Of a stretch of 64,000 nucleotides of DNA, positions 1-64,000 are shown in pieces. The stretch comes from Octopus vulgaris. Its lineage: Eukaryota. The DNA lies in contig OX597818.1 of NCBI GenBank assembly GCA_951406725.2, positions 144,460,001-144,524,000 on the forward strand. Direction: 5' to 3'. Position numbers and translations under genes: made by a program. Positions within the stretch are counted from its first letter, which is position 1; the number at the start of each line of letters is the position of its first letter. The notes beneath the pieces are model-generated. The model saw only the letters and a list, made by a program, of their open reading frames with translations, had not been told where the DNA came from and ran no database searches.

Positions 1-105
1 TTGGAACTTTAATGTGTCCATGTCCAAGGAAGCAAGACGTTCAGCATGTGGTAGATGCCTGATGGCAGGTATTTGTCTGGTTGCAGGTTTCTGAACAGTT
101 TCCAT

Positions 106-183
106 CAGACTGGTGATGCCCAGCAAGATAGGGGTTCCAGACTGGTGATGCCCAGTAAGATAGGGGTTCCAGACTGGTGATGC
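106..183. repeat. 32-bp tandem repeat, ~2.4 copies
   Basis: Unit CAGACTGGTGATGCCCAG(C/T)AAGATAGGGGTTC starts at 106 and 138, with a partial copy at 170. Confidence 0.9.
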
Positions 184-494
184 AAACTCTAATACTTCAA
201 TAATTACAAATATGCAGCTCCACCCAAGATGTATGTACGGCTGTATGGCTAAGATGTTTGATTGGTAACCACTTGGTTTCTGGTTCGATCCTACTGCATG
301 GTATCTTTAGTAAGTGTCTTCTGCTACGGCCTTTGGTCATCTCACCAGTGTCTTCTGAGAGAAGTCTTGCTAGTCACCTCATTATTACTGTTTTAACAGT
401 AATAATACTTCATATATTTATTTTTTTATAAACAGATATGTGTATACATATATAAATACATATGTATATACATACATATGTATGTATATGTTGT

Positions 495-540
<46 letters not shown>

Positions 541-689
541 GAGAGAGAGAGAAAGAGATAGAGATAGATAGATACAGATAGACAAACAGATACACACATG
601 TATACATCTATACATATATTTATATATGTATTTGTGTGTGTGTGTGCATGTTTGTATGCATGCATATATGACTGTTCATCTATCAAGAA

Positions 690-1047
690 CCATGTAGTTA
701 TCTTTGGGTGGTCAGGTCATGTGAGTGCTCAGAGGACTAGTTCGTCCAATCGGTGCATGGAAGTGTGCATCAAACACAGTCTGCTTCCATTCTTCATGGT
801 TGAGGTTAAAGCCTTCAGTGAAACTTTTAGACCATTTTGGTAGCACTTTTCTCGGCCAACTCAGAAGCTTTTACTTTGCTGCTTTTCATCATAGAACAGT
901 TTCTTCGAGATCTGGTGATGTAAACTAGGTGACCTGGCCAGTGCAGCTGTAACTGCATCAGAATCATATAGATACTAGGCATTTCAGCATGAATCCTCTG
1001 TATCAGAAATCTTGCCCTATCATTTAATGTGCCAAGACTTTTTCCTA
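690..1047 (-). mobile_element. RTE-clade LINE 3' fragment (decayed)
   Basis: Minus-strand translation MPSIYMILMQLQLHWPGHL, then LKVSLKAF in another frame, resembles the RTE/BovB ORF2 C-terminus (QLRWAGH motif). Confidence 0.7.
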
Positions 1048-1088
1048 TGTAGTTGATGTGTATGTGTGTGTGTGTGTGTGTGTGTATA

Positions 1089-1140
<52 letters not shown>

Positions 1141-1143
<3 letters not shown>

Positions 1144-3100
1144 TTTTGGTTGTAAATCCTTCTTTAATTTAGGATGCCTGAGTTCGTAGATGTTGAGTTG
1201 TAGGGCACGTTGAAAGCATATGTCAATTAGTGAAGGTGGGTAGTTCCTGGTGATGAGCGTATCCTTTAGTTCATGTAATCCTGGGTCCCTGGTGCTTGCA
1301 TTAGAAACTATAGTACATATCCTTTTTGCTAGGTTGAAGGGTATATTCATTCTGGTGTGTCTGGGGTGGCATGAGTTGAATGGCAGATATTGCTTGGAGT
1401 CCGTGGGTTTATAGTATATACCTGTTTCTATTACGTTGTTAGATTTCTTGATGAGGATGTCAAGGAAGGGAAGTTATTGATGGCTATATTCCATTGTGAA
1501 TTGAATGTTTACATCAAGTCCATTTATAAGCGCTTGAAATTCTTTAAGTCTCTATATTTTCATGCCAAAGAATAAAACAGTCATCCAGGTATCTCTTCCA
1601 GTTATTTTCTATGTAGAGGGAGAATGGGCTACCCTATTTTTCTGGAACCTTATGATAAAGACTAATTTCTAGATATCCCACGACTAGGTTAGCAAATGAG
1701 GGGGCCATTCTTGTACCCATTGCAGTCTCCGATTTTTGTCGGTAGAAGTTGTCTTTGAAGACAAAGTAGTTATTCTCCAAGATAAATTTTAACCCTTCTA
1801 TCACAAATTCTTTTTTGATGCGATGTGGGAGTTCATTGGTGTAATTCTTTAACCAGAATTGAATTGCCTCTATTCCTAGGTTGTAGGGGATATTGGAATA
1901 CAGGTTGACTACATCGAAGGGTACTAGTAGGGTGATTTTGTTTATTGTTTCAGGAAGGTGATTGAGCATATCCAGGTCATCCCTTATGTAGCTTTTGACA
2001 TGTTTGAGGAATGGCTTGAAGAGAGTATCTAAAAAGTTACTGAGGCGGTGGGTTTCGCATGCAGGACTTGCTATTATAGGTCTCAATTTGAGGGACTTTG
2101 ATTATTATGTCTGTGGCTATCCTGTATGCGTTACTTATTTTCTCACTTTTGTGTATCTTGGGAATACCATAGATTTGACTGGATTTACTTATGAAATTGG
2201 TCATATAGTCATATTCCTTGTCAGTGAGCCCTTCTGCTGACTGTAGGTTTGGGCCTTTTCATAATATGTTGTGTCTTCTAATATGGATAGTACTAGAGTT
2301 ATATAGTATACCGTGTCAATTAAGACAACTGCACTCCCTTTATCAGCTTCTTTGATTGTTATTGTTTTGTCATCTTTTAATTTGTTCAGCTCAGCCCATT
2401 CTTTTTCGCTGAAATTTGGTTTGTGTTTTTGTTTGTGCATATGTTGATATGGGTAATTTGAGATGTATTCACAGAAATGATCAAGAGTTTTGTTCTTACC
2501 TTTTGAGGGGGTGTAGTTACTTTTTATTTCAGACCAATGATTCATCCTCATTGTATTTGTCGTATTGCTCCTCAGCAAGTTGTAATTTTCTACAGAATTC
2601 CGTGATGTCCTCTTTCATTTCATTGTTGTTGGGGGCCTTGTGGGTTGGGTGTAAACTCGAGCCCTTTGGAAAGTATATTGATTTGGTTTGCTGTTAGTTC
2701 TTTGTGAGTTAGATTGATAATTTTTATCACTTTTGGTTCCTCCTGTCTGTTTGGTGCAATCTCGTGTCTCTGTGTTTGCGTATTGGGTCTAAAAAGTGAT
2801 TGCGGTGGTTGGGACAGTAGCTGTTATGTAGTTGTTCTTTATTGTTGTGGGGTGTTGTGTTGTGATTTATGATGTGGGTTCTTGGAATGATATTGAAAGG
2901 TGTGTCTTGATATCCCATGTTTGGATGTGGTGTTCTAGGGGGCTGTCATTGGTAATTATTGCGTGTGGTACAGGTTTGTTGTGCATGGTTGTTTAGTAGA
3001 TTGCTGGAACGAAAAATTCGTTGGTAACTCTTTATGGCGAGGAGGAGGTTGCTATGTCTATCTTGCGGGTAGTGCTGTTTGAAGTTGGAGTACTCCTGAT
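1141..3100 (-). mobile_element. Penelope-like retroelement, frameshifted RT; GIY-YIG end absent (stops at a microsatellite)
   Basis: ORF pieces ITIKEADKGSAVV (2201-2578), RPIIA...FDVVNLYSNIP...TAMGTRMAPSFANL (1634-2086), WKRYLDD near 1580-1601 and NIPFNLAKRICTIVS...NYPPSLI (1045-1350) are characteristic of Penelope RT. Confidence 0.9.
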
Positions 3101-3200
3101 ATTGTGTATATATATATATAATATCGGGAGTACTCCAACTTAACAGAGAAAAGAAAAATCACTACCCACTATCTGCAAGATAGACATAGCAACCTCCCCC
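3040..3200. repeat. Imperfect inverted repeat around (TA)n at the 5' end of the Penelope element
   Basis: GGAGGTTGCTATGTCTATCTTGC...AAGTTGGAGTACTCCTGATATT mirrored by AATATCGGGAGTACTCCAACTT...GCAAGATAGACATAGCAACCTCC. Confidence 0.85.
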
Positions 3201-3204
3201 ACCC

Positions 3205-3297
3205 CTGAGGCTATAGTAGAAGACACTTGCCCAAGGTGCCACGCAGTGGGAATGAACCCGGAACCATGTAGTTAGTAAGCAAGCTACTTACCACACA
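3205..3297 (-). mobile_element. tRNA-derived SINE fragment
   Basis: Reverse complement matches the head of the SINE at 20083 (GTGTGGTAAGTAGCTTGCTTAC...GGCACCTTGGGCAAGTGTCTTCTACTATAGCC). Confidence 0.8.
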
Positions 3298-4095
3298 ATC
3301 ACAACAATATTATAAATGCATTTCAGCTAATTTTACTAACTGGTTTCATACACAAGAATTTGAGAAAACCATTCTTGGCACTTATCAGAAGGGCTCTTTA
3401 CCACTGGAGGCCAGAAAGTCCCATATTTTGGTTGTAACATGTCGTTTGCATTGTGATGAAATTAAAAAGGGCCAACATAGTGTATGAGGTAAATGCCTGT
3501 AGAGAAGAAGTGGGGATGGTCTAAGGCTGGAACAGGGTTGAAGTATGGAGAGGCAGAGAATCAGGAAGTGGGTAGAGCAGAGAGGGTTAATCTTAAAATC
3601 ATGTGTAGACAAGTATGTGTGTGTATGTGTGTGTATGTGTGTGTATGTGTGTGTATGTGCATGCGTTTGCATGCGTTTGCATGCATGTAATAAAGCTGGG
3701 AGTGGCAATCAATATGTCAAAGAGTTTTGATTACTGGGAGATCACTTCATGAATATAACCCATAGAATGTATATGTGGCCAGCGGTAGTGGCACTAACCA
3801 TCCACCACTATCTTTACCCATCCCAGTTTAATATTCATAACAACCATTCTTTCCCCTTAAAGGCAGTAACTATCTACTACTATCTCCTCCACTCTTTCTT
3901 CCTCCTCTCCTTTCCATCATTCCTGAAAATATATAATTCCCAAATACCTGACCTCATCCTTTCCTTTTCTTACTTCTCAGCAGGTTTATTCCTTCAAACA
4001 TTTGTTTTTTATTCTCTTCTTTTAGCTTCACCACTCATTTTAACTCACATCTGCAAAGAGTTAACTTGGGAATCCCAAATTCTTGTAATTAAGGC

Positions 4096-4190
4096 ATTCT
4101 CAGCCTGATGAATAGCTTAGCTGAGTACACCTTGTTGAGTAACTCTTACGCCAGAGGATGAGCTAGCTAAGAAACATATGTAGCCAGAAT
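4096..4190 (+). ncRNA. Candidate type I hammerhead ribozyme (Penelope-type, palindromic stem III)
   Basis: ATTCTCAGC-CTGATGA(4105-4111)-A-TAGCTTAGCT...AGCTAGCTA-A-GAAAC-ATAT-GTA(4180-4182)-GCCAGAAT. Core intact, stem II present, stem III ACATATGT self-complementary, stem I imperfect. Confidence 0.7.
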
Positions 4191-4731
4191 TTTACCCATT
4201 CCACTCCCTCAATCTGGAGTTTTGCTTGCATTCATAGCAACCTTCGTTGCTAACTGTGAGCTATACAGAAACTTTCAGCTTATTGAATTTCCTCATAACT
4301 TCAATATGGGAAAAAGTGTGTAAATTTGATGCCAATAAATTGTTAATGTTCCTGACTGTATACTGTCTACTTCTTTTTTTTCTATACCTACCATGGACTG
4401 GTTGAAGCTTACAAACTTCCTAAACTCGCATCTCTGGATCTTACTCTTATATATATGTATATATAAGTGCGTGTGTTTGTGTCACCTTGTATTGACATCG
4501 CATGATAGTTGTAATTGAATGTTACTGTTATTCAAACAGTGTCATTCATTTTCAATATTCTGTAAGATCTTGTCTGGCAATAGGGAAATATTACCTTGTT
4601 TGAAGACAGGTGAGAGTTGGTGACAGTAAGGTCATCCACCAAAGGAAAACTGCCTCAGATAAACTCCATTCAACCAATGCAAGCATGGAAAAGTAGATGT
4701 TGAATGACGATAATAAAGATGATAATATAAG

Positions 4732-5602
4732 AAGTGTGGTGAATATATTGTCATCTAAATTACACGAAAATGAAAATAACACCTTAACAGATATATTTAG
4801 CAAAATTGATTAAAAATATCATGAAATACTGAAGAGTAAATTTATTCAATAAAATTGCCATTGGCTTCAACTAAAGCCTCCAGACGACTTTGGAATCTCC
4901 AAAATTTCTGGATGGTCTCCTTGTTTAAGTTGTTGAATGTTACCATAATCCTTGCCTTCAGTTTATCTTTGGTGTTACTAGGAGTTTTGTTGGTCTCTTG
5001 CTCAACTGTGCTCGACACATAATAATCAAAGGGTTTGCTGTCTGAGGAGTTAGGTGACCAGATGTTAGGGGTGATGTGGTCGCAGAAATTGTCCGACAGC
5101 CATGACTGGGTACTGCTGCTTGTGTGGCATGGTGCAGAGTTCTGTTGCCAGACATAAGGTATTCTAGCAACCACCTTCTTGAACCAGGGCAGCACTACCT
5201 CTTCCAGGTACTTGATGTTGGCCTCTGTGTTGAGTCTGAGGCCATGTGGGAAGATGAATGGAGGCATAACGTCACCATCACTAGTGATCACTCCAAATAC
5301 CATGATGTTGACTGGATGTTTGATTTTTATCACTCTCAGTACATGTTTTGGGGACCCAGCAAGCCAACAGTTGTTCTGTGTGTTCGCTGTCTGTTTGTAT
5401 TGGAGTTTCTGGTGCAAATGCCAAGCAGCACAGCATGTCGTTTCCAAATTTCTGGCAGAGTGAATTGTGTCATGGTGCTGCTTTTTTCACAGACTGTGCC
5501 CTGCTGACCCTACTATACTGTGCAGTCGACAAAATCAAAAAACAAACAATGCGCAGGCACAAAATCAAAAATAAAACACGATGACAATTTATCCATTGCA
5601 CC

Positions 5603-5606
<4 letters not shown>
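4732..5606 (-). mobile_element. Tc1/mariner superfamily relic (DD37D/maT-like), internally deleted
   Basis: ORF 4842-5447 has IMVFGVITSDG, VWQQNSAPCH, WSPNSSDSKPFDYYV and LVEANGNFIE. Right TIR reads (TA)CAGGGTGCAATGGATAAATTGTCA on minus; decayed left TIR GTGTGGTGAATATATTGTCA. Confidence 0.8.
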
Positions 5607-5640
<34 letters not shown>

Positions 5641-5703
5641 ACGTATATATATGTGATAGGAATGCTTGTTTGTAACTATTGTATTACTATCTAGTTTATA
5701 ACT

Positions 5704-5767
5704 ATCTTCTTCTTCTTCTTCTTCTTCTTCTTCTTCTTCTTCTTCTTCTTCTTCTTCTTCTTCTTCT

Positions 5768-5805
<38 letters not shown>
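5704..5805. repeat. (CTT)n(CTG)n compound microsatellite
   Basis: Seen directly. Confidence 0.95.
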
Positions 5806-5806
<1 letters not shown>

Positions 5807-6056
5807 GTGCCTCCTTACCTCTCCTGCCCTCAACTCATACATCATTGGACATCCCCCCCCCACCCAGTTCACTAAATCCACCCTTCAGTCCTACCAAATC
5901 TTTACAGTTGTTTTCTACACCTCCCCCCACCTCACCAATTCTCATTCAACCATAAAAACCATGCCAAAGCAAACACTGGAGCATGACGCAGTCCTTGAAT
6001 CTACCAGATCCTATCAAGCCATCCAAACCATGCCAGTATGGCACACGTACATTAAA

Positions 6057-6066
6057 TGATGACAAC

Positions 6067-6128
<62 letters not shown>

Positions 6129-6155
6129 CGATGATGATGATGATGATGATGATGA
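6057..6155. repeat. (GAT)n microsatellite, tail of an RTE-type 3' end
   Basis: Preceded by CCATGCCAGTATGG...ACATTAAAT, a tail motif shared with other copies. Confidence 0.85.
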
Positions 6156-6304
6156 TATGTCTTTGTTGACTGACTGAACACAAAAAAAGCACGAAATGAA
6201 TTATCAAGAAGTAAATTAGCTTTGCATGAGTAAAAAGAATTCCTTAATACATATTAACTATTTTTCTCCTATTTTGTATACCACATACCCACACATACAC
6301 ATAT

Positions 6305-6352
<48 letters not shown>

Positions 6353-7207
6353 CTAATCTATTTATTTAGTTGAGTTATAGAAAAGTTTTAATAACTGCCT
6401 GGCTGAGAAAGTGGAAAACTGATATATTTTGTAGATTTGAAATATTCATAATAATTGTAAAGAAACGAATACAGGACTCAGTAAATGAAGTATGATATCA
6501 TGTTGTTCCAGAAAATTGGTTAAAGAGGTCAGGGATGGAGAAACGGTTCTTTCATTTGTTGAGACTTTGATAGCCTTGTGAATAACAATGACAATAACCA
6601 AGGTTATTTCGCATGATGTAAACAAGTCGATAAACAGAATGATGGTGGTGGCAGTGTTGGTAGTGGTGGTGGTGGTGATGATAATGATATTGGTGCTAGT
6701 AGTGCTGGTGATGGTGAAGATGGTGGTGATGGTGATGCTGCTGTTAATGATGATGGTGATGATGATGATGATCTTGATGAAGATGACGGTGGAATAGTAA
6801 TAGTGGAAGAGATGGAGGAAATGGTAGTGGTGGTGGTGGTGACATCCATATGCATATGCTATTAAGCTGATCATTACCGTCACTAAATGTTATATAATAT
6901 TTGTCTACAGCCAGCAAAACATTTGTAATTTTCTTGAAAATGCATATCAAACTTTGATAGCTGTAATCTTAAGGTTAAAAGTGTACTGAAATAAAGGCCC
7001 TAAACCCCACCACATACATACTTGACGTTTATAACATCGACATCACTAAACAACATAGATCTTATCACGTACTAACATTGCTGAAGAGAAAATTTGGAGT
7101 CAAGAAGGGCCATAATTTCAGATGATGAGAATATTAAGTTTATGGCCATGCCAACATGGACAATAGACATTAAATGATGGTTAAATATATATATATATAC
7201 ATATATA

Positions 7208-7700
7208 TCATCATCATCATCATCATCATCATCATCGTTTAACGTCTGCCTTCCATGCTAGCATGGGTTGGACGATTTTGACTGAGGGCTGGCGAACCAG
7301 ATAGTTGCACCAGTATCCAATCTTGATTTGGCAGAGTTTCTACAGCTGGATGCCCTTCCTAACGCCAACCACTCCGAGAGTGTAGTGGGTGCTTTTTACA
7401 TGCCACCGGCATGGGGGCCAGTCAGACGGTACTGGCAACAACCTCGCTCGAATCCTTTTACACATGCCACCAGCACAGGTGCCAGTAAGGCGACGTTGGT
7501 AATGATCACGCTCGAATGGTGCCCTTTTACGTGCCACTGGCATGGAAGCCAGTTGGCTGCTCTGGCAATGATCACACTCGGATGGTGCTCTTGTTACCCT
7601 ACTAGCACAGGCACAAGTGCCAGTAAGGCAATGCTGGTAACGATCACGCTCGAATGGTGCCCTTTAAATGCCACTGGCACAGAAGCCGGATTTGCCGCTC
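7208..7700 (-). mobile_element. RTE-related 3' tail / SINE with internal ~60-bp tandem subrepeats
   Basis: (CAT)n-CGTTTAACGTC...TTCCATGCTAGCATGGGTTGGACG followed by repeated GCCAC..GGCAC...ATCACGCTCGAATGGTG units. Relatives at 14.5, 14.9, 25.1 and 57.5 kb. Confidence 0.8.
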
Positions 7701-8694
7701 TGTCAATAAATATATATATATATACATACATATATATAAACACACACACACAGGTGAATGTGTGTGTGTTTGTGTGTGTGTGTAAGACAGGCATCTGTGC
7801 AGTTTTTTCACCCACATTTTACTTACAATATAATTGGTCACCCTAAGGTTACATTATTGGACACTTACCTAAAGTATCACAAGTGGGATCAAATCTGGAA
7901 TCATGTATTTGTGGAGCAAACTCCTTAAACCCCATCATATGTGATAACAATGATTACAGAAGTGTAGCATCTGTAACTCTGTTGTAGAAAGCTGTATTGA
8001 TCATGGATACTTAACAATGTCACTGATAAGATATGTACTGCCAATTACCAACTTCTTCACTTGTTGCTTGATACCCTGTTAATTTGACTTGGTTCCCCTA
8101 AAGCTCTAAATAAATAGAAACCAGGTTTAATGATTCCAAATGTTTTCAACACTAGGAATAAATACAGAAGGTTTATATGTGGCTAATATTCAGAAAGAAA
8201 AAGAAAAAGATAATTGAATGTTTGGAATGATAAGAGTCAATAATTTTCCAGTTGGCAGTGATGCAAGAGTTTAGGGTGTTTACGTGGCATTAATCAAAGG
8301 AGAAAGAAATTTGTCCCTTGATATAACTCATGACTATAGCTGACATTTTTCTCAACCCAAGAGATCAAATTTAATGCAAATCAACAAATCACTCCACAGT
8401 GCTGCCCTGCCTTCAGCCATGACTTCTGTCTGGCAGCTATTCAAAGCTAGGCACAGCATCAGTAATAAGATACCCTCTGTCTCTTGGCTGGGACACTCAC
8501 TATTGACATGACTGCCTACGCTCACTCTGGACTAAATGCCTTTCAGTATTTACTTTCTTTGAGGGAGGTGGATTAATAGAAACATTACAGTGTCAAACTA
8601 AATACTTTTCCTTTCTCAGCTTAAATCTCATTGATGTCAGCTTTCTATTTCCTCTGTTTGTAGTTGATAAAATAAAGCAGCTGTCATATCTTTC

Positions 8695-8833
8695 GATTGG
8701 GTTCAGTCCCACTGCATGACACCTTGGACAAGTCACTTGGACAAGTGACTTCTACTACAGCCGTGAGCACTGATCAAAGCCTAGTGAGTGGATTTGGGAG
8801 ATGGAAAGTATAAGACGCCCATCATGTGTGTGC

Positions 8834-8869
<36 letters not shown>

Positions 8870-9110
8870 GTGTGTATGTGTGTGTGTGTGCGCGCGCGTG
8901 TGTGCGTGTGTGTATGTGTGTCCACAAGCATCACTTGACAACCAGTATTGGTGTGTTTATGTCCCTCTAACTTAGCAGTTCAGCAAAAGAGACCAATAAA
9001 ATAAGTATCAGACTTTTAAAAAATAAGTTCTGAGGTCAATTTGTTTGATTAAAGTTCTTTAAGGTAATGCCCCAGCATGGGTGTGGTCTAATGATTGAAA
9101 TGAGTAATAG
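8695..9110 (+). mobile_element. tRNA/CORE-type SINE with internal (TG)n
   Basis: Collinear with the 20083-20535 copy. Confidence 0.75.
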
Positions 9111-11577
9111 ACACCTTTTTCTTTACAACTGTTTTCTGTACTTGTACTATAGCTTCTATAATCTTCACACCCATATTTTAGGTTCAAATCTGACCAGGAT
9201 TCATATTTTCATTCACAGCTTAAAAAAACTTATTTCACAATAAATTACTGACTGTCAAGTTGCTTTCAAGATGCCAGTTATTCGATCAACTGTTCAACCT
9301 GCGGAATTAGTGTATGAAGTGGTTGAGTTACTTTCAGCTGGAACAAGCTTGACACAGATATCACAGATCTTTGTATTACAAGTACCATCCATCCAACAGG
9401 CCTCATTATGGTTTCCACCTACCCAAATTCACTTACATTTGGGATAACCCAAAACAATGGTAAATAGACTTGCCCAAGATGCCACGCAAAGCAGATCAAA
9501 CCAAAGACTTTGTAGTGTGATGGAGTAAAAAGACAAGAGAAAAAGAAGCAAAAAGGAGAAAGAAATACAGAGACGTTACCTGTTGACCGAGGTGGGATGA
9601 GTGATCACTGTCAAGAAAAAACACGTCCTTGCATGCTACCATCTCTCATTGAACTGCCCTGTGTGCTTTCTGCCCACGCATGCCCCCGTGACTCTTCCGC
9701 TGGCCCCTGCCGTCTTCACTTCTGTTTACCTCATCTGCAATACTCTCCACCAACACCACATAGATCATCACAGCCCATAACACCACAAACACTACAGACC
9801 TCATGGCTGCAAAGTGAATTTTTTAATCATTCAACAATGGAAATTTGCATATCATCCTTGTACAAATACTCGAGTTGATTCAATTGAGTAGTACTGTCTC
9901 CAACAAATTTACAGTCTTGTGCCAGTGTAACAAATCAAAGTTGAAGGCAAAATCTCACTGAGGTCAACTTTGTCTCTCATCCTTCTGGGGTTGATAAAAT
10001 AAGTACCAGTTAGGTACTAGGGTCAATTAACATGGTGCACTCTCTTCTCCAAATTTGTTGTTTGGATGGAGTGTAAGAAATCAATATTATAGTGAAAAAC
10101 ATATACTAAAAACAAAATAAGACCATGTATAACCTGTTTAATCATAAATCCTTTTCATTAACTATTTTCCTAAATGTTGTTATGCATATGAATAGGCTTC
10201 CATTTAGATCTGTTATGAAACATTTTGTACTTTAGCGTCTTATTTTAATAATGCATTTATCATTCCATTATGTTGTTGTCACGATTCTTTTTATTATTCA
10301 AATCACCTCTGCATATTCAATCATGTTTGCTGCATTGCATCATACAATGTATTTTGTATTTAGGTGTTCATGATTATTTGAAGTATATTATGGCCTTGTT
10401 CCATCCTAAATCCGTTGCTGTACCCAGTGGTTTATTCAGTTCTATCTTATGAGAGAGAACAGTCAAGGAAGTTTCTGTATTTCTGAAGTTAAAGTGGTTA
10501 TTGATTAAAATGTTTATATACCTGAGATAAATTCTTACTCATGAGTAGCTGTACCTGGTCCCCCGCACCCGGGTTTATTGATACTTAAAATAAATATAAT
10601 CATAGGAACTCATAATGGGAGTCAGTCAGGCGGCACTAGCAATGACCATGCTTGAATGGTGTTGTTTATGTGCCATGGGCATGGGAGCCAGTCAGGTGGA
10701 ACTGGCAATGGCCACACTAGGATGGTGCTTTTATGTAATACAAGCAGTAAACAAAAAATAAAATAGAACAGAGTGGTGACATTTAGTAGTGATGACCCAG
10801 AAGTTGTTCTACTATCACAAACAGCAGTAGCTTTCTTCAACCGAAAACATGTCATTGATTGGTTAAAATTATCCAAATACGACAACTTTAACATGAAATA
10901 ACTTCTAAAATACAAAATTTTGTCAAAAATGTTCAAAATAAACTGTGTTCTGCATGAGAAATTACACCAGTATATGAAGTTTCAAACTGTTTAGTTAAAA
11001 GAAATTAATTAAAATATCTGTGAGCCAAACTGAACATCCCTGTAACTAGTGGTTTGGCAAAAGAAACCAATAGAATAAGTACTAGGCTTAAAAAATTAAG
11101 TCCTGGGGTTGATTTGTTGGACTAAAACCCTTCAAGGAAGTTCTCCAGTGTGACCTCAGTCAAATGACTGAAACAAATAAAAGAATAGAAGAGCTACTAA
11201 TAGATTCATGCTCTGAGACACATTAAATCGGCAGATTTAGATCACATGCCATATATTTCCAAGCAATCTTTCAGGCTCAGTTCATAATGTTAGAGGTATT
11301 TAAAAATGTGGATGTTGGTCTATGAGAAAACATGAGAAAAAAAGCAAGAAGGAAAAAAACGCAAAGAAGGTTGACATAAAAAGTGGAACAAGAAGACAGA
11401 AATGAAAAGAAAACATAGATCTTCATCCTCTATGATTGTAGAAACCATAATTAATGTAGCTGGTGCAGAATATTATAAGAGAAAGGAGGTCAAAGTTTAT
11501 GAGATAGCTACTCAATCTGGAAATGGTGGTGTCTTCCGTTCACATACACATCACGCACAAACACACACACACATTAA

Positions 11578-11638
<61 letters not shown>

Positions 11639-12286
11639 GCCTTCGCACAGTTTCTAATGCTGGAGATGTACTACGGCGTCGGCTGTTCACTACCAGTGAA
11701 CTAAGGTAACACCCTTTATTTTTCGAGCATCTTTTGGAGTATTTGAGCGGTTCCAAGCAGTGCTGTTTTCTGCAAGCGCTCCACCCTTATTGCAGCCCCT
11801 ATTTGTTCCAAGTACTTCTTGAAATTTTTGCTCACTGTTCCCAGGGCTCCGACAGTTATTGGTACTACTGCTACCTTTTTCATCACAACTGCTTAACTTC
11901 CCAAGCTAACCTGTCATATCTCTCGACTTTTCTTTCTTCCTTATCACATACCTTGTTGTCAGCTGGGAATGCTATATCTATGATCCAGCATAGTTTGTTT
12001 TCTTTCTCAATTAAGACTATGTCTGGCTTCCTATTCTCTATCTCATGGTCACACTGAATCATTAAAATCCCAAAGGATCTTTGCATTTTTATTTTTGCTG
12101 ATGCCTTCGGGTTTGTGGTCATACCAATCTTTTGCTCTGTCAAGTCCATACTCATTGCAAAGTGTCCAATGGACAAGCCTGGCTATATTGTCGTGGTGTC
12201 TCTTATATTCCTTCTGGGCTAGTGACATACATTGGCTAGTAATATGCCATACGGTTTCATGTACATTGGCTGGTAATATGCCATAC

Positions 12287-12288
<2 letters not shown>
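11639..12288 (-). mobile_element. 5'-truncated R4/Dong-like non-LTR retrotransposon (restriction-like endonuclease end) in (TAA)n
   Basis: ETVWHITSQC...YKRHHDNIARLVHW (zinc-knuckle/RHD region) and RKPDIVLIEKENKLCWIIDIAFP...KVERYDRLA (PD..D RLE motif). (ATT)n flanks both sides. Confidence 0.85.
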
Positions 12289-12357
<69 letters not shown>

Positions 12358-12394
12358 AGAGTGAGAGGGAGAGGGATGTAAATATGCATATCTT

Positions 12395-12750
12395 TTATGT
12401 ATACTTACTTGTTTCAGTCGTCAGACTACGGCCATACTGGAGCACTGCCTTGAAGAATTTTACTCAAATAAATTGACCTCAGTGCTTATTTTTTTTAAAG
12501 CTTGGTACTTATTCTATCAGTCTATTTTGCCACTAAGCTATGGGAATTTAAACACACCAACATAAAGACACACACACATACATATAGCAGGTTTCTTTCA
12601 GTTTCTGTCTATCAAATCCACTGACAAGGCTTTGGTCAGCCTGAGGCTATAGTAGAAGACACCTGCCCAAGGTACCATACAGAGAGACTGAACCCAGAAC
12701 TATGTGGTTAGAAAGTAAACTTTTTACCACACAGCTACCCCTGTGCCTAT
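12395..12750 (-). mobile_element. tRNA/CORE-type SINE
   Basis: Reverse complement of the 20083-20535 family. Confidence 0.8.
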
Positions 12751-12809
12751 ATGCACACACACATACACACAGACATGCATATATATATATATATATATAT
12801 ATGGAGAGA

Positions 12810-12851
<42 letters not shown>

Positions 12852-12861
12852 TAGCTAGCTT

Positions 12862-12903
<42 letters not shown>

Positions 12904-12956
12904 TGGACGGACGGACAGACAGACAAATAGACAGACAAGCAGACAGACAGATAGAC

Positions 12957-13006
<50 letters not shown>

Positions 13007-13023
13007 GTATATAGATAGATATA

Positions 13024-13252
13024 GGCGGCGAGCTGGCAGAAACCTTAGCACGCCGGGCGAAATGCTTTGCAGTATTTCGTCTGCCGTTACGTTCTGAGTT
13101 CAAATTCCGCCGAGGTCGACTTTGCCTTTCATCCTTTCGGGGTCGATAAATTAAAGTACCAGTTACGCACTGGGGTAGATGTAATCGACTTAATACATAT
13201 GTCTGTCCTTGTTTGTCCCCTCTATGTTTAGCCCCTTGTGGACAATAAAGAA
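13024..13252 (+). mobile_element. Young full-length tRNA-derived CORE-SINE with target-site duplication
   Basis: GGCGGCGAGCTGGCAGAA head, B-box-like GAGTTCAAATTCC, CORE-like GCCTTTCATCCTTTCGGGGTCGATAAA. ATAGGTATATAGATAGATA duplicated at 13003-13021 and 13253-13271. CpGs retained. Confidence 0.9.
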
Positions 13253-13260
13253 ATAGGTAT

Positions 13261-13341
<81 letters not shown>

Positions 13342-13905
13342 CAGGCAAATAGATAAAGTCTCCTTCCCATGAGTAGGTTTAAGTTTTATTACTTGTTAAT
13401 GAAATACAGAGGTACAAAGAAAAAGAAGAGAAATTATGACTAGGAAGGAAATGAAAATTATTTCTTAAATACCAGGACAAAAACTTGCTCGATTTTTCAT
13501 GTTCATATAATACTAGCAAATACAAAACAAGTGAAGTGAATCAAGTGTTGTTGTTCTTTGTTGTTTAATAAAATCTATGTCTGAAAAAGAATCATAAAGA
13601 AAATTATGAACACGTGTACGTGCGTGTATTCATGTGTGCGCGTGTGTGTGAATATGTATATGTTTACAAATAACTAGACTACACTTTGTGTATGTCAATT
13701 TGTATCTGTTAGGAAACCTTAACAGACCTGAATCTGTGTAAGGAAAACATATGATATTCAGTTTCAGAATTGTGAATGAACTGTGTCAGTATTTAGATTT
13801 AGCTCACTCAATAGGATGACTGGCCAGCTTTTGTGTCTCTACAGCATTATTTGGTTTGTCGCTCAAAGTGTATGAATTTGTTATTAGAGTATGTTTATAT
13901 ATATA

Positions 13906-13954
<49 letters not shown>

Positions 13955-14509
13955 GTGTTTGAATGGTTAGGGACTTATACATGTGTCATGTTTATTCAAG
14001 TGTAGTTATGTTGGTGTATTTTCTTAGCTTCAAGGATTGGTCTTTTGTTTGTTGATCAAATTGGGTCTTGGTTGCTTAGGTGCCTGGTATTGTAAATATA
14101 TTTATGAGGAAAAATTATGAAGCACAACAATGATCACAGGAATTACATGAGAATATTTAAAGTTTTATTCAGAAAAAAAAAAAAATTGTGGTTATTTATT
14201 CCACCCTTCAGAATAAGATATAAATACAGATATAAATAAAATGAAAAAAAAAGCAAAAAGCAAAAACAACAAAAATCCCAACATTAGTCTAAAAACTATG
14301 TGAGATTCTGATTTCTGTATAGTAGGACTTGTACAAATTTAGTCTGATATTCAGAAATCCACTTTTTCTCCCTGGGAGTCTGTTGTCTATCAGTCAATAT
14401 CTAGAATTGATTATCTTTTGGTTTAAATCAAACCACCAGATAAATCAATAAACACAAACACATACATATGTATGTGTGTGTGTGTGTGTGTGTGGGGGGT
14501 GTATTTGTA

Positions 14510-14680
14510 TGTATCATCATCATCATCATTTAACGTCTGTTTTCCATGCTAGCATAGGTTAGATGGTTTGACTGGGACAGGTAAGGTGGAGAGCTCCATC
14601 AGGCTCCAGTCTGTTTTGGTTTGGTCCTATGGCCGGATGCCCTTCCCAATGCCAACCATTCCATAAAGTGTGCAGGCTGT

Positions 14681-14731
<51 letters not shown>

Positions 14732-15125
14732 TGGCTGTGTGGTAAGAAGCCTGCTTCCCAAGCACATGGTTCTGGGTTTGGTTCCACTGTGTGGCACCTT
14801 GGGGAAGTGTCTTCTACCATAGCCTCAGGCTAACCAAAGTCTTGTGAGTGGATTTGCTAGGCAGAAATTGAAAGAAACCCATCATATATATATATATATG
14901 TATGTATGTACGTTGCCAGTACCGCCTGACTGGTCCTCGTGCCGGTGGCACATAAAAGCACCCACTACACTCTCGCAGTGGTTGGAGTTAGGAAGGGCAT
15001 CCAGCTGTAGAAACACTGCCAGATCAAGATTGGAGCCTGGTGCAGCCATCTGGTTCACCAGTCCTCAGTCAAATCGTCCAACCCATGCTAGCATGGAAAG
15101 CGGACGTTAAACAATGATGATGATG
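14510..15125. mobile_element. Cluster: RTE-tail repeat (-), SINE head (+), RTE-tail repeat (+)
   Basis: Same motifs as 7208-7700, in opposite orientations, flanking a SINE head at ~14725-14885. Confidence 0.75.
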
Positions 15126-16922
15126 ATGGGTTTTGAATCTGTCCCTTTGTGCATGACAGCATGTGTTGTCAACTGTAAACAAATAAAATATTGGTGGAAT
15201 TCTGCTTTATGCATGCCATATAATGCCTTGTAACTTTCTTATTTTTTGAATTTTCAGAAAAGTTTTGTAAATTTGTATTCTATACATGGGATTTTATACG
15301 ATTATGCAAAAACCAAAGAAAAAAAGACTAATGTATGATTTAAGACCTATGTAGCTGCTATTTTTAGCTCATCTCATGATCACCCTCATACTGCATGTGT
15401 TTTAAGCATGTGGTAAGCAGCTTGGTAACAGCTTGGCTTGTTACTATGGAAACAGGCACCTATATGTCCATGACTTTCAAATGGCTAAAATCACCCCCAA
15501 ATTTGCAAACTTTAAAAGCCGTTAACTCTTTATTTATTGATTTATGGTGAAAATGAATTTCATGTCAATGATTAGCATACAAATCTAAATCATTACACCA
15601 AATATGAAATCAATTGGAATAAAAATAGAAGAAATTAAAAAGTGGTAGCTAAACAATAAAAGATCCCCAGTTTGTGCCCACATCACTGCTTGACAATTGT
15701 TGGTGTATTTACATCCCTATAACTTTGCAGTTTGGCAAAAGACACTGACATAATAAGTGCTAAGCTTAAAAAATAAGTCCTGGGGTCAATTTGTTTGACT
15801 AAAACCCTTCAAAATGGTGCTCCAGCATAGCTGCAGTCAAATGACTGAAACAAGTAAAAGTATAGAAGAATAAAGAATATCAGCCAGTATTGGCAAAGGC
15901 CATGTCTGCACACACACATATATTTATGAATATATGCATACATACAGTGTGTGTGTGTGTGTATACATATGTATGTAGCACACACACGCACACCCCATAC
16001 TATAGATATAGATATATATATATTTAAAAACAGGTATGGTTGTGTGGTAAGAAGTCTGCATCCAAACCATGTTGTTCTGTGTTCATTCCCATTGTGAATC
16101 ATCTTAGGCAAGTGTCTACTTTCTTTGGATTTCTACTATACCTTGGATCTAGGTTAGAATCTGGCTCTTTCTCTGTTGGCAAGAAACCTTGAAATAAAAC
16201 TGAATAATGACATACATGCGGTAATTAGCTTGCTTACCAAAAGAGACTGATAGAATAAGTACTAGGCTTACAAAGAATAAGTCCTGGGGTCAATTTGCTC
16301 AACTAAAGGCAGTGCTCCAGCATGGCTGAAACGAGTAAAAGAGTAAAAGAGTAAAAGAGAAAAGAAATATTTGCACCGTGTGTGTGAGAGAGAGAGAGAT
16401 GTATATCAGCAGAGATAGTGGATTGTTTAAATCTGTAACCAGACCTCAGTGGCTGTTGCAAGTTGACTTTAGCTGGTCATTTACCAGGCAAACAGTTTAT
16501 ATATGCCTAATGGCTTATCAAAGAAAGGGCACCACAAACAAAATCATTATGATATTCCAATATGTTTACAACAACTGGAATTCTGGTAAGTTAATCATCT
16601 GCTGAGTCTATTGGGTTTTCAATGGTCAGCCCAGCTACTGATGAAAACAAAGTTCTTAATGTCTTTAGCATGGCATTAAAGTCTAGCTACTTGCTGATAT
16701 CAATCCCTGAAATCCTATTTTGATGTTTACATTTATTTTTATGTTTGAACACAGAGATCTGGGCTCAATTCCTAGGTAATGAGTTGGTGTTTGGGAGCCT
16801 GTCAATATTCCAGCTACATTCATATGTACACACACACACACACACACACTGACACACACGCATGCACGCACATACACATGCACGCACATACACACACACA
16901 CACACTGTATGTATGGAGATAT

Positions 16923-18315
16923 TCATAAATATATGTGTGCATGCAGATATTTTAAGAGTCTCTGCAATGATTCCTGATGGGGCGGGGGGACTTTCCCTGT
17001 CTTCATACCCTTAATTGCTTTATCTACCAAAGTACTCTCAATTTGGATAGCTGGTCCCTCTGTTGGATCAACATTAGGCAAACTCTCTTTCTTCCATTCA
17101 TTCTCTTCATTCTTCAACCTTTCCTAGTGGCAGCTCCATGTCTCTCTCCTTGCAGCCTCATTAAATGCAAGTGAGCCATCATCTATATGGACACATTTCT
17201 ATCCTATAACATCATGATTCTCTCTCACAAGCTGTCTTGCAACACAAAACACTTTAAGTTTTTGGTCCTCACAATGCAGGACATTGGCAAATGTTTTCTT
17301 ATCTACTTCCGCTCTGGCTAAGTAAACCTGTCTTCTAGCTTCCCTTCTGGCAATCTGATAGAATTCCCTGCAACCACCATTCTTCCAGTCCTTACATGCC
17401 TGTTTCTTTTTCCTAATGACCCTGTCAACTACATTGTTCCATTACCACGCTATCTTGGGTTGAAAGGGAATTTGTACAATCCCCTGATCTGGTCAGTAGC
17501 CCTCCACAGGTTGACCTGTAGAAACCTCCAGTTGTCTTCCACATCATGTGATGCTACATCCCCCTCTATTTTGTCAAAAGCTTTGAGTAATACATCTCTA
17601 AATCTCTGTCCATTCACAGGATCCTTAAGCTTCCAGACCTTTCTTCTCCATGCTGGCTGTCTTCTGGGCATTCATTTAGCCCTGATCCTGAAGTCACTAA
17701 CTACTAATCTATGCTGTGGGGGGCATTCTTCACCTGAGAAGGTTTTGGCATTTATAAGTAGCCATCTTTCCCGTTTCCTGGTGAGGATGTAATCAGTTTG
17801 ACTAGTGTGTCCACCAGATTGGTAGGTGAATAGGTGGCTAGCAGCTTTCCTGAAGTTAGTATTACAAACCTTAAGATCATTTGTATCACAGAACTCCAGC
17901 AGTCTGGTTCACTCTGCATTGTGGGAACCAAAACCATAGCCTCCATGTATGCCATGGAAGCTCCCTGCATGTTGTCCAACATGCCCATTGAAGTCACCAA
18001 CTACAAAGTGAAGGTTCATGTCATTCATCATCAAGGTAGTCTACAAGAGGGTGTCATAAAATCGATCTTTCTGTTCATCAGGTAGCCCCAGCTGAGGGGC
18101 ATAGGCCGAGATGATGGTTGCTAAACCATGTTGCAGCACTAATCTAATCTTAAGTATTCTATCGCAGATTTTGACTATCTTGATTACTTTATCAACCCAT
18201 TTCTCCACAAGAAGTTTACCCATGCCCCTGAACCCATCAGTGTTCCCTGCCCAGAAAATCTTATACCTATGTTCTTTGCCTGTGAGGAACCTAGCAGAAC
18301 TTCCTCTCCACCTTA
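16923..18315 (-). mobile_element. RTE LINE fragment: AP endonuclease and linker, decayed
   Basis: RWRGSSARFLTG, IISAYAPQLGL...KDRFYD, RKVWKLKDP and AIKGMKTGK motifs in the ORF track. Confidence 0.9.
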
Positions 18316-18606
18316 TATAAATATATGTATGTATGTATATATACATACATGCAATCATCATCCTCTTAACATTTCCTTTTTCATGCTTGCATGGGTCAGA
18401 CAAAATTGAGGCAGATTTCCTACAGCCAGATGCACTTTCTGTCATCAACCCTCACCTGTTTTCAAGCAAAATGATATTTCCTCATGACTGGACATGTTTT
18501 CATGGAAGACTGGTAATGAATGACACCACTTGTGTGAAAGTGGCACTTGTTTACAACTGTCTTGAAAACAAAGAAGCATAAACACACAAGCATACGCACT
18601 CACATG

Positions 18607-18637
<31 letters not shown>

Positions 18638-19104
18638 ACATACATGATGGACATCTTTTACTTTCCATCTACCAAATTTAGTTTCAAGGCACTTGTCTAA
18701 AGTTAGACAAAGTACAATACTAAGTGACAAATCATAAGTCTACACACACACAGAAATATAAATATTTTTGTGTTTCATTGTTATTGGAAAGGCCTTTCTC
18801 ATGAATAAACTTATTTTAGTGGTGGTTGTCATTGTTGTTCTATCATAAATAGAAATCATGGGAACAATGTTGTGTTCCAAATTCTTATCACTGGACTTGA
18901 AATTTTTGACTATTGATGTCAAGTTTCTGCAATATAAAAATAGTTTGGCTCTGGTGTCAAGTGTGGCTTTGTTGCTAGGATACATTGTGTGTGCAACTGA
19001 GTTTTGCAATATATTTTGCTATTAATACACACACGCACACAGACACACACACTGGCATGTGCACACACATACCCATACAGATATATGTATGAATATATAT
19101 AGAA

Positions 19105-19750
19105 CATGGTATCAAAAAGTTCCCAGACTAGTTATGTTTAATAAGAAATAACTCATTTACCCAAGTTTTAACATCATCTTCAAAATAGTCACCTTGTACA
19201 GTAATAGACCAGTTCCAGTGCTCCTACCACTTTTGGAATCCAGCCTAGAAATCGTTTTCCATAGGTGAGTCAAAGACCTTCTGCAATTCACTCTAGATCT
19301 CGACAATGGTATCAAAATAGCAACCTTTGAGCTGCATTTTCGTCTTGAGGAAGAGGTGGGATTCTGCAGGTGCTAAATCTGGTGAATAGGGCAGATGCAG
19401 AAACAATACCATGTTGCTTTTGGTGAGAAATTCACAAGTGAGGAGAGCTTGGTGATAGGGTGCATTGTTGTTGTGAAGAATGCAATTCTCTGTTCTCCAT
19501 AGATCTGGTCACATTTGCCAAATCTCCTTGCTCAAAAACTCCAAAACGCTGCAATAGAACTCTCAATTGACAGTCTGGCCCGGGGGGGGTGGGGGTTGAA
19601 TTTTTGATGCACAATACCACATTTCTGGAAGTGGCATTCATGGCAGGTCTTCCAGATCACTCATCTTCCAAGTACATTCTTTTATTTTTGATGCACCCAT
19701 GCCACTTGAAACATTGTGTTCAATCCATTGTTTCATTCATAGCTGAATCC
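19105..19750 (-). mobile_element. Decayed mariner transposase remnant
   Basis: Minus strand ends ...WNWSITVQGDYFEDD. TIR-like GGTATCAAAAAGTTCC at the left edge. Confidence 0.6.
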
Positions 19751-20082
19751 AAATTCTGGCTTTTACATTGTCTCTCTATTTCCCATTTTCCATTCTGTTT
19801 CCTGACAAAGGACCACAGACTAAAACAGTGAACTCTCTTCTGCTTCTTCCTGTTTACAGCATGAAATTAATTACCTTCTACTTCTGTTTGCTTCTGCTGT
19901 TTGTTTTGCTCTTGTAATCTTTTGGAATATTGTTCCCCTGTTTTGCTGTTGTGTTTTCCTTTTGTCAAACAGAGAGATTTATACTTTCAGTAAGATGGAG
20001 TAACAATAAGTTATCTGATCAAAAGCACATTTGCAGTAGTTTATATAGCCAACTTAGAGAAAGAAATCAAGCAAAAATATAT

Positions 20083-20251
20083 AGGTGAAGGAGTGGCTGT
20101 GTGGTAAGTAGCTTGCTTACCAACCACATGGTCCAGGTTCAGTCCCAGTGCATGGCACCTTGGGCAAGTATCTTCTACTATAGCCTCAGGCCGACCAAAG
20201 CCTTGTGTGTGGATTTGGTAGACGGAAACTGAAAGAAGGCCGTCGTATATA

Positions 20252-20292
<41 letters not shown>

Positions 20293-20535
20293 GTGTGTGT
20301 GTGTATGTGTGTGTACGTGTGTGTATATGTTTGTATGTCTGTGTTTGTTTCCCCAACATCGTTTGACAACTGATGCTGGTGTGTTTACATCCCCATAGCT
20401 TAGCGGTTCAGCAAAAAAAAACTGATAGAATAAGTACCAGGCTTACAAAGAATAAGTCCCAGAGTCGATTTGCTCGATTAAAAGCGGTGCTCCAGCATGG
20501 CCACAGTCAAATGACTGAAACAAGTAAAAGAGTAT
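20083..20535 (+). mobile_element. Full-length tRNA/CORE-type SINE with internal microsatellite and LINE-like tail
   Basis: GGAGTGGCTGTGTGGTAAG A-box region, GGTTCAGTCCC B box, tail GCGGTGCTCCAGCATGGCCACAGTCAAATGACTGAAACAAGTAAAAGAG. Many dispersed relatives (15.7, 16.0-16.35, 21.3, 42.7, 44.2, 56.1 and 62.6 kb). Confidence 0.9.
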
Positions 20536-21241
20536 ATACTGTTAATTTTCACTTGATATGTCTACAATATATTCATTGTAACAGATACATGAGAAAGCAG
20601 CAACAAACTAAAAAAGAAAAAAAAAAGGCTAGGAAAGTAAAAGTACTTTAATATCCAACATAGTTTAAGTAATCATTTCAGACAGCTCTGTAATCTCAAT
20701 TTTTAGATGTAAATGCAAGATAAAAAACATTGTATATCCTACATCAATATGCATGAGAAACTTCATTAAATGACTTAGCATGCATGTTGATTAAAAAATA
20801 TCTGTATAGATTTAAAATATCAGTTACAATGTTCCCATTCAGAAGATCTACTTTATTCTTCCCCACAATTGAAAATCTGCAAAACAAAAAAAAAGGTAAT
20901 AGTTAATAATGAATGAACAAAAAATTTAGTAGAGTAATTTATACAACAATAGAACCTACGAAGAAGCCTCTATGTAATCACTTGACCTGCTCGAAACAGC
21001 CCCCAAATTGCATTCAAATTATTCAATTCTGCCCTAAAAACAGGACACAAAGGATGATATGAACCCAGAGAAATTGTATTTAATAAATAACACAAAAGGA
21101 ACAAAAAAAAAGCAGCAAAAGACAATACAATCATAACTGGTATACCCTTTGATCATAGGTTTGGTAGATCAGAGATAGTATGGGATTACACAACCAAAAC
21201 TATCCAATAAATTTAATAGATAATATTCAGTAAAAAAGAAA

Positions 21242-21275
<34 letters not shown>

Positions 21276-21599
21276 GATACATATGTGTAAACAAAATGCA
21301 TATCTTTTATCTTTTACTTGTTTCAGTTGGATGGTAGCCATTTTGGGGCTCTGCTTTGAAGAGTCAAACAACCCAACTGCAGTACTTATCTTAAGGCTGA
21401 TACCTATTCTATTGGCCCTTTTTGGGTGAACTACTAAGTTGTGGAGATGTAAACAAACCCACACTGGTTGTCAAATAGTGGTTGAGGGCAAAGGAACACA
21501 GAAACACACACGCATACATATATAATACATACACACTTCTACCAACTAATAATAATGATATTTATCTTCCACTTAAAGTGGAGATACTGAACCTGAATT

Positions 21600-23585
21600 A
21601 GTGGTTAGCAACTTCAGACTTTGAGTTTGATGGACACAGAGATGCAAACTGGTTTGGAAAAGAAAGTGATTGAAGCTCAGAGATTCATCAAACAGTCAGA
21701 GGTTTAGAGACATTCTGAGTAAAGCATTTGATGAGAAGAGGAGGAAGCTGTGTTGTATAACATAGAGGACAAATGGAAGTTCTTACAAGACAGACCAAAT
21801 CTGTGGCTGGTGCACAGTCTTTGCCAGACAGAGAGTGATTTGAAGGTGGAATAGTGAGGTAGACTGGGCCAAAGAGACAGGCTTGGAAAAATTGGGAAGA
21901 TGGAGGCAGCAAAGAGCTGTATCAGGTAGTCAAAAGGGAAGCTAGTAGGTAGGTTTATGTAGCAAGAGCAGAAGCAGAAAGAAAAAAGGTTTGCTAATGT
22001 CTTAAAGAGTGAAGATCAGTGACTTGAGGTGTTCAGGATTGCTAGACAATGTGTCAAAGAGAATTGAGACGCTGTGGGAGAGAAGTGTGTATGGGTGGAT
22101 AATGGTATGCTTGCACTTAGTGACTCTGGGAAGAAAGAGGTATGGAAGTATTACAATGAAAGGCTTTTGTGGAGAATGAACGAGAGAAAGAGAATCTCTC
22201 ATATGTGAACCAACAGAAGCACTGGCTATTTTTGTTGAGAGCAGTGCGATAGATAAGGCAATTAAGGATATGAAGACATGGAAAGCTCCTGATCCATCAG
22301 GAGTCACTGCTGAGATGCTTAAAATATCTGGCAGAGTAGGATACAGTCAAGTTACCCAAAAAGTTAATCAGGTTATTTAGGAAGATATCATCCCTAATAA
22401 CTGGTGTAGGAGTATTATAGACAGCTGCTACAAGGGTAAGGGGGATGCCTTAGATAGAAGTAATTAGAGAGGCATCAAATTACTTTATATAAGAGTTATA
22501 GCCCAATTAATTAGGAACGGAATTAGATTAGATAACATCCATCTTGGCTTTGTGCTGGGATGATGCATTACTCATACTTTCTTTATAGTCAGACAACTCC
22601 AGGAGAAGTATTCGGCTTAGAATAAACCATCCATTGTAGCTGGTGTTTGTTGACTTGAAGAAAGCTTTTGACAAAGTACCCTGCTGTGTGATATGGTGGG
22701 CTCTGCAGAAGCTAGGGATAGATAAGTGGCTTGTGAAAGATGTTGAAACTATGTACAGAGGTTCTGTAGGTAAGGTGAGAGTTAACCATAGTATAGTGAT
22801 GAATTTAGTGTGCAGGTAGGTGTCCACCAGGGTTCAGTTCTTAGTCCCCTCCTAATCATCATTGTCCTCCTGAGAATTCAAAACTGGCTGCCACTGAAAA
22901 CTGCTAGATGCTGATGATCTGGCTCTCATAGCAGATCCTGCAATATGAAGTGGAAGAAAACCTGGAATCAAAAGGATTAAGGTTAACTTAGTAAAGACTA
23001 AGGTTCTAGTAAGCAAGAAAATGGCTAGGACCCTTCCACCATCAGATAGCTGGCCCTGTTCAATATGAAAGAAAGGTGTAGATAGGAATTCCATATGATG
23101 TACCCAGTGCAAGCTATGGTCACATAAGAGGTGCAATATGAAATAATAGGAAGGTTATCAGAGAAAGTAGTGTTTGTATGTGGAAGATGTACAGGAGCCA
23201 TAAAAACTATAGATACTTGGAAAATCCTTTTTCTCAAATATCTCAGAGGCTCTTTAGAAGTAGTGAATAATTTCTGCTTCCTGGGGACCTAATTGGCAGT
23301 GAGGAGAATGTATAATCAGAATAAGAATAGGTTAGCGAAATTCAGAGAGCTTTTACCTCTGTTGGCAACTAAAGGTCACTCATTGAGTAAAAGGAAGATT
23401 GTATGATGTATGTATATGAATAGCAATGCTACATGGTAGTGAGACATGGGCCCTGAATACAGAGGACATGTGATGACTAGAGAGGAATGCAACTAGTATG
23501 TTCTGCTGGGTGTGCAATGTCAGTGTACATGTGTGACAGAGAGCAAATGTATTGAGAGAAAAGTTAGGCGTAAGGGAAATTCATG
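21600..23585 (+). mobile_element. RTE LINE ORF2 pseudogene (RT with embedded PHD finger)
   Basis: KAPDPSG, FVDLKKAFDKV, GVHQGSVLSP, DADDLAL, then a Cys/His cluster, then MLHGSETW. Many stops and frameshifts. Confidence 0.9.
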
Positions 23586-23835
23586 CAAGGCCCTAATTCA
23601 CTGCTTTGCTCATGAACCTACAATAGTGTAAAAAACACTGTAAGGACACCACCATATCCATAGTTAACCATAGATAGCATTTGAATGGCTTTTTAGCTGC
23701 TAAGAACAGTTGATTCCTAATGATGATATGTTTATGATGATGATGTTTATGATGGTGATAGTAATAGTGATAATCAATTCTGCTGTTCTTGTGATGATAA
23801 ATCAGAAATACATATGCATAGATAATATATAATTA

Positions 23836-23940
<105 letters not shown>

Positions 23941-24146
23941 AAGACTTGCAAACAAACCTAGAAATACTAGGATCTTCACCGAAAATATAAAAGAAACTGA
24001 GGAGCATTCTTCAAATCCAATCTGTTAGGAGCACAGTGAGAAATTTATAAGACATTCCAAAGATTCTTCATCTGAGGTTCTTTAAATAACTGTGTGCACA
24101 CCTATAGGTGTGTGTGTTTACAAAGACACATATGTAAAAAGCAATC

Positions 24147-24186
<40 letters not shown>

Positions 24187-24213
24187 ATTCACATACACAC
24201 ACACATGCACGCA

Positions 24214-24255
<42 letters not shown>

Positions 24256-25018
24256 AGTACTGAAGAGACATATTCACATAGAGCATAAGTCCAGGTGTGT
24301 ACACATTTAATCAATAAAATATTTACAAATCCTAGGAATTGTAATAACTTAAAAAGTTCTGTCACTTTGTTCACAATCAGTTTCAACTCAATAAGGAAGA
24401 ACTTAAATAAATCTTACCAAAAAAAAGTATGTTTCTATGTTTTTATGTATGCATGTATGTACTTAGATATGTATAGACACATGACCTATCTTGCAGAGTT
24501 CATATTTAATACAAAATCTAAGGTTCTAGTAAGAATTATAAATCCAACCAAACTATATTAAGGAAATAGACAGGAATATCATTTCAGAACATATAAAGCG
24601 CTTCATTTTGTAATGTTAGATGGAAATCATCATCATTATCATAACATCTGTTTTCCGTACTGGTATGGATTGGACAATTTCACAGGACCCAGTGATTCAC
24701 AGGGCTGTGCCAAGCTCCAGCATCAGCATGGTTTCTACAACTGGATTTTCTACCAAATGGCAACCACATTACAGTGTGTGTTGGGTGCCTCTTTCATGCT
24801 CCTAGCTCTAGGGAGGTTGCCAAGTAACTTGCAAGACAGAAAAAGAAATCTATTAAACAAAATTAATGATGATATATTTGAATACAAACAAATTTATTTG
24901 GACTTTCAATTAGTATGGAACATGAAGAAATTATAATCACGGCCATGATGATATAACATAGGGATAATATAGCATTACTATTGATAGTATATGAACATGT
25001 ATGTGTGTGTGTGTATGT

Positions 25019-25067
<49 letters not shown>

Positions 25068-25079
25068 ATGCACATAAAA

Positions 25080-25360
25080 AGTGACATTCGAACGTGATCA
25101 TTGCCAGTGTTGCCTGACTTGCTCCTGTGCTGGTGGCATATAAAAAGCACTATTTGAGTGAGGTTGATGCCAGTACCACTTGACTGGCCCTCATGCCGGT
25201 GGCATGTAAAAAGTACCCACTACACTCTCAGAGTCCTTGGCATTAGGAAGGGCATCCAGCTTTAGAAACTCTGGTGCAGCCTTCTGGCTCGCCACCCCTC
25301 AGTCAAACCATCTAACCCATGCCAGCATGGAAAGTGGACGTTAAACGACGACGATGATGA
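25080..25360 (+). mobile_element. RTE-tail repeat
   Basis: Ends CCCATGCCAGCATGGAAAGTGGACGTTAAACGACGACGATGATGA. Confidence 0.75.
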
Positions 25361-26046
25361 TATATATATAAATGCTAGCTGAGTAGCCCATCATTGTCAG
25401 ATAATTTTCACAATAGAATGCTTTTATTTCATTTTTGTTTTTAGAGAGACAAATAGAGAGAGGAGATATTTCTGTTGTTATCACAGATTTAAAAATTTTT
25501 AAATCAAGTCAAAATTTTAAAATTTAATACATTGACGTCATTTTTATGTTGAATCTGATTTTGTGATTCACATATTCTAGAAAATGCTACAAATGTTTAA
25601 AGTTTGATCATTTTTACCCCATCAGGATTTGGAAGCATTTTCTGTGTGATAGCTGTTTATCACAAAATAAAAGCAAATACATTACAACAATGAAGTTCTA
25701 AACAAAATGAAAGCAATTACATGTCATATCAAAAGAGAGAGGAAAAAGCAGCATACTTGGGAGAGATACATATACAAAGAAAAAGAGAGAGTGTAGTAAA
25801 TTTATATATGGGGAGCGGGAAAGCATAAAAGACAGAGAGAGAGAGGCAGGTAGACAGGTATAACAGATATAGAAGAGATTTAGTGATGTAAAAGTTAAGT
25901 TACTTCTCATATCAAATTATATTTTTTGACTATTTACCAAAAATCTTTGCTTTGGGATGCAGATTTCGAAATAAATCCATTTTTCTTGAGGATGTACCAT
26001 TTCAGAGCCTTTCAGGGTTATACACTCATACATGTACTATCATCAG

Positions 26047-26093
<47 letters not shown>

Positions 26094-26875
26094 ATGAGAA
26101 GAAATGATGCATAAAACATCAAAAACTATATATCCACTATAATAAACAGTGGAAGAAGCTTGCATACATAGTCATAATTGGCTAAAACTATGCATAACAA
26201 CAACAACACATATTTAAAATAAAATGCAGGGAAGCATAAATTTCATAGATATATCATAATTTGATTACTTTCAACAGCTGTTTCATCAGGAATAACTATA
26301 ATTAAATCTATGATTTTGGAATTAAGAAACATGATTGATGAAAAATTAATTTAAATTGAATTAGTTAAGTAATGCTTATTCCAAATCATCAGGAATACTA
26401 CTAGTTACACTAGCCATAAACCATTGTTGGTTTAAATACAAGCAAGACAGTGTATACAAGTGAGACTATATATAGGTATATTTGTGTGGCTGGCATGTTT
26501 GTTTATGTTGTCTACACATGCACATATATATATAAGGTAAGTTTACATTAAAGCTTGTAAGGGAAATATATATTAATGGATATGTAGTGTTTTTATTAAC
26601 TTTTGAATTATGAAATAATGTATTACACTCATAGTTATATTATTTATTAAATTAAATTCGATCGTGTTTTGTTTTAGAGAAAATTGAAATAAAGCTTCCA
26701 CTTTTTTTTTGTTATAGTAGTAACTATGGAAAACTGATGTATAGACTTTAAGATTGGTTGCTATTTAGTATATAATTTAGTTATTGTAAGTTTACTATTT
26801 TAATACTGATACAGATGTACATAGATTTATGTGTTTCTTTATTGTAACATCAAATATATTCAATATCACAATGGC

Positions 26876-26919
<44 letters not shown>

Positions 26920-27198
26920 ACAAACCAAAGAAAAGAAATCCTTCAAAGGGGTATATCAAACCTTCAATCATTCAATTCACTGTTACTTCCATTGAATACC
27001 ATATAAATGTTGGTATAATTCAATAATAAAGATAAATTATAAATAGAGATATTCTATTGACAATACAATAATTTATTTATATTACAATATTACATTAAAT
27101 ACTATGAATATAATATATAACATAATATTATATAAATAATTATAAAAACTGTCAAAGGCCAACAAATTGTTTTGACTTTAAATACTTTTTCTGATATA

Positions 27199-28474
27199 TT
27201 GCGTTGGCAACTAAGTTCCTGCTGTTTTTTTTTTTAATTTTTGGAATTTATTGCATTTTTAAATTTTGGAATCTGTTTTTTTCAAGAATTCTATTTTTGA
27301 ATCATTTTGGAATCTATTTTGATTTTTTTCTAGTTAATTTTAGTTAATTTTTGTTTATTATCAGATCATTAAAATGGAATGTCAAGTTAAGAAAAACAAG
27401 CATTTTTGACACCTCTTTCTTTTCGCTTTTAATCAAAGTTCTAAGGCCGCAAAAGCTGCTCACGACATTTGTTCTGTGTATGGAGAGGGTGTCATAGCTG
27501 AAAGAACTGCTCGTGATGGGTATGCCAAGTTCAAAAATGGAAATTTTGACCTCAAAGACGCACCTTGTTCTGGCCGTCCAGTTGAGTTCAATGAAGAGCA
27601 ATTAAACCAACTTTTGCACGAAAATTCTTGTCAAATGACAAGGGAATTGGCAGAGAAAATGGAATGCTCCCACACTGCTATAGAGAAGCATCTTCACTTG
27701 ATGGGAAAGGTTCAGAAGTGTGGAGCATGGGTTCCGCATGCTTTAAGTGACAAAAACAAAAATCAACGAGCCACAATCTCTGCTGGTTTGCTTACTCGTC
27801 ACCGCTCAACTCATGGACTTGAGCAACAATTTCTTTACCAAATCATTACTGGTGATGAAAAATGGTGCCTGTACATCAATATGAAGCAGCGTAAGGAATG
27901 GCTTAGCCCCGGTAAACAAGCGACACCGCGCGTGAAACAAGATCTTCATCTGTGCAAAACGATGTTGTGCATATGGTGGGACTGGGAAGGGATTATCCAT
28001 TACGAATTGCTTGAACGGAACCAAACGGTCAACGCGGAGCTCTATGTTCAACGGATGGAATGACTCAACACGGCTATTCAAGAAAAAAGACCTAATCAGC
28101 AGTATGGAATTCTTCTGCTGCATGACAATGCTTGCCCTCATATTGCCAATATGACCAATGAAGCCATTTAAATGCATGGCTGGGAAGTGCTGCCACACCC
28201 ACCATACTCTCCTGATGTGGCACCAACGGATTTCCACCTCTTTTGATCTCTTTCAAATGCTATGCACGGAATTTCATTCAATACTGATGCAGAATTGAAA
28301 GCTTGGTTGGATCATTTCTACCAACGAGGTATTGAAAATCTTGTTGAACGTTGGGAAGAAGTTGTAAACAACAAAGGTGAATACATTATTGATTAATTAG
28401 TTGTTATTTTTTTTATTAAACCTTTTAAAAAAATTAATTAAAAAAAAACAGTGGGAACTTAGTTGCCAACTCAA
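27199..28474 (+). mobile_element. Near full-length mariner (DD34D) with TIRs and TA target duplication
   Basis: TIRs TTGCGTTGGCAACTAAGTTCC / GGAACTTAGTTGCCAACTCAA. TA at 27197-27198 and 28475-28476. Confidence 0.95.
27374..28396 (+). pseudogene. Mariner transposase pseudogene
   Basis: WVPHAL, IITGDEKW, LLHDNACPH and HPPYSPDVAPTDFHLF motifs, with in-frame stops and a frameshift. Confidence 0.95.
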
Positions 28475-28591
28475 TACATAATCACAGTTCTATTATATAT
28501 AAGTCACTTCAAGGTCCATCGGTTCAAAAAGACAAAATTCCTTCTGAATCCAGCTGTCCTTCCAGACGGAATTTTGTCTTTCTGAACCAAT

Positions 28592-28676
28592 GGACCCTGA
28601 AGTGACTTATATATAATAGAACTGTAATTATGTATATCAGAAAAAATATATATATGTCAAAACAATTTGTTGGCCT
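28592..28676 (+). other. Decayed hammerhead-like motif in the fold-back arm (mirror copy in the left arm)
   Basis: GGACC-CTGAAGT-GAC...GTC-AAAAC-AATTT-GTT-GGCC. Layout of stems I-III kept, core positions 9 and 12 non-consensus. Confidence 0.5.
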
Positions 28677-28798
28677 TTTATGGTTTTTATAATTATTTAT
28701 ATAATATTATGTTATGTTATATATTATATTCATACTATTTAATGTAATATTGTAATATAAATAAATTATTGACTGTTAATAGAATATCTCTATATTTA

Positions 28799-28849
<51 letters not shown>

Positions 28850-30175
28850 CATATGCAATGATTCTTACTTTATTAATTTCTTCCAAAATGTATCCACTCT
28901 ACATGAAAAAACTTTCTTAACAGTGAAAATGAAGTCTAAAGCTGTATGAACAACTTCTGTTTTCCCTCATCACCACTCCATAACCCATGACAAAAAAAAT
29001 ATGTTTTAGATATCCTTTGAATATTTTGTAAAGCACTGGAAACATTGTACTTGTAAAAGGTTAATAAAAATACTTTTTATAGAACTTGTTTTCTGTGCCA
29101 GTTGTGGAAAATTTTTTTAATGTATTACATGTGTTCATTCTTAATTTTTTTTTTTTCACTCTCTTGGTTATGTTTCTGCTTTCACAAAAGATAGGACTGA
29201 TAAAAACAGGTTGGAGAGAAATATATTTGTTAGAAAGAAATATCATACACAAAGCATTAAGCTTCTCATCTTTCTCACAGCAAAATATTCAATTTATTTT
29301 TGCTATCTTTATATATTTATTTATTCATTCATTCATATATTTATGTATTTTCTGATAGTTTAGTCAAAGGGAGAAAGGCAGTCTCTAATATTCTTTCAAG
29401 AGTCTCCAAGATTGGTTGAAGGAATGGATAATGTCTTTCCTTGACCAGAGACCTAGCTCCAATACTTGCAACAGAGTGGACTTAGCCAAAGGTACCCAAG
29501 AGTCAGATGGTGGTGTTAAACCAGGCAGCAAATCAAAAGAACAGAAACAGTTTCCAGTAATCAGATTTTACTCACAAAACTTTGGTTGACCCAAGACTAT
29601 GGCAGAAGATATTTGCCTAAGATGCCACACAGTGGGATTGAACATGAAATCACATACTTCTTAGCCCACAGCTATGTTTATTAATACAGAACATCAGTTT
29701 TTCCTGAGAGTGAGTGAGAGAGAGAGAGAGAGAGAGTGCAGCAACACCCAGCTGGTACTCATTTACATTTGAGTAGACATGAGCAACAGGAAATAAAGTG
29801 CATTGCTCATGGTCTAATGCATCTCCTGACCTGGGAAATGAACTCATGACATTATGAGTGTAAGTTAAACCTTCTAACCACTTGATCATACACATTTACA
29901 TGAGATTATAATGAACGAAATATTTCTAATAACAAACTAAAACTCACAATATTTGTCCCCTCTTAAATGTGTATGTCCTGTTAGACCAAACTATAATGCC
30001 ATAGAGAAACTCTTATACTGGCTTTTGAGAGATTGCGCATGGAGCTGCAGAGGAGACATGTGTCTTTGACCAAAGCCAGGCAGGAACTAAGCTGTTTCTA
30101 CAGTGTAGCTCAGAACCAGGCTACTGTATCAAAGCCAGGCTTCATTGACATATTCGTCTACTGTGAAGGTTCACT

Positions 30176-30915
30176 CACATATTACTAATGTAATATGGAG
30201 CTCTGCTACACACTCTTTTTCATATCATTAGCAGAGAGATAAATCTCTGCTATCTCCAGTGCTGAGGCCACCAGATCACATATTTTCAACTTACCTTGGT
30301 CTTGTTATTGATGACTGTTTGACTGCTAGAAGTAGCAGTAACTCGTCTGCCTGCCAGCAATATATAGGAAAACAGTGCCAGAACAGGTGCTGGTATCATA
30401 ATTAGCCAGTGAGCTTGTTAAAAATATATATGTTATTGGCAGAGGGAGCATTAGTACTGAGAGGTAATATTTATCCCCACTTAAGTATGGATGCTTTGCT
30501 AGAACAAACTATATTGTGGTAGATATCATGAGAGAAACTTTCATATACGGCCTCTGTCACTAATATATATTTTTTAACAAGCTCACCAGCACCTGTTCTG
30601 GCACTGTTTTTCCATATATTGCTGGCAAGGAGTTGAGTTGCTGCTATCTCTAGCAGTTGAGTGGCCATCATTGACAAGACCAAGGAAAGTCAAAATCACA
30701 TGATCTGGTAGGCTCAGTGTTGGAGATCGCAGGGATTTTATCTCCCCACTAATTATACAAGCAACAGCGCATGTTGCACCAAAAGCTAATATGAGGGTTT
30801 CTCTCATGGTATCTATTGCAGTATAGTTTGTTCTAATAGAACATCTACGTTTAAGTGGGGATAAATTTAACCTCTTGGTATTAATAATGCCTCTATTGCT
30901 AACATATATTTTTAA
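30176..30915. repeat. Old inverted duplication with permuted block order
   Basis: 30238-30430 is inversely repeated at 30561-30742, and 30416-30545 at ~30790-30915. Confidence 0.8.
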
Positions 30916-31339
30916 TAAAATCTCAGAATATACAATACAAGTACAAGGCAAAACAATATAGACAATAGAGATACAACAATAGATAATATAGATACAAGAT
31001 AAGGCCATACAATATAAACAGAACATAAAGCCATACAAAACTTTACCCTTGGCAGAAAAATATATTATGTAAATATCCACAGTAGAATGGGTGTAATTGT
31101 TTGTTTTGGCACAGTACATCAAAGTGTGAATTAATATTTGTCAGTGATGTTCTTAAGGGAATTTCTATTGCTTTTATTGGTGTATAGTATTTTGTCTTCA
31201 CTGCCATTAAAGTGGAAAAGGTAAATTCACATAGATAAACAAAGAGAAAAGACAGAAGAGTTGCCATTGCTAATTCAGATAGTATTGGAAATTGATTCCA
31301 TATTCAGCCAGAAACTACTTAAGTTTGTTAATGAATATA

Positions 31340-32647
31340 TTGGTTCATCCCATAAATAATTTGGTTTTTTATACTTCTTTTATTTTTCAATGCTCTTCCA
31401 TCTATCAGGTAGACTTGCAAGGCCCCTCTTTCAAAATTCATTTGTTCATGATGAAAAATACTCCTCCAGTTCTGTTCTGACCATGTCTACAGGATTCATA
31501 TTTTTTTCCATCCAAATGATTTTGAAAACTGCAGAATAAATGATAATCAGATGGGACAATGTCTGGTGAATATGGTGGGTGGGGCATTGTTCCCCATTTA
31601 AACTGCTCCAGCCTTTGGAATGTCATCCTTGCTGTATATGACTGAGCATTATCCTGATGGAAGAACACCAATAAAAGCAATAGAAATTCATTTAAGAACA
31701 TCACTGACAAATATTAATTCACACTTTGATGTGTTGTGCCAGAACAAACAATTACACCCATTCTACTGTGGATATTTACATAATATATTTTTTATCTTGA
31801 AACCAAAGATGGCTGTTTCTTCTAGTACTGATTTAGGCCACTCAAGCTGCTTGCAGCAGATCTCCTTTGATATCATTTGGTTTGGGTTCAAAAGTTCAAA
31901 GTGGACTAAACCTTTCATATCCCACCAAACAGACAACACCTTACGAGGGTGAAGACCACCTTTAGCCTAGGGTGCTAGCGTTTCTCCTTTTCCTGCTCAC
32001 TGTCTTCAGTGCTTGACATTTTTATAGAGAATCCATTCCTCATCACCAGTCACTATTCAGTCCAAAACGGGTTCATTTGTGAGACATGACAGTAAAGAAG
32101 AGCAAACATTCACTCTCTGTGTGCAATTAGACTCGGAAAGTTTGTGAGGAACCCAATGATGCAATTTGCTGACTTTTCCAGGAGCATGTAGGTGTTGATG
32201 AATGGTTGAATGACCAAATCCAAGCTTCTCTGCTAGTTCCTCAACAGTTATAATGGGATTTTTTTCCACTAGGGTTTGTATGATGTCCTTGTTGAGCTCT
32301 ACAGATCTTCCAGGACAAGACTCGTCTTCTAGGCTGTACTTACCAGCTCGGAATATTTGGAACTGCCGTTGACACTGGCTTATTGTCCGATCCCCATATA
32401 CTGCATTAATATTCCCTGCACTTTCTGTTGCTTTGTTGCCTTTATTGAACTCATAAAACCAAATATGCTGAATATGGTCCTTTGTCACTTCCATTATTGC
32501 TTTGAAAAAATAACCTCAAAACTTGCACTAAGAATAAGGACAAGGTAAAATTACTTCTTTTATAGCAAGTTGATGCAGGTAGTTTATTCCCCTCCAACTT
32601 TTAGTTCATGCAATTGAGAAAACTGCATTATTTATGGGATGACCCAA
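31340..32647 (-). mobile_element. Mariner element (second family), decayed, with TIRs and TA duplication
   Basis: TIRs TTGGTTCATCCCATAAATAAT / ATTATTTATGGGATGACCCAA. MEVTKDHIQH...WVPHKLS and FHQDNA...HPPYSPDIVPSDYHLF. Confidence 0.93.
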
Positions 32648-34199
32648 TAGAAGCTTCTGACTTGAATCTCATGACAGCACTGCAAATTTTTCTTGAGGCT
32701 TCAAGAAAAGATATTTCACCTGTTCCATTGCTACAATGAAAAAACTTTGGATACAATTTAATTTATAATTATCTGCAGTAGAAATTATTTTGAGAACTGT
32801 TCTTCCTTACGTCAAAATGCTTAATTATGATTTATTTTAATTAAATTATTTTCACAGATAAAAATAAGTTTATGAAAACATTTCAAATTCATTATTTTGT
32901 TCTACATGGGTTTATTATTTATTTTTCATGAATGCTTCTATTTAACCTTTCAAAGTGAAAATGTTTGTGTTCTCAGCTTGCAGAGATATCGAATTTGCCT
33001 CTCAACTAGCATAATTTGCAAAGTCAATTCTCCTTATCAAAGAATTATGCAAGACTAGTTATTTTCTCTTAAAAACAACATTATTTATTTCCTTCCTTTA
33101 TAGTTTACCAGTCATTTCAAAACTCAATATTTTGACAAGCATCACATTTCTACAAGTGAAAATTTGGCTCTTTATCATAGCATAGACCTGTGAATTAATG
33201 GCTATTCCGTGTATGAATGGGTGATAACTTTATTTTCTGTCTTTATTTCTATCTTTATTTTCTTTCTTTTTTTTTTTAATACTGAAAAGGCTTTTCTTAC
33301 CGTTTTGTGTAGTGCCAAAAAATTGGCCTAAATTTGTATGGATGGCAGGAAGGGGGTTGAAAAAAAATCATGAATTTTCAAAAAATCGTTTCATGGAAAC
33401 TTTCCACTCCTCATCATTTTGAAGGCCATTGAGAAAAAGACAAAAAAATAAAATGGAAAAATATGTGTCGAAACAGAAAATTCAACTTCTGTGGTCATCC
33501 TGATCTGAAACTCCACTGTTGTTCAAGTTTGTTATAGGGAATTTCTGAAATACTTTTGTATTCCATTTTTAAAATCAAATAATTCAGGCTAAAGTTAAAT
33601 ATCATTTGATGATGGGATTTTTTTCTTATTTCAACCGCATAGGTTTTTCTGTAAATAATTTTGGTTATTCCACCTGCCACAACTGCACAAATATTCAAGC
33701 TGCAGACATGTTACACAAGCAAATCTTGGCCTCGCTTTTTTTTTTTTTATTTTGAAAGAATACTAAAACCTTAGCAAATTCTTTTTTTTTTTGAAAACAC
33801 ACTTGTTCGAGGAAAATACTTAAAAGTAATCTTCAGAAACCCCAAACTTAATTATAAGAACTAGGAAACCATTCAAAATTACCAGGCTAAAGGCAGATAG
33901 AATCATTTATAGAAAAAGTCTTCCTGTGATTTATTTCAAGGTTTTTTTTGCATAAGAAACATGTCTTTTAATTTGACAGGCTTCATCCTGTCATTTGGCA
34001 TATATCTATTACAAATTCTACAGACTAAGCAGTGCTCTTCATGCATAAGAAAAAAAGGAATTCCATATTGCAAAATAAATTTGTTGTACTTCCTTTTTCC
34101 TGTTCAGCTCAGTTTCTGATTCATGTTATTGAATCTGGGTTGCATAGGAATTATCACTTTGGCATTATTTTTATGCTTAGTATTTTTAACAAATTTAAC

Positions 34200-34935
34200 C
34201 ATTTATAGAAAAATTGGTTAATGTTGACATTATTACCTGGAAACGAAATACAAAAAAAAAAAGGTGCAGAAAACGAAATTGAAAAAAAAAAGTGTAGAAA
34301 ACGAATCTGAAAGCAAAAATGTGCGGAGAGCAATGGGGAGTGGGTGGTGGTGGTGGGGGGGGGGCTTTGGAAAATTCACAAGATCCAATGTTTTTCCCTC
34401 ATAACATCTAGGAAAATGTTGTTTTTTTTTAATGAAATTTTATATAAATTCCTTTCAAATTACAATTATAAAGAAATTTGTGGTGAAAATCTTTTCTGAG
34501 AGGGTGGGGAGAGGACTTTGGAAAATTCACAAGATCCAATTTTTTTCCCTCATAACTTTGATGAAAATGGATATCTTTCTACTTCACACCCACATAGGAA
34601 ACATCGGATCTTGTGAATTTTCCAAAGTCCTCTCCCCATCTCCCCGGAAAAGATTTTCACCACAAATTTCTTTATAATCATAATCTATACTGTTTGAAAG
34701 GTATTTATATAAAATTTCATTAGGAAAAACCTATTTTACTAAAAGTGATGAAGGAAAAAACATCAGATCTTGTGAATTTTCCGAAGGCCTCCCCCCACCC
34801 CATTGCTCTCTGCACATTTTTGCTTTCAGATCCATTTTCTACACCATTTTTCACACCCACTGCACTATTTTCTTTTTGATTTTGTTTCTGGGTAATAATG
34901 TCAAAATTAACCGAAATGTTTTCTTGTGGATAAAA
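34200..34935. mobile_element. Foldback/MITE-like element with ~340-bp imperfect arms and internal subrepeats
   Basis: 34215-34545 mirrored by 34600-34912. Each arm holds two copies of (T/C)GGAAAATTCACAAGATC. Confidence 0.8.
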
Positions 34936-35076
34936 CATTCTAATAAAGAAAGCAAATACATATTAGTATTCACCATGGAAGTCTCCGCAGTTCTCAAATA
35001 ATATGTAAGGCCCTCCTCCAGGACATTCTGTGACATAGTTTGAGAAACTGGGACATAAATAGCAATTATATTAATA

Positions 35077-35629
35077 ACTAGCTGACCCCGTGCTATCAAA
35101 AATGACGGCTAATTGCAGTATTTTATGCATAAATAAGATACAAAGTAAGCTAACATAATAATCACAGATACAAATATTCACCTCCTTCCCTTGTACACAC
35201 ACATACATATACTCACACAGAGTTGAAATGCTGTTTGATTTTACTTTTCAGTGTTGAACGTTTACCATCCCATTTCTATTGCACACATAGACACATACTC
35301 ACACAGAGATGAAATGCTGATTTTAATTTTTTTTACCCCTTCCTTCGTTATTCACCTATCACCCCTTCCTTTCTCATTCATATGTTGTGATGGAGAAAAA
35401 CAGACGATACACAACGTGCTCTTTGCCACTTCCTCTCTCTCATTGCTATTACTTTTTCTCACTCCCTAACCCTCAGTCAGGTCTATTACTCTCACTACTT
35501 CTCCTTCACTGAGTTCGTATTTTCTCTTCTCTCCCTTCACTTATACTACTTTGTGTGATTTTGGACAAATGTGTCTTCTATCTATCTATCTATCTATGTA
35601 TCTATCTATCTATCTATCTGTCTGTCTGC

Positions 35630-35660
<31 letters not shown>

Positions 35661-35960
35661 AAGATGAGAATGTGTGTGTGCGTGTATGTCTGTCTGTATG
35701 CGTGAATCCGTAAAACTCGAGAACTACACAATTGATTTTATTCAAATTTTACACATGCCTTACTTAGGGTCCATGCAGTGTCATGGGTCAAAAAAATTTT
35801 TCAACTTCTTACCGAATGCCAGCCCAGAGCAGTCTCTTATCTCTTACACTATTTCAGTATTACATGTTAAAAGTGAAGCAATAACATCTCTATTGTGATG
35901 TGAGATACTTTGAGTTTAATAGTTTCACTATTAATACTGAAACTATTAAAGTGAAACTAT
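35077..35960. mobile_element. Helitron-like non-autonomous fragments
   Basis: Minus-strand 3' end CCGT...ACGG hairpin plus CTAG-T at ~35077-35110. A plus-strand 5'-type segment TCTAAAGATGAGAATGTGTG starts at ~35655. Confidence 0.45.
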
Positions 35961-36214
35961 TATCTCACATATATATCTCACATGTATACATGCATACATA
36001 TATACATACATACATGCATACATATATATATATACATTTATATTATGTATATATCTATATACATCTGCACATCTGTATATATATAGATATATATGTATAG
36101 ATGTATATATATACATGTGTGTATGTGTGCAATGGAAATGGGATGGTGAAGGAGAAGTAGTGAGAGTAATAGACCTGACTGAGGGTTAGAGAGTGAGAAA
36201 AATATATGTATGCA

Positions 36215-36285
<71 letters not shown>

Positions 36286-36849
36286 CTATATACTTCGTCA
36301 TGGCTTAATAACCCCTACCATTTATTTTTATTGTTTTGTTCTTACTGTCCTATTTTTGTTACCACTTTAACCCTCCACAAAATTCTAAATTTTATTTAAT
36401 TTGCTTTGCAGGAAGGACTGTTTTAACAAAGTTGTGTCTTGTCCCAACGTTCGAAACACTGAGTAGATAAAACAGGGGACAACTGATGAAGTGATTGTTC
36501 TTTATGTTGCCTGTCTCGTTTCGCTATTTGTTTCTTTCGTTGTTTGAAAAATGCATATACATATATTATTTATATTATATTATATTTATATATATATGTA
36601 TACATCTGCACATATGTATGTATATAGATGTATAAATACATGTATATATATAGATTTATATGTTTATATATGTATATATGTATGTATATATAGATGTATA
36701 TGTAATGTGTACACACATGTATAATGCATACATATATTTATACATACACACACACATATATACTTATATGTTTATACATATATACATCTACATACATATA
36801 CATACATGCATACAAATATATATATATATATTTAAAAAAAATTTTTTTT

Positions 36850-37320
36850 TTTCTAGTTTCAGCTCGGAGCTGCGGCCATGCTGATGCACCGCCGTTTTGT
36901 GCTACACTGTTATTACGACGAACCTCGTCTAATATGTGGCACTTGGTGAAGAATGGAGTTTGATACAGCTACTCTCATTTGCACCTCTTGCCGTGAGGTA
37001 GGTTCATCTGGGACTCTTGACAGGAAGATGTCCAGTTTTGATTTACTTTTTGCAAGTTTCTCAGACTCTTTGGGAGAATATTAAAAAGCTGTGGGCCCTT
37101 GAAACCCAGGCTGTTGTAGAAGCTGGTCCTGAAGCGTGATGGCATTGCTGGGATCTTTGGCACTATGCAGTGTCGTCCCGTTCTAGCATTGGTGTAGCTT
37201 ACAATGCCAAAATTTGGCACAATTCCTTCCAGGATCTTCCAGACATATATTACTGCATACCTCTCCCGTCTTCTCTCCAGGGAGTAGAGTCTTAGCTGTT
37301 TCAACCTTTCCCAGTAGCTG
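36850..37320 (-). mobile_element. CR1/L2-group LINE 3' end
   Basis: SYWERLKQLRLYSLERRRERYAVIYVWKILEG, with tail GGCGGTGCATCAGCATGGCCGCAG. Confidence 0.88.
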
Positions 37321-37409
37321 TATGTATATATATGTAAATGTATGTGTATCTTTGTTTGTGTCTCATCACTGCTTGACAACTGGCGTTGGTTTATTTACAT
37401 CTCCATAAA

Positions 37410-37482
<73 letters not shown>

Positions 37483-39983
37483 CACACAAATATGTAAAAA
37501 CACTACACTCGTTATTATATTAGGAGATATCTATCGCAGTGTCATCATCAGATTTTATAAATCTCTTTGTATTTAGACCCACAAGGCCCTGAGCGTAGGT
37601 TAGAAAACCTGGAAGTTATTAACAAACTTTGTTAGGAATGTGGTTACTAGCAATCTGAGAACCAAACTTTCAGTGGCCTGACGAAAACTAGTACAAAATG
37701 CTTTGTGGTATCTACTTACAGCTTTTTTTAGGTTCTAAGTTCAAATTCCTTTAAGATTAACTTTGCTTTTCGTCCTCCTAGGCTCAATAAAATCATTCTA
37801 GTACTGAGGTCGATATTACACAACTTTCCTCTCGCCACTAAATGTGTGGTCTTGTGCCAATGTTACAAATCAATAAAACCAACTTACAGACCTCCCTACA
37901 CTTCTTTCTTATTTCAATTATTTCTTTTAACATTCAAAAGACTCCCAGAATAGCGATGTAAACCATTAAAATGATCAGAAGATAAAGGTAAAACAACACG
38001 AAGCAAAAAAGTAAAAACAGGGCAATTTGTCGTGGTAGAAAGCTAATTTTTACATATAATCGAATCAATCATTTCTGATTTATTACTCATCATTACTTGT
38101 ACATATAATATCGACTCAATTGCGGGTCGAACTAAGAACAGAAAGAGACAGATCTGAAAACAGGAATATATTTAATCCGATGCTTTAATATTTCGATCAT
38201 TTCCATCACTTTAGATGAGGCTGTAGTTATGATTACTCCCAGTTTTTATTAATTCAATTAAATAATTAATCAGAATTACGTTTATTCCAAATTAGCCTAC
38301 ATCTATGAACCAAAAGCTATTTTGCGAGGAATATTGATTAAATTTAAAAGCATTCTTAAAAGAGATATTTAAAATATCACATAGCCCACAAAATAAGCGG
38401 TTTTACACACAAAATATGTCAATTGTATGAATGAAGAACTCTAGTATAACCTCTGAACAGTATGCTCATGTTTTAAAAAAAAACACTAGTCGTTAAATGG
38501 AAAAGTTTTAATATCTTTGCTATTCTACAAAATCGCAAACTTGAATTTCGAAATGAACATTAATCTTCAATCATTTGTATTAATAAAAAATTCTTGTATG
38601 GTTTGAAACTTTCTCACAAAAGTCTAAATGGTTCAGAAAACCAAGCTACAAAATTCTTATTTGAATTTAATGACCAGAGAAGGACATTTCTTCAAGAGAA
38701 AAGTAATAAAAAAAAAAGAAAAGAAAAAGAAAAATGTCCAGTGAAATGCAGGCTTGATTTCTTCAAAATATATGCTTTGCAAACTGGCAAACGAAAAACA
38801 GTTTTTTATCCTGCGCATCATACAGGTCAATCCCGATCAAGTAGACTCATGATCAACGATGTGTCACTCTTGGGTTGTACAGTCGTTTAGATGTTGCGTA
38901 ATTGGAACTAAATTATCTAATATGCCCTTTCTTTTTAAGGTGTGATTTGATGGGAAATTGACTGCAATTTCTAGCATATCAAATGACCACATAGGGGCCC
39001 CTTCATTGTAGTTACCAAGGTAAAAATAAATAAATAACCGAATATCCAGTCTTTGGTGGCGCATCAGTACGACTAAGTCAAGAAAATGCTACGAATCATC
39101 TCAAAAACAGAAAACTTCTTGATGTGAATGATAGTTGTGTATTTTGAATGCATGGCTGTACGTATTTATGTAACACGATTTTATAATTATGGTTAAATCA
39201 AAAGAAAAATAAGAGATAACAATGAAAACAACCGAATATTTGGGAACTCGATTTTATTTTGCAGATAAGAAACAATAACAGAAAGTTTGTTATTGTCATA
39301 ATAATTAAATGATAACGCAATGTGCTTGTGTGTGCAAGGCAAATTACATACGTAAGTACATCCGTATGTACTTACCTACCTACATATATATCGTGATAAA
39401 GGACCTTTCAAGTGAGGAACGGTAAAATTTAACAGTAGTTAAACAGAGCTGAAGAGTATAGCTTGGACTCCTTTTAAGAATAGGTTTGAAAACACTACAC
39501 TTAGTCTCAGCAATGTAAAACAATCCCATGGATGAAAAAAAAAAAACAGTAAAAGCAAAATAAAAAAAGGTTGGTTCTTAAGACCATCGGTATTATATCC
39601 CTTAAATTGGTCCTTTAAGTCATTGTCTCGCATGTCAGCAATTAGTGGTTACTCTCCATCCAATCTTTTGTATATGTGATTGTAGAATAAAGAAGGGGTA
39701 AAGGTGAGGTGGAGTGGGGGAAAAAAGAGAGTTGTGAAGGGTCTTTTAAAGAAATTTGTGAGGGTATATATATGCATGGGTGTGTGTAAACGCTGGGTAT
39801 GTAGGAAATTCCCTTTATGGTGAGAGGATTTCCAATGAGGCAAGAGCTAGCCGGTTTTCTTTTACGGCACCCTGTGAAACTCGTGAACCGGATGCAGTAT
39901 TTTCAGATGTCTTGTAACTTACCTTTGAAACTTGGAAGGCTCTTTAGCACGAAACTGCTTTTTCTCAGACTTGTTATATAACT

Positions 39984-40014
<31 letters not shown>

Positions 40015-40605
40015 TACATACACAAAGAGGAAGACTGTACCGAAAGTAATGCAAAATCGAATATAACTTTATTCTTAACTGATCGAGGTCTGTAGTGAAC
40101 AGCTAAAGAACACCTAAGCTAAGATTCGAAAATGAATCCACATTTTTCCTCTTGTCAAACAAGTTCTCGGTCCATTGTCTTAGCCTATCTGCACTAGGAG
40201 ATTAATGTGAATAGATTGACCTCCTAGACCTTTTCCGAGGCATTCACGGTTCAAACCTGATATTGTGAAGAATCCTATCGTATTTATAATTTGGCTGTGA
40301 TTATAAATACACAGCCAAATATCAGTCGATTTCTTTCAGTTATCCAGCGTCTGGCTGGGGAGCAAGTTTTCTCTTTCTCTTTGTGATCGAACCGTCTCCA
40401 GTCGAAGAGCATGTCTGTCTTCCACACTTCAGATATGTCCTGTCATGAGCGCGAGAGCACAACTGTTACCCTATCTGCATACATTCCTTTTGCTCTGTCT
40501 TTTTTGCTAGCTACCACTGAGATGAAACTACTAACCATCATATACAATGGACTGGAGATCTACAAACAAACTGTGCACTCATAAACAACTCGACGAAGTT
40601 GTATA

Positions 40606-40996
40606 TCTTTATATACAAAAGTGAGGTTGTGTGGTGTCTGTCTCCTACGATTTAGATTCCTAACTACTCCCACATTTTACGGTGCAGTTTAACCAAAACC
40701 GGGTATCTTATAGTCGTGATTCATATCGAGCCCTTCTGGGTATTAGCGCGCGTCTACGATGAGTCTACGATTTTTAAAAAAAATTACCATCATTTTTCCC
40801 CATTTTTAATGCATTTTTGGCATATATAAGGGAAGTAACTCTCTAAAAATTTATTAAATCTCAGAACGTAAAAAGCTACAGTACCCCCCCCCTTGTTGTT
40901 AGCCATATTGAGATGGCTATTATACTTTACATCTCTAAAAATGCTTATATAGTTATTTCCCTTACAAACCCGAGCAACGCCGGGCGATACTGCTAG
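40606..40996 (+). mobile_element. Complete non-autonomous Helitron-like element (~390 bp)
   Basis: A|TC 5' end, subterminal hairpin CCCGAGC-AAC-GCCGGG (40969-40984), CTAG|T 3' end, no TSD. Confidence 0.8.
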
Positions 40997-41149
40997 TATT
41001 TTATGTATTGTAATGACTAATATTATAATTAACTTAACAAATGGCCATCTTGATAATTAATTAATATTGATCTTCGTTCATTTCACCAATGCTTCTTCAC
41101 ATCTAATTCCGTCGTTAGATTTGGTGACTCTCCACTAAAGAATCGTATG

Positions 41150-42290
41150 CCTTCGATGCATTTTGTGACTCCGTCGTTACAAGTTGTTTAAATTGCTCAT
41201 ATTGGCAGAGTAACTCTTCATGTTCTTCATTGCAGACACATAATAATGGATTCCCAGCAGAAGCACATTGTGTCATAGAGTTCTTGACGAAGAGGGCATT
41301 CATGTGTCGCGAGGGTGGCTTGTTACTCGAATTGAGCTGGTCAACGAAGATATATTGTGCTGGCTGCATGAATAGCTGAAGCAAGCCTGTGAACATTTAA
41401 ATGAAATATTTATTGCCGGACACAAAGATATTGGTGTTGGTTTTTTGCAATGAACAACATAAATGTTTGCTGACAGGGAGAGGGACAAACTGGTATGAAA
41501 TTTTAGAAAGCTATCAGTGTGATAACATGTGGTTGGTCCCAGAATATACGAAGTTAACGGCGCAATTCTCCGTGACGACAGAGGTCCTTGGTGGTCAGCC
41601 TTTGACCGTCTGCTGTTTAGGCTGCGCGCCAAACGGTTTTAATAGGAGACCAGAAATCAAATTAACGTTTGAGAAAAACCAGGTCACGCCACATTCTCAT
41701 GCTGATTGGTCAATTAATAGACCGATTACATGAAACTATGGTGGTTTGCTCGTGGTGTTTGGCTGATTATGCAGCAGTTGAGTTTCCTTGATTTTCTGGA
41801 ACTTGGTTGTACGTGAATAATGAGCAGTACGTTAAGACTCGACACGTTTTGAGAAGCCGTTAGAAGGAAGGCACCGAACAAAAATCACCAATTCAAGAAC
41901 ACCGGTTCACATTCATCATGACAATGCACACCCACACATACCTTTGAAAACAAGCTAGGTGGTTAACAAACTGGGTTGGTCAGTGGTTCCTCTTTCGCTG
42001 TACAACTCTGGTTATTTTCAACTTTCAGCTGTTCGATCCAAATGAAAGACAGTCCATGGTAACAACAATTTGATGACTGATGAGGTGAATTGGCTGCAAG
42101 GAAGTGGCTAAAACAGTGCACGTTGGAATCTTTTCAAAGAGGATTCGAAAGTTGAGTTATTTAACCGCTTATATTGTGAAATACTTTTGTATAGTAGGAG
42201 AGTTACATTCCCGACAAGTGTAATTTAAACTTGTATCAATTAATAAATTATGCATACTTTTACGTTACTTTCAGTTCAACCTCCGTATAT
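41150..42290 (+). mobile_element. Highly decayed mariner relic
   Basis: CVIEFLTK-like N-terminal remnant near 41270, HHDNAHPH near 41915, TIR-like TTACTTTCAGTTCAACCTCCGTA at the right end. Confidence 0.55.
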
Positions 42291-42423
42291 GGTTTTAACG
42301 AGGGTTGGGGAAGTACTCAGAATCTGAAAAACCAGCCAGACGTCGAGTGCAGAAATTCTAGAGTAAAAGATTACTGGATAAATCCAAATAATTCACATAC
42401 ACACATACACACACACATGCATG

Positions 42424-42500
<77 letters not shown>

Positions 42501-42520
42501 CCGCATGGCTGTATATAGGC

Positions 42521-42670
42521 CACTAGCGTAGCGAGGGGAGCGGTAGAGCCAGCACTTTTAAAGGAGCACCACCTTTGGCTCTGCTGTAGGCAATATGTGT
42601 TTTTTGTGGGTTCCAGGGGCGGCAAACAGAAGGGTCGCCCCGAGCGGCACATACTCTAGCTACGCTCGTG
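42521..42670. mobile_element. 150-bp hAT-type MITE
   Basis: TIRs CACTAGCGTAGC / GCTACGCTCGTG. 8-bp TSD ATATAGGC / ATATAGTC. Confidence 0.8.
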
Positions 42671-42899
42671 ATATAGTCGCAGATGTGACTGTGCAGTAAG
42701 AAGTTTACTTCTCAACGACATGATTCCGGGTTCAGTCCCATTACGTGGAATCACAGGCAAGAGTCTTCTACTATAGCTTGGGCCCACAAAGCTTTGTGAG
42801 TGGATCTGGTAGACGGAAGCCGAAAGAAGTCAGTTCGTGTATATATGGATTTCCTTTGGTATTTTGTCCTGTACTTATCTCTGTGTTTAAGTATTTTTA

Positions 42900-44100
42900 C
42901 GTGTCACCAGCATGGATGGCATTTGTGTGACGCTAGTATCTGCTGCGACCACAATTTCACATGGCTTGATGGGTCTTTTTCTCAAGCATGGCATAATTCC
43001 AAAGGTCTCGGTCGTTTGTCCTTGCCCCCGTGAGGCCCAACACTCGAAAGATGTCTTTTACATGCCACCGGCATCGGTCACCTTGTCTCCGTGAGGCTCA
43101 GTGCTCGAAAGGTGCCAGTTACGTGATCCCGGTATCGGCCACGGCTACGATTTCACTTGACTTGACGGATCTTCTCAAGTACGGCATATAGATCTCTAGT
43201 CATTGCCTTTGTGAGGCCCACAGTTCGAAGGTCATGCTTCACCACTTCGTCTCATATCTTCCTGGGTCTACTTCTATCACAGGTTCACTCCACAGTTAGA
43301 GATCGGTATGTCCTCGTCCATACGCAACACATGACCATACCAGCGCAGTCGTCTCTCTTGCATACTACATCTGATACCTTTTACGCCCAACTTTTCTCTC
43401 AAGATGCTAACACTCTGTCATACATGCACACTAACATTGCACATTCAGCGAAGCATACTAGCTTCATTTCTTTCAAGCCTACGCATGTCCTCGGTGGTCA
43501 CAGCCCATGTTTTACTGACATGTAGCATAACTGTTCGCAAACAGGCATCATACAGTCTGCCTTTCACTCTGAGGGAGAGGTCCTTTGTTGCCAGTAGAGG
43601 TAGAAACTCTTTGAACTTTTCCCAGCCTATTCTTATTCTCACAGCTACGTTCTCAGAGCATCCACCTCCGCTACTAACTTGGTCGCCGAGATAACAGAAG
43701 CTATCTACTACCTCGAGCTTACCCCAGTGGCAGTTGATGGAGTCTATTTTGCGCACATTTTTAGTGTTTATTGTACCTGTGCACCTTCCACACACAAAAA
43801 CTATACTCCCAGTTAAACTTCCTCTGATATTGCTGCACCGCTTATGTGTCCATAGCTTGCGCCAGGTAGATCGTATGGCGTTTCAACCAAACGCCTTTTC
43901 TATTGATCGAGCAGAGCCATATATCTGAAAGAATTTGTGATTTGTCTGCTCACCAACATACTAAGACTTTGATTTTTGCTAGATTAACTCTAAGGCCATT
44001 TGAATCTAGACCTTGCCTCCACGCCTGAAATTTCTTCTCTCGTTTAAGTAGTGATTCGGCTATAAGAACAAGGTATGGAGGAGCTTCCAGGAGCAGCCCG
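42900..44100 (-). mobile_element. RTE LINE 3' part (RT end, PHD finger, tail subrepeats)
   Basis: HKRCS...VFVCGRCTG...LEVVDSFCYLGD...KGRLYDACLRTVMLH. Same family as 21.6-23.6 kb. Confidence 0.88.
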
Positions 44101-44342
44101 TCTTAAATTCCTCTGTTATTGCTTGGAGGACGACGACGATGAACAAGAGGGGGCACGTGTGTGTGGGTGTGTTTGCGTGTCCTTATGTTTGTGTTTGTCC
44201 TCACAACTACGCTTCTGTAAAAGTAACTCATAGAATAAGTACCAGGCTTAAAAAATAAGTACTGGGGTCGATTTATTCGACTAAACTCTTCAAGGCGGTG
44301 CCCCAGCATGGCTTCAGTTCAATAACAATCAAGTTAAAAACG

Positions 44343-44421
<79 letters not shown>

Positions 44422-44604
44422 ATAAATATTAGGGAATAAATCCAAATTTACAGGGAAAAATCAGATTTAGATTGAATCCAATTTTATAGTAAAATATTAT
44501 ATAATATTAATTAGAGACAAAACCACTATTTTGCAAATCAAACAAAGAAAGACTTAATCCAATACATAAAAAAATTTAATATAAATTAAATAAAATTAAA
44601 TTCG

Positions 44605-44650
44605 CCACTACAATTGTTTCGTGTCTCTTCAAAGGACATTCATCAGGTGG
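44605..44650 (-). ncRNA. Minimal type I hammerhead ribozyme (mirror copy)
   Basis: Exact reverse complement of 44711-44756. Confidence 0.8.
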
Positions 44651-44710
44651 ATTTCAGATCTTCTATTCAATTTTAAGTTATAACTTAAAATTGAATAGAA
44701 GATCTGAAAT

Positions 44711-44756
44711 CCACCTGATGAATGTCCTTTGAAGAGACACGAAACAATTGTAGTGG
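44711..44756 (+). ncRNA. Minimal type I hammerhead ribozyme
   Basis: CCAC-CTGATGA-A-TGTC-CTTTGAAGA-GACA-C-GAAAC-AATT-GTA-GTGG. Intact core, stem I CCAC/GTGG, stem II TGTC/GACA, palindromic stem III ACAATTGT. Predicted cut after 44752. Confidence 0.8.
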
Positions 44757-44942
44757 CGAATTTAATTTTATTTAATTTATATTAAATTTTTTTATGTATT
44801 GGATTAAGTCTTTCTTTGTTTGATTTGCAAAATAGTGGTTTTGTCTCTAATTAATATTATATAATATTTTACTATAAAATTGGCCTAAATCTGATTTTTC
44901 CCTGTAAATTTGGATTTATTCTAATATTTATTATTATATATA

Positions 44943-45014
<72 letters not shown>

Positions 45015-45186
45015 TATTGTGCTTGGGGAGAGTCATTCTCTTTTAGTGCCTTATTACTTAACACACTCACCGGTTCGATTTCCACTCATTTACTTATTTA
45101 TTTTTTCTAATGTTTTCGTTGCGTCTTGCAACTTTTTCAATGGTCGTTGACTCTGTCTGTCTGTTTGTCTGTCTCTGTATATATAT

Positions 45187-45225
<39 letters not shown>

Positions 45226-45279
45226 TGTATATGTTGTACGTACATATAATGTAGACCGTGTATCACGGGACTTCAGAGA

Positions 45280-46860
45280 TGCCTCAATTCAACATCTTTA
45301 TTAGAATAAAGGAAACAGAAGTGTCTGTGATAACCATCGTGGGATATCGCTTCTGTCTATTGCTGGTAAAATTCTTGCTCGACTCTTTCTTAACAGGATC
45401 ACCAAACACTTTGCAAATGATATCTATTCAGAATCCCAGAGCGGATTTCGTTCTGGCCGTGGCACTAACGACATGATATTTTCCCTTCGACAGGTCATGG
45501 AGAAGATACGTGAGAAAAATTAAGAGTTGTTCTTGATATTCGTTAACCTTACTTAGACCTTGGGCACTTAACGGGTAAGCACTATGAAAAGTTATGAAAA
45601 AGCTTGGTATATCTGACAAGATGTTGAATGTTATCATCTCCTTTCATGAAGGAATGAAGGCTGCTGTCGTGTCCGGTGGGGAATTTTCGGCTTCCTTTGA
45701 TGTTACAAATGGCACAAAGCAAGGTTGTGTTATGGCTCCTGTTTTGTTTGCACGCTTCTTTTCAGTGGTGCTGAGGTATGCTTTTGGCGACATACAAAGT
45801 GGTGTCAAATTCCAGTTTCGAACAAATGGTGGACTATTCAATCACCAGCATTTCAAAGCCAGAACACTGCTACGCACCAGTATCATTCGTGATCTACTTT
45901 TTGCAGATGCTGCTGCACTAGTAGCGACTTCTTTAGAGGAAGCTCAAGAACTTCTAGACTGGTTTTCTGCTGCATGTAAAGCGTTTGATTTGACCATCAG
46001 CATAAAGAAGACGGAATAATTCACCAACGTGGCCCTACTCCTAAAAAAATGCTAGGTGTCAAGCAGAGGCCACCGGTTCACAATTTTCCTGACACTCCTA
46101 TACATGCTGTTGGAAAAAACCTAAATTATGTAAAGTAATTTACACATCTTGGTAGTAAAGTGAATTAGAGCGCTTCCCTTAATGATGAAATCGTTAATCG
46201 TCTTGCGAAGGCAACCAACACATTTGGCAAACTCCGTCATCGCCTCTGAAATGAAAGGGGCATCAGACTTGACACCAAAGTACAGGTCTATAAAGTAGCT
46301 GTTCTTACTACTCTCTTGTATGGCTCAGAATCGTGGATACCCTATAGACGACACATTAACCAACTAGACATCTTTCACAAAGGCTGTCTGAGGACAATCT
46401 GCGGTTATTCTCTAAAAGTCAGAGTTTCTAATGACGACCTGTTTAGCAAGTGTAAGACTCGTGAAATCGTGACCTTCCTTTTGCAGTCACAGTTGCGCTG
46501 GGCCGGTCATGTCAGAATGAGTGACGAAAAAGTACCCAAATTCATGTAGAGCCCGCTTGAGAGTGACTACAAGAATGTTGGTCGACCATGGCTCAGCTAT
46601 AAGGACAAACTGAAGGATAACCTCTTAGTGATGAAGATAGCTTACAACACCTTTGAGCGAACAAAAGGGAGATCGGTGTGTCAAAATAGTATTAGAAACT
46701 TTGCTGCAACCAGCATTAACAGGCTTCGGGGTGCAAGGCAAAGGAGAAAAGCGGTTGCAAATATACCACTTGCACTGACCTGTAATCATCATATTTGCAG
46801 GATCTGTGGGCTTTTTTTGCAAATCGTTAGTGGGACTCAAATGTCACATTATTGACATAA
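45280..46860 (+). mobile_element. RTE/BovB-like LINE RT pseudogene
   Basis: GTKQGCVMAPVLF, DLLFADAAAL, LYGSESW, QLRWAGHV and a C-terminal Cys/His motif. Confidence 0.9.
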
Positions 46861-47124
46861 GCATTATGGCTGACAAAGACTGGGTTGTCGGAACCTCATA
46901 CATCATATTTATACACACACGCATGCATATGTTGTATGTATATGTTTTATGTACATATAGTGTACATGTGTATAGTATAGTATATATATATATATATATA
47001 TACATGCATATATATATACATGCACATATATGTATAATTTGTATGTACATAGTGTGTGCATGTATTTATATATATATATACATGTACATGTATATATATA
47101 TATATATACATGTATATATGTTCA

Positions 47125-48108
47125 TAGTGGCCCATTCAGACATGCCTTCAGTTTCTACGATGACCACCCTTGCTAGCTATGCAGATGACACAAAAGTCTC
47201 CCACGCAATACAAAACCCTGAAAATATTGTGCATCTGCAACAGGAGTTGGGCACAATATACAGGTGGGCTGAGGACAACAACATGCTGTTTAATGCAGGT
47301 AAGTTCCAGGCCCTGCGCTACTGGCACACAAAGGTAAACGACGTGCAGACTGGATACACTGGCCCAGGAAGAATTGCAATCCCTGAGTCAAAATCAGTGC
47401 GTGACCTGGGCATTGACATGAGCTGGATGGATTCTCCGAACTTTCAGAACAAGAGAGAAGGAGACACTGATGGTCCTATGGAAAACATTCGTCCTCAGCC
47501 GTTTGGACTACTGCTCCCAACTGTGGTCACCACACAATATAAAACTAACAGCAGAACTCGAAGCAATTCAGAGAAGCTACACAAAGAAAATCGTCTCAAT
47601 GCAAAATATCAGCTACTGGGAAAGACTGAAGGTATTAAACCTCTTCTCCCTAGAGCGGAGGCGGGAGAGATATGCGGTGATATACATCTGGAAAATCCTG
47701 GAGGGTCTTGTCCCAAACTTTGGCATTCAAAGTTACCCAACCGCAGAACGGGGTGCCACTGCATGGTGCCAAGGATTCCAACATCACCATCAAAATACAG
47801 GTTCAGATACTGCAACAACTTGGGTTTCAGAGGACCTCAGCTCTTTAACATCCTCCCTAAATGCCTGAGAGACTTACATGGTGTGGATGTGGGTTTCTTT
47901 AAAACTAAACTGGATCTCTTCTTGTTGGGAGTCCCAGATGAACCTACCTCACGACAGGAGACGCGGATGCGGGCAGCAGCATCGAACTCCCTTGTTGATC
48001 AAGTGCCACGTATCAGAGGTGGATTCACAAATTAGTGTAGCTCATTCAGCGGTGGTGCTCCAGCATGGCCGCGGCCTTCGGGTTAAAACATTTTTAAGGA
48101 TTTTAAGG

Positions 48109-48110
<2 letters not shown>
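47125..48110 (+). mobile_element. CR1/L2-group LINE 3' portion
   Basis: SYADDTKV...WAEDNNMLFNAGKFQ, SRLDYCSQLWSP, SLERRRERY. Tail GCGGTGGTGCTCCAGCATGGCCGC then TTTTAAGGA repeats. Confidence 0.9.
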
Positions 48111-48112
<2 letters not shown>

Positions 48113-48200
<88 letters not shown>

Positions 48201-48344
48201 GTATATATATATATATATATACATGTATATATATATATATATATACATGTACATATGTATATATATATATATATATATATACATATGTATATGTATATAT
48301 ATATATACATGTACATATGTATATATATATATATATACATGTAC

Positions 48345-48407
<63 letters not shown>

Positions 48408-48440
48408 AATATATATAAATATATATAAATATATATATAT
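48113..48440. repeat. (TA)n array punctuated by CATG/CATATG units
   Basis: Seen directly. Confidence 0.9.
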
Positions 48441-48710
48441 AAATGATGATGATGATGATGATGATGATATTATGTACATACAACACATACATATATGTGT
48501 GTGTGTATATATATATATGTGTGTGTGTGCGTGTGTGTGTGTGTATCACTATGTTATATAAGAGCATCCATATATTATTCTAAAAAGTTAAGCGCTCCCC
48601 CTCCAACTAAAATAGTTTACAATGGTAACAATAAAACAAAAAAGTAATAAAGAAGGCGAAAAAAAAAGTAGAAAACTAGGTCAATGGAGTAAGAGCAAGT
48701 TGAGTGAGGT

Positions 48711-48807
48711 ACGCATGCGTGGAAGTATTAGAGTAGAGTTCCGGTTCAGAATTGTATATCTTGGAGAAATATGTTTTTCCTGAATTCTCTCTGCTGAATG
48801 AGTAAGT
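48711..48807 (+). promoter_or_regulatory. Possible promoter and first-exon region
   Basis: NRF1-like palindrome ACGCATGCGT (48711-48720), ETS-like GGAAG and TTCCGG, GTAAGT donor at 48802, in non-repetitive CpG-retaining DNA. Confidence 0.3.
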
Positions 48808-49961
48808 TAGCTTGTACCCTGGCATTACTAGAAAGGAAAAAGGTCAGTGCAGATCGCATCTCTTATTCATTCATTGCTTACCATACACATCTTTTCTTTT
48901 CTTGTGTTTTCCCTCTTTGGTTTCCCTCATCCTTTCTTTTTCCATCTGCCTCTTGCTCTTGTGTCTTTGACAATTAATTAATTAGTTTTAGTATGTTTAA
49001 TTAACGGTGAAGGAGGGGTTTACCTGAGGTAAATTAAGCTGCTTCGATGTAATAACGTATTTAGAAAGAGTAATAATATCTTGTAAGACGAAATCTTGCT
49101 GTAAATCAAGAAAGGAAATATTTCAAATATGTATTTTTCTTTTCAGTTTATTTCTCTTTCCCACCCCCCTCCTTTTGTCGGTCTTTTAAGATTTCTTGTT
49201 GGGAACTCTTTATAATTCCCGTGTCGTTTATTTGCATGTTGGATGTTGTAATTTTCAATACAAATAATGTTTACAGTAGATTATATCCTTCGTGTTTGTG
49301 TATAAATTCTGATGATGCAAAGTGGAAATTCTTATGGCAATTCCTTTGGTCGTCGCACCCTAATTCTCGACATTCGAGCTTGTTGCATCTGCAATCACTG
49401 ATGTTCTTTCTTTCTTCACATTTCCACTGAGTGAGCGAAAATCCAGATTTTCGTCCAAAGAAAAGAACCTGCTTTTGTCTCCATTCGAAAATCTGTGAGT
49501 GTGTATTCCGCATACACTCACACAAAGGCACTCCAACATAAACGAAGTACTCATTTCGTACAATACAGAGTTAATAGTATCTATTTCTTACATTGGTTGT
49601 AAACCAGAAATGTTGGTGTTCTGTAACAGTCGATTCTATTGAGCCTAATCTAGTGCTTGGCATTTTTAAGGAGCCCAGAAGGACGAAAGACAAAGTCGAT
49701 CTGGGTGGAATTTGAACTTGGAACGTAAAAGCCGGGACCAAACATTACAAGATGTTCAACCTCCACCGATTCTACCAATCTACAATAATAACAGCAATTA
49801 AAAATCAAGATTTTAGACCGTCTTTACGCCGAATTTCGCGTTACGTCTTTTCTAAACGATGAAATGTTTTAATAAAATTCGGAGGGAGGACGGTGCCTCG
49901 TCTCGGTTGAAATTTTATGTTTGTATATGTGTGCACATATATACATATAAATAAACATAAA

Positions 49962-50001
<40 letters not shown>

Positions 50002-50329
50002 ATGTGTATGTCAAACGGTCCATCCTCTCCACGGTCCGCTCAGCCTGCTACAAATAGCAGTCAATGTCACATTACATCTTGTACTATCTTGAATAAGGAC
50101 ACATTGAGTGATTGTAGCCGACGATTGACGAAGATCTTCATTCGTCGCAGGTCTTGCTCGATCAGGTTACCTCGGCTTTAAACAAGAGCACACACACACA
50201 CACACACCGAACTGACATTTAATAGTTTCTTTCCCAGACTACTAAATAGGAAAACAAGATCTTTATTGAGGGAGGGGGCGGGGTTCATAATTTAATCTAA
50301 AACATACTTGTGTGTGTGTGTACACACAC

Positions 50330-50379
50330 ACATATATATATATATATATGTATGTATGTATATATATATATCGATCTAA

Positions 50380-50413
<34 letters not shown>

Positions 50414-50448
50414 ATATATATATATCGATCTATATATATGTATGTATG

Positions 50449-50485
<37 letters not shown>

Positions 50486-50548
50486 CTAAATATGTATGTA
50501 TGTATGTATATATATATATATATCGATCTAAATATGTATGTATGTATG

Positions 50549-50588
<40 letters not shown>

Positions 50589-50612
50589 TATCGATCAATA
50601 TATATATATATA
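50330..50612. repeat. (TA)n/(TATG)n minisatellite with recurring TCGATC core
   Basis: Five TCGATC cores within TA-rich units. Confidence 0.9.
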
Positions 50613-51815
50613 GTGCAAGAGAAACTAGGAAGTCGTTCCTTACTTTTCCAGTCTTATTGTGTGTGTATATGTTTGTGTATGTATATATACACGCGAATTC
50701 TCAACTCGGATTTTTCATAAATCCTCTTGACACACAGAAGTGTCAATGTCACTTTGATGATTCAAAAACATGGGGAAATAAATAATTTCAATTAAATAGC
50801 GATTTTGGCGATATCACAATATCTTGGTCTTCTTCTACATGGTGCTAATTAAAACAGACAATCTCTCTCTCACACACACACACTTGCATTAGTAACAAGC
50901 AGAAAAGCATAAATTTCACATCCGATTCATAGTTTGTTCTTGACTGCTTATATATACCACACTATACACACACACACACATATATTAATATATATTAATA
51001 TTCACATGTATTAAAGCCAAATTGTTGCATTCTAGTAAATTTGATAAACGAACGGAAAGAGTGAGTAACGGTGGAGGAGGAGGAATTCTGGTATTTTCAG
51101 GAATGAAAATCATTTATGGATAATATTTACCTTTTATATATATATTTAATTTTCTGAAATATGCGAGCACCTTGTTAAACTACACATCGTGTATTCCCAA
51201 AATTGGTTCTTAAAATCAATATATATATATATATATATATATATTTGTATATTTACTCCACAAATTTTGTGTCAAGTTTGGTGGGGTTTTTTTTTTTCCT
51301 TTTAGACCAAAATTAGTTATGTTTTCGTAGGCGTAATTTAATGTAGTTGAATGTTCTTGGTAAGTAGTCATTCCTCGTATTTCGAATTTTAACATCGGAT
51401 CGTAATGCCTTTGTTGTTAAAAGTGTAGATTTAATTATGTAACAGACCTTTTCGCTGTTGTATCTGGCACAGAAAGCTGCACAAGATGCAGCCTTATGCT
51501 GCTTACCTTGCACTTTATTTCCCAGTTGTATCTATTTATCTGTGTCTCTGTTCTTGTTGAAATTCGGTTGTTCTTTAGCCATTTCCTTGCGTTTAGTAGC
51601 GATCACGAATATTCCAAATTCCATTCTGTAATTTAGTTTGCACGATTGGATCGTAAACTATTATTATATCCTGTGTGTATGTGTGTGTGTGCACGCGCGT
51701 GTATATCATCGGCTGTGTGTATGTGCACGCACTACGCGCACTTACATGTCACGCGCACATGTATATATACATGCAATCATAATGGAGTAATTGGTTCTGA
51801 TCCTTCATTGTCTTT

Positions 51816-51849
<34 letters not shown>

Positions 51850-51999
51850 ATGCTTCAACACACGAACTCACATAAAGAATCTTGCAAACCAAATCCAAAA
51901 ACGAAATATATATTAAGGTATGTGTTGAAAGTATGGACGTCGTCTGCTATTTAGTTTTTGAGGCTCCATTGCCTTGAGTAGTGTTTTGTTTGACGAAAA

Positions 52000-52180
52000 T
52001 TGCTTTGCGGTATTTCATCTGTCGACCTTACGTTCTGATTTCAAATTCCGCCGAGGTCGACTTTGCCTTTCATCCTTTCGGGGTCGATAAATTAAGTACC
52101 AGTTGCGTACTGGGGTCGGTCTAATCGACTGGCTCCCTCCCCCAAATTTTCGGGCTTTGTGCCTAGAGTAGAAAAGAAAA
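52000..52180 (+). mobile_element. CORE-SINE (13024 family), 5'-truncated
   Basis: CAAATTCCGCCGAGGTCGACTTTGCCTTTCATCCTTTCGGGGTCGATAAA identical to the 13.1 kb copy. Confidence 0.85.
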
Positions 52181-52293
52181 TAGGTCCGATATCCCTAAAT
52201 ACGTAGAACTGTATTAAGACTGTTGTAGAAATTGATGCGAAAAACTGCATTTTCTTTTGAACTAAGGAAGTTGTTTAGTTAGTGGGCCTGAGT

Positions 52294-52836
52294 CAGGGCT
52301 GGATTAAGACTAATCTAAGCACTTAAATTTGGGTGCTCCTATATATATGTAATTCAAGAAATAAACAATAATATAAACATAACTAATTTTTTTTTTCTAA
52401 AATAAAAGAAAAAGCTAACTTAATAACACAAGAAAACACTAGGGGACGAGCTTACTTCACTGGCGATGCCCTAGCATGGCCACAACCCTAGGGCTGAAAC
52501 ATAACAATAATAGTAAGCCATAAAATAAATTTGTTTCAAAATGAAACAAAACTAACAGTGAGATGGAAAATAATGTTTGTATACTTCAACTTTTTTTTCA
52601 TATTTGAAGTTTTCTCCTACCCTTTTTTTAATTGCAAAGTCTTTGAATGAGATCCTCAAAATTAATCTTACGTAACACGAATGATTCTATACTTAGTAGA
52701 GATAAGGCTTTCCGAATATTATTTTAGCAAGTTTAAAATTATTTCTTTTGTGCCATTTATCATTTCTGTGGTGCCACGCCCTACACTTGATGCCCTAAAC
52801 ACGTGCTTATTTTGCTTAATGGTTAATCCAATGCTG
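52294..52836 (-). mobile_element. hAT deletion derivative carrying the transposase C-terminus
   Basis: TIR-like CAGGGCTGGATTA / TAATCCAATGCTG and a partial 8-bp TSD (..TGAGT). Minus-strand LSLLSIESFVLRKINFEDLI..DFA resembles the end of the hAT dimerisation domain. Confidence 0.7.
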
Positions 52837-53413
52837 ATGTGAGTTTTTAGTCCTTGATTCAACCAATATGCACTCCAGTTGAAGCAGAACGAGCAAGCGA
52901 CATTACAAGAAAATTCCCCTGGTATAGACGACGGATGAAAACAGTTTACCCCCCCCTGTGAATTTAATGAAGAGCTGGATTAGAAATTCTGACACATTTA
53001 CCGAAAACAACAGTCATCTGAAGAAGGCAGGAGGGCACAACGTCCGAAATAATATAACCACGCTGAGGATACTAGTCCAAATATTTTAGTCTTTAATAAT
53101 TGTTTCTAATTCAGACATAAGAACAGTACTTTTGACGGGAAGGGGTTAGTCGGTTATGTTGAACTTCGTACTTGACTGGTACTTAATTTTATCGATCCCG
53201 AAAGGTAAAGTTGGCTTTGACAGGATTTATACATATTATAAGAAAGAACTACATCTTTCAAAACTTCCATGCTTCCTGAAGTCCGCCAACACTACACCTG
53301 ATGTTTTTTAAGTTGTAGTGCACTTGACTACTGTATACAACAATTTCTTTCACATTATATATATTAGAAATATTGCATTAGTAAATCTCTCAGAGTTATG
53401 CAGTAGCAGCACG

Positions 53414-53829
53414 ATAAAGTGATGATGGTTTGTTGCCAACTTAATGTGGCAGTCTTTGGAAAGAGAAGAATGCTATTGCTATTCAGCCCCAAGAGACACC
53501 GTTTCTAGTTGGCTACATGACACAAGCGTTCTGTGTCCTTAAGTTTTCAAACAGGAGAAATAAGCACCTCCCTCCCAACAAAGCCAGCAATCAGAGACTA
53601 GTTTCAGGGTAATTGCACTTCATCAGTCTGGAGTAGCTTGGCTTTGTTAGCTGTTGGTGCTAAATCACTGTTGAAAACTTATAGAATTTCAGGTGAAATA
53701 AATTCACTGATCTACAAAATTAGAAATATTGCATTTCTAACCAACTAGAAATGGTGTTTCTTGAGGCTAAATAGCAGTAGCATTCTTCCCTTTCTTGGGA
53801 CCGCCACATTAAGTTAGCTACAGACCATC

Positions 53830-53836
<7 letters not shown>
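53414..53836. repeat. Fold-back element with ~100-bp imperfect outer arms and a nested inner hairpin, next to (TA)n
   Basis: 53414-53515 mirrors 53738-53836. Inner pairs AGTTTTCAA/TTGAAAACT, AGCACC/GGTGCT and AACAAAGCCA/TGGCTTTGTT. Confidence 0.85.
53592..53630 (-). ncRNA. Minimal type I hammerhead ribozyme at the apex of the fold-back
   Basis: Minus strand CAGA-CTGATGA-AGTGCAATTACCCT-GAAAC-TA-GTC-TCTG. Intact core, stem I CAGA/TCTG, stem II with two mismatches, palindromic ACTAGT. Confidence 0.75.
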
Positions 53837-53874
<38 letters not shown>

Positions 53875-56800
53875 CTTGCCATGATTGACCGCTAACTCCA
53901 CAAGTTTTATTGTTCCTTTCTGTTGAAGAGCATAGGCTCGGAACATAAAAGACTTTCTCGCCTTCCTGAGCATAAGACTAATACACTTGCTTGTAGTTTA
54001 TACACCTGTCTTCGTTTTTTGTTTTTCTGTAAATTTCAACTATATATATATGTGTGTGTGTGTGTGTGAAACAGTTCATTTTTGATTTCAATTACCCCCT
54101 GAATTGCGGGTCATAGTCTTTGTTGATCGTTTGCACTTCATTTTAGGATAAAACCTTTTTCTTTTTGACTGGATGCAAAAGTTTCCAGTCCCCCCCTCTC
54201 TCATTTCTTTTGTGTTGTCCATTCAAATTATATTGTCCCAATATCACCCCCGTCACAAAGTTTGAAGATATAACAGAGTAGATATCTTGATGTGATGCAA
54301 AACAGTGTTGCCCTCTTTTGAAAATGTATTCATATATTTTCAACTCAGCGGAATTAGTTTTATGGCATTATGTTAGTTCAAATCTTTTGTTGTTCTCTCG
54401 CAGACTAAGATCCAAGGGCTCGCGGGGAGGGGGTCATTCTCATTTCTGTTTGGTACCTGATTGAGGCTATTGTTTAGTCTTGGGTCAGTCCAGATTGAAT
54501 AGACACATGATCAAAGACGCCCTAGCTATAACCAAATCGTCTGTTTTTTTTTTAAAGTCGAACATCAACAATCTAGGACAGTGATTAGATGGACGTTAAG
54601 TGAGCGGAGGAAGATTTGACTGCTATTTCTAGCATGTAGAGTGACCACCTAGAGGTTGCTTCGTTTCCTTGTGATTTCGAATTTTCGTCTCAAAAAGTGA
54701 AAATGTACAATTGCTTCGAATTTATGTTGTTCATGGAAACCTGTACCTATTTACTTTTTTAAGCTATTCTTACTGAATAAAGTAAAGCATAAAAAGAAAA
54801 TATTTATGAAATTATTTGAGTTTCGATAGTTTAAGAAAATAAAATGCTTAGCTTTATTCTACGTAGGTTGCGAAGTTTGTTCATCTGCTAAATATTCTCT
54901 CTATTTGTAATTTTTGTATTTTTAAATAAAATCAGCGATTGTCTAAATTAGTTGTGAATGTACTTAAAACAGCCGCATATAATTTATTTGCAGTTATTTT
55001 AATTCATTCTCTACAATCGCTTGCAATTGTTGTATGAATTTTTATTTCTATCTATCTGCAATCGCTTGCAATTGTTGCATTAATTTCTATTTCAATCTGT
55101 TTGTTTTCCAAGTTTCCAACATTTTATTGTAACATTATTTTTAACGCGCTTGAAAAAAAAAAAAAAAAACAAATATAAATTCGCGGTCGACTTTTCATTT
55201 TACACTCATTTTACACTCCGCTGACCGTTAAAATTTATTAGCACTTCCTTATCTATTTGTCATTTAAGCCTGGCGAGTCACCTTATACGGTTTAGCACTT
55301 TATAGGTGCGAAACCAATGGTCACTCTCTGACTGACCATGGCAATCAACTTCCTATTATACACACACTGTTGCTGACGCTCTATAGCAGGGGTGCTTTTC
55401 TGGCAACGACATGCGCTTTTAAAAAAGTATATACTGATTATTTAAAGCTTGGGAGTCAATATGTAGATAAAATTAAAAAAAAAAAAAAATTAATACCGCA
55501 TTTTAAATCATTAAAGCATTTATCTGAAAGAAAAAGAATGGTGCTAAGGAAGATGGGGATAGAAGAGGAACTCATCCATTGTGGGGCATCAGAAAAAAGA
55601 CAATAGAAAAACTTTTTGTGTCTGCCGATGCAATATTTTTGGATAAAATGAATTAGACAAGTATTTCAGTAAATATTAGGTGTGGTTGGGCTAGGTAGGT
55701 CCTGCTAGTGCCTACCCACACTGAGCAGTCATTCCAGTTAAAGGATGGACTGTGTATATACATAAGCACACGATCAGTTTGCATTATTCTTACTGTATTT
55801 GGATAACCATATCTATCAATGCCGATTTTTTTTTCTTTTACTAAAAATCATTGATCCCTATATAATGAAGTCTTCTTAAAAATGATTTTTATATTTTAAA
55901 ATATTTTCTGTCAGTTGTTTCATTATCACTTAACGCCTACTTTTCCATGCTTGCATGGGTTAGATGAAATTCTTTTGAGGCAGATTCTCTATGGCTGGAT
56001 GTGTTTTCAATTGTCAGTCTTTTCCCCTAGTCAGGACACTTTTTCACAGTTTGTATAATGGTGGTATTTGCTTACAATTAGCATGCAATGTCAAATCAAA
56101 GAAGCACACATATATATATATATGAATATATACACATATCATGGGCTTCTTTTCAGTTTATGTCTTTCAAATTTACTCACAATGCTTTGGTTGGCCTGGA
56201 GCTATAGTAGAAGACATCTACTTATGGTGCTATGCAGTGGGACTGAATCCAAAAACCACTGAGCTATATCTCTGCCATTATGCTTTTTAAGAAGTGAATT
56301 CTAGAAACTTGAAAGAACATTGTCCAAACTTTTTGCATTTTGGAATGTTTATTGAACCAAAAAAAGATATCAAAACCACCTAATTTAGATTCTGATGTTC
56401 TGTTAACATAAACAGAAACCTATGGGTTCTACCTCAGGAATCTTGGAGTTGGTACTTGATTACATCTGATACCTGTATCATTCCATGGGAAAAAGATACA
56501 ACCCCTTCCAACAGGTTGCTTGTCAATGGTAACTTTCCTGGAAGTTCTGTAACTTAGTCCTAATAACTTGTTAAGTTGAGATGTATAGAATAGTGTCCTG
56601 TTGAGAGACATCACTAAAAGGCTTACAGTAGATTTGAATTCCCCCAAAGTAGCAACTCGAAAACTTTGTTCACTTCACTATTATACCATTACAATTTAGA
56701 ATTATTATGGAATTTGTGAATTATTGCCTATTTTCTTGAATCCATTCTGTTTATAACATTGATTCACATATTTTGTAAGTTTTGTTCTCTAATATCTTTA

Positions 56801-56919
56801 TAAAATAACAAATTGTTTTGATGCTTTCAATCAATCTAAGCATGACAGATTTAGAGCATACATCATCGTCATTTAACGTCCACTTTCCATGCTTGCATTG
56901 ATTGGATGGTTTGATTGAG

Positions 56920-57340
56920 GACTGGCAATTCCTCTGTTATTGCCTGGAGGACGTTGATGAATAAGAGGGGGCTGAGGACTGATCTTTGATGAACCCCTAC
57001 TTCTACTCGGAATTCTTCACTGTACTCATTGCCAACCCTCACCTTACTGACAGGATCCCTGTACATGGCTTGTACAACTCTCACCAACCACTCATCTATC
57101 CCTAGTTTCCACATTGACCACCAGATAAGGGATTGGAGGACCCTGTCAGGGGCTTTCTCCATGTCAACAAAAGCCATGTACAGAGGTTTATCTTTCTAGG
57201 AATTTCTCCTGCTGCTGTCTTTCCACAAATTTAACATCAGTGGTGTTTCTCACTGACAAACCCAAACTGCATCTCATCTAAACTAACTCTCTCCCTAATT
57301 AGTTGGGTTATGACCCTCTCCATGACTTTCATCCAACAGC
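56920..57340 (-). mobile_element. RTE LINE RT fragment
   Basis: MAFVDMEKAPDRV...VGVHQRSVLSPLLF. Confidence 0.88.
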
Positions 57341-57532
57341 ATAATAAACCTATTTACATGTTCATTTTATTTCATTACATTCAATGCAATGTATATCTGT
57401 GACTTGCTTTTCTCTTGGACAATATTAATGGTGTGGAGAAGAGAGGTTATACATAGACAACTGCTATTCTTCTCCCAACACTTTGCCCAGGTCTGTATTT
57501 AGAGGTGTAGATGCACAGTCAGTTCAGACTGA

Positions 57533-57890
57533 TCATCATCATCATCGTTTAATGTCCGTTCTCCATGCTAGCATGGGTTGGACGGTTCGACCGGGGATCT
57601 GGAAAGCCAGAAGGCTGCACCAGGCTCCAGTCTAATCTGGCAGTGTTTCTACAGCTGGATGCCCTTCCTAATGCCAACCACTCCGTGAGTGTAGTGGGTG
57701 CTTTTTACGTGCCAGGCGAGGCTGGCAACGGCCACGGTCGGATTGGTGTATTTTATGTGCCACCGGCACGGAAGCCAGTGGAGGCAGAGCTGGCATCGGC
57801 CACGAGTCGGATAGTGCTTTTTACGTACCACCAGTCCAGGGATCCTGGCTGGTTCAATTCGATTTCGATTTCGCTTTCGCTTTCGCTGAT
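57533..57890 (-). mobile_element. RTE-tail repeat with subrepeats
   Basis: Same family as 7208-7700. Confidence 0.8.
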
Positions 57891-59120
57891 GATGATCATA
57901 AATAGGAAGATGATTTGCAGTTGCATATTTCTGATATTCAGTTGACACTAGTATTTTTAGTCATAATTGCCTGGTATTTGAGAAAGAAATGAATTGTTTT
58001 GTTGCTAATTGTAGTGCTAGAAGTATTCAGGCCTAATGTGATTGAGTTAATTATATTAAGGTATGTTTAATTGAGTTTATACCATAACATTTCAGCTAAT
58101 TGAATTTTACAATAATTAAAATATATATGTCAATGGAACTGTTCAATTTTAGTTCGTTCAAAATAACTGCTGCTTCTGCTTTGTGTTATGAAGAAAGACC
58201 ATCGAGATATTTAAGTTTTTACTTTGACATACAAATTACAAGGTCATGGGGTTAAGAAGTTTGCTTCACTTTGCAGTTATATGGTACTGTGTTTGATCTT
58301 ACTGTGTGGCAAGTTAGGCCTTGATATGACCAAAGATTTGTCTGTGAAAAAGGATAGACAGAAGCTCTGTGGAAGCCCATAGGATTGAGTGTCCTTGTCT
58401 TGGGTAAGACTTTAAACTGTATCATGGTGAGGCTCCTGCTGAAAGGTTTTGGGAAATATAGTGTTAACCCTTAGTCACTACCACCTTACCTAGCTCTGCT
58501 CTGGCCCAAGGTGGTTGTACTTGTCAAGGGCTCCAATTAGAGGCCAAATTGCAGATGGTCTTGTGAGTAAACGTATAGAGATTGGAGAATGGCTGGTCTC
58601 TAGATGTTGCACAAATCCACTGGTGTGTGGTCATGTGAACCTGTCATTCTGCTTAATGTTTAAATGGACCCTCTACCTCAAGAGTAAGCTTGAGAGTGCT
58701 GTAGATTAGCAGAATAATATATAAATAAGTTAACAGAAGGTAATGAGAAGCCACTGTTGTATCTTTCCCAAGAAGATTGTAAGTCTTCAGACTTTGGCAT
58801 GGAAGTCCATAATTGTCAACGTCTGTAGGCATGACACATGGAGAGAGAGAATTTTTTATTCTGTTAAAAACTACACCCTTACACTCAAGTGCATTTTAGT
58901 CATCCACTCTTGTAAGAATTTGGATAATAATTCTGTTCTGAGGATGACTCTTGAGTCATGGTTCCTTTTCTTTCTCTCAGTAACCTTGGAGCCATAGCAA
59001 AAGGTCATGGGTATTACCTTTTCTCCTGACTAAACCATGTATAATGGCAAAAATGGTTTAGAAAAGCTGTATCAGTGAAGAAATTTGTTGTTTGTGTGTG
59101 TGTGTGTGTGGAAGTTGTGT

Positions 59121-60075
59121 TTGGGTCATCCCATAAATAATGCAGTTTTTTCAATTGCATCAACTAAAAGTTGGAGGGTAATAAGATAAATGACCTGCAT
59201 CAACTTGCTATAAAAGCAGGTAGTAATTTTACCATGTGCTTATTCTTAGTAGAAGTTTTGAAGAGTGCAGTTCGATTTTAACAGTTATTTTTTCAAAGCT
59301 AAAATGGAAGTGACAAAGCATATTCAGCATATTTTGCTTTATGAGTTCAATAAAGGCAACAATGCAATGGAAAGTGCGAGGAATATTAATGCAGTATATG
59401 GGGATTGGACAATAAGCGTAAGCCAGAGTCAACAGTGGTTCTAGAAACTACAGCCTAGAAGATGAGCCTCGCCCTGGAAGATTTGTAGAACTCAACGAGG
59501 ATGTCCTGCAAAACCTCCCATTGTAATTGTTGAGGAACTAGCAGAGAAGGTTGGATTTTGTCATTCAACCATTCACTGACACCTGTGTGCCATCGGAAAA
59601 ATCAGCAAATTGGGTTAATGGGTTTCTCACAAACTTTCCGAGTCTAATTGCGTGCAGAGAGTGAATATGTGCTCTTCTTTACTGTCATGTCTCACAAATG
59701 AACCCGTTTTGGACCAAATAGTGACTGGTGACAAGAAATGGGTTCTCTATAAAAATGTTAAGCACTGAAGACGATGGGTAGGGAAAGGAGAAACACTGGC
59801 ACCCCAGGCTAAAGAAGGTCTTCACCCATGTAAGATGTTATCTGTTTGGTGGGATATGAAAGCTTTAGTCCTCTTTGAACTTTTAAACCCAAACCAAATG
59901 ATATTAAAGGAGATCTACTGCGAGCAGCTTAAGTCAGCACTTTGGTTTCAAGACGAAAGGTGTTCTTCCATCAGGATAATGCTCAGCCACATACAGCAAG
60001 GATGACATTCCAAAGGCTAGAGCAGTTTGAATGCGAAATGATGCCCACCCCACTATATTCGCTGGACATTGCCAT
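59121..60075 (+). mobile_element. Mariner, same family as 31340-32647, 3'-truncated
   Basis: TIR TTGGGTCATCCCATAAATAATGCAG, MEVTK start, IVTGDKKW, FHQDNAQPH, PLYSLDIA. Confidence 0.92.
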
Positions 60076-63000
60076 ATGTGGGAGTGTACATACCCAAAGG
60101 GATAAATTTTATTACTTGATTGCATATTGTAAAGTCAGAAGTGATGCCATTTTGACTGCCATGTATAGGAGATAATAATGCAGCGTGCACAGGATTCATA
60201 TCATGAACACACACACACACACACACACACACATTCTCACTCACTCACACATGTATCAATAAATATTAAACTGAATGAAAAAAAAAATCTACTTATTTGT
60301 ATTACATGAGCAAAAATGAGCTTGTTGCTATATTTTAACGATTTATTTAAATAGGATAAAGTTGAATAGACTTTAGATTTTTAAAAATATTTATGAATTG
60401 GATGTAAGTTTTCAGTAGTATTAATGAGTTTTCATCTCGTACATAATTCGTAAGTTTTGGTCTTTTTATTATATTTCCAAAATAATTGTTGAATAGCATA
60501 AGCCTTATAATGTGAAACACCATGACTAAAGTGTCCACCACTGCTTCCAAAAAATAGCAGTTGCTTAACATTTGAATATACAATATGTTACGGTAATGTA
60601 TTTTGTCTCCCTATTGATATGAGAACTAAGTCTTTGAAGAATTGATTTCTAAATGACTTAGTAGTAGCAGTTCTGATGTTAGCACATGTGAAAAAGGACA
60701 CATCTGTATAAAAAAAACAAATTAGCATTTGTGGAGGAAAAGAAACACATTTTCCACGATGAATGCAAACTGCATAGAACAGTGGTTCTTGACTTCTGTA
60801 GCTCAGTGCTCCCTTTCACTAAATGGCATTTTACATACCTCCCTTTGACATGTTTTGTAAAAAAGAAAAAAACAACCACCAGAATACAGGTTATTTTGAT
60901 ACAAAAAGATTATACACAGTGGTTTATTATCATGTTCTCATACTATTTCATCTCTCGTGTGTCTTTATATATCTGTTTAAACTAGTGCTCCCTTTGTTGA
61001 GTCTTTTATGGAAATTACTGATGAAGGCAAAGACTCTCATAAAATTATATTAAACCTTGGCACTCACTGATAGTACCATGATTTATATTCTAGGTGTTTA
61101 TTTATTTATTTTTTTAATGTTTCAAATATTAGTATTGTATCTGATTTAAATATTTTATTTCGAAGGAAAATTACTAAGCAACCAATGTTCCCATGTGAAC
61201 TTAAAACTTCCTGATGGGATATTACTCGCTGAGTTTAGAACCATTGGCTTAGAAGAATAGCTACTCCAAAAGCAGACCATTTCACTATGCTATGGTAAAG
61301 TTCTCAAAGTAAGGTTGTATTTGAAACTCTGCTTAATGTTAAAACTGGTGACAGTAGAAATTACATTGACAAAGAAACTCATTGCCACTCAATATATCAT
61401 GATAGATTGCCATCATCAGTTGCATATGTCTGTTTTGTATGGAGTGATGGGTTTGCTATACTTCAGTTTTTTTTGTTTTTTTTACATATCTTGATTCCTA
61501 GAGGTACTCATCACTTACGGGCTCTAATATGCAGTGATGACTCAGTGAAGTGTGTTCAATGTAATTGTCTGAACTTCTCCACTGTCCAATCTATTTCTGT
61601 TTACCCCTAGATTGTTGGCTTATCAGTCACAATTAACCACATTTTTGTTGCATCCTTAATGCAGTATTTGTTGTTAATGCTGTTGCAACTATTTTGCAGC
61701 AGCAAAATGTTTATTTTTATGTTTGATTGAGTTGAGTAAGAGATGGTGTTTTTAGGGTGCTGTTCACTGAGTGTTTGGATGTGAATTTTCATTTTGTGGG
61801 TTGAAATTTGTTGCAGTAACAGCTGCTTTCTTCGTGTGTCCAGGTGGTCTTTCAATTTTGGTATTATTGTGATATTGTGTAGTTGGTCTGTGGGTGTTGT
61901 CTGTGTGTAACTTGCGGTGATGCATGTGTTTTGTAGATTTTGTAGTTTATTTGGTTTGTTGAGGAGAGATTGAGGCAGGGCTTGATATCATCTACAATGG
62001 ATTTAATGTATTCTTTATACCTTGTTTATTCCTATGAAGTAAATGTGATATCAGTGTGTTCTCCTAATATGTGTTATTTTTGCTTTATTTACTCTGTCCT
62101 CTTGTCTTCTTTGGATGTTGTAGAGATGTCGTAAATAAATTCTTTGATGTATCTTTGTGCATAAGCTTCGGTTGGGATTTTTACAACCGGATGGCCTTCC
62201 AAGCTCTTAGATCTTTCTAAATAGTAGTAGTCACTGGACATTGTTCTAGCATCATAGGGTTTCTGTTGTGCTGTTTGTGAGGCAGTTCTACAAACTGCAT
62301 GTAAACACGTGGTTTTGAAATATATACAATATTTGTTGTAGCTATTGCCGTATGTTAATTACTGCAATGTGCTGTAGCAATAAATGTTACATAAAGTGGA
62401 TTTCTGATAAATTATAGTTCAAATATATTGAAGGCAATGCTGCTATATGATGAAACGAGTCTTTTAAATTATGCCTGCAATACTCAAAGAAATTAGGCTA
62501 AGTATAACAGATTACATGCATATGTTTGAAACAGATGCATCTTTTTGTAGGTTAATTAAAGGTCTAATTCAGTGCTATGTTAACTATTAATATTAAAATA
62601 TTTAAGATGTCTAAATTTACGAGCACAAGTAATATATAAATATTGGTGTGTAGTTGCTTTGTGACCAAATGGTTATGAGTTCATTCTAACTTCACTGCAT
62701 TCTGGCCAAGTATCTTTTGGTGTAGTCATGAGTTAGCCGAAATCTTGTGAGTGGAATCTGATAGACACAAACTGTGTAAAGGCTTCTTTGTGTGTATATG
62801 TGTTTGTCTTTCATTACTGGTGTGTTCAGTTTCATGTCTTCATGTAAAAAAAACAAAAAGAAAAAAACAAAGTAACTTAGCTATTTGATAAACAAATATT
62901 GATAAAATAAATACCAAACTGAAATATATTCTGGTGTCAAATTGTCCAACTTTTAAAGGGGATACCCCAACATGGATTCAGTCCCATGACTGAAGCAAGT

Positions 63001-63159
63001 TAAAGCATATACAAAGATTATTTTAAAATGTTCAGGTTTATATATATTCAAGTATACAGTAAGCATATAGTAATTTTTTGTCAGAAAACAATTTGCATGA
63101 TTGACCATTAAATATTAAATTGGAATAATTGGTAAGGTGGTTGATTGGTTAATGCGTAA

Positions 63160-63650
63160 ACATTTTAATATAGAGATTGGGAGAGCTGTCTTTGGAGAAA
63201 GTAGTGTTTCTCTGTGTTGCCAACTGAAGGTCTCTTTCTCTGAGTAAAAGGAAGATTGTATGATGCATGCATATGTATGAACAGCAGTACTACATGGTAG
63301 TGAAATGTGGGTCCTCAACGTAGAAGACATGTGAAGGCTAGAGAGGAATGGAACTAGTATGTTCTGCTGGATGTGCAATGTCAGTGTAGATGTGTGACAG
63401 AGTGTGTATTGAGAGAAAAGTTAGGCATAAGAGGAATTAAATATATGCACGTAGACAATTGTATAAAGAAGTGCTGATCACTTATAGAGGATGGACATTG
63501 TGGAAGTAGGAGAGCCAGGAAGATATAGGACAAAGTACTGTAGGCTGATTTCAAACACAGCCTTAGGAAGATGACAGAAGACCAATATATCTGGTGCCTT
63601 GATGTACTCAAGAAGGCCTGACCACCATAGCAGGACAGGTTTAGCATATC
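63160..63650 (+). mobile_element. RTE LINE C-terminal fragment
   Basis: Collinear with 23.35-23.58 kb (AAAGGAAGATTGTATGATG...CTACATGGTAGTGA...GAGAGAAAAGTTAGGC). Confidence 0.8.
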
Positions 63651-64000
63651 CTAAACCACTTTGGTTAATGCTTGTCTGTTAGGAAATTTCTCCCACACCC
63701 ATTTGCATCCTTTCTGCCAGTCAACCATCTCTACCTCCATCTTTCATCCCTTAACACCAATCACCTCTCTATCAACTGAGAGCAGAATAGGCCCACACCA
63801 CTTCCACCTTACTGTCTCCTCCAACCACTTCTTTTATCTGCCTTCTCTATCCATATTGTTCTCCATCATTAACATCACACCTGTCCACTGTCACCTTCAG
63901 TGCCACCACATACCTCCTACTGCAACCCACCCCCCTCTGAGCTTCTCCTATATCTCTCTTCATTTGTCACAATCACCTTTACCCTTCCTGCCCACCCTCT

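Follow-up and report, generated by a model that had tools for sequence, protein, structure and literature searches.

The palindrome around a 16-nt spacer at 28547-28562 of the window (the whole 64-kb stretch of Octopus vulgaris DNA that was analysed) is probably a fossil insertion of a Penelope-like element (PLE), in which two 5'-truncated 3' ends, each with a hammerhead-like motif followed by an AT-rich tail, lie head to head. In all likelihood it is an unremarkable, decayed example of a PLE structure that is already known and the components of which are in print: inverted 5'-truncated copies are described beside the 5' end of PLEs (PMC8557442), head-to-head palindromic junctions are explained as self-priming (PMC3846280) and hammerhead pairs are reported on opposite strands, 100-700 bp apart (PMC4209133). 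The first-pass annotation had argued for a recurring mechanism, which it left unnamed; it is probably the published head-to-head inverted PLE configuration. The features of the palindrome are as follows.

26879-26916, no strand: (TA)n run on the left flank, read from the sequence as a possible insertion target.
26917-27029, minus strand: one-sided stretch of 113 nt from the left arm end to the (TA)n run, either an extension of the element or host DNA.
27030-27198, minus strand: outer part of the left arm, with the 3' half of the left hammerhead-like motif (27157-27198) and an AT-rich tail.
27197-27198, no strand: left copy of the TA target duplication.
27199-28474, plus strand: mariner transposon in loop II of the left motif, with a transposase frame from 27374 containing 4 stops.
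28475-28476, no strand: right copy of the TA target duplication.
28477-28546, minus strand: inner part of the left arm, with the stem I 5' strand, the core with U3 (28512) and U9, and the stem II 5' strand.
28547-28562, no strand: unpaired axis spacer of 16 nt, with a 6-bp palindrome, CAGCTG (28551-28556), near its centre.
28563-28801, plus strand: right arm, the putative 5'-truncated 3' end of a PLE.
28592-28675, plus strand: right hammerhead-like motif.
28802-28845, no strand: (TA)n run immediately 3' of the right arm.

Excision of 27199-28476 (the mariner and one TA), the check proposed in the first-pass annotation, restored the mirror of the right arm, and alignment of the two arms, each about 245 bp long, gave 227 matches, 18 mismatches and 8 gap columns over 253 columns, confirming that the mariner arrived after the palindrome had formed. 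The motifs occupy opposite strands and read outward with their 3' ends outermost, each being followed by 130 nt of 85-86% A+T. The layout given earlier stands as written, with GGACC starting 37-38 nt from the midpoint instead of about 35 nt from the axis. The arm ends are ragged and unequal, and the (TA)n run adjoins the right arm directly but lies 113 nt off the left arm; (TA)n is plentiful across the window, the DNA of which is rich in microsatellites. No flanking direct repeat of at least 7 nt, as a target duplication, was found at the palindrome, no partner of the 113-nt stretch was found on the right side and no further copy of the arm unit was found within the 64-kb window. The 113-nt stretch contains a possible small stem-loop. 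An assembly artefact was ruled out, as had been claimed, by the 7% difference between the arms and by the presence in one of them of a mariner with its target duplication; as the mariner insertion dates the palindrome, the structure is also internally clocked.

The insert has inverted ends, a TA duplication and matches to Pfam Transposase_1 and HTH_48, and its protein is 80-89% identical to the closest proteins, one match from O. vulgaris standing at 89%. It is an inactive mariner copy with nothing unusual about it. Of its 295 scored residues, 32 depart from the majority residue among 17 close relatives; half of these changes (16/32) are of CpG type, and the non-CpG drift estimated from these residue differences is about 2.4%, which is an upper estimate. 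The inverted ends (27199-27228 and 28445-28474) differ at one site, TG versus CA, the pattern expected when a single CpG has decayed on different strands in the two ends; the observed/expected CpG ratio of the window is 0.42. A second mariner-like family is present in the window as two copies in opposite orientation, 81% identical (31840-32647 and 59121-59934).

The following features elsewhere in the window are referred to below.

44420-44933: young fold-back at 44.7 kb, with 253/253 aligned bases identical, short gaps only and a perfect centre.
4097-4190, plus strand: third hammerhead, with an intact core, C3 at 4105, a 58-nt stem-loop II, a perfectly palindromic helix III and GUA.
1156-2760, minus strand: PLE reverse transcriptase (RT) frame (match start about 2760) that ends at a microsatellite before the endonuclease, classed as Neptune-like by the Cys-rich linker seen on alignment.
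3038-3206: fold-back at the 5' end of the PLE RT frame, with arms of about 75-85 nt and a 16-nt TA/CA spacer, abutting a repeat at 3204.

Bases are given in hammerhead position numbering. The right motif, on the plus strand, has C3 at 28597, U9, A12 at 28659 and N17 at 28671, while the left motif, on the minus strand, has U3 at 28512 and likewise U9 and A12. Against the core C3-U4-G5-A6-N7-G8-A9, both arms thus carry U9 (or have lost A9) and the left arm also carries U3; against G12-A13-A14-A15.1, both carry A12. The earlier statement that the arms share non-consensus bases at U9 and A12 is therefore correct for both positions, with U3 to be added as a third deviation in the left arm. The consensus for PLE hammerheads has an extra base after A9 (PMC4209133 supplement), so that the apparent U9 could have arisen as readily by loss of A9 alone, with the extra base typical of PLE hammerheads coming next, as by substitution. 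Stem II opens with G10.1-C11.1 and has 3+8 pairs in the right arm and 5 contiguous pairs in the left, its stem-loop spanning 54-55 nt (55 in the right arm) versus 19 nt at 44.7 kb. Helix III is a 4-bp self-complementary helix with a 1-nt loop, and its intermolecular duplex has a calculated energy of -5.9 kcal/mol; the cleavage triplet, GUU, agrees with NUH. Stem I consists of 2 contiguous pairs and 2 more beyond a bulge, and the lowest-energy fold pairs this region differently. The hammerhead layout is taken as real but decayed; it shares its orientation with the 44.7 kb layout, the sequences being otherwise unrelated, much as the first-pass annotation described it. At 28646-28655 the arms are set apart by 3 substitutions and 1 indel that improve the stem II pairing of the right motif, a cluster for which a local template switch or TA slippage is a possible origin.

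The chance of meeting such a motif was assessed with dinucleotide shuffles of the right arm. A loose hammerhead descriptor was passed by 608 of 3000 shuffles and is weak evidence for a hammerhead. However, a strict descriptor comprising G10.1-C11.1 and a palindromic helix III, hallmarks named for PLE hammerheads in PMC4209133, was passed by 1 of 3000 and a Hydra-clade descriptor from the table of PMC8557442 by 3 of 10000; both strict descriptors are derived from papers yet were picked after the motif was known, which makes these rates optimistic. Over the whole window, the first of the strict descriptors found one other match, the 44.7 kb motif failing its G-C filter, and the Hydra-type descriptor found four matches, namely the right arm, both arms at 44.7 kb and the intact-core motif at 4105. 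A search with Rfam models gave no hammerhead at 28560-28720 at E<=10, a result of low power as the intact 44.7 kb motif itself scored only E=6.6, and over the whole window only miRNA-hairpin look-alikes below gathering scores were found among the 150 of 227 matches listed.

These figures bear on the possibility that the palindrome is a MITE or foldback DNA element, or a palindromic host duplication, with a chance hammerhead look-alike. Fold-backs without a convincing hammerhead do occur nearby. At 34207-34924 there is a foldback/MITE-like element with internal repeated subunits, and at 30223-30918 an older fold-back, part of which is present a third time at 30789-30918, close to a 128-nt inverted pair (31056-31183 and 31665-31792). 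A fold-back by itself is therefore not diagnostic, and not every fold-back of the window, those at 30.2-30.8 and 34.2-34.9 kb included, need be a PLE pair. The ease with which shuffles pass the loose descriptor, the deviation of 2-3 core positions, the negative Rfam result and the failure to find an ORF link also favour this explanation. However, it is unlikely in view of the rarity with which shuffles pass the strict descriptors, the match in orientation and in the 34-nt offset to the intact 44.7 kb motif, and the combination of unequal ends with no target duplication found.

Assignment to PLEs was pursued by comparison with published families and with PLE-like loci in other assemblies. From the form of helix III and the possible (TA)n target, the PLE probably belongs to the Hydra clade. 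In File S2 of PMC8557442, as counted by eye, 17 of 26 Hydra-clade rows have a helix III of 4 bp with a 1-nt loop, 10 of the 26 have U at the cleavage site and 26 of 27 Hydra families prefer (TA)n; the same file holds an Octopus bimaculoides Hydra-clade family with a 4-bp, 1-nt-loop helix III and GUU. The palindrome thus resembles Hydra-clade hammerheads such as Hydra-1_Obim and Penelope-13_HM in helix III, U cleavage site, possible (TA)n target and occurrence in Octopus, and for Penelope-13_HM a 5'-truncated inverted copy is recorded (PMC8557442 File S2). It differs from them in a core broken at positions 9 and 12 and in a stem-loop II of 54-55 nt, as opposed to the short loops of the table. 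With the inverted truncated copies or pLTRs of EN+ PLEs (PMC3846280; PMC8557442) it has in common the head-to-head arrangement, the junction palindrome, the 3' hammerhead and a possible AT-rich/(TA)n target, but here both copies are cut to about 245 bp without an ORF, the one-sided extension is 113 nt as against the 30-40-bp PLE tail, and a target duplication is not seen. The dual minimal hammerheads of PMC4209133 are likewise close, opposite-strand motifs of PLE type with G10.1-C11.1 and a self-complementary helix III, but in the palindrome the position-3 bases are 85 bp apart, less than the range given for those pairs, the motifs are decayed and one is split by a mariner.

PLEs make up 6.83% of the O. 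vulgaris genome (PMC13282606 supplement), and the closest PLE protein to the window by identity, at 77%, is from Octopus sinensis. No match at E<1 was found in the arms by tblastn with 120 Neptune-like PLE proteins, and the arms contain no ORF; short frames near the axis were considered as a coding trace and judged to be due to chance. Six short motifs, drawn from this arm and the 44.7 kb arm, had 0 matches in the consensus file of PMC8557442, and no resemblance to the arms was seen by eye in the consensus ends published for Octopus Naiad and Hydra elements. A scan of contigs in bacterial genome bins yielded 44 PLE-like loci (L001-L044), some with hammerheads and microsatellites, the ORFs of which are presumably animal contamination; blastn of the arms against these 44 loci gave nothing better than E=0.05. 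In 5 of 10 inspected loci a hammerhead lies 149-772 nt downstream of the ORF end. These five together with L013, picked by eye, formed a set of 6 PLE-linked motifs, in which helix III is palindromic in 5/6, G10.1-C11.1 is present in 3/6 and an AT-rich tail follows in 5/6 (62-79% A+T in 5 and 44% in 1). Stem-loop II measures 11-19 nt in this set, which makes the 54-55 nt of the palindrome atypical, but the motif at 4105 has 58 nt. MAFFT aligned the 6 hammerheads poorly, with 3 invariant columns. The motif at 4097-4190 lies outside any fold-back, with a TA run about 270 nt further on, and is, by its sequence, the strongest candidate that the window offers for an active PLE hammerhead with a long loop.

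It is also conceivable, but quite unlikely, that the arms are an inverted pair formed from a non-autonomous hammerhead repeat (a non-LTR retrozyme or solo pLTR) mobilised by PLE protein. The arms are indeed short, of type I motif and free of an ORF, and animal retrozymes have been argued to derive from PLE pLTRs, but according to the same source retrozymes are defined by head-to-tail tandem units (bioRxiv 10.64898/2026.07.22.740005), whereas the units here are head to head, and no other copy was found in the window.

On the preferred PLE reading, formation of the pair would begin with cleavage of a (TA)n run by the PLE endonuclease, followed by reverse transcription that started at the 3' end, traversed the hammerhead and halted about 35-50 nt past it. 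This event would also have produced the second arm. In one route the cDNA would fold back at a short inverted repeat and prime its own extension; in the other, synthesis would be primed from the opposite DNA end and the two cDNA ends would anneal. Later the mariner inserted into loop II of the left motif, at a TA, the arms drifted by about 3% each with no sign of homogenisation, and the motifs would be non-cleaving today. Both routes fit, and the 6-bp palindrome of the spacer suits either; fold-back self-priming is slightly favoured over two-ended priming. A PLE protein was found to cleave and extend both strands in vitro, and hammerhead mutants were without effect on insertion in the PLE protein assay (PMC11167929), so that a donor with a dead ribozyme is no obstacle. 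Palindromes lie just 5' of the ORFs in L005 and L008 (L005:64-327 being a fold-back), and together with the PLE fold-back at 3038-3206 they are circumstantial evidence on formation.

Both routes copy one donor, which accounts for U9 (or the loss of A9), and probably for A12, being common to the arms; one variant template is the simplest and most likely account of the shared variants. The arms of the 44.7 kb fold-back, their core being intact, each have A-C at 10.1-11.1 and so likewise have a template variant in common. A12 is the expected product of CpG decay at C11.1-G12. Independent CpG decay of G12 in both arms is unlikely, at about 3-5%, and would leave U9 unexplained. The first-pass annotation had offered either one variant template or later homogenisation, and only the former is upheld. 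That the arms were homogenised after insertion, by gene conversion or hairpin repair, is very unlikely. Inverted repeats are capable of conversion, and the cluster at 28646-28655, which improves the right stem II, could reflect local template switching; however, under homogenisation the inner arms, which are still adjacent, should match better than the outer arms separated by the mariner, and this is not seen (5/70 versus 10/159 mismatches; Fisher p=0.78). Nor is the per-arm drift of 3.3% below the non-CpG estimate for the mariner of about 2.4%; by these sequence estimates, the drift is in keeping with arms that pre-date the mariner by a little and have not been evened out since.

Both motifs are predicted to be dead, very probably so, given A12, their location on opposite strands and their burial in a hairpin. 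G12A lowers hammerhead cleavage about a million-fold (PMC2553840). In the predicted plus-strand transcript a 70-bp hairpin buries the 5' half of the right motif (-98.9 kcal/mol, z -14.9), and in the isolated motif the hammerhead-shaped fold is predicted to lie 5 kcal/mol above the lowest-energy fold; the left motif is interrupted by 1.28 kb. A cis dimer of the two motifs was considered and rejected, as they are on opposite strands and no single transcript holds both. That U9/A12 is a functional, family-wide hammerhead variant, or that the hairpin is regulatory and under selection, is scarcely credible: U9 and A12 are able to pair, lengthening stem II in the predicted fold, and natural core variants exist (PMC3088659; U3-A8 in PMC4209133), but G12 is the general base (PMC2553840), A12 is the product expected of CpG decay, half of the amino-acid differences of the mariner being of CpG type, and the left copy is split by the mariner and also carries U3.

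The distance from C3 to the inner arm end is 34 nt both here and in the 44.7 kb fold-back (n=2), raising the possibility, tentative and rather doubtful, that the fold-back point is programmed and not random, with C3 34 nt off in two unrelated PLE families. Reverse transcription would then proceed from an internal start off the RNA 5' end, giving a strong-stop-like cDNA, and two such products would be joined head to head. Against a programmed point stand the sample of two, the distances from C3 to the true midpoint of the two fold-backs (34 and about 42), the fact that only hammerhead-retaining copies get noticed, and the PLE at 3.1 kb, which folds back far from any hammerhead; the offset is a lead only. 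No statement of a fixed axis-to-hammerhead distance was found in the literature searched, on which subscription papers and supplements may bear.

As it stands, the palindrome carries little weight, adding a further dead example to a PLE structure already known, and its value is that of a data point on the open question of how PLEs make inverted ends. If the fold-back axis kept a constant distance from the hammerhead in many copies and families, this would discriminate between self-priming and two-ended priming. Were the fold-back point programmed, ORF-less inverted hammerhead pairs would be a regular class of by-product that maps PLE transcript starts, and the self-priming and two-ended inverted-pLTR models would become testable on thousands of copies.

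Follow-up and report, generated by a model that had tools for sequence, protein, structure and literature searches.

Anatomy of the locus

The window, i.e., the whole 64-kb stretch of DNA analysed here, is repeat-rich animal DNA with mariner and reverse transcriptase (RT) fragments and 77 TA tracts of at least 9 nt. It holds a complete repeat unit on the minus strand (53385..53740; 356 nt, 39.6% G+C, non-coding) that carries a type I hammerhead ribozyme (53586..53638, same strand), followed on the plus strand by an inverted, 5'-truncated second copy (53741..53836), which is the reverse complement of 53414-53512, lacks the ribozyme and runs with its 3' end into a TA tract. In other words, it consists of a 1.06-mer and a partial copy in inverted orientation, with one ribozyme. 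Along the ribozyme strand, 53740 to 53364 form the main copy and 53741 to 53836 the inverted copy; the two stand head to head, with both 3' ends running into TA. The longest stop-free frame of the unit has 55 codons and the longest ATG frame around the unit as a circle 32. A second copy of the element was not found within the 64-kb window.

The hammerhead comprises the core CUGAUGA (53626-53620), helix II (53619-53616/53609-53606, one mismatch), a loop 2 CAAUUA, the GAAA box (53605-53602), a helix III formed by the palindromic A-CUAG-U with tetraloop CUAG, and a helix I with the internal loop UAC/U that has 4 bp in this copy, all on the minus strand. Cleavage is predicted 3' of C53596. The UAC/U internal loop and the CAAUUA loop resemble what we take to be the contact loops of the Schistosoma ribozyme. 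The structure-complete type I motif is found at one locus in the 64-kb window, compared to 0.03 loci in block-shuffled windows (100 shuffles); for a relaxed hammerhead scan, the shuffled expectation is 0.19 loci per window. Rfam returned no hammerhead match, be it at the gathering score or at E-values up to 10. The fold that is competent for catalysis is predicted to be ~5 kcal/mol less stable than the minimum-energy fold in this copy (-18.3 vs. -23.5).

The original prediction named a 39-nt minimal hammerhead on the minus strand with a GUC site. Motif, strand and GUC (C at 53596) hold, while the term 'minimal' does not apply in its Penelope sense. Minimal hammerheads of Penelope-like elements are described in the available portion of PMC4209133 with a helix II of 7-8 bp, a bulged base after the first core box and a G-C closing pair, whereas helix II has 4 positions here, no bulge and an A-U closing pair. 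In the canonical metazoan hammerhead of the same source, helix I has 6 bp, helix II has 4 bp and helix III is short and palindromic, and the weakness of helix III is reported to impede monomer cleavage.

A family-specific hammerhead pattern gave 0 matches in metagenome contigs. Looser core patterns hit 7 metagenome and 14 viral loci, none of which shares more than the core motif with the unit (best E 0.15) or matches any of four Penelope-type proteins. One of the metagenome contigs (218-356/527-665 of L007) shows a hammerhead core with an ACUAGU palindrome inside an 86% inverted repeat, i.e., an unrelated case in which a fold-back encloses a Penelope-type ribozyme. Two viral contigs (L012 and L013) share identical loci at 1001-1033 (plus strand) where the hammerhead core is well formed and helix II is paired; they are unrelated to the present family.

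Outer inverted arms of ~100 bp, as predicted, are present: 53423-53515 and 53738-53830 are 84% complementary over 93 nt, and an extended alignment (53414-53515/53738-53836, one 3-nt gap) reaches 82% over 102 columns. The left arm (53414..53515, minus strand) is ordinary unit sequence that is duplicated in inverted orientation at the right, where the inverted copy starts (53741) exactly at the unit's end (53740). The three inner paired blocks (53540-53550/53671-53681, 53563-53568/53656-53661 and 53575-53586/53639-53650) were recovered in the folds of both strands. Respective folding of the inner 147 nt, which had been proposed as a check, gave z = -4.9 for the minus and -3.6 for the plus strand, with 0/200 shuffles equally stable on either strand. 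The imperfect inner stem (53540..53681, minus strand, ~35 predicted pairs) extends hammerhead helix I and lies inside the unit. We conclude that the long outer stem stems from the insertion of a small many-copy repeat, which left a second, partial copy in inverted orientation, and that only the inner stem of the hairpin (~60 nt per side) belongs to the repeat unit.

The arm alignment stops at 53414, and family sequence goes on for 50 nt past the left arm. This one-sided extension ('tail'; 53364..53413, minus strand) is the 3' end of the main copy and is absent from the inverted copy. Its last 21 nt repeat an AU-rich hairpin of 8 bp (53720..53740, minus strand), which constitutes the 5' end of the main copy as well as the fold-back junction. 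The last three bases of this hairpin overlap the start of the inverted copy, i.e., there is a microhomology of 2-3 nt.

The TA tracts that had been noticed on both sides (53356-53364 and 53834-53873) directly abut the ends of the element; the latter is a (TA)20 tract and forms the right side of the target. The left target sequence (53350..53364, plus strand), which includes the short TA tract, is 14/15 identical to 53828-53842 and is thus a candidate 15-nt target-site duplication. This candidate is weak, since 182/2,926 (6%) of the window's TA-tract pairs also match in at least 5/6 preceding bases. With regard to the microsatellite target at this one locus, 0.6% of the window positions are within 2 nt of a TA tract end.

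Several further repeats are found in the window. A broken, frameshifted RT of the RT+GIY-YIG (Penelope-type) family, in which both domains are often present, is located at 1156-2760 (minus strand) and ends at a TA/CA tract. Its best identity among the 120 matches listed is 77%, to an Octopus sinensis protein, and it shows neither a hammerhead nor similarity to the 356-nt unit. At 30241-30925, there is an unrelated fold-back element of two adjoining inverted pairs (154 nt at 80% and 137 nt at 75%) without a hammerhead core; within it, 30720-30789 matches 53647-53717 weakly (72%, E 0.003). Based on Pfam, mariner domains are found at 27410-28063 and 32057-32515 and RVT_1 at 45588-46019 and, weakly, at 56869-57195, while 4842-5486 is transposase-like by eye with no Pfam match. 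Finally, 53018-53049 (plus strand) matches a Penelope minimal hammerhead in its core only (CUGAAGA, bulged base, GG...CC, GAAA), without helix I; it lies ~310 nt upstream of the element, within sequence that is nearly single-copy, and is possibly an old relic.

The repeat family in related organisms

We compared 4 of 24 listed public runs with positions 52700-53833 at 80% likeness, i.e., three DNA contig sets (X1, X2, X9) and one RNA read set (X22), all of which come from related organisms and not from this assembly (best word share 0.27). The flank 52890-53003 shows single-contig depth (31-74). Relative to this single-copy flank, the depth over the element is 149-936x (X1), 172-1,143x (X2) and 151-905x (X9), which points to hundreds of copies, where depth sums are not to be read as copy numbers. 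About 1/4 of the depth lacks 3 nt at 53420. A depth spike of ~10x the neighbouring bins is observed for 53764-53801 in all three DNA runs, perhaps due to cross-mapping from a commoner repeat. Other very high-copy repeat fragments flank the element (52700-52851 and 53156-53345), and 53175-53205 recurs at 52074, 13133 and 9981.

In 3/3 DNA runs, we observe back-joints that lead from 53740 to 53392/53397: 1 in X1, 4 in X2 and 4+2 in X9. Their bridging letters resemble 53385-53396, such that the sequence runs from 53740 back to 53385 and the unit is ~356 nt long and arranged head-to-tail. The shorter side of these back-joints measures only 25-62 nt, i.e., continuity is seen and complete dimers are not; accordingly, no array with two complete ribozymes was found in the contigs of the three DNA runs.

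A direct repeat of 16 nt had been reported at the two ends of the unit. It is exact over 17 nt (53363-53379/53719-53735) and identical at 20/22 positions when extended, while the longest direct repeat in 1,000 shuffles has length 12. Since the letters of 53736-53737 are found at 53380-53381 in 96-100% of the depth (X1, X2, X9, X22), 53364-53384 and 53720-53740 form an identical 21-nt hairpin in the family. Judged from these family letters, the direct repeat is the 21-nt terminal overlap of a head-to-tail unit.

The family also informs on the divergence of the two arms. Most arm mismatches are indeed transitions (12/14, among the 90 positions of 53423-53512), which had been attributed to either age or a G-U-tolerant structure. 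The majority family letter is listed for 8 of the 14 mismatches and agrees with the letter of the opposite arm in 8/8 cases; this check is based on the 40 of 348 family-letter differences that are visible. Five of these private changes are in the left and three in the right arm, i.e., each arm decayed independently. Among the transitions, 5/12 yield G-U pairs on the ribozyme (minus) strand and 7/12 on the other strand. Thus, age is upheld by the private changes in both arms, while a G-U-tolerant structure is disfavoured given the missing strand bias. None of the 14 mismatches is a compensatory change (by definition, none pairs on both strands). On the letters compared, the arm divergence is the decay of two copies and not the result of selection on a stem. 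At 53761, in the bin beside the 53764-53801 depth spike, the letter common to both arms differs from the family majority, which would fit a single template; in view of the adjoining spike, this position was given no weight.

When folded as a circle, the unit shows z = -4.8 on the minus (ribozyme) strand and -2.3 on the plus strand (60 shuffles). Outside the arms and helices I/II, six inner-unit differences are tabulated (53556, 53559, 53647, 53692, 53699, 53701), of which two are paired in the circular fold, two are unpaired and two are RNA-only. Provided that their partners are as in the window, the family letters at 53647 and 53692 would preserve pairing as G-U, and this on the minus strand only.

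For the ribozyme, the effect of family letters was read pair by pair. The family letters at 53591 (89, 84, 99 and 88% in X1, X2, X9 and X22, respectively) and 53590 (16, 57, 98 and 89%) restore the two outer pairs of helix I, which then has 6 bp in most contigs. The family letter at 53617 (81-93%) still mismatches the helix II partner base as in the window, a partner that is outside the 40/348 visible differences. With family letters, the motif may read as a type I hammerhead of the canonical form, in which helix III is weak and palindromic and helix II keeps one mismatch. Given the damage in helices I and II of its single ribozyme, the locus most likely releases no RNA.

Fold-backs are observed in other copies as well. 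Among the 15 joints listed, 5 skip from the unit to the right arm (53512>53776, 53551>53774, 53554>53741, 53644>53753 and 53644>53770), and a sixth fold-back joint in another copy is 53515>53741; with 95 further joints beyond those listed, the fold-back count is at least six. At the 53554>53741 joint, 15 of the final 17 bridging letters agree with the reverse complement of 53513-53529 (aligned by hand). Its inverted copy is therefore 17 nt longer than that of the window and cannot be produced by deletion of the window structure, while some of the other skip joints could be deletions. Furthermore, three of the listed contigs (4, 14, 18) end 5-6 letters past an alignment stop at 53423-53425, near the right arm's end. 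As far as such joints can tell, the fold-back recurs among family members, and its breakpoints vary. Three 'opposite strand' joints (53455/53795, 53520/53741, 53521/53743) were rejected as fold-backs, since they represent continuous family sequence split between the two arms, and the joints 53395/53833 and 53424/53551 were left out of the count.

The RNA run X22 (one cDNA run, ~6% read) covers the element thinly and in both mate directions. Its ribozyme bins are ~4x deeper than their neighbours, but this is also where the X9 DNA has its greatest depth, and 98% of the matching X22 reads run on unlike the stretch. At 53699, 18/18 X22 reads carry a letter that is present in 0.4% of the X9 depth, i.e., the reads there come from a rare variant copy. 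Based on these three observations, we rejected the X22 reads as expression of this locus or as circles. Neither an end pile-up at the cut site nor a back-joint was found in X22, a cDNA library that need not capture circles.

Comparison with known elements

The following comparisons refer to the portions of the cited sources that were available. Metazoan non-LTR retrozymes have units of 350-390 bp in mussel, 220-240 bp in coral and comparable sizes in axolotl (Rtz_331 and Rtz_353) (PMC7229834, Cervera and de la Pena 2020). The element shares with them its unit size (150-450 bp class), many copies, a G+C content below 50% and the lack of an ORF (PMC7229834), as well as a type I hammerhead with intact core, a self-paired unit and a head-to-tail junction. 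Its helix III is built as in the axolotl HHR_Amex1, i.e., one pair closed off by a tetraloop that is palindromic, and HHR_Amex1 cuts well only as a dimer (PMC7229834). In that respect it is of the weak amphibian type, whereas most invertebrate retrozymes show efficient monomer cleavage (PMC7229834). In contrast to metazoan retrozyme arrays, the locus is not a tandem array but the 1.06-mer with its inverted partial copy, and helix II closes with A-U.

Vertebrate retrozymes are described as non-autonomous Penelope-like derivatives that include dispersed 'monomers', a link that is argued from their co-occurrence and from homology to the pLTR (Li, Clavereau and Pollet 2026, bioRxiv 10.64898/2026.07.22.740005). 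Like these 'monomers', our element is a solo dispersed copy of a tandem-type unit and inactive by the two-ribozyme criterion of that preprint. Its main text contains neither 'tail' nor 'mollus', and 'inverted' only within a reference title. For Penelope-like insertions, an inverted 5'-truncated copy at the 5' end, a tail of 30-40 bp at one end and a bias for microsatellites are reported (PMC8557442, Craig et al. 2021). The inverted truncated copy against the 5' end, the one-sided extension, the TA microsatellite and the type I hammerhead are all shared with such insertions (PMC8557442, PMC4209133), while the element differs from Penelope-like elements in that it has no RT or GIY-YIG ORF, a probably canonical instead of a minimal ribozyme, and a tail of 50 instead of 30-40 nt.

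Given these parallels, and with a broken RT of the RT+GIY-YIG family present in the window, we consider it likely that the locus is a decayed, dispersed copy of a non-LTR retrozyme, i.e., of a non-autonomous Penelope-like unit of ~356 nt with one canonical type I hammerhead, probably in an octopus genome. Counting against this are a tail longer than described, the lack of similarity between the unit and the window's Penelope remnant, the low share (16%) in X1 of the 53590 letter needed for a complete helix I, the remaining helix II mismatch, the RNA run with neither a cut-site pile-up nor a back-joint, and the finding that arrays of two complete ribozymes are absent from the contigs.

The same fold-back, tail and TA anatomy would also result if the locus were a solo truncated end of an autonomous Penelope-like retrotransposon, i.e., its pseudo-LTR and tail with an inverted copy, without any independent small unit. 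Penelope-like elements occur in this genome, truncated ends are their commonest form (PMC4209133; bioRxiv 10.64898/2026.07.22.740005), and the alignment of an X9 contig of 3,838 nt is confined to 53425-53740, such that its other 3.5 kb are outside our view. Against this stands that the tail runs straight back into the ribozyme part within 356 nt and without an ORF, that the 53380 junction context is as deep as the rest of the unit, and that the ribozyme lacks the minimal traits of Penelope (7-8 bp helix II, bulge, G-C closing). Regarding an RT+GIY-YIG ORF for the unit, the four family proteins match nothing but 1156-2760 in the 64-kb window (tblastn). We thus regard a solo Penelope end as unlikely.

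Less probable still is that the whole 470 nt were selected as a single viroid-like rod RNA tipped by the ribozyme. The hairpin is indeed very stable on the minus strand (z = -19.4, TA tract included), which folds slightly better than the plus strand, and the inner stem is real. On the other hand, the outer arm is a duplicate, both sides of which carry private mutations without compensatory change, G-U pairs are no more frequent on the ribozyme strand (5 minus vs. 7 plus), the breakpoints vary among copies, and a single ribozyme, here damaged in helices I and II, cannot release both ends. We therefore consider the rod reading largely refuted. For the viroid/retrozyme-like long rod of the original prediction, this means that the retrozyme-like character and an inner stem with a hammerhead tip inside the unit stand, but not the long rod as a functional RNA, since its outer arm is a second inverted copy. 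The hammerhead and the self-paired RNA are shared with viroids and plant LTR retrozymes; the type I motif and the origin of the long rod as a product of DNA insertion set the element apart. Plant retrozymes feature type III motifs, LTRs, PBS, PPT and 4-bp duplications (bioRxiv 10.64898/2026.07.22.740005, PMC7761336).

A MITE or fold-back DNA transposon with ~100-bp terminal inverted repeats, a TA target and a captured hammerhead fragment is the least credible alternative: inverted arms and TA flanks are present and an unrelated fold-back element exists at 30241-30925, but the left arm is not terminal (family sequence extends 50 nt beyond it) and is continuous with the interior (the listed contigs 6, 11, 13 and 14 run from inside the arm through 53646-53676), which dismisses the arms as an unrelated MITE, and a head-to-tail unit with variable fold-back points does not fit either. 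In summary, the element resembles in its workings, and probably is, a metazoan non-LTR retrozyme; it is neither an autonomous Penelope-like element nor a MITE nor a viroid-like rod.

Proposed life cycle and significance

Under the retrozyme interpretation, tandem copies elsewhere would be transcribed on the ribozyme strand. Two ACUAGU palindromes may then pair to form a 6-bp helix III, such that the ribozymes would cut as a dimer and release unit-length RNA, which a host ligase may circularise. A Penelope-type RT/GIY-YIG enzyme would cut a TA tract and prime cDNA synthesis from both DNA ends: a first cDNA of 377 nt (one unit plus 21 nt) would start at 53364 and extend to the hairpin at 53740, and a second of ~100 nt would start at the AU-rich site 53414. 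Joining of both cDNAs at the 2-3 nt microhomology would produce the head-to-head fold-back, whose arms would subsequently drift apart neutrally. Since the two reverse transcriptions cover overlapping parts of the unit, they would need two templates, or a multimer or circle. A copy slightly longer than one unit is expected from a circular or tandem template (PMC7761336, available portion). If a circle is made, it would be ~356 nt long, lack the right arm and not originate from this single-ribozyme locus.

A further-reaching claim, which we put forward tentatively and hold to be somewhat less probable than its opposite, is that a hitherto undescribed cephalopod retrozyme family with hundreds of copies in several related organisms may still make circular RNAs of ~355 nt via a dimer-type canonical hammerhead, with dispersed copies that bear the full Penelope footprint of a variable head-to-head inversion, a one-sided tail and a TA target. 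If true, the sequences would provide direct evidence for the mobilisation of animal retrozymes by a Penelope-type RT and endonuclease, where a single cut is primed at both of its ends and the 21-nt hairpin indicates where copying starts and stops.

Cephalopod hammerheads as such are already known, given 235 'hammerhead 1' loci in the giant squid (PMC6962438, in the portion available). The main text of PMC7229834, supplement aside, contains no cephalopod retrozyme family in its available part. The word 'octopus' is absent from one of two supplement files of PMC4209133, while PMC10886601 is listed as containing both 'retrozyme' and 'octopus'. Among the titles and abstract beginnings found, there is no octopus retrozyme or fold-back retrozyme insertion; supplements, Repbase or subscription papers may hold the family.

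This single locus is probably inert, and it is a decayed representative of a type of animal mobile element that is already known. For scans, it adds the caution that an insertion scar can take the form of a long hairpin enclosing a hammerhead. With regard to the enzyme that moves animal retrozymes, Penelope-like elements have been called likely candidates (PMC7229834, PMC7761336), and the 2026 preprint leaves the mobilisation mechanism open in its available text (bioRxiv 10.64898/2026.07.22.740005). Family copies with a Penelope-type inversion and tail allow a direct test of which enzyme moves animal retrozymes.
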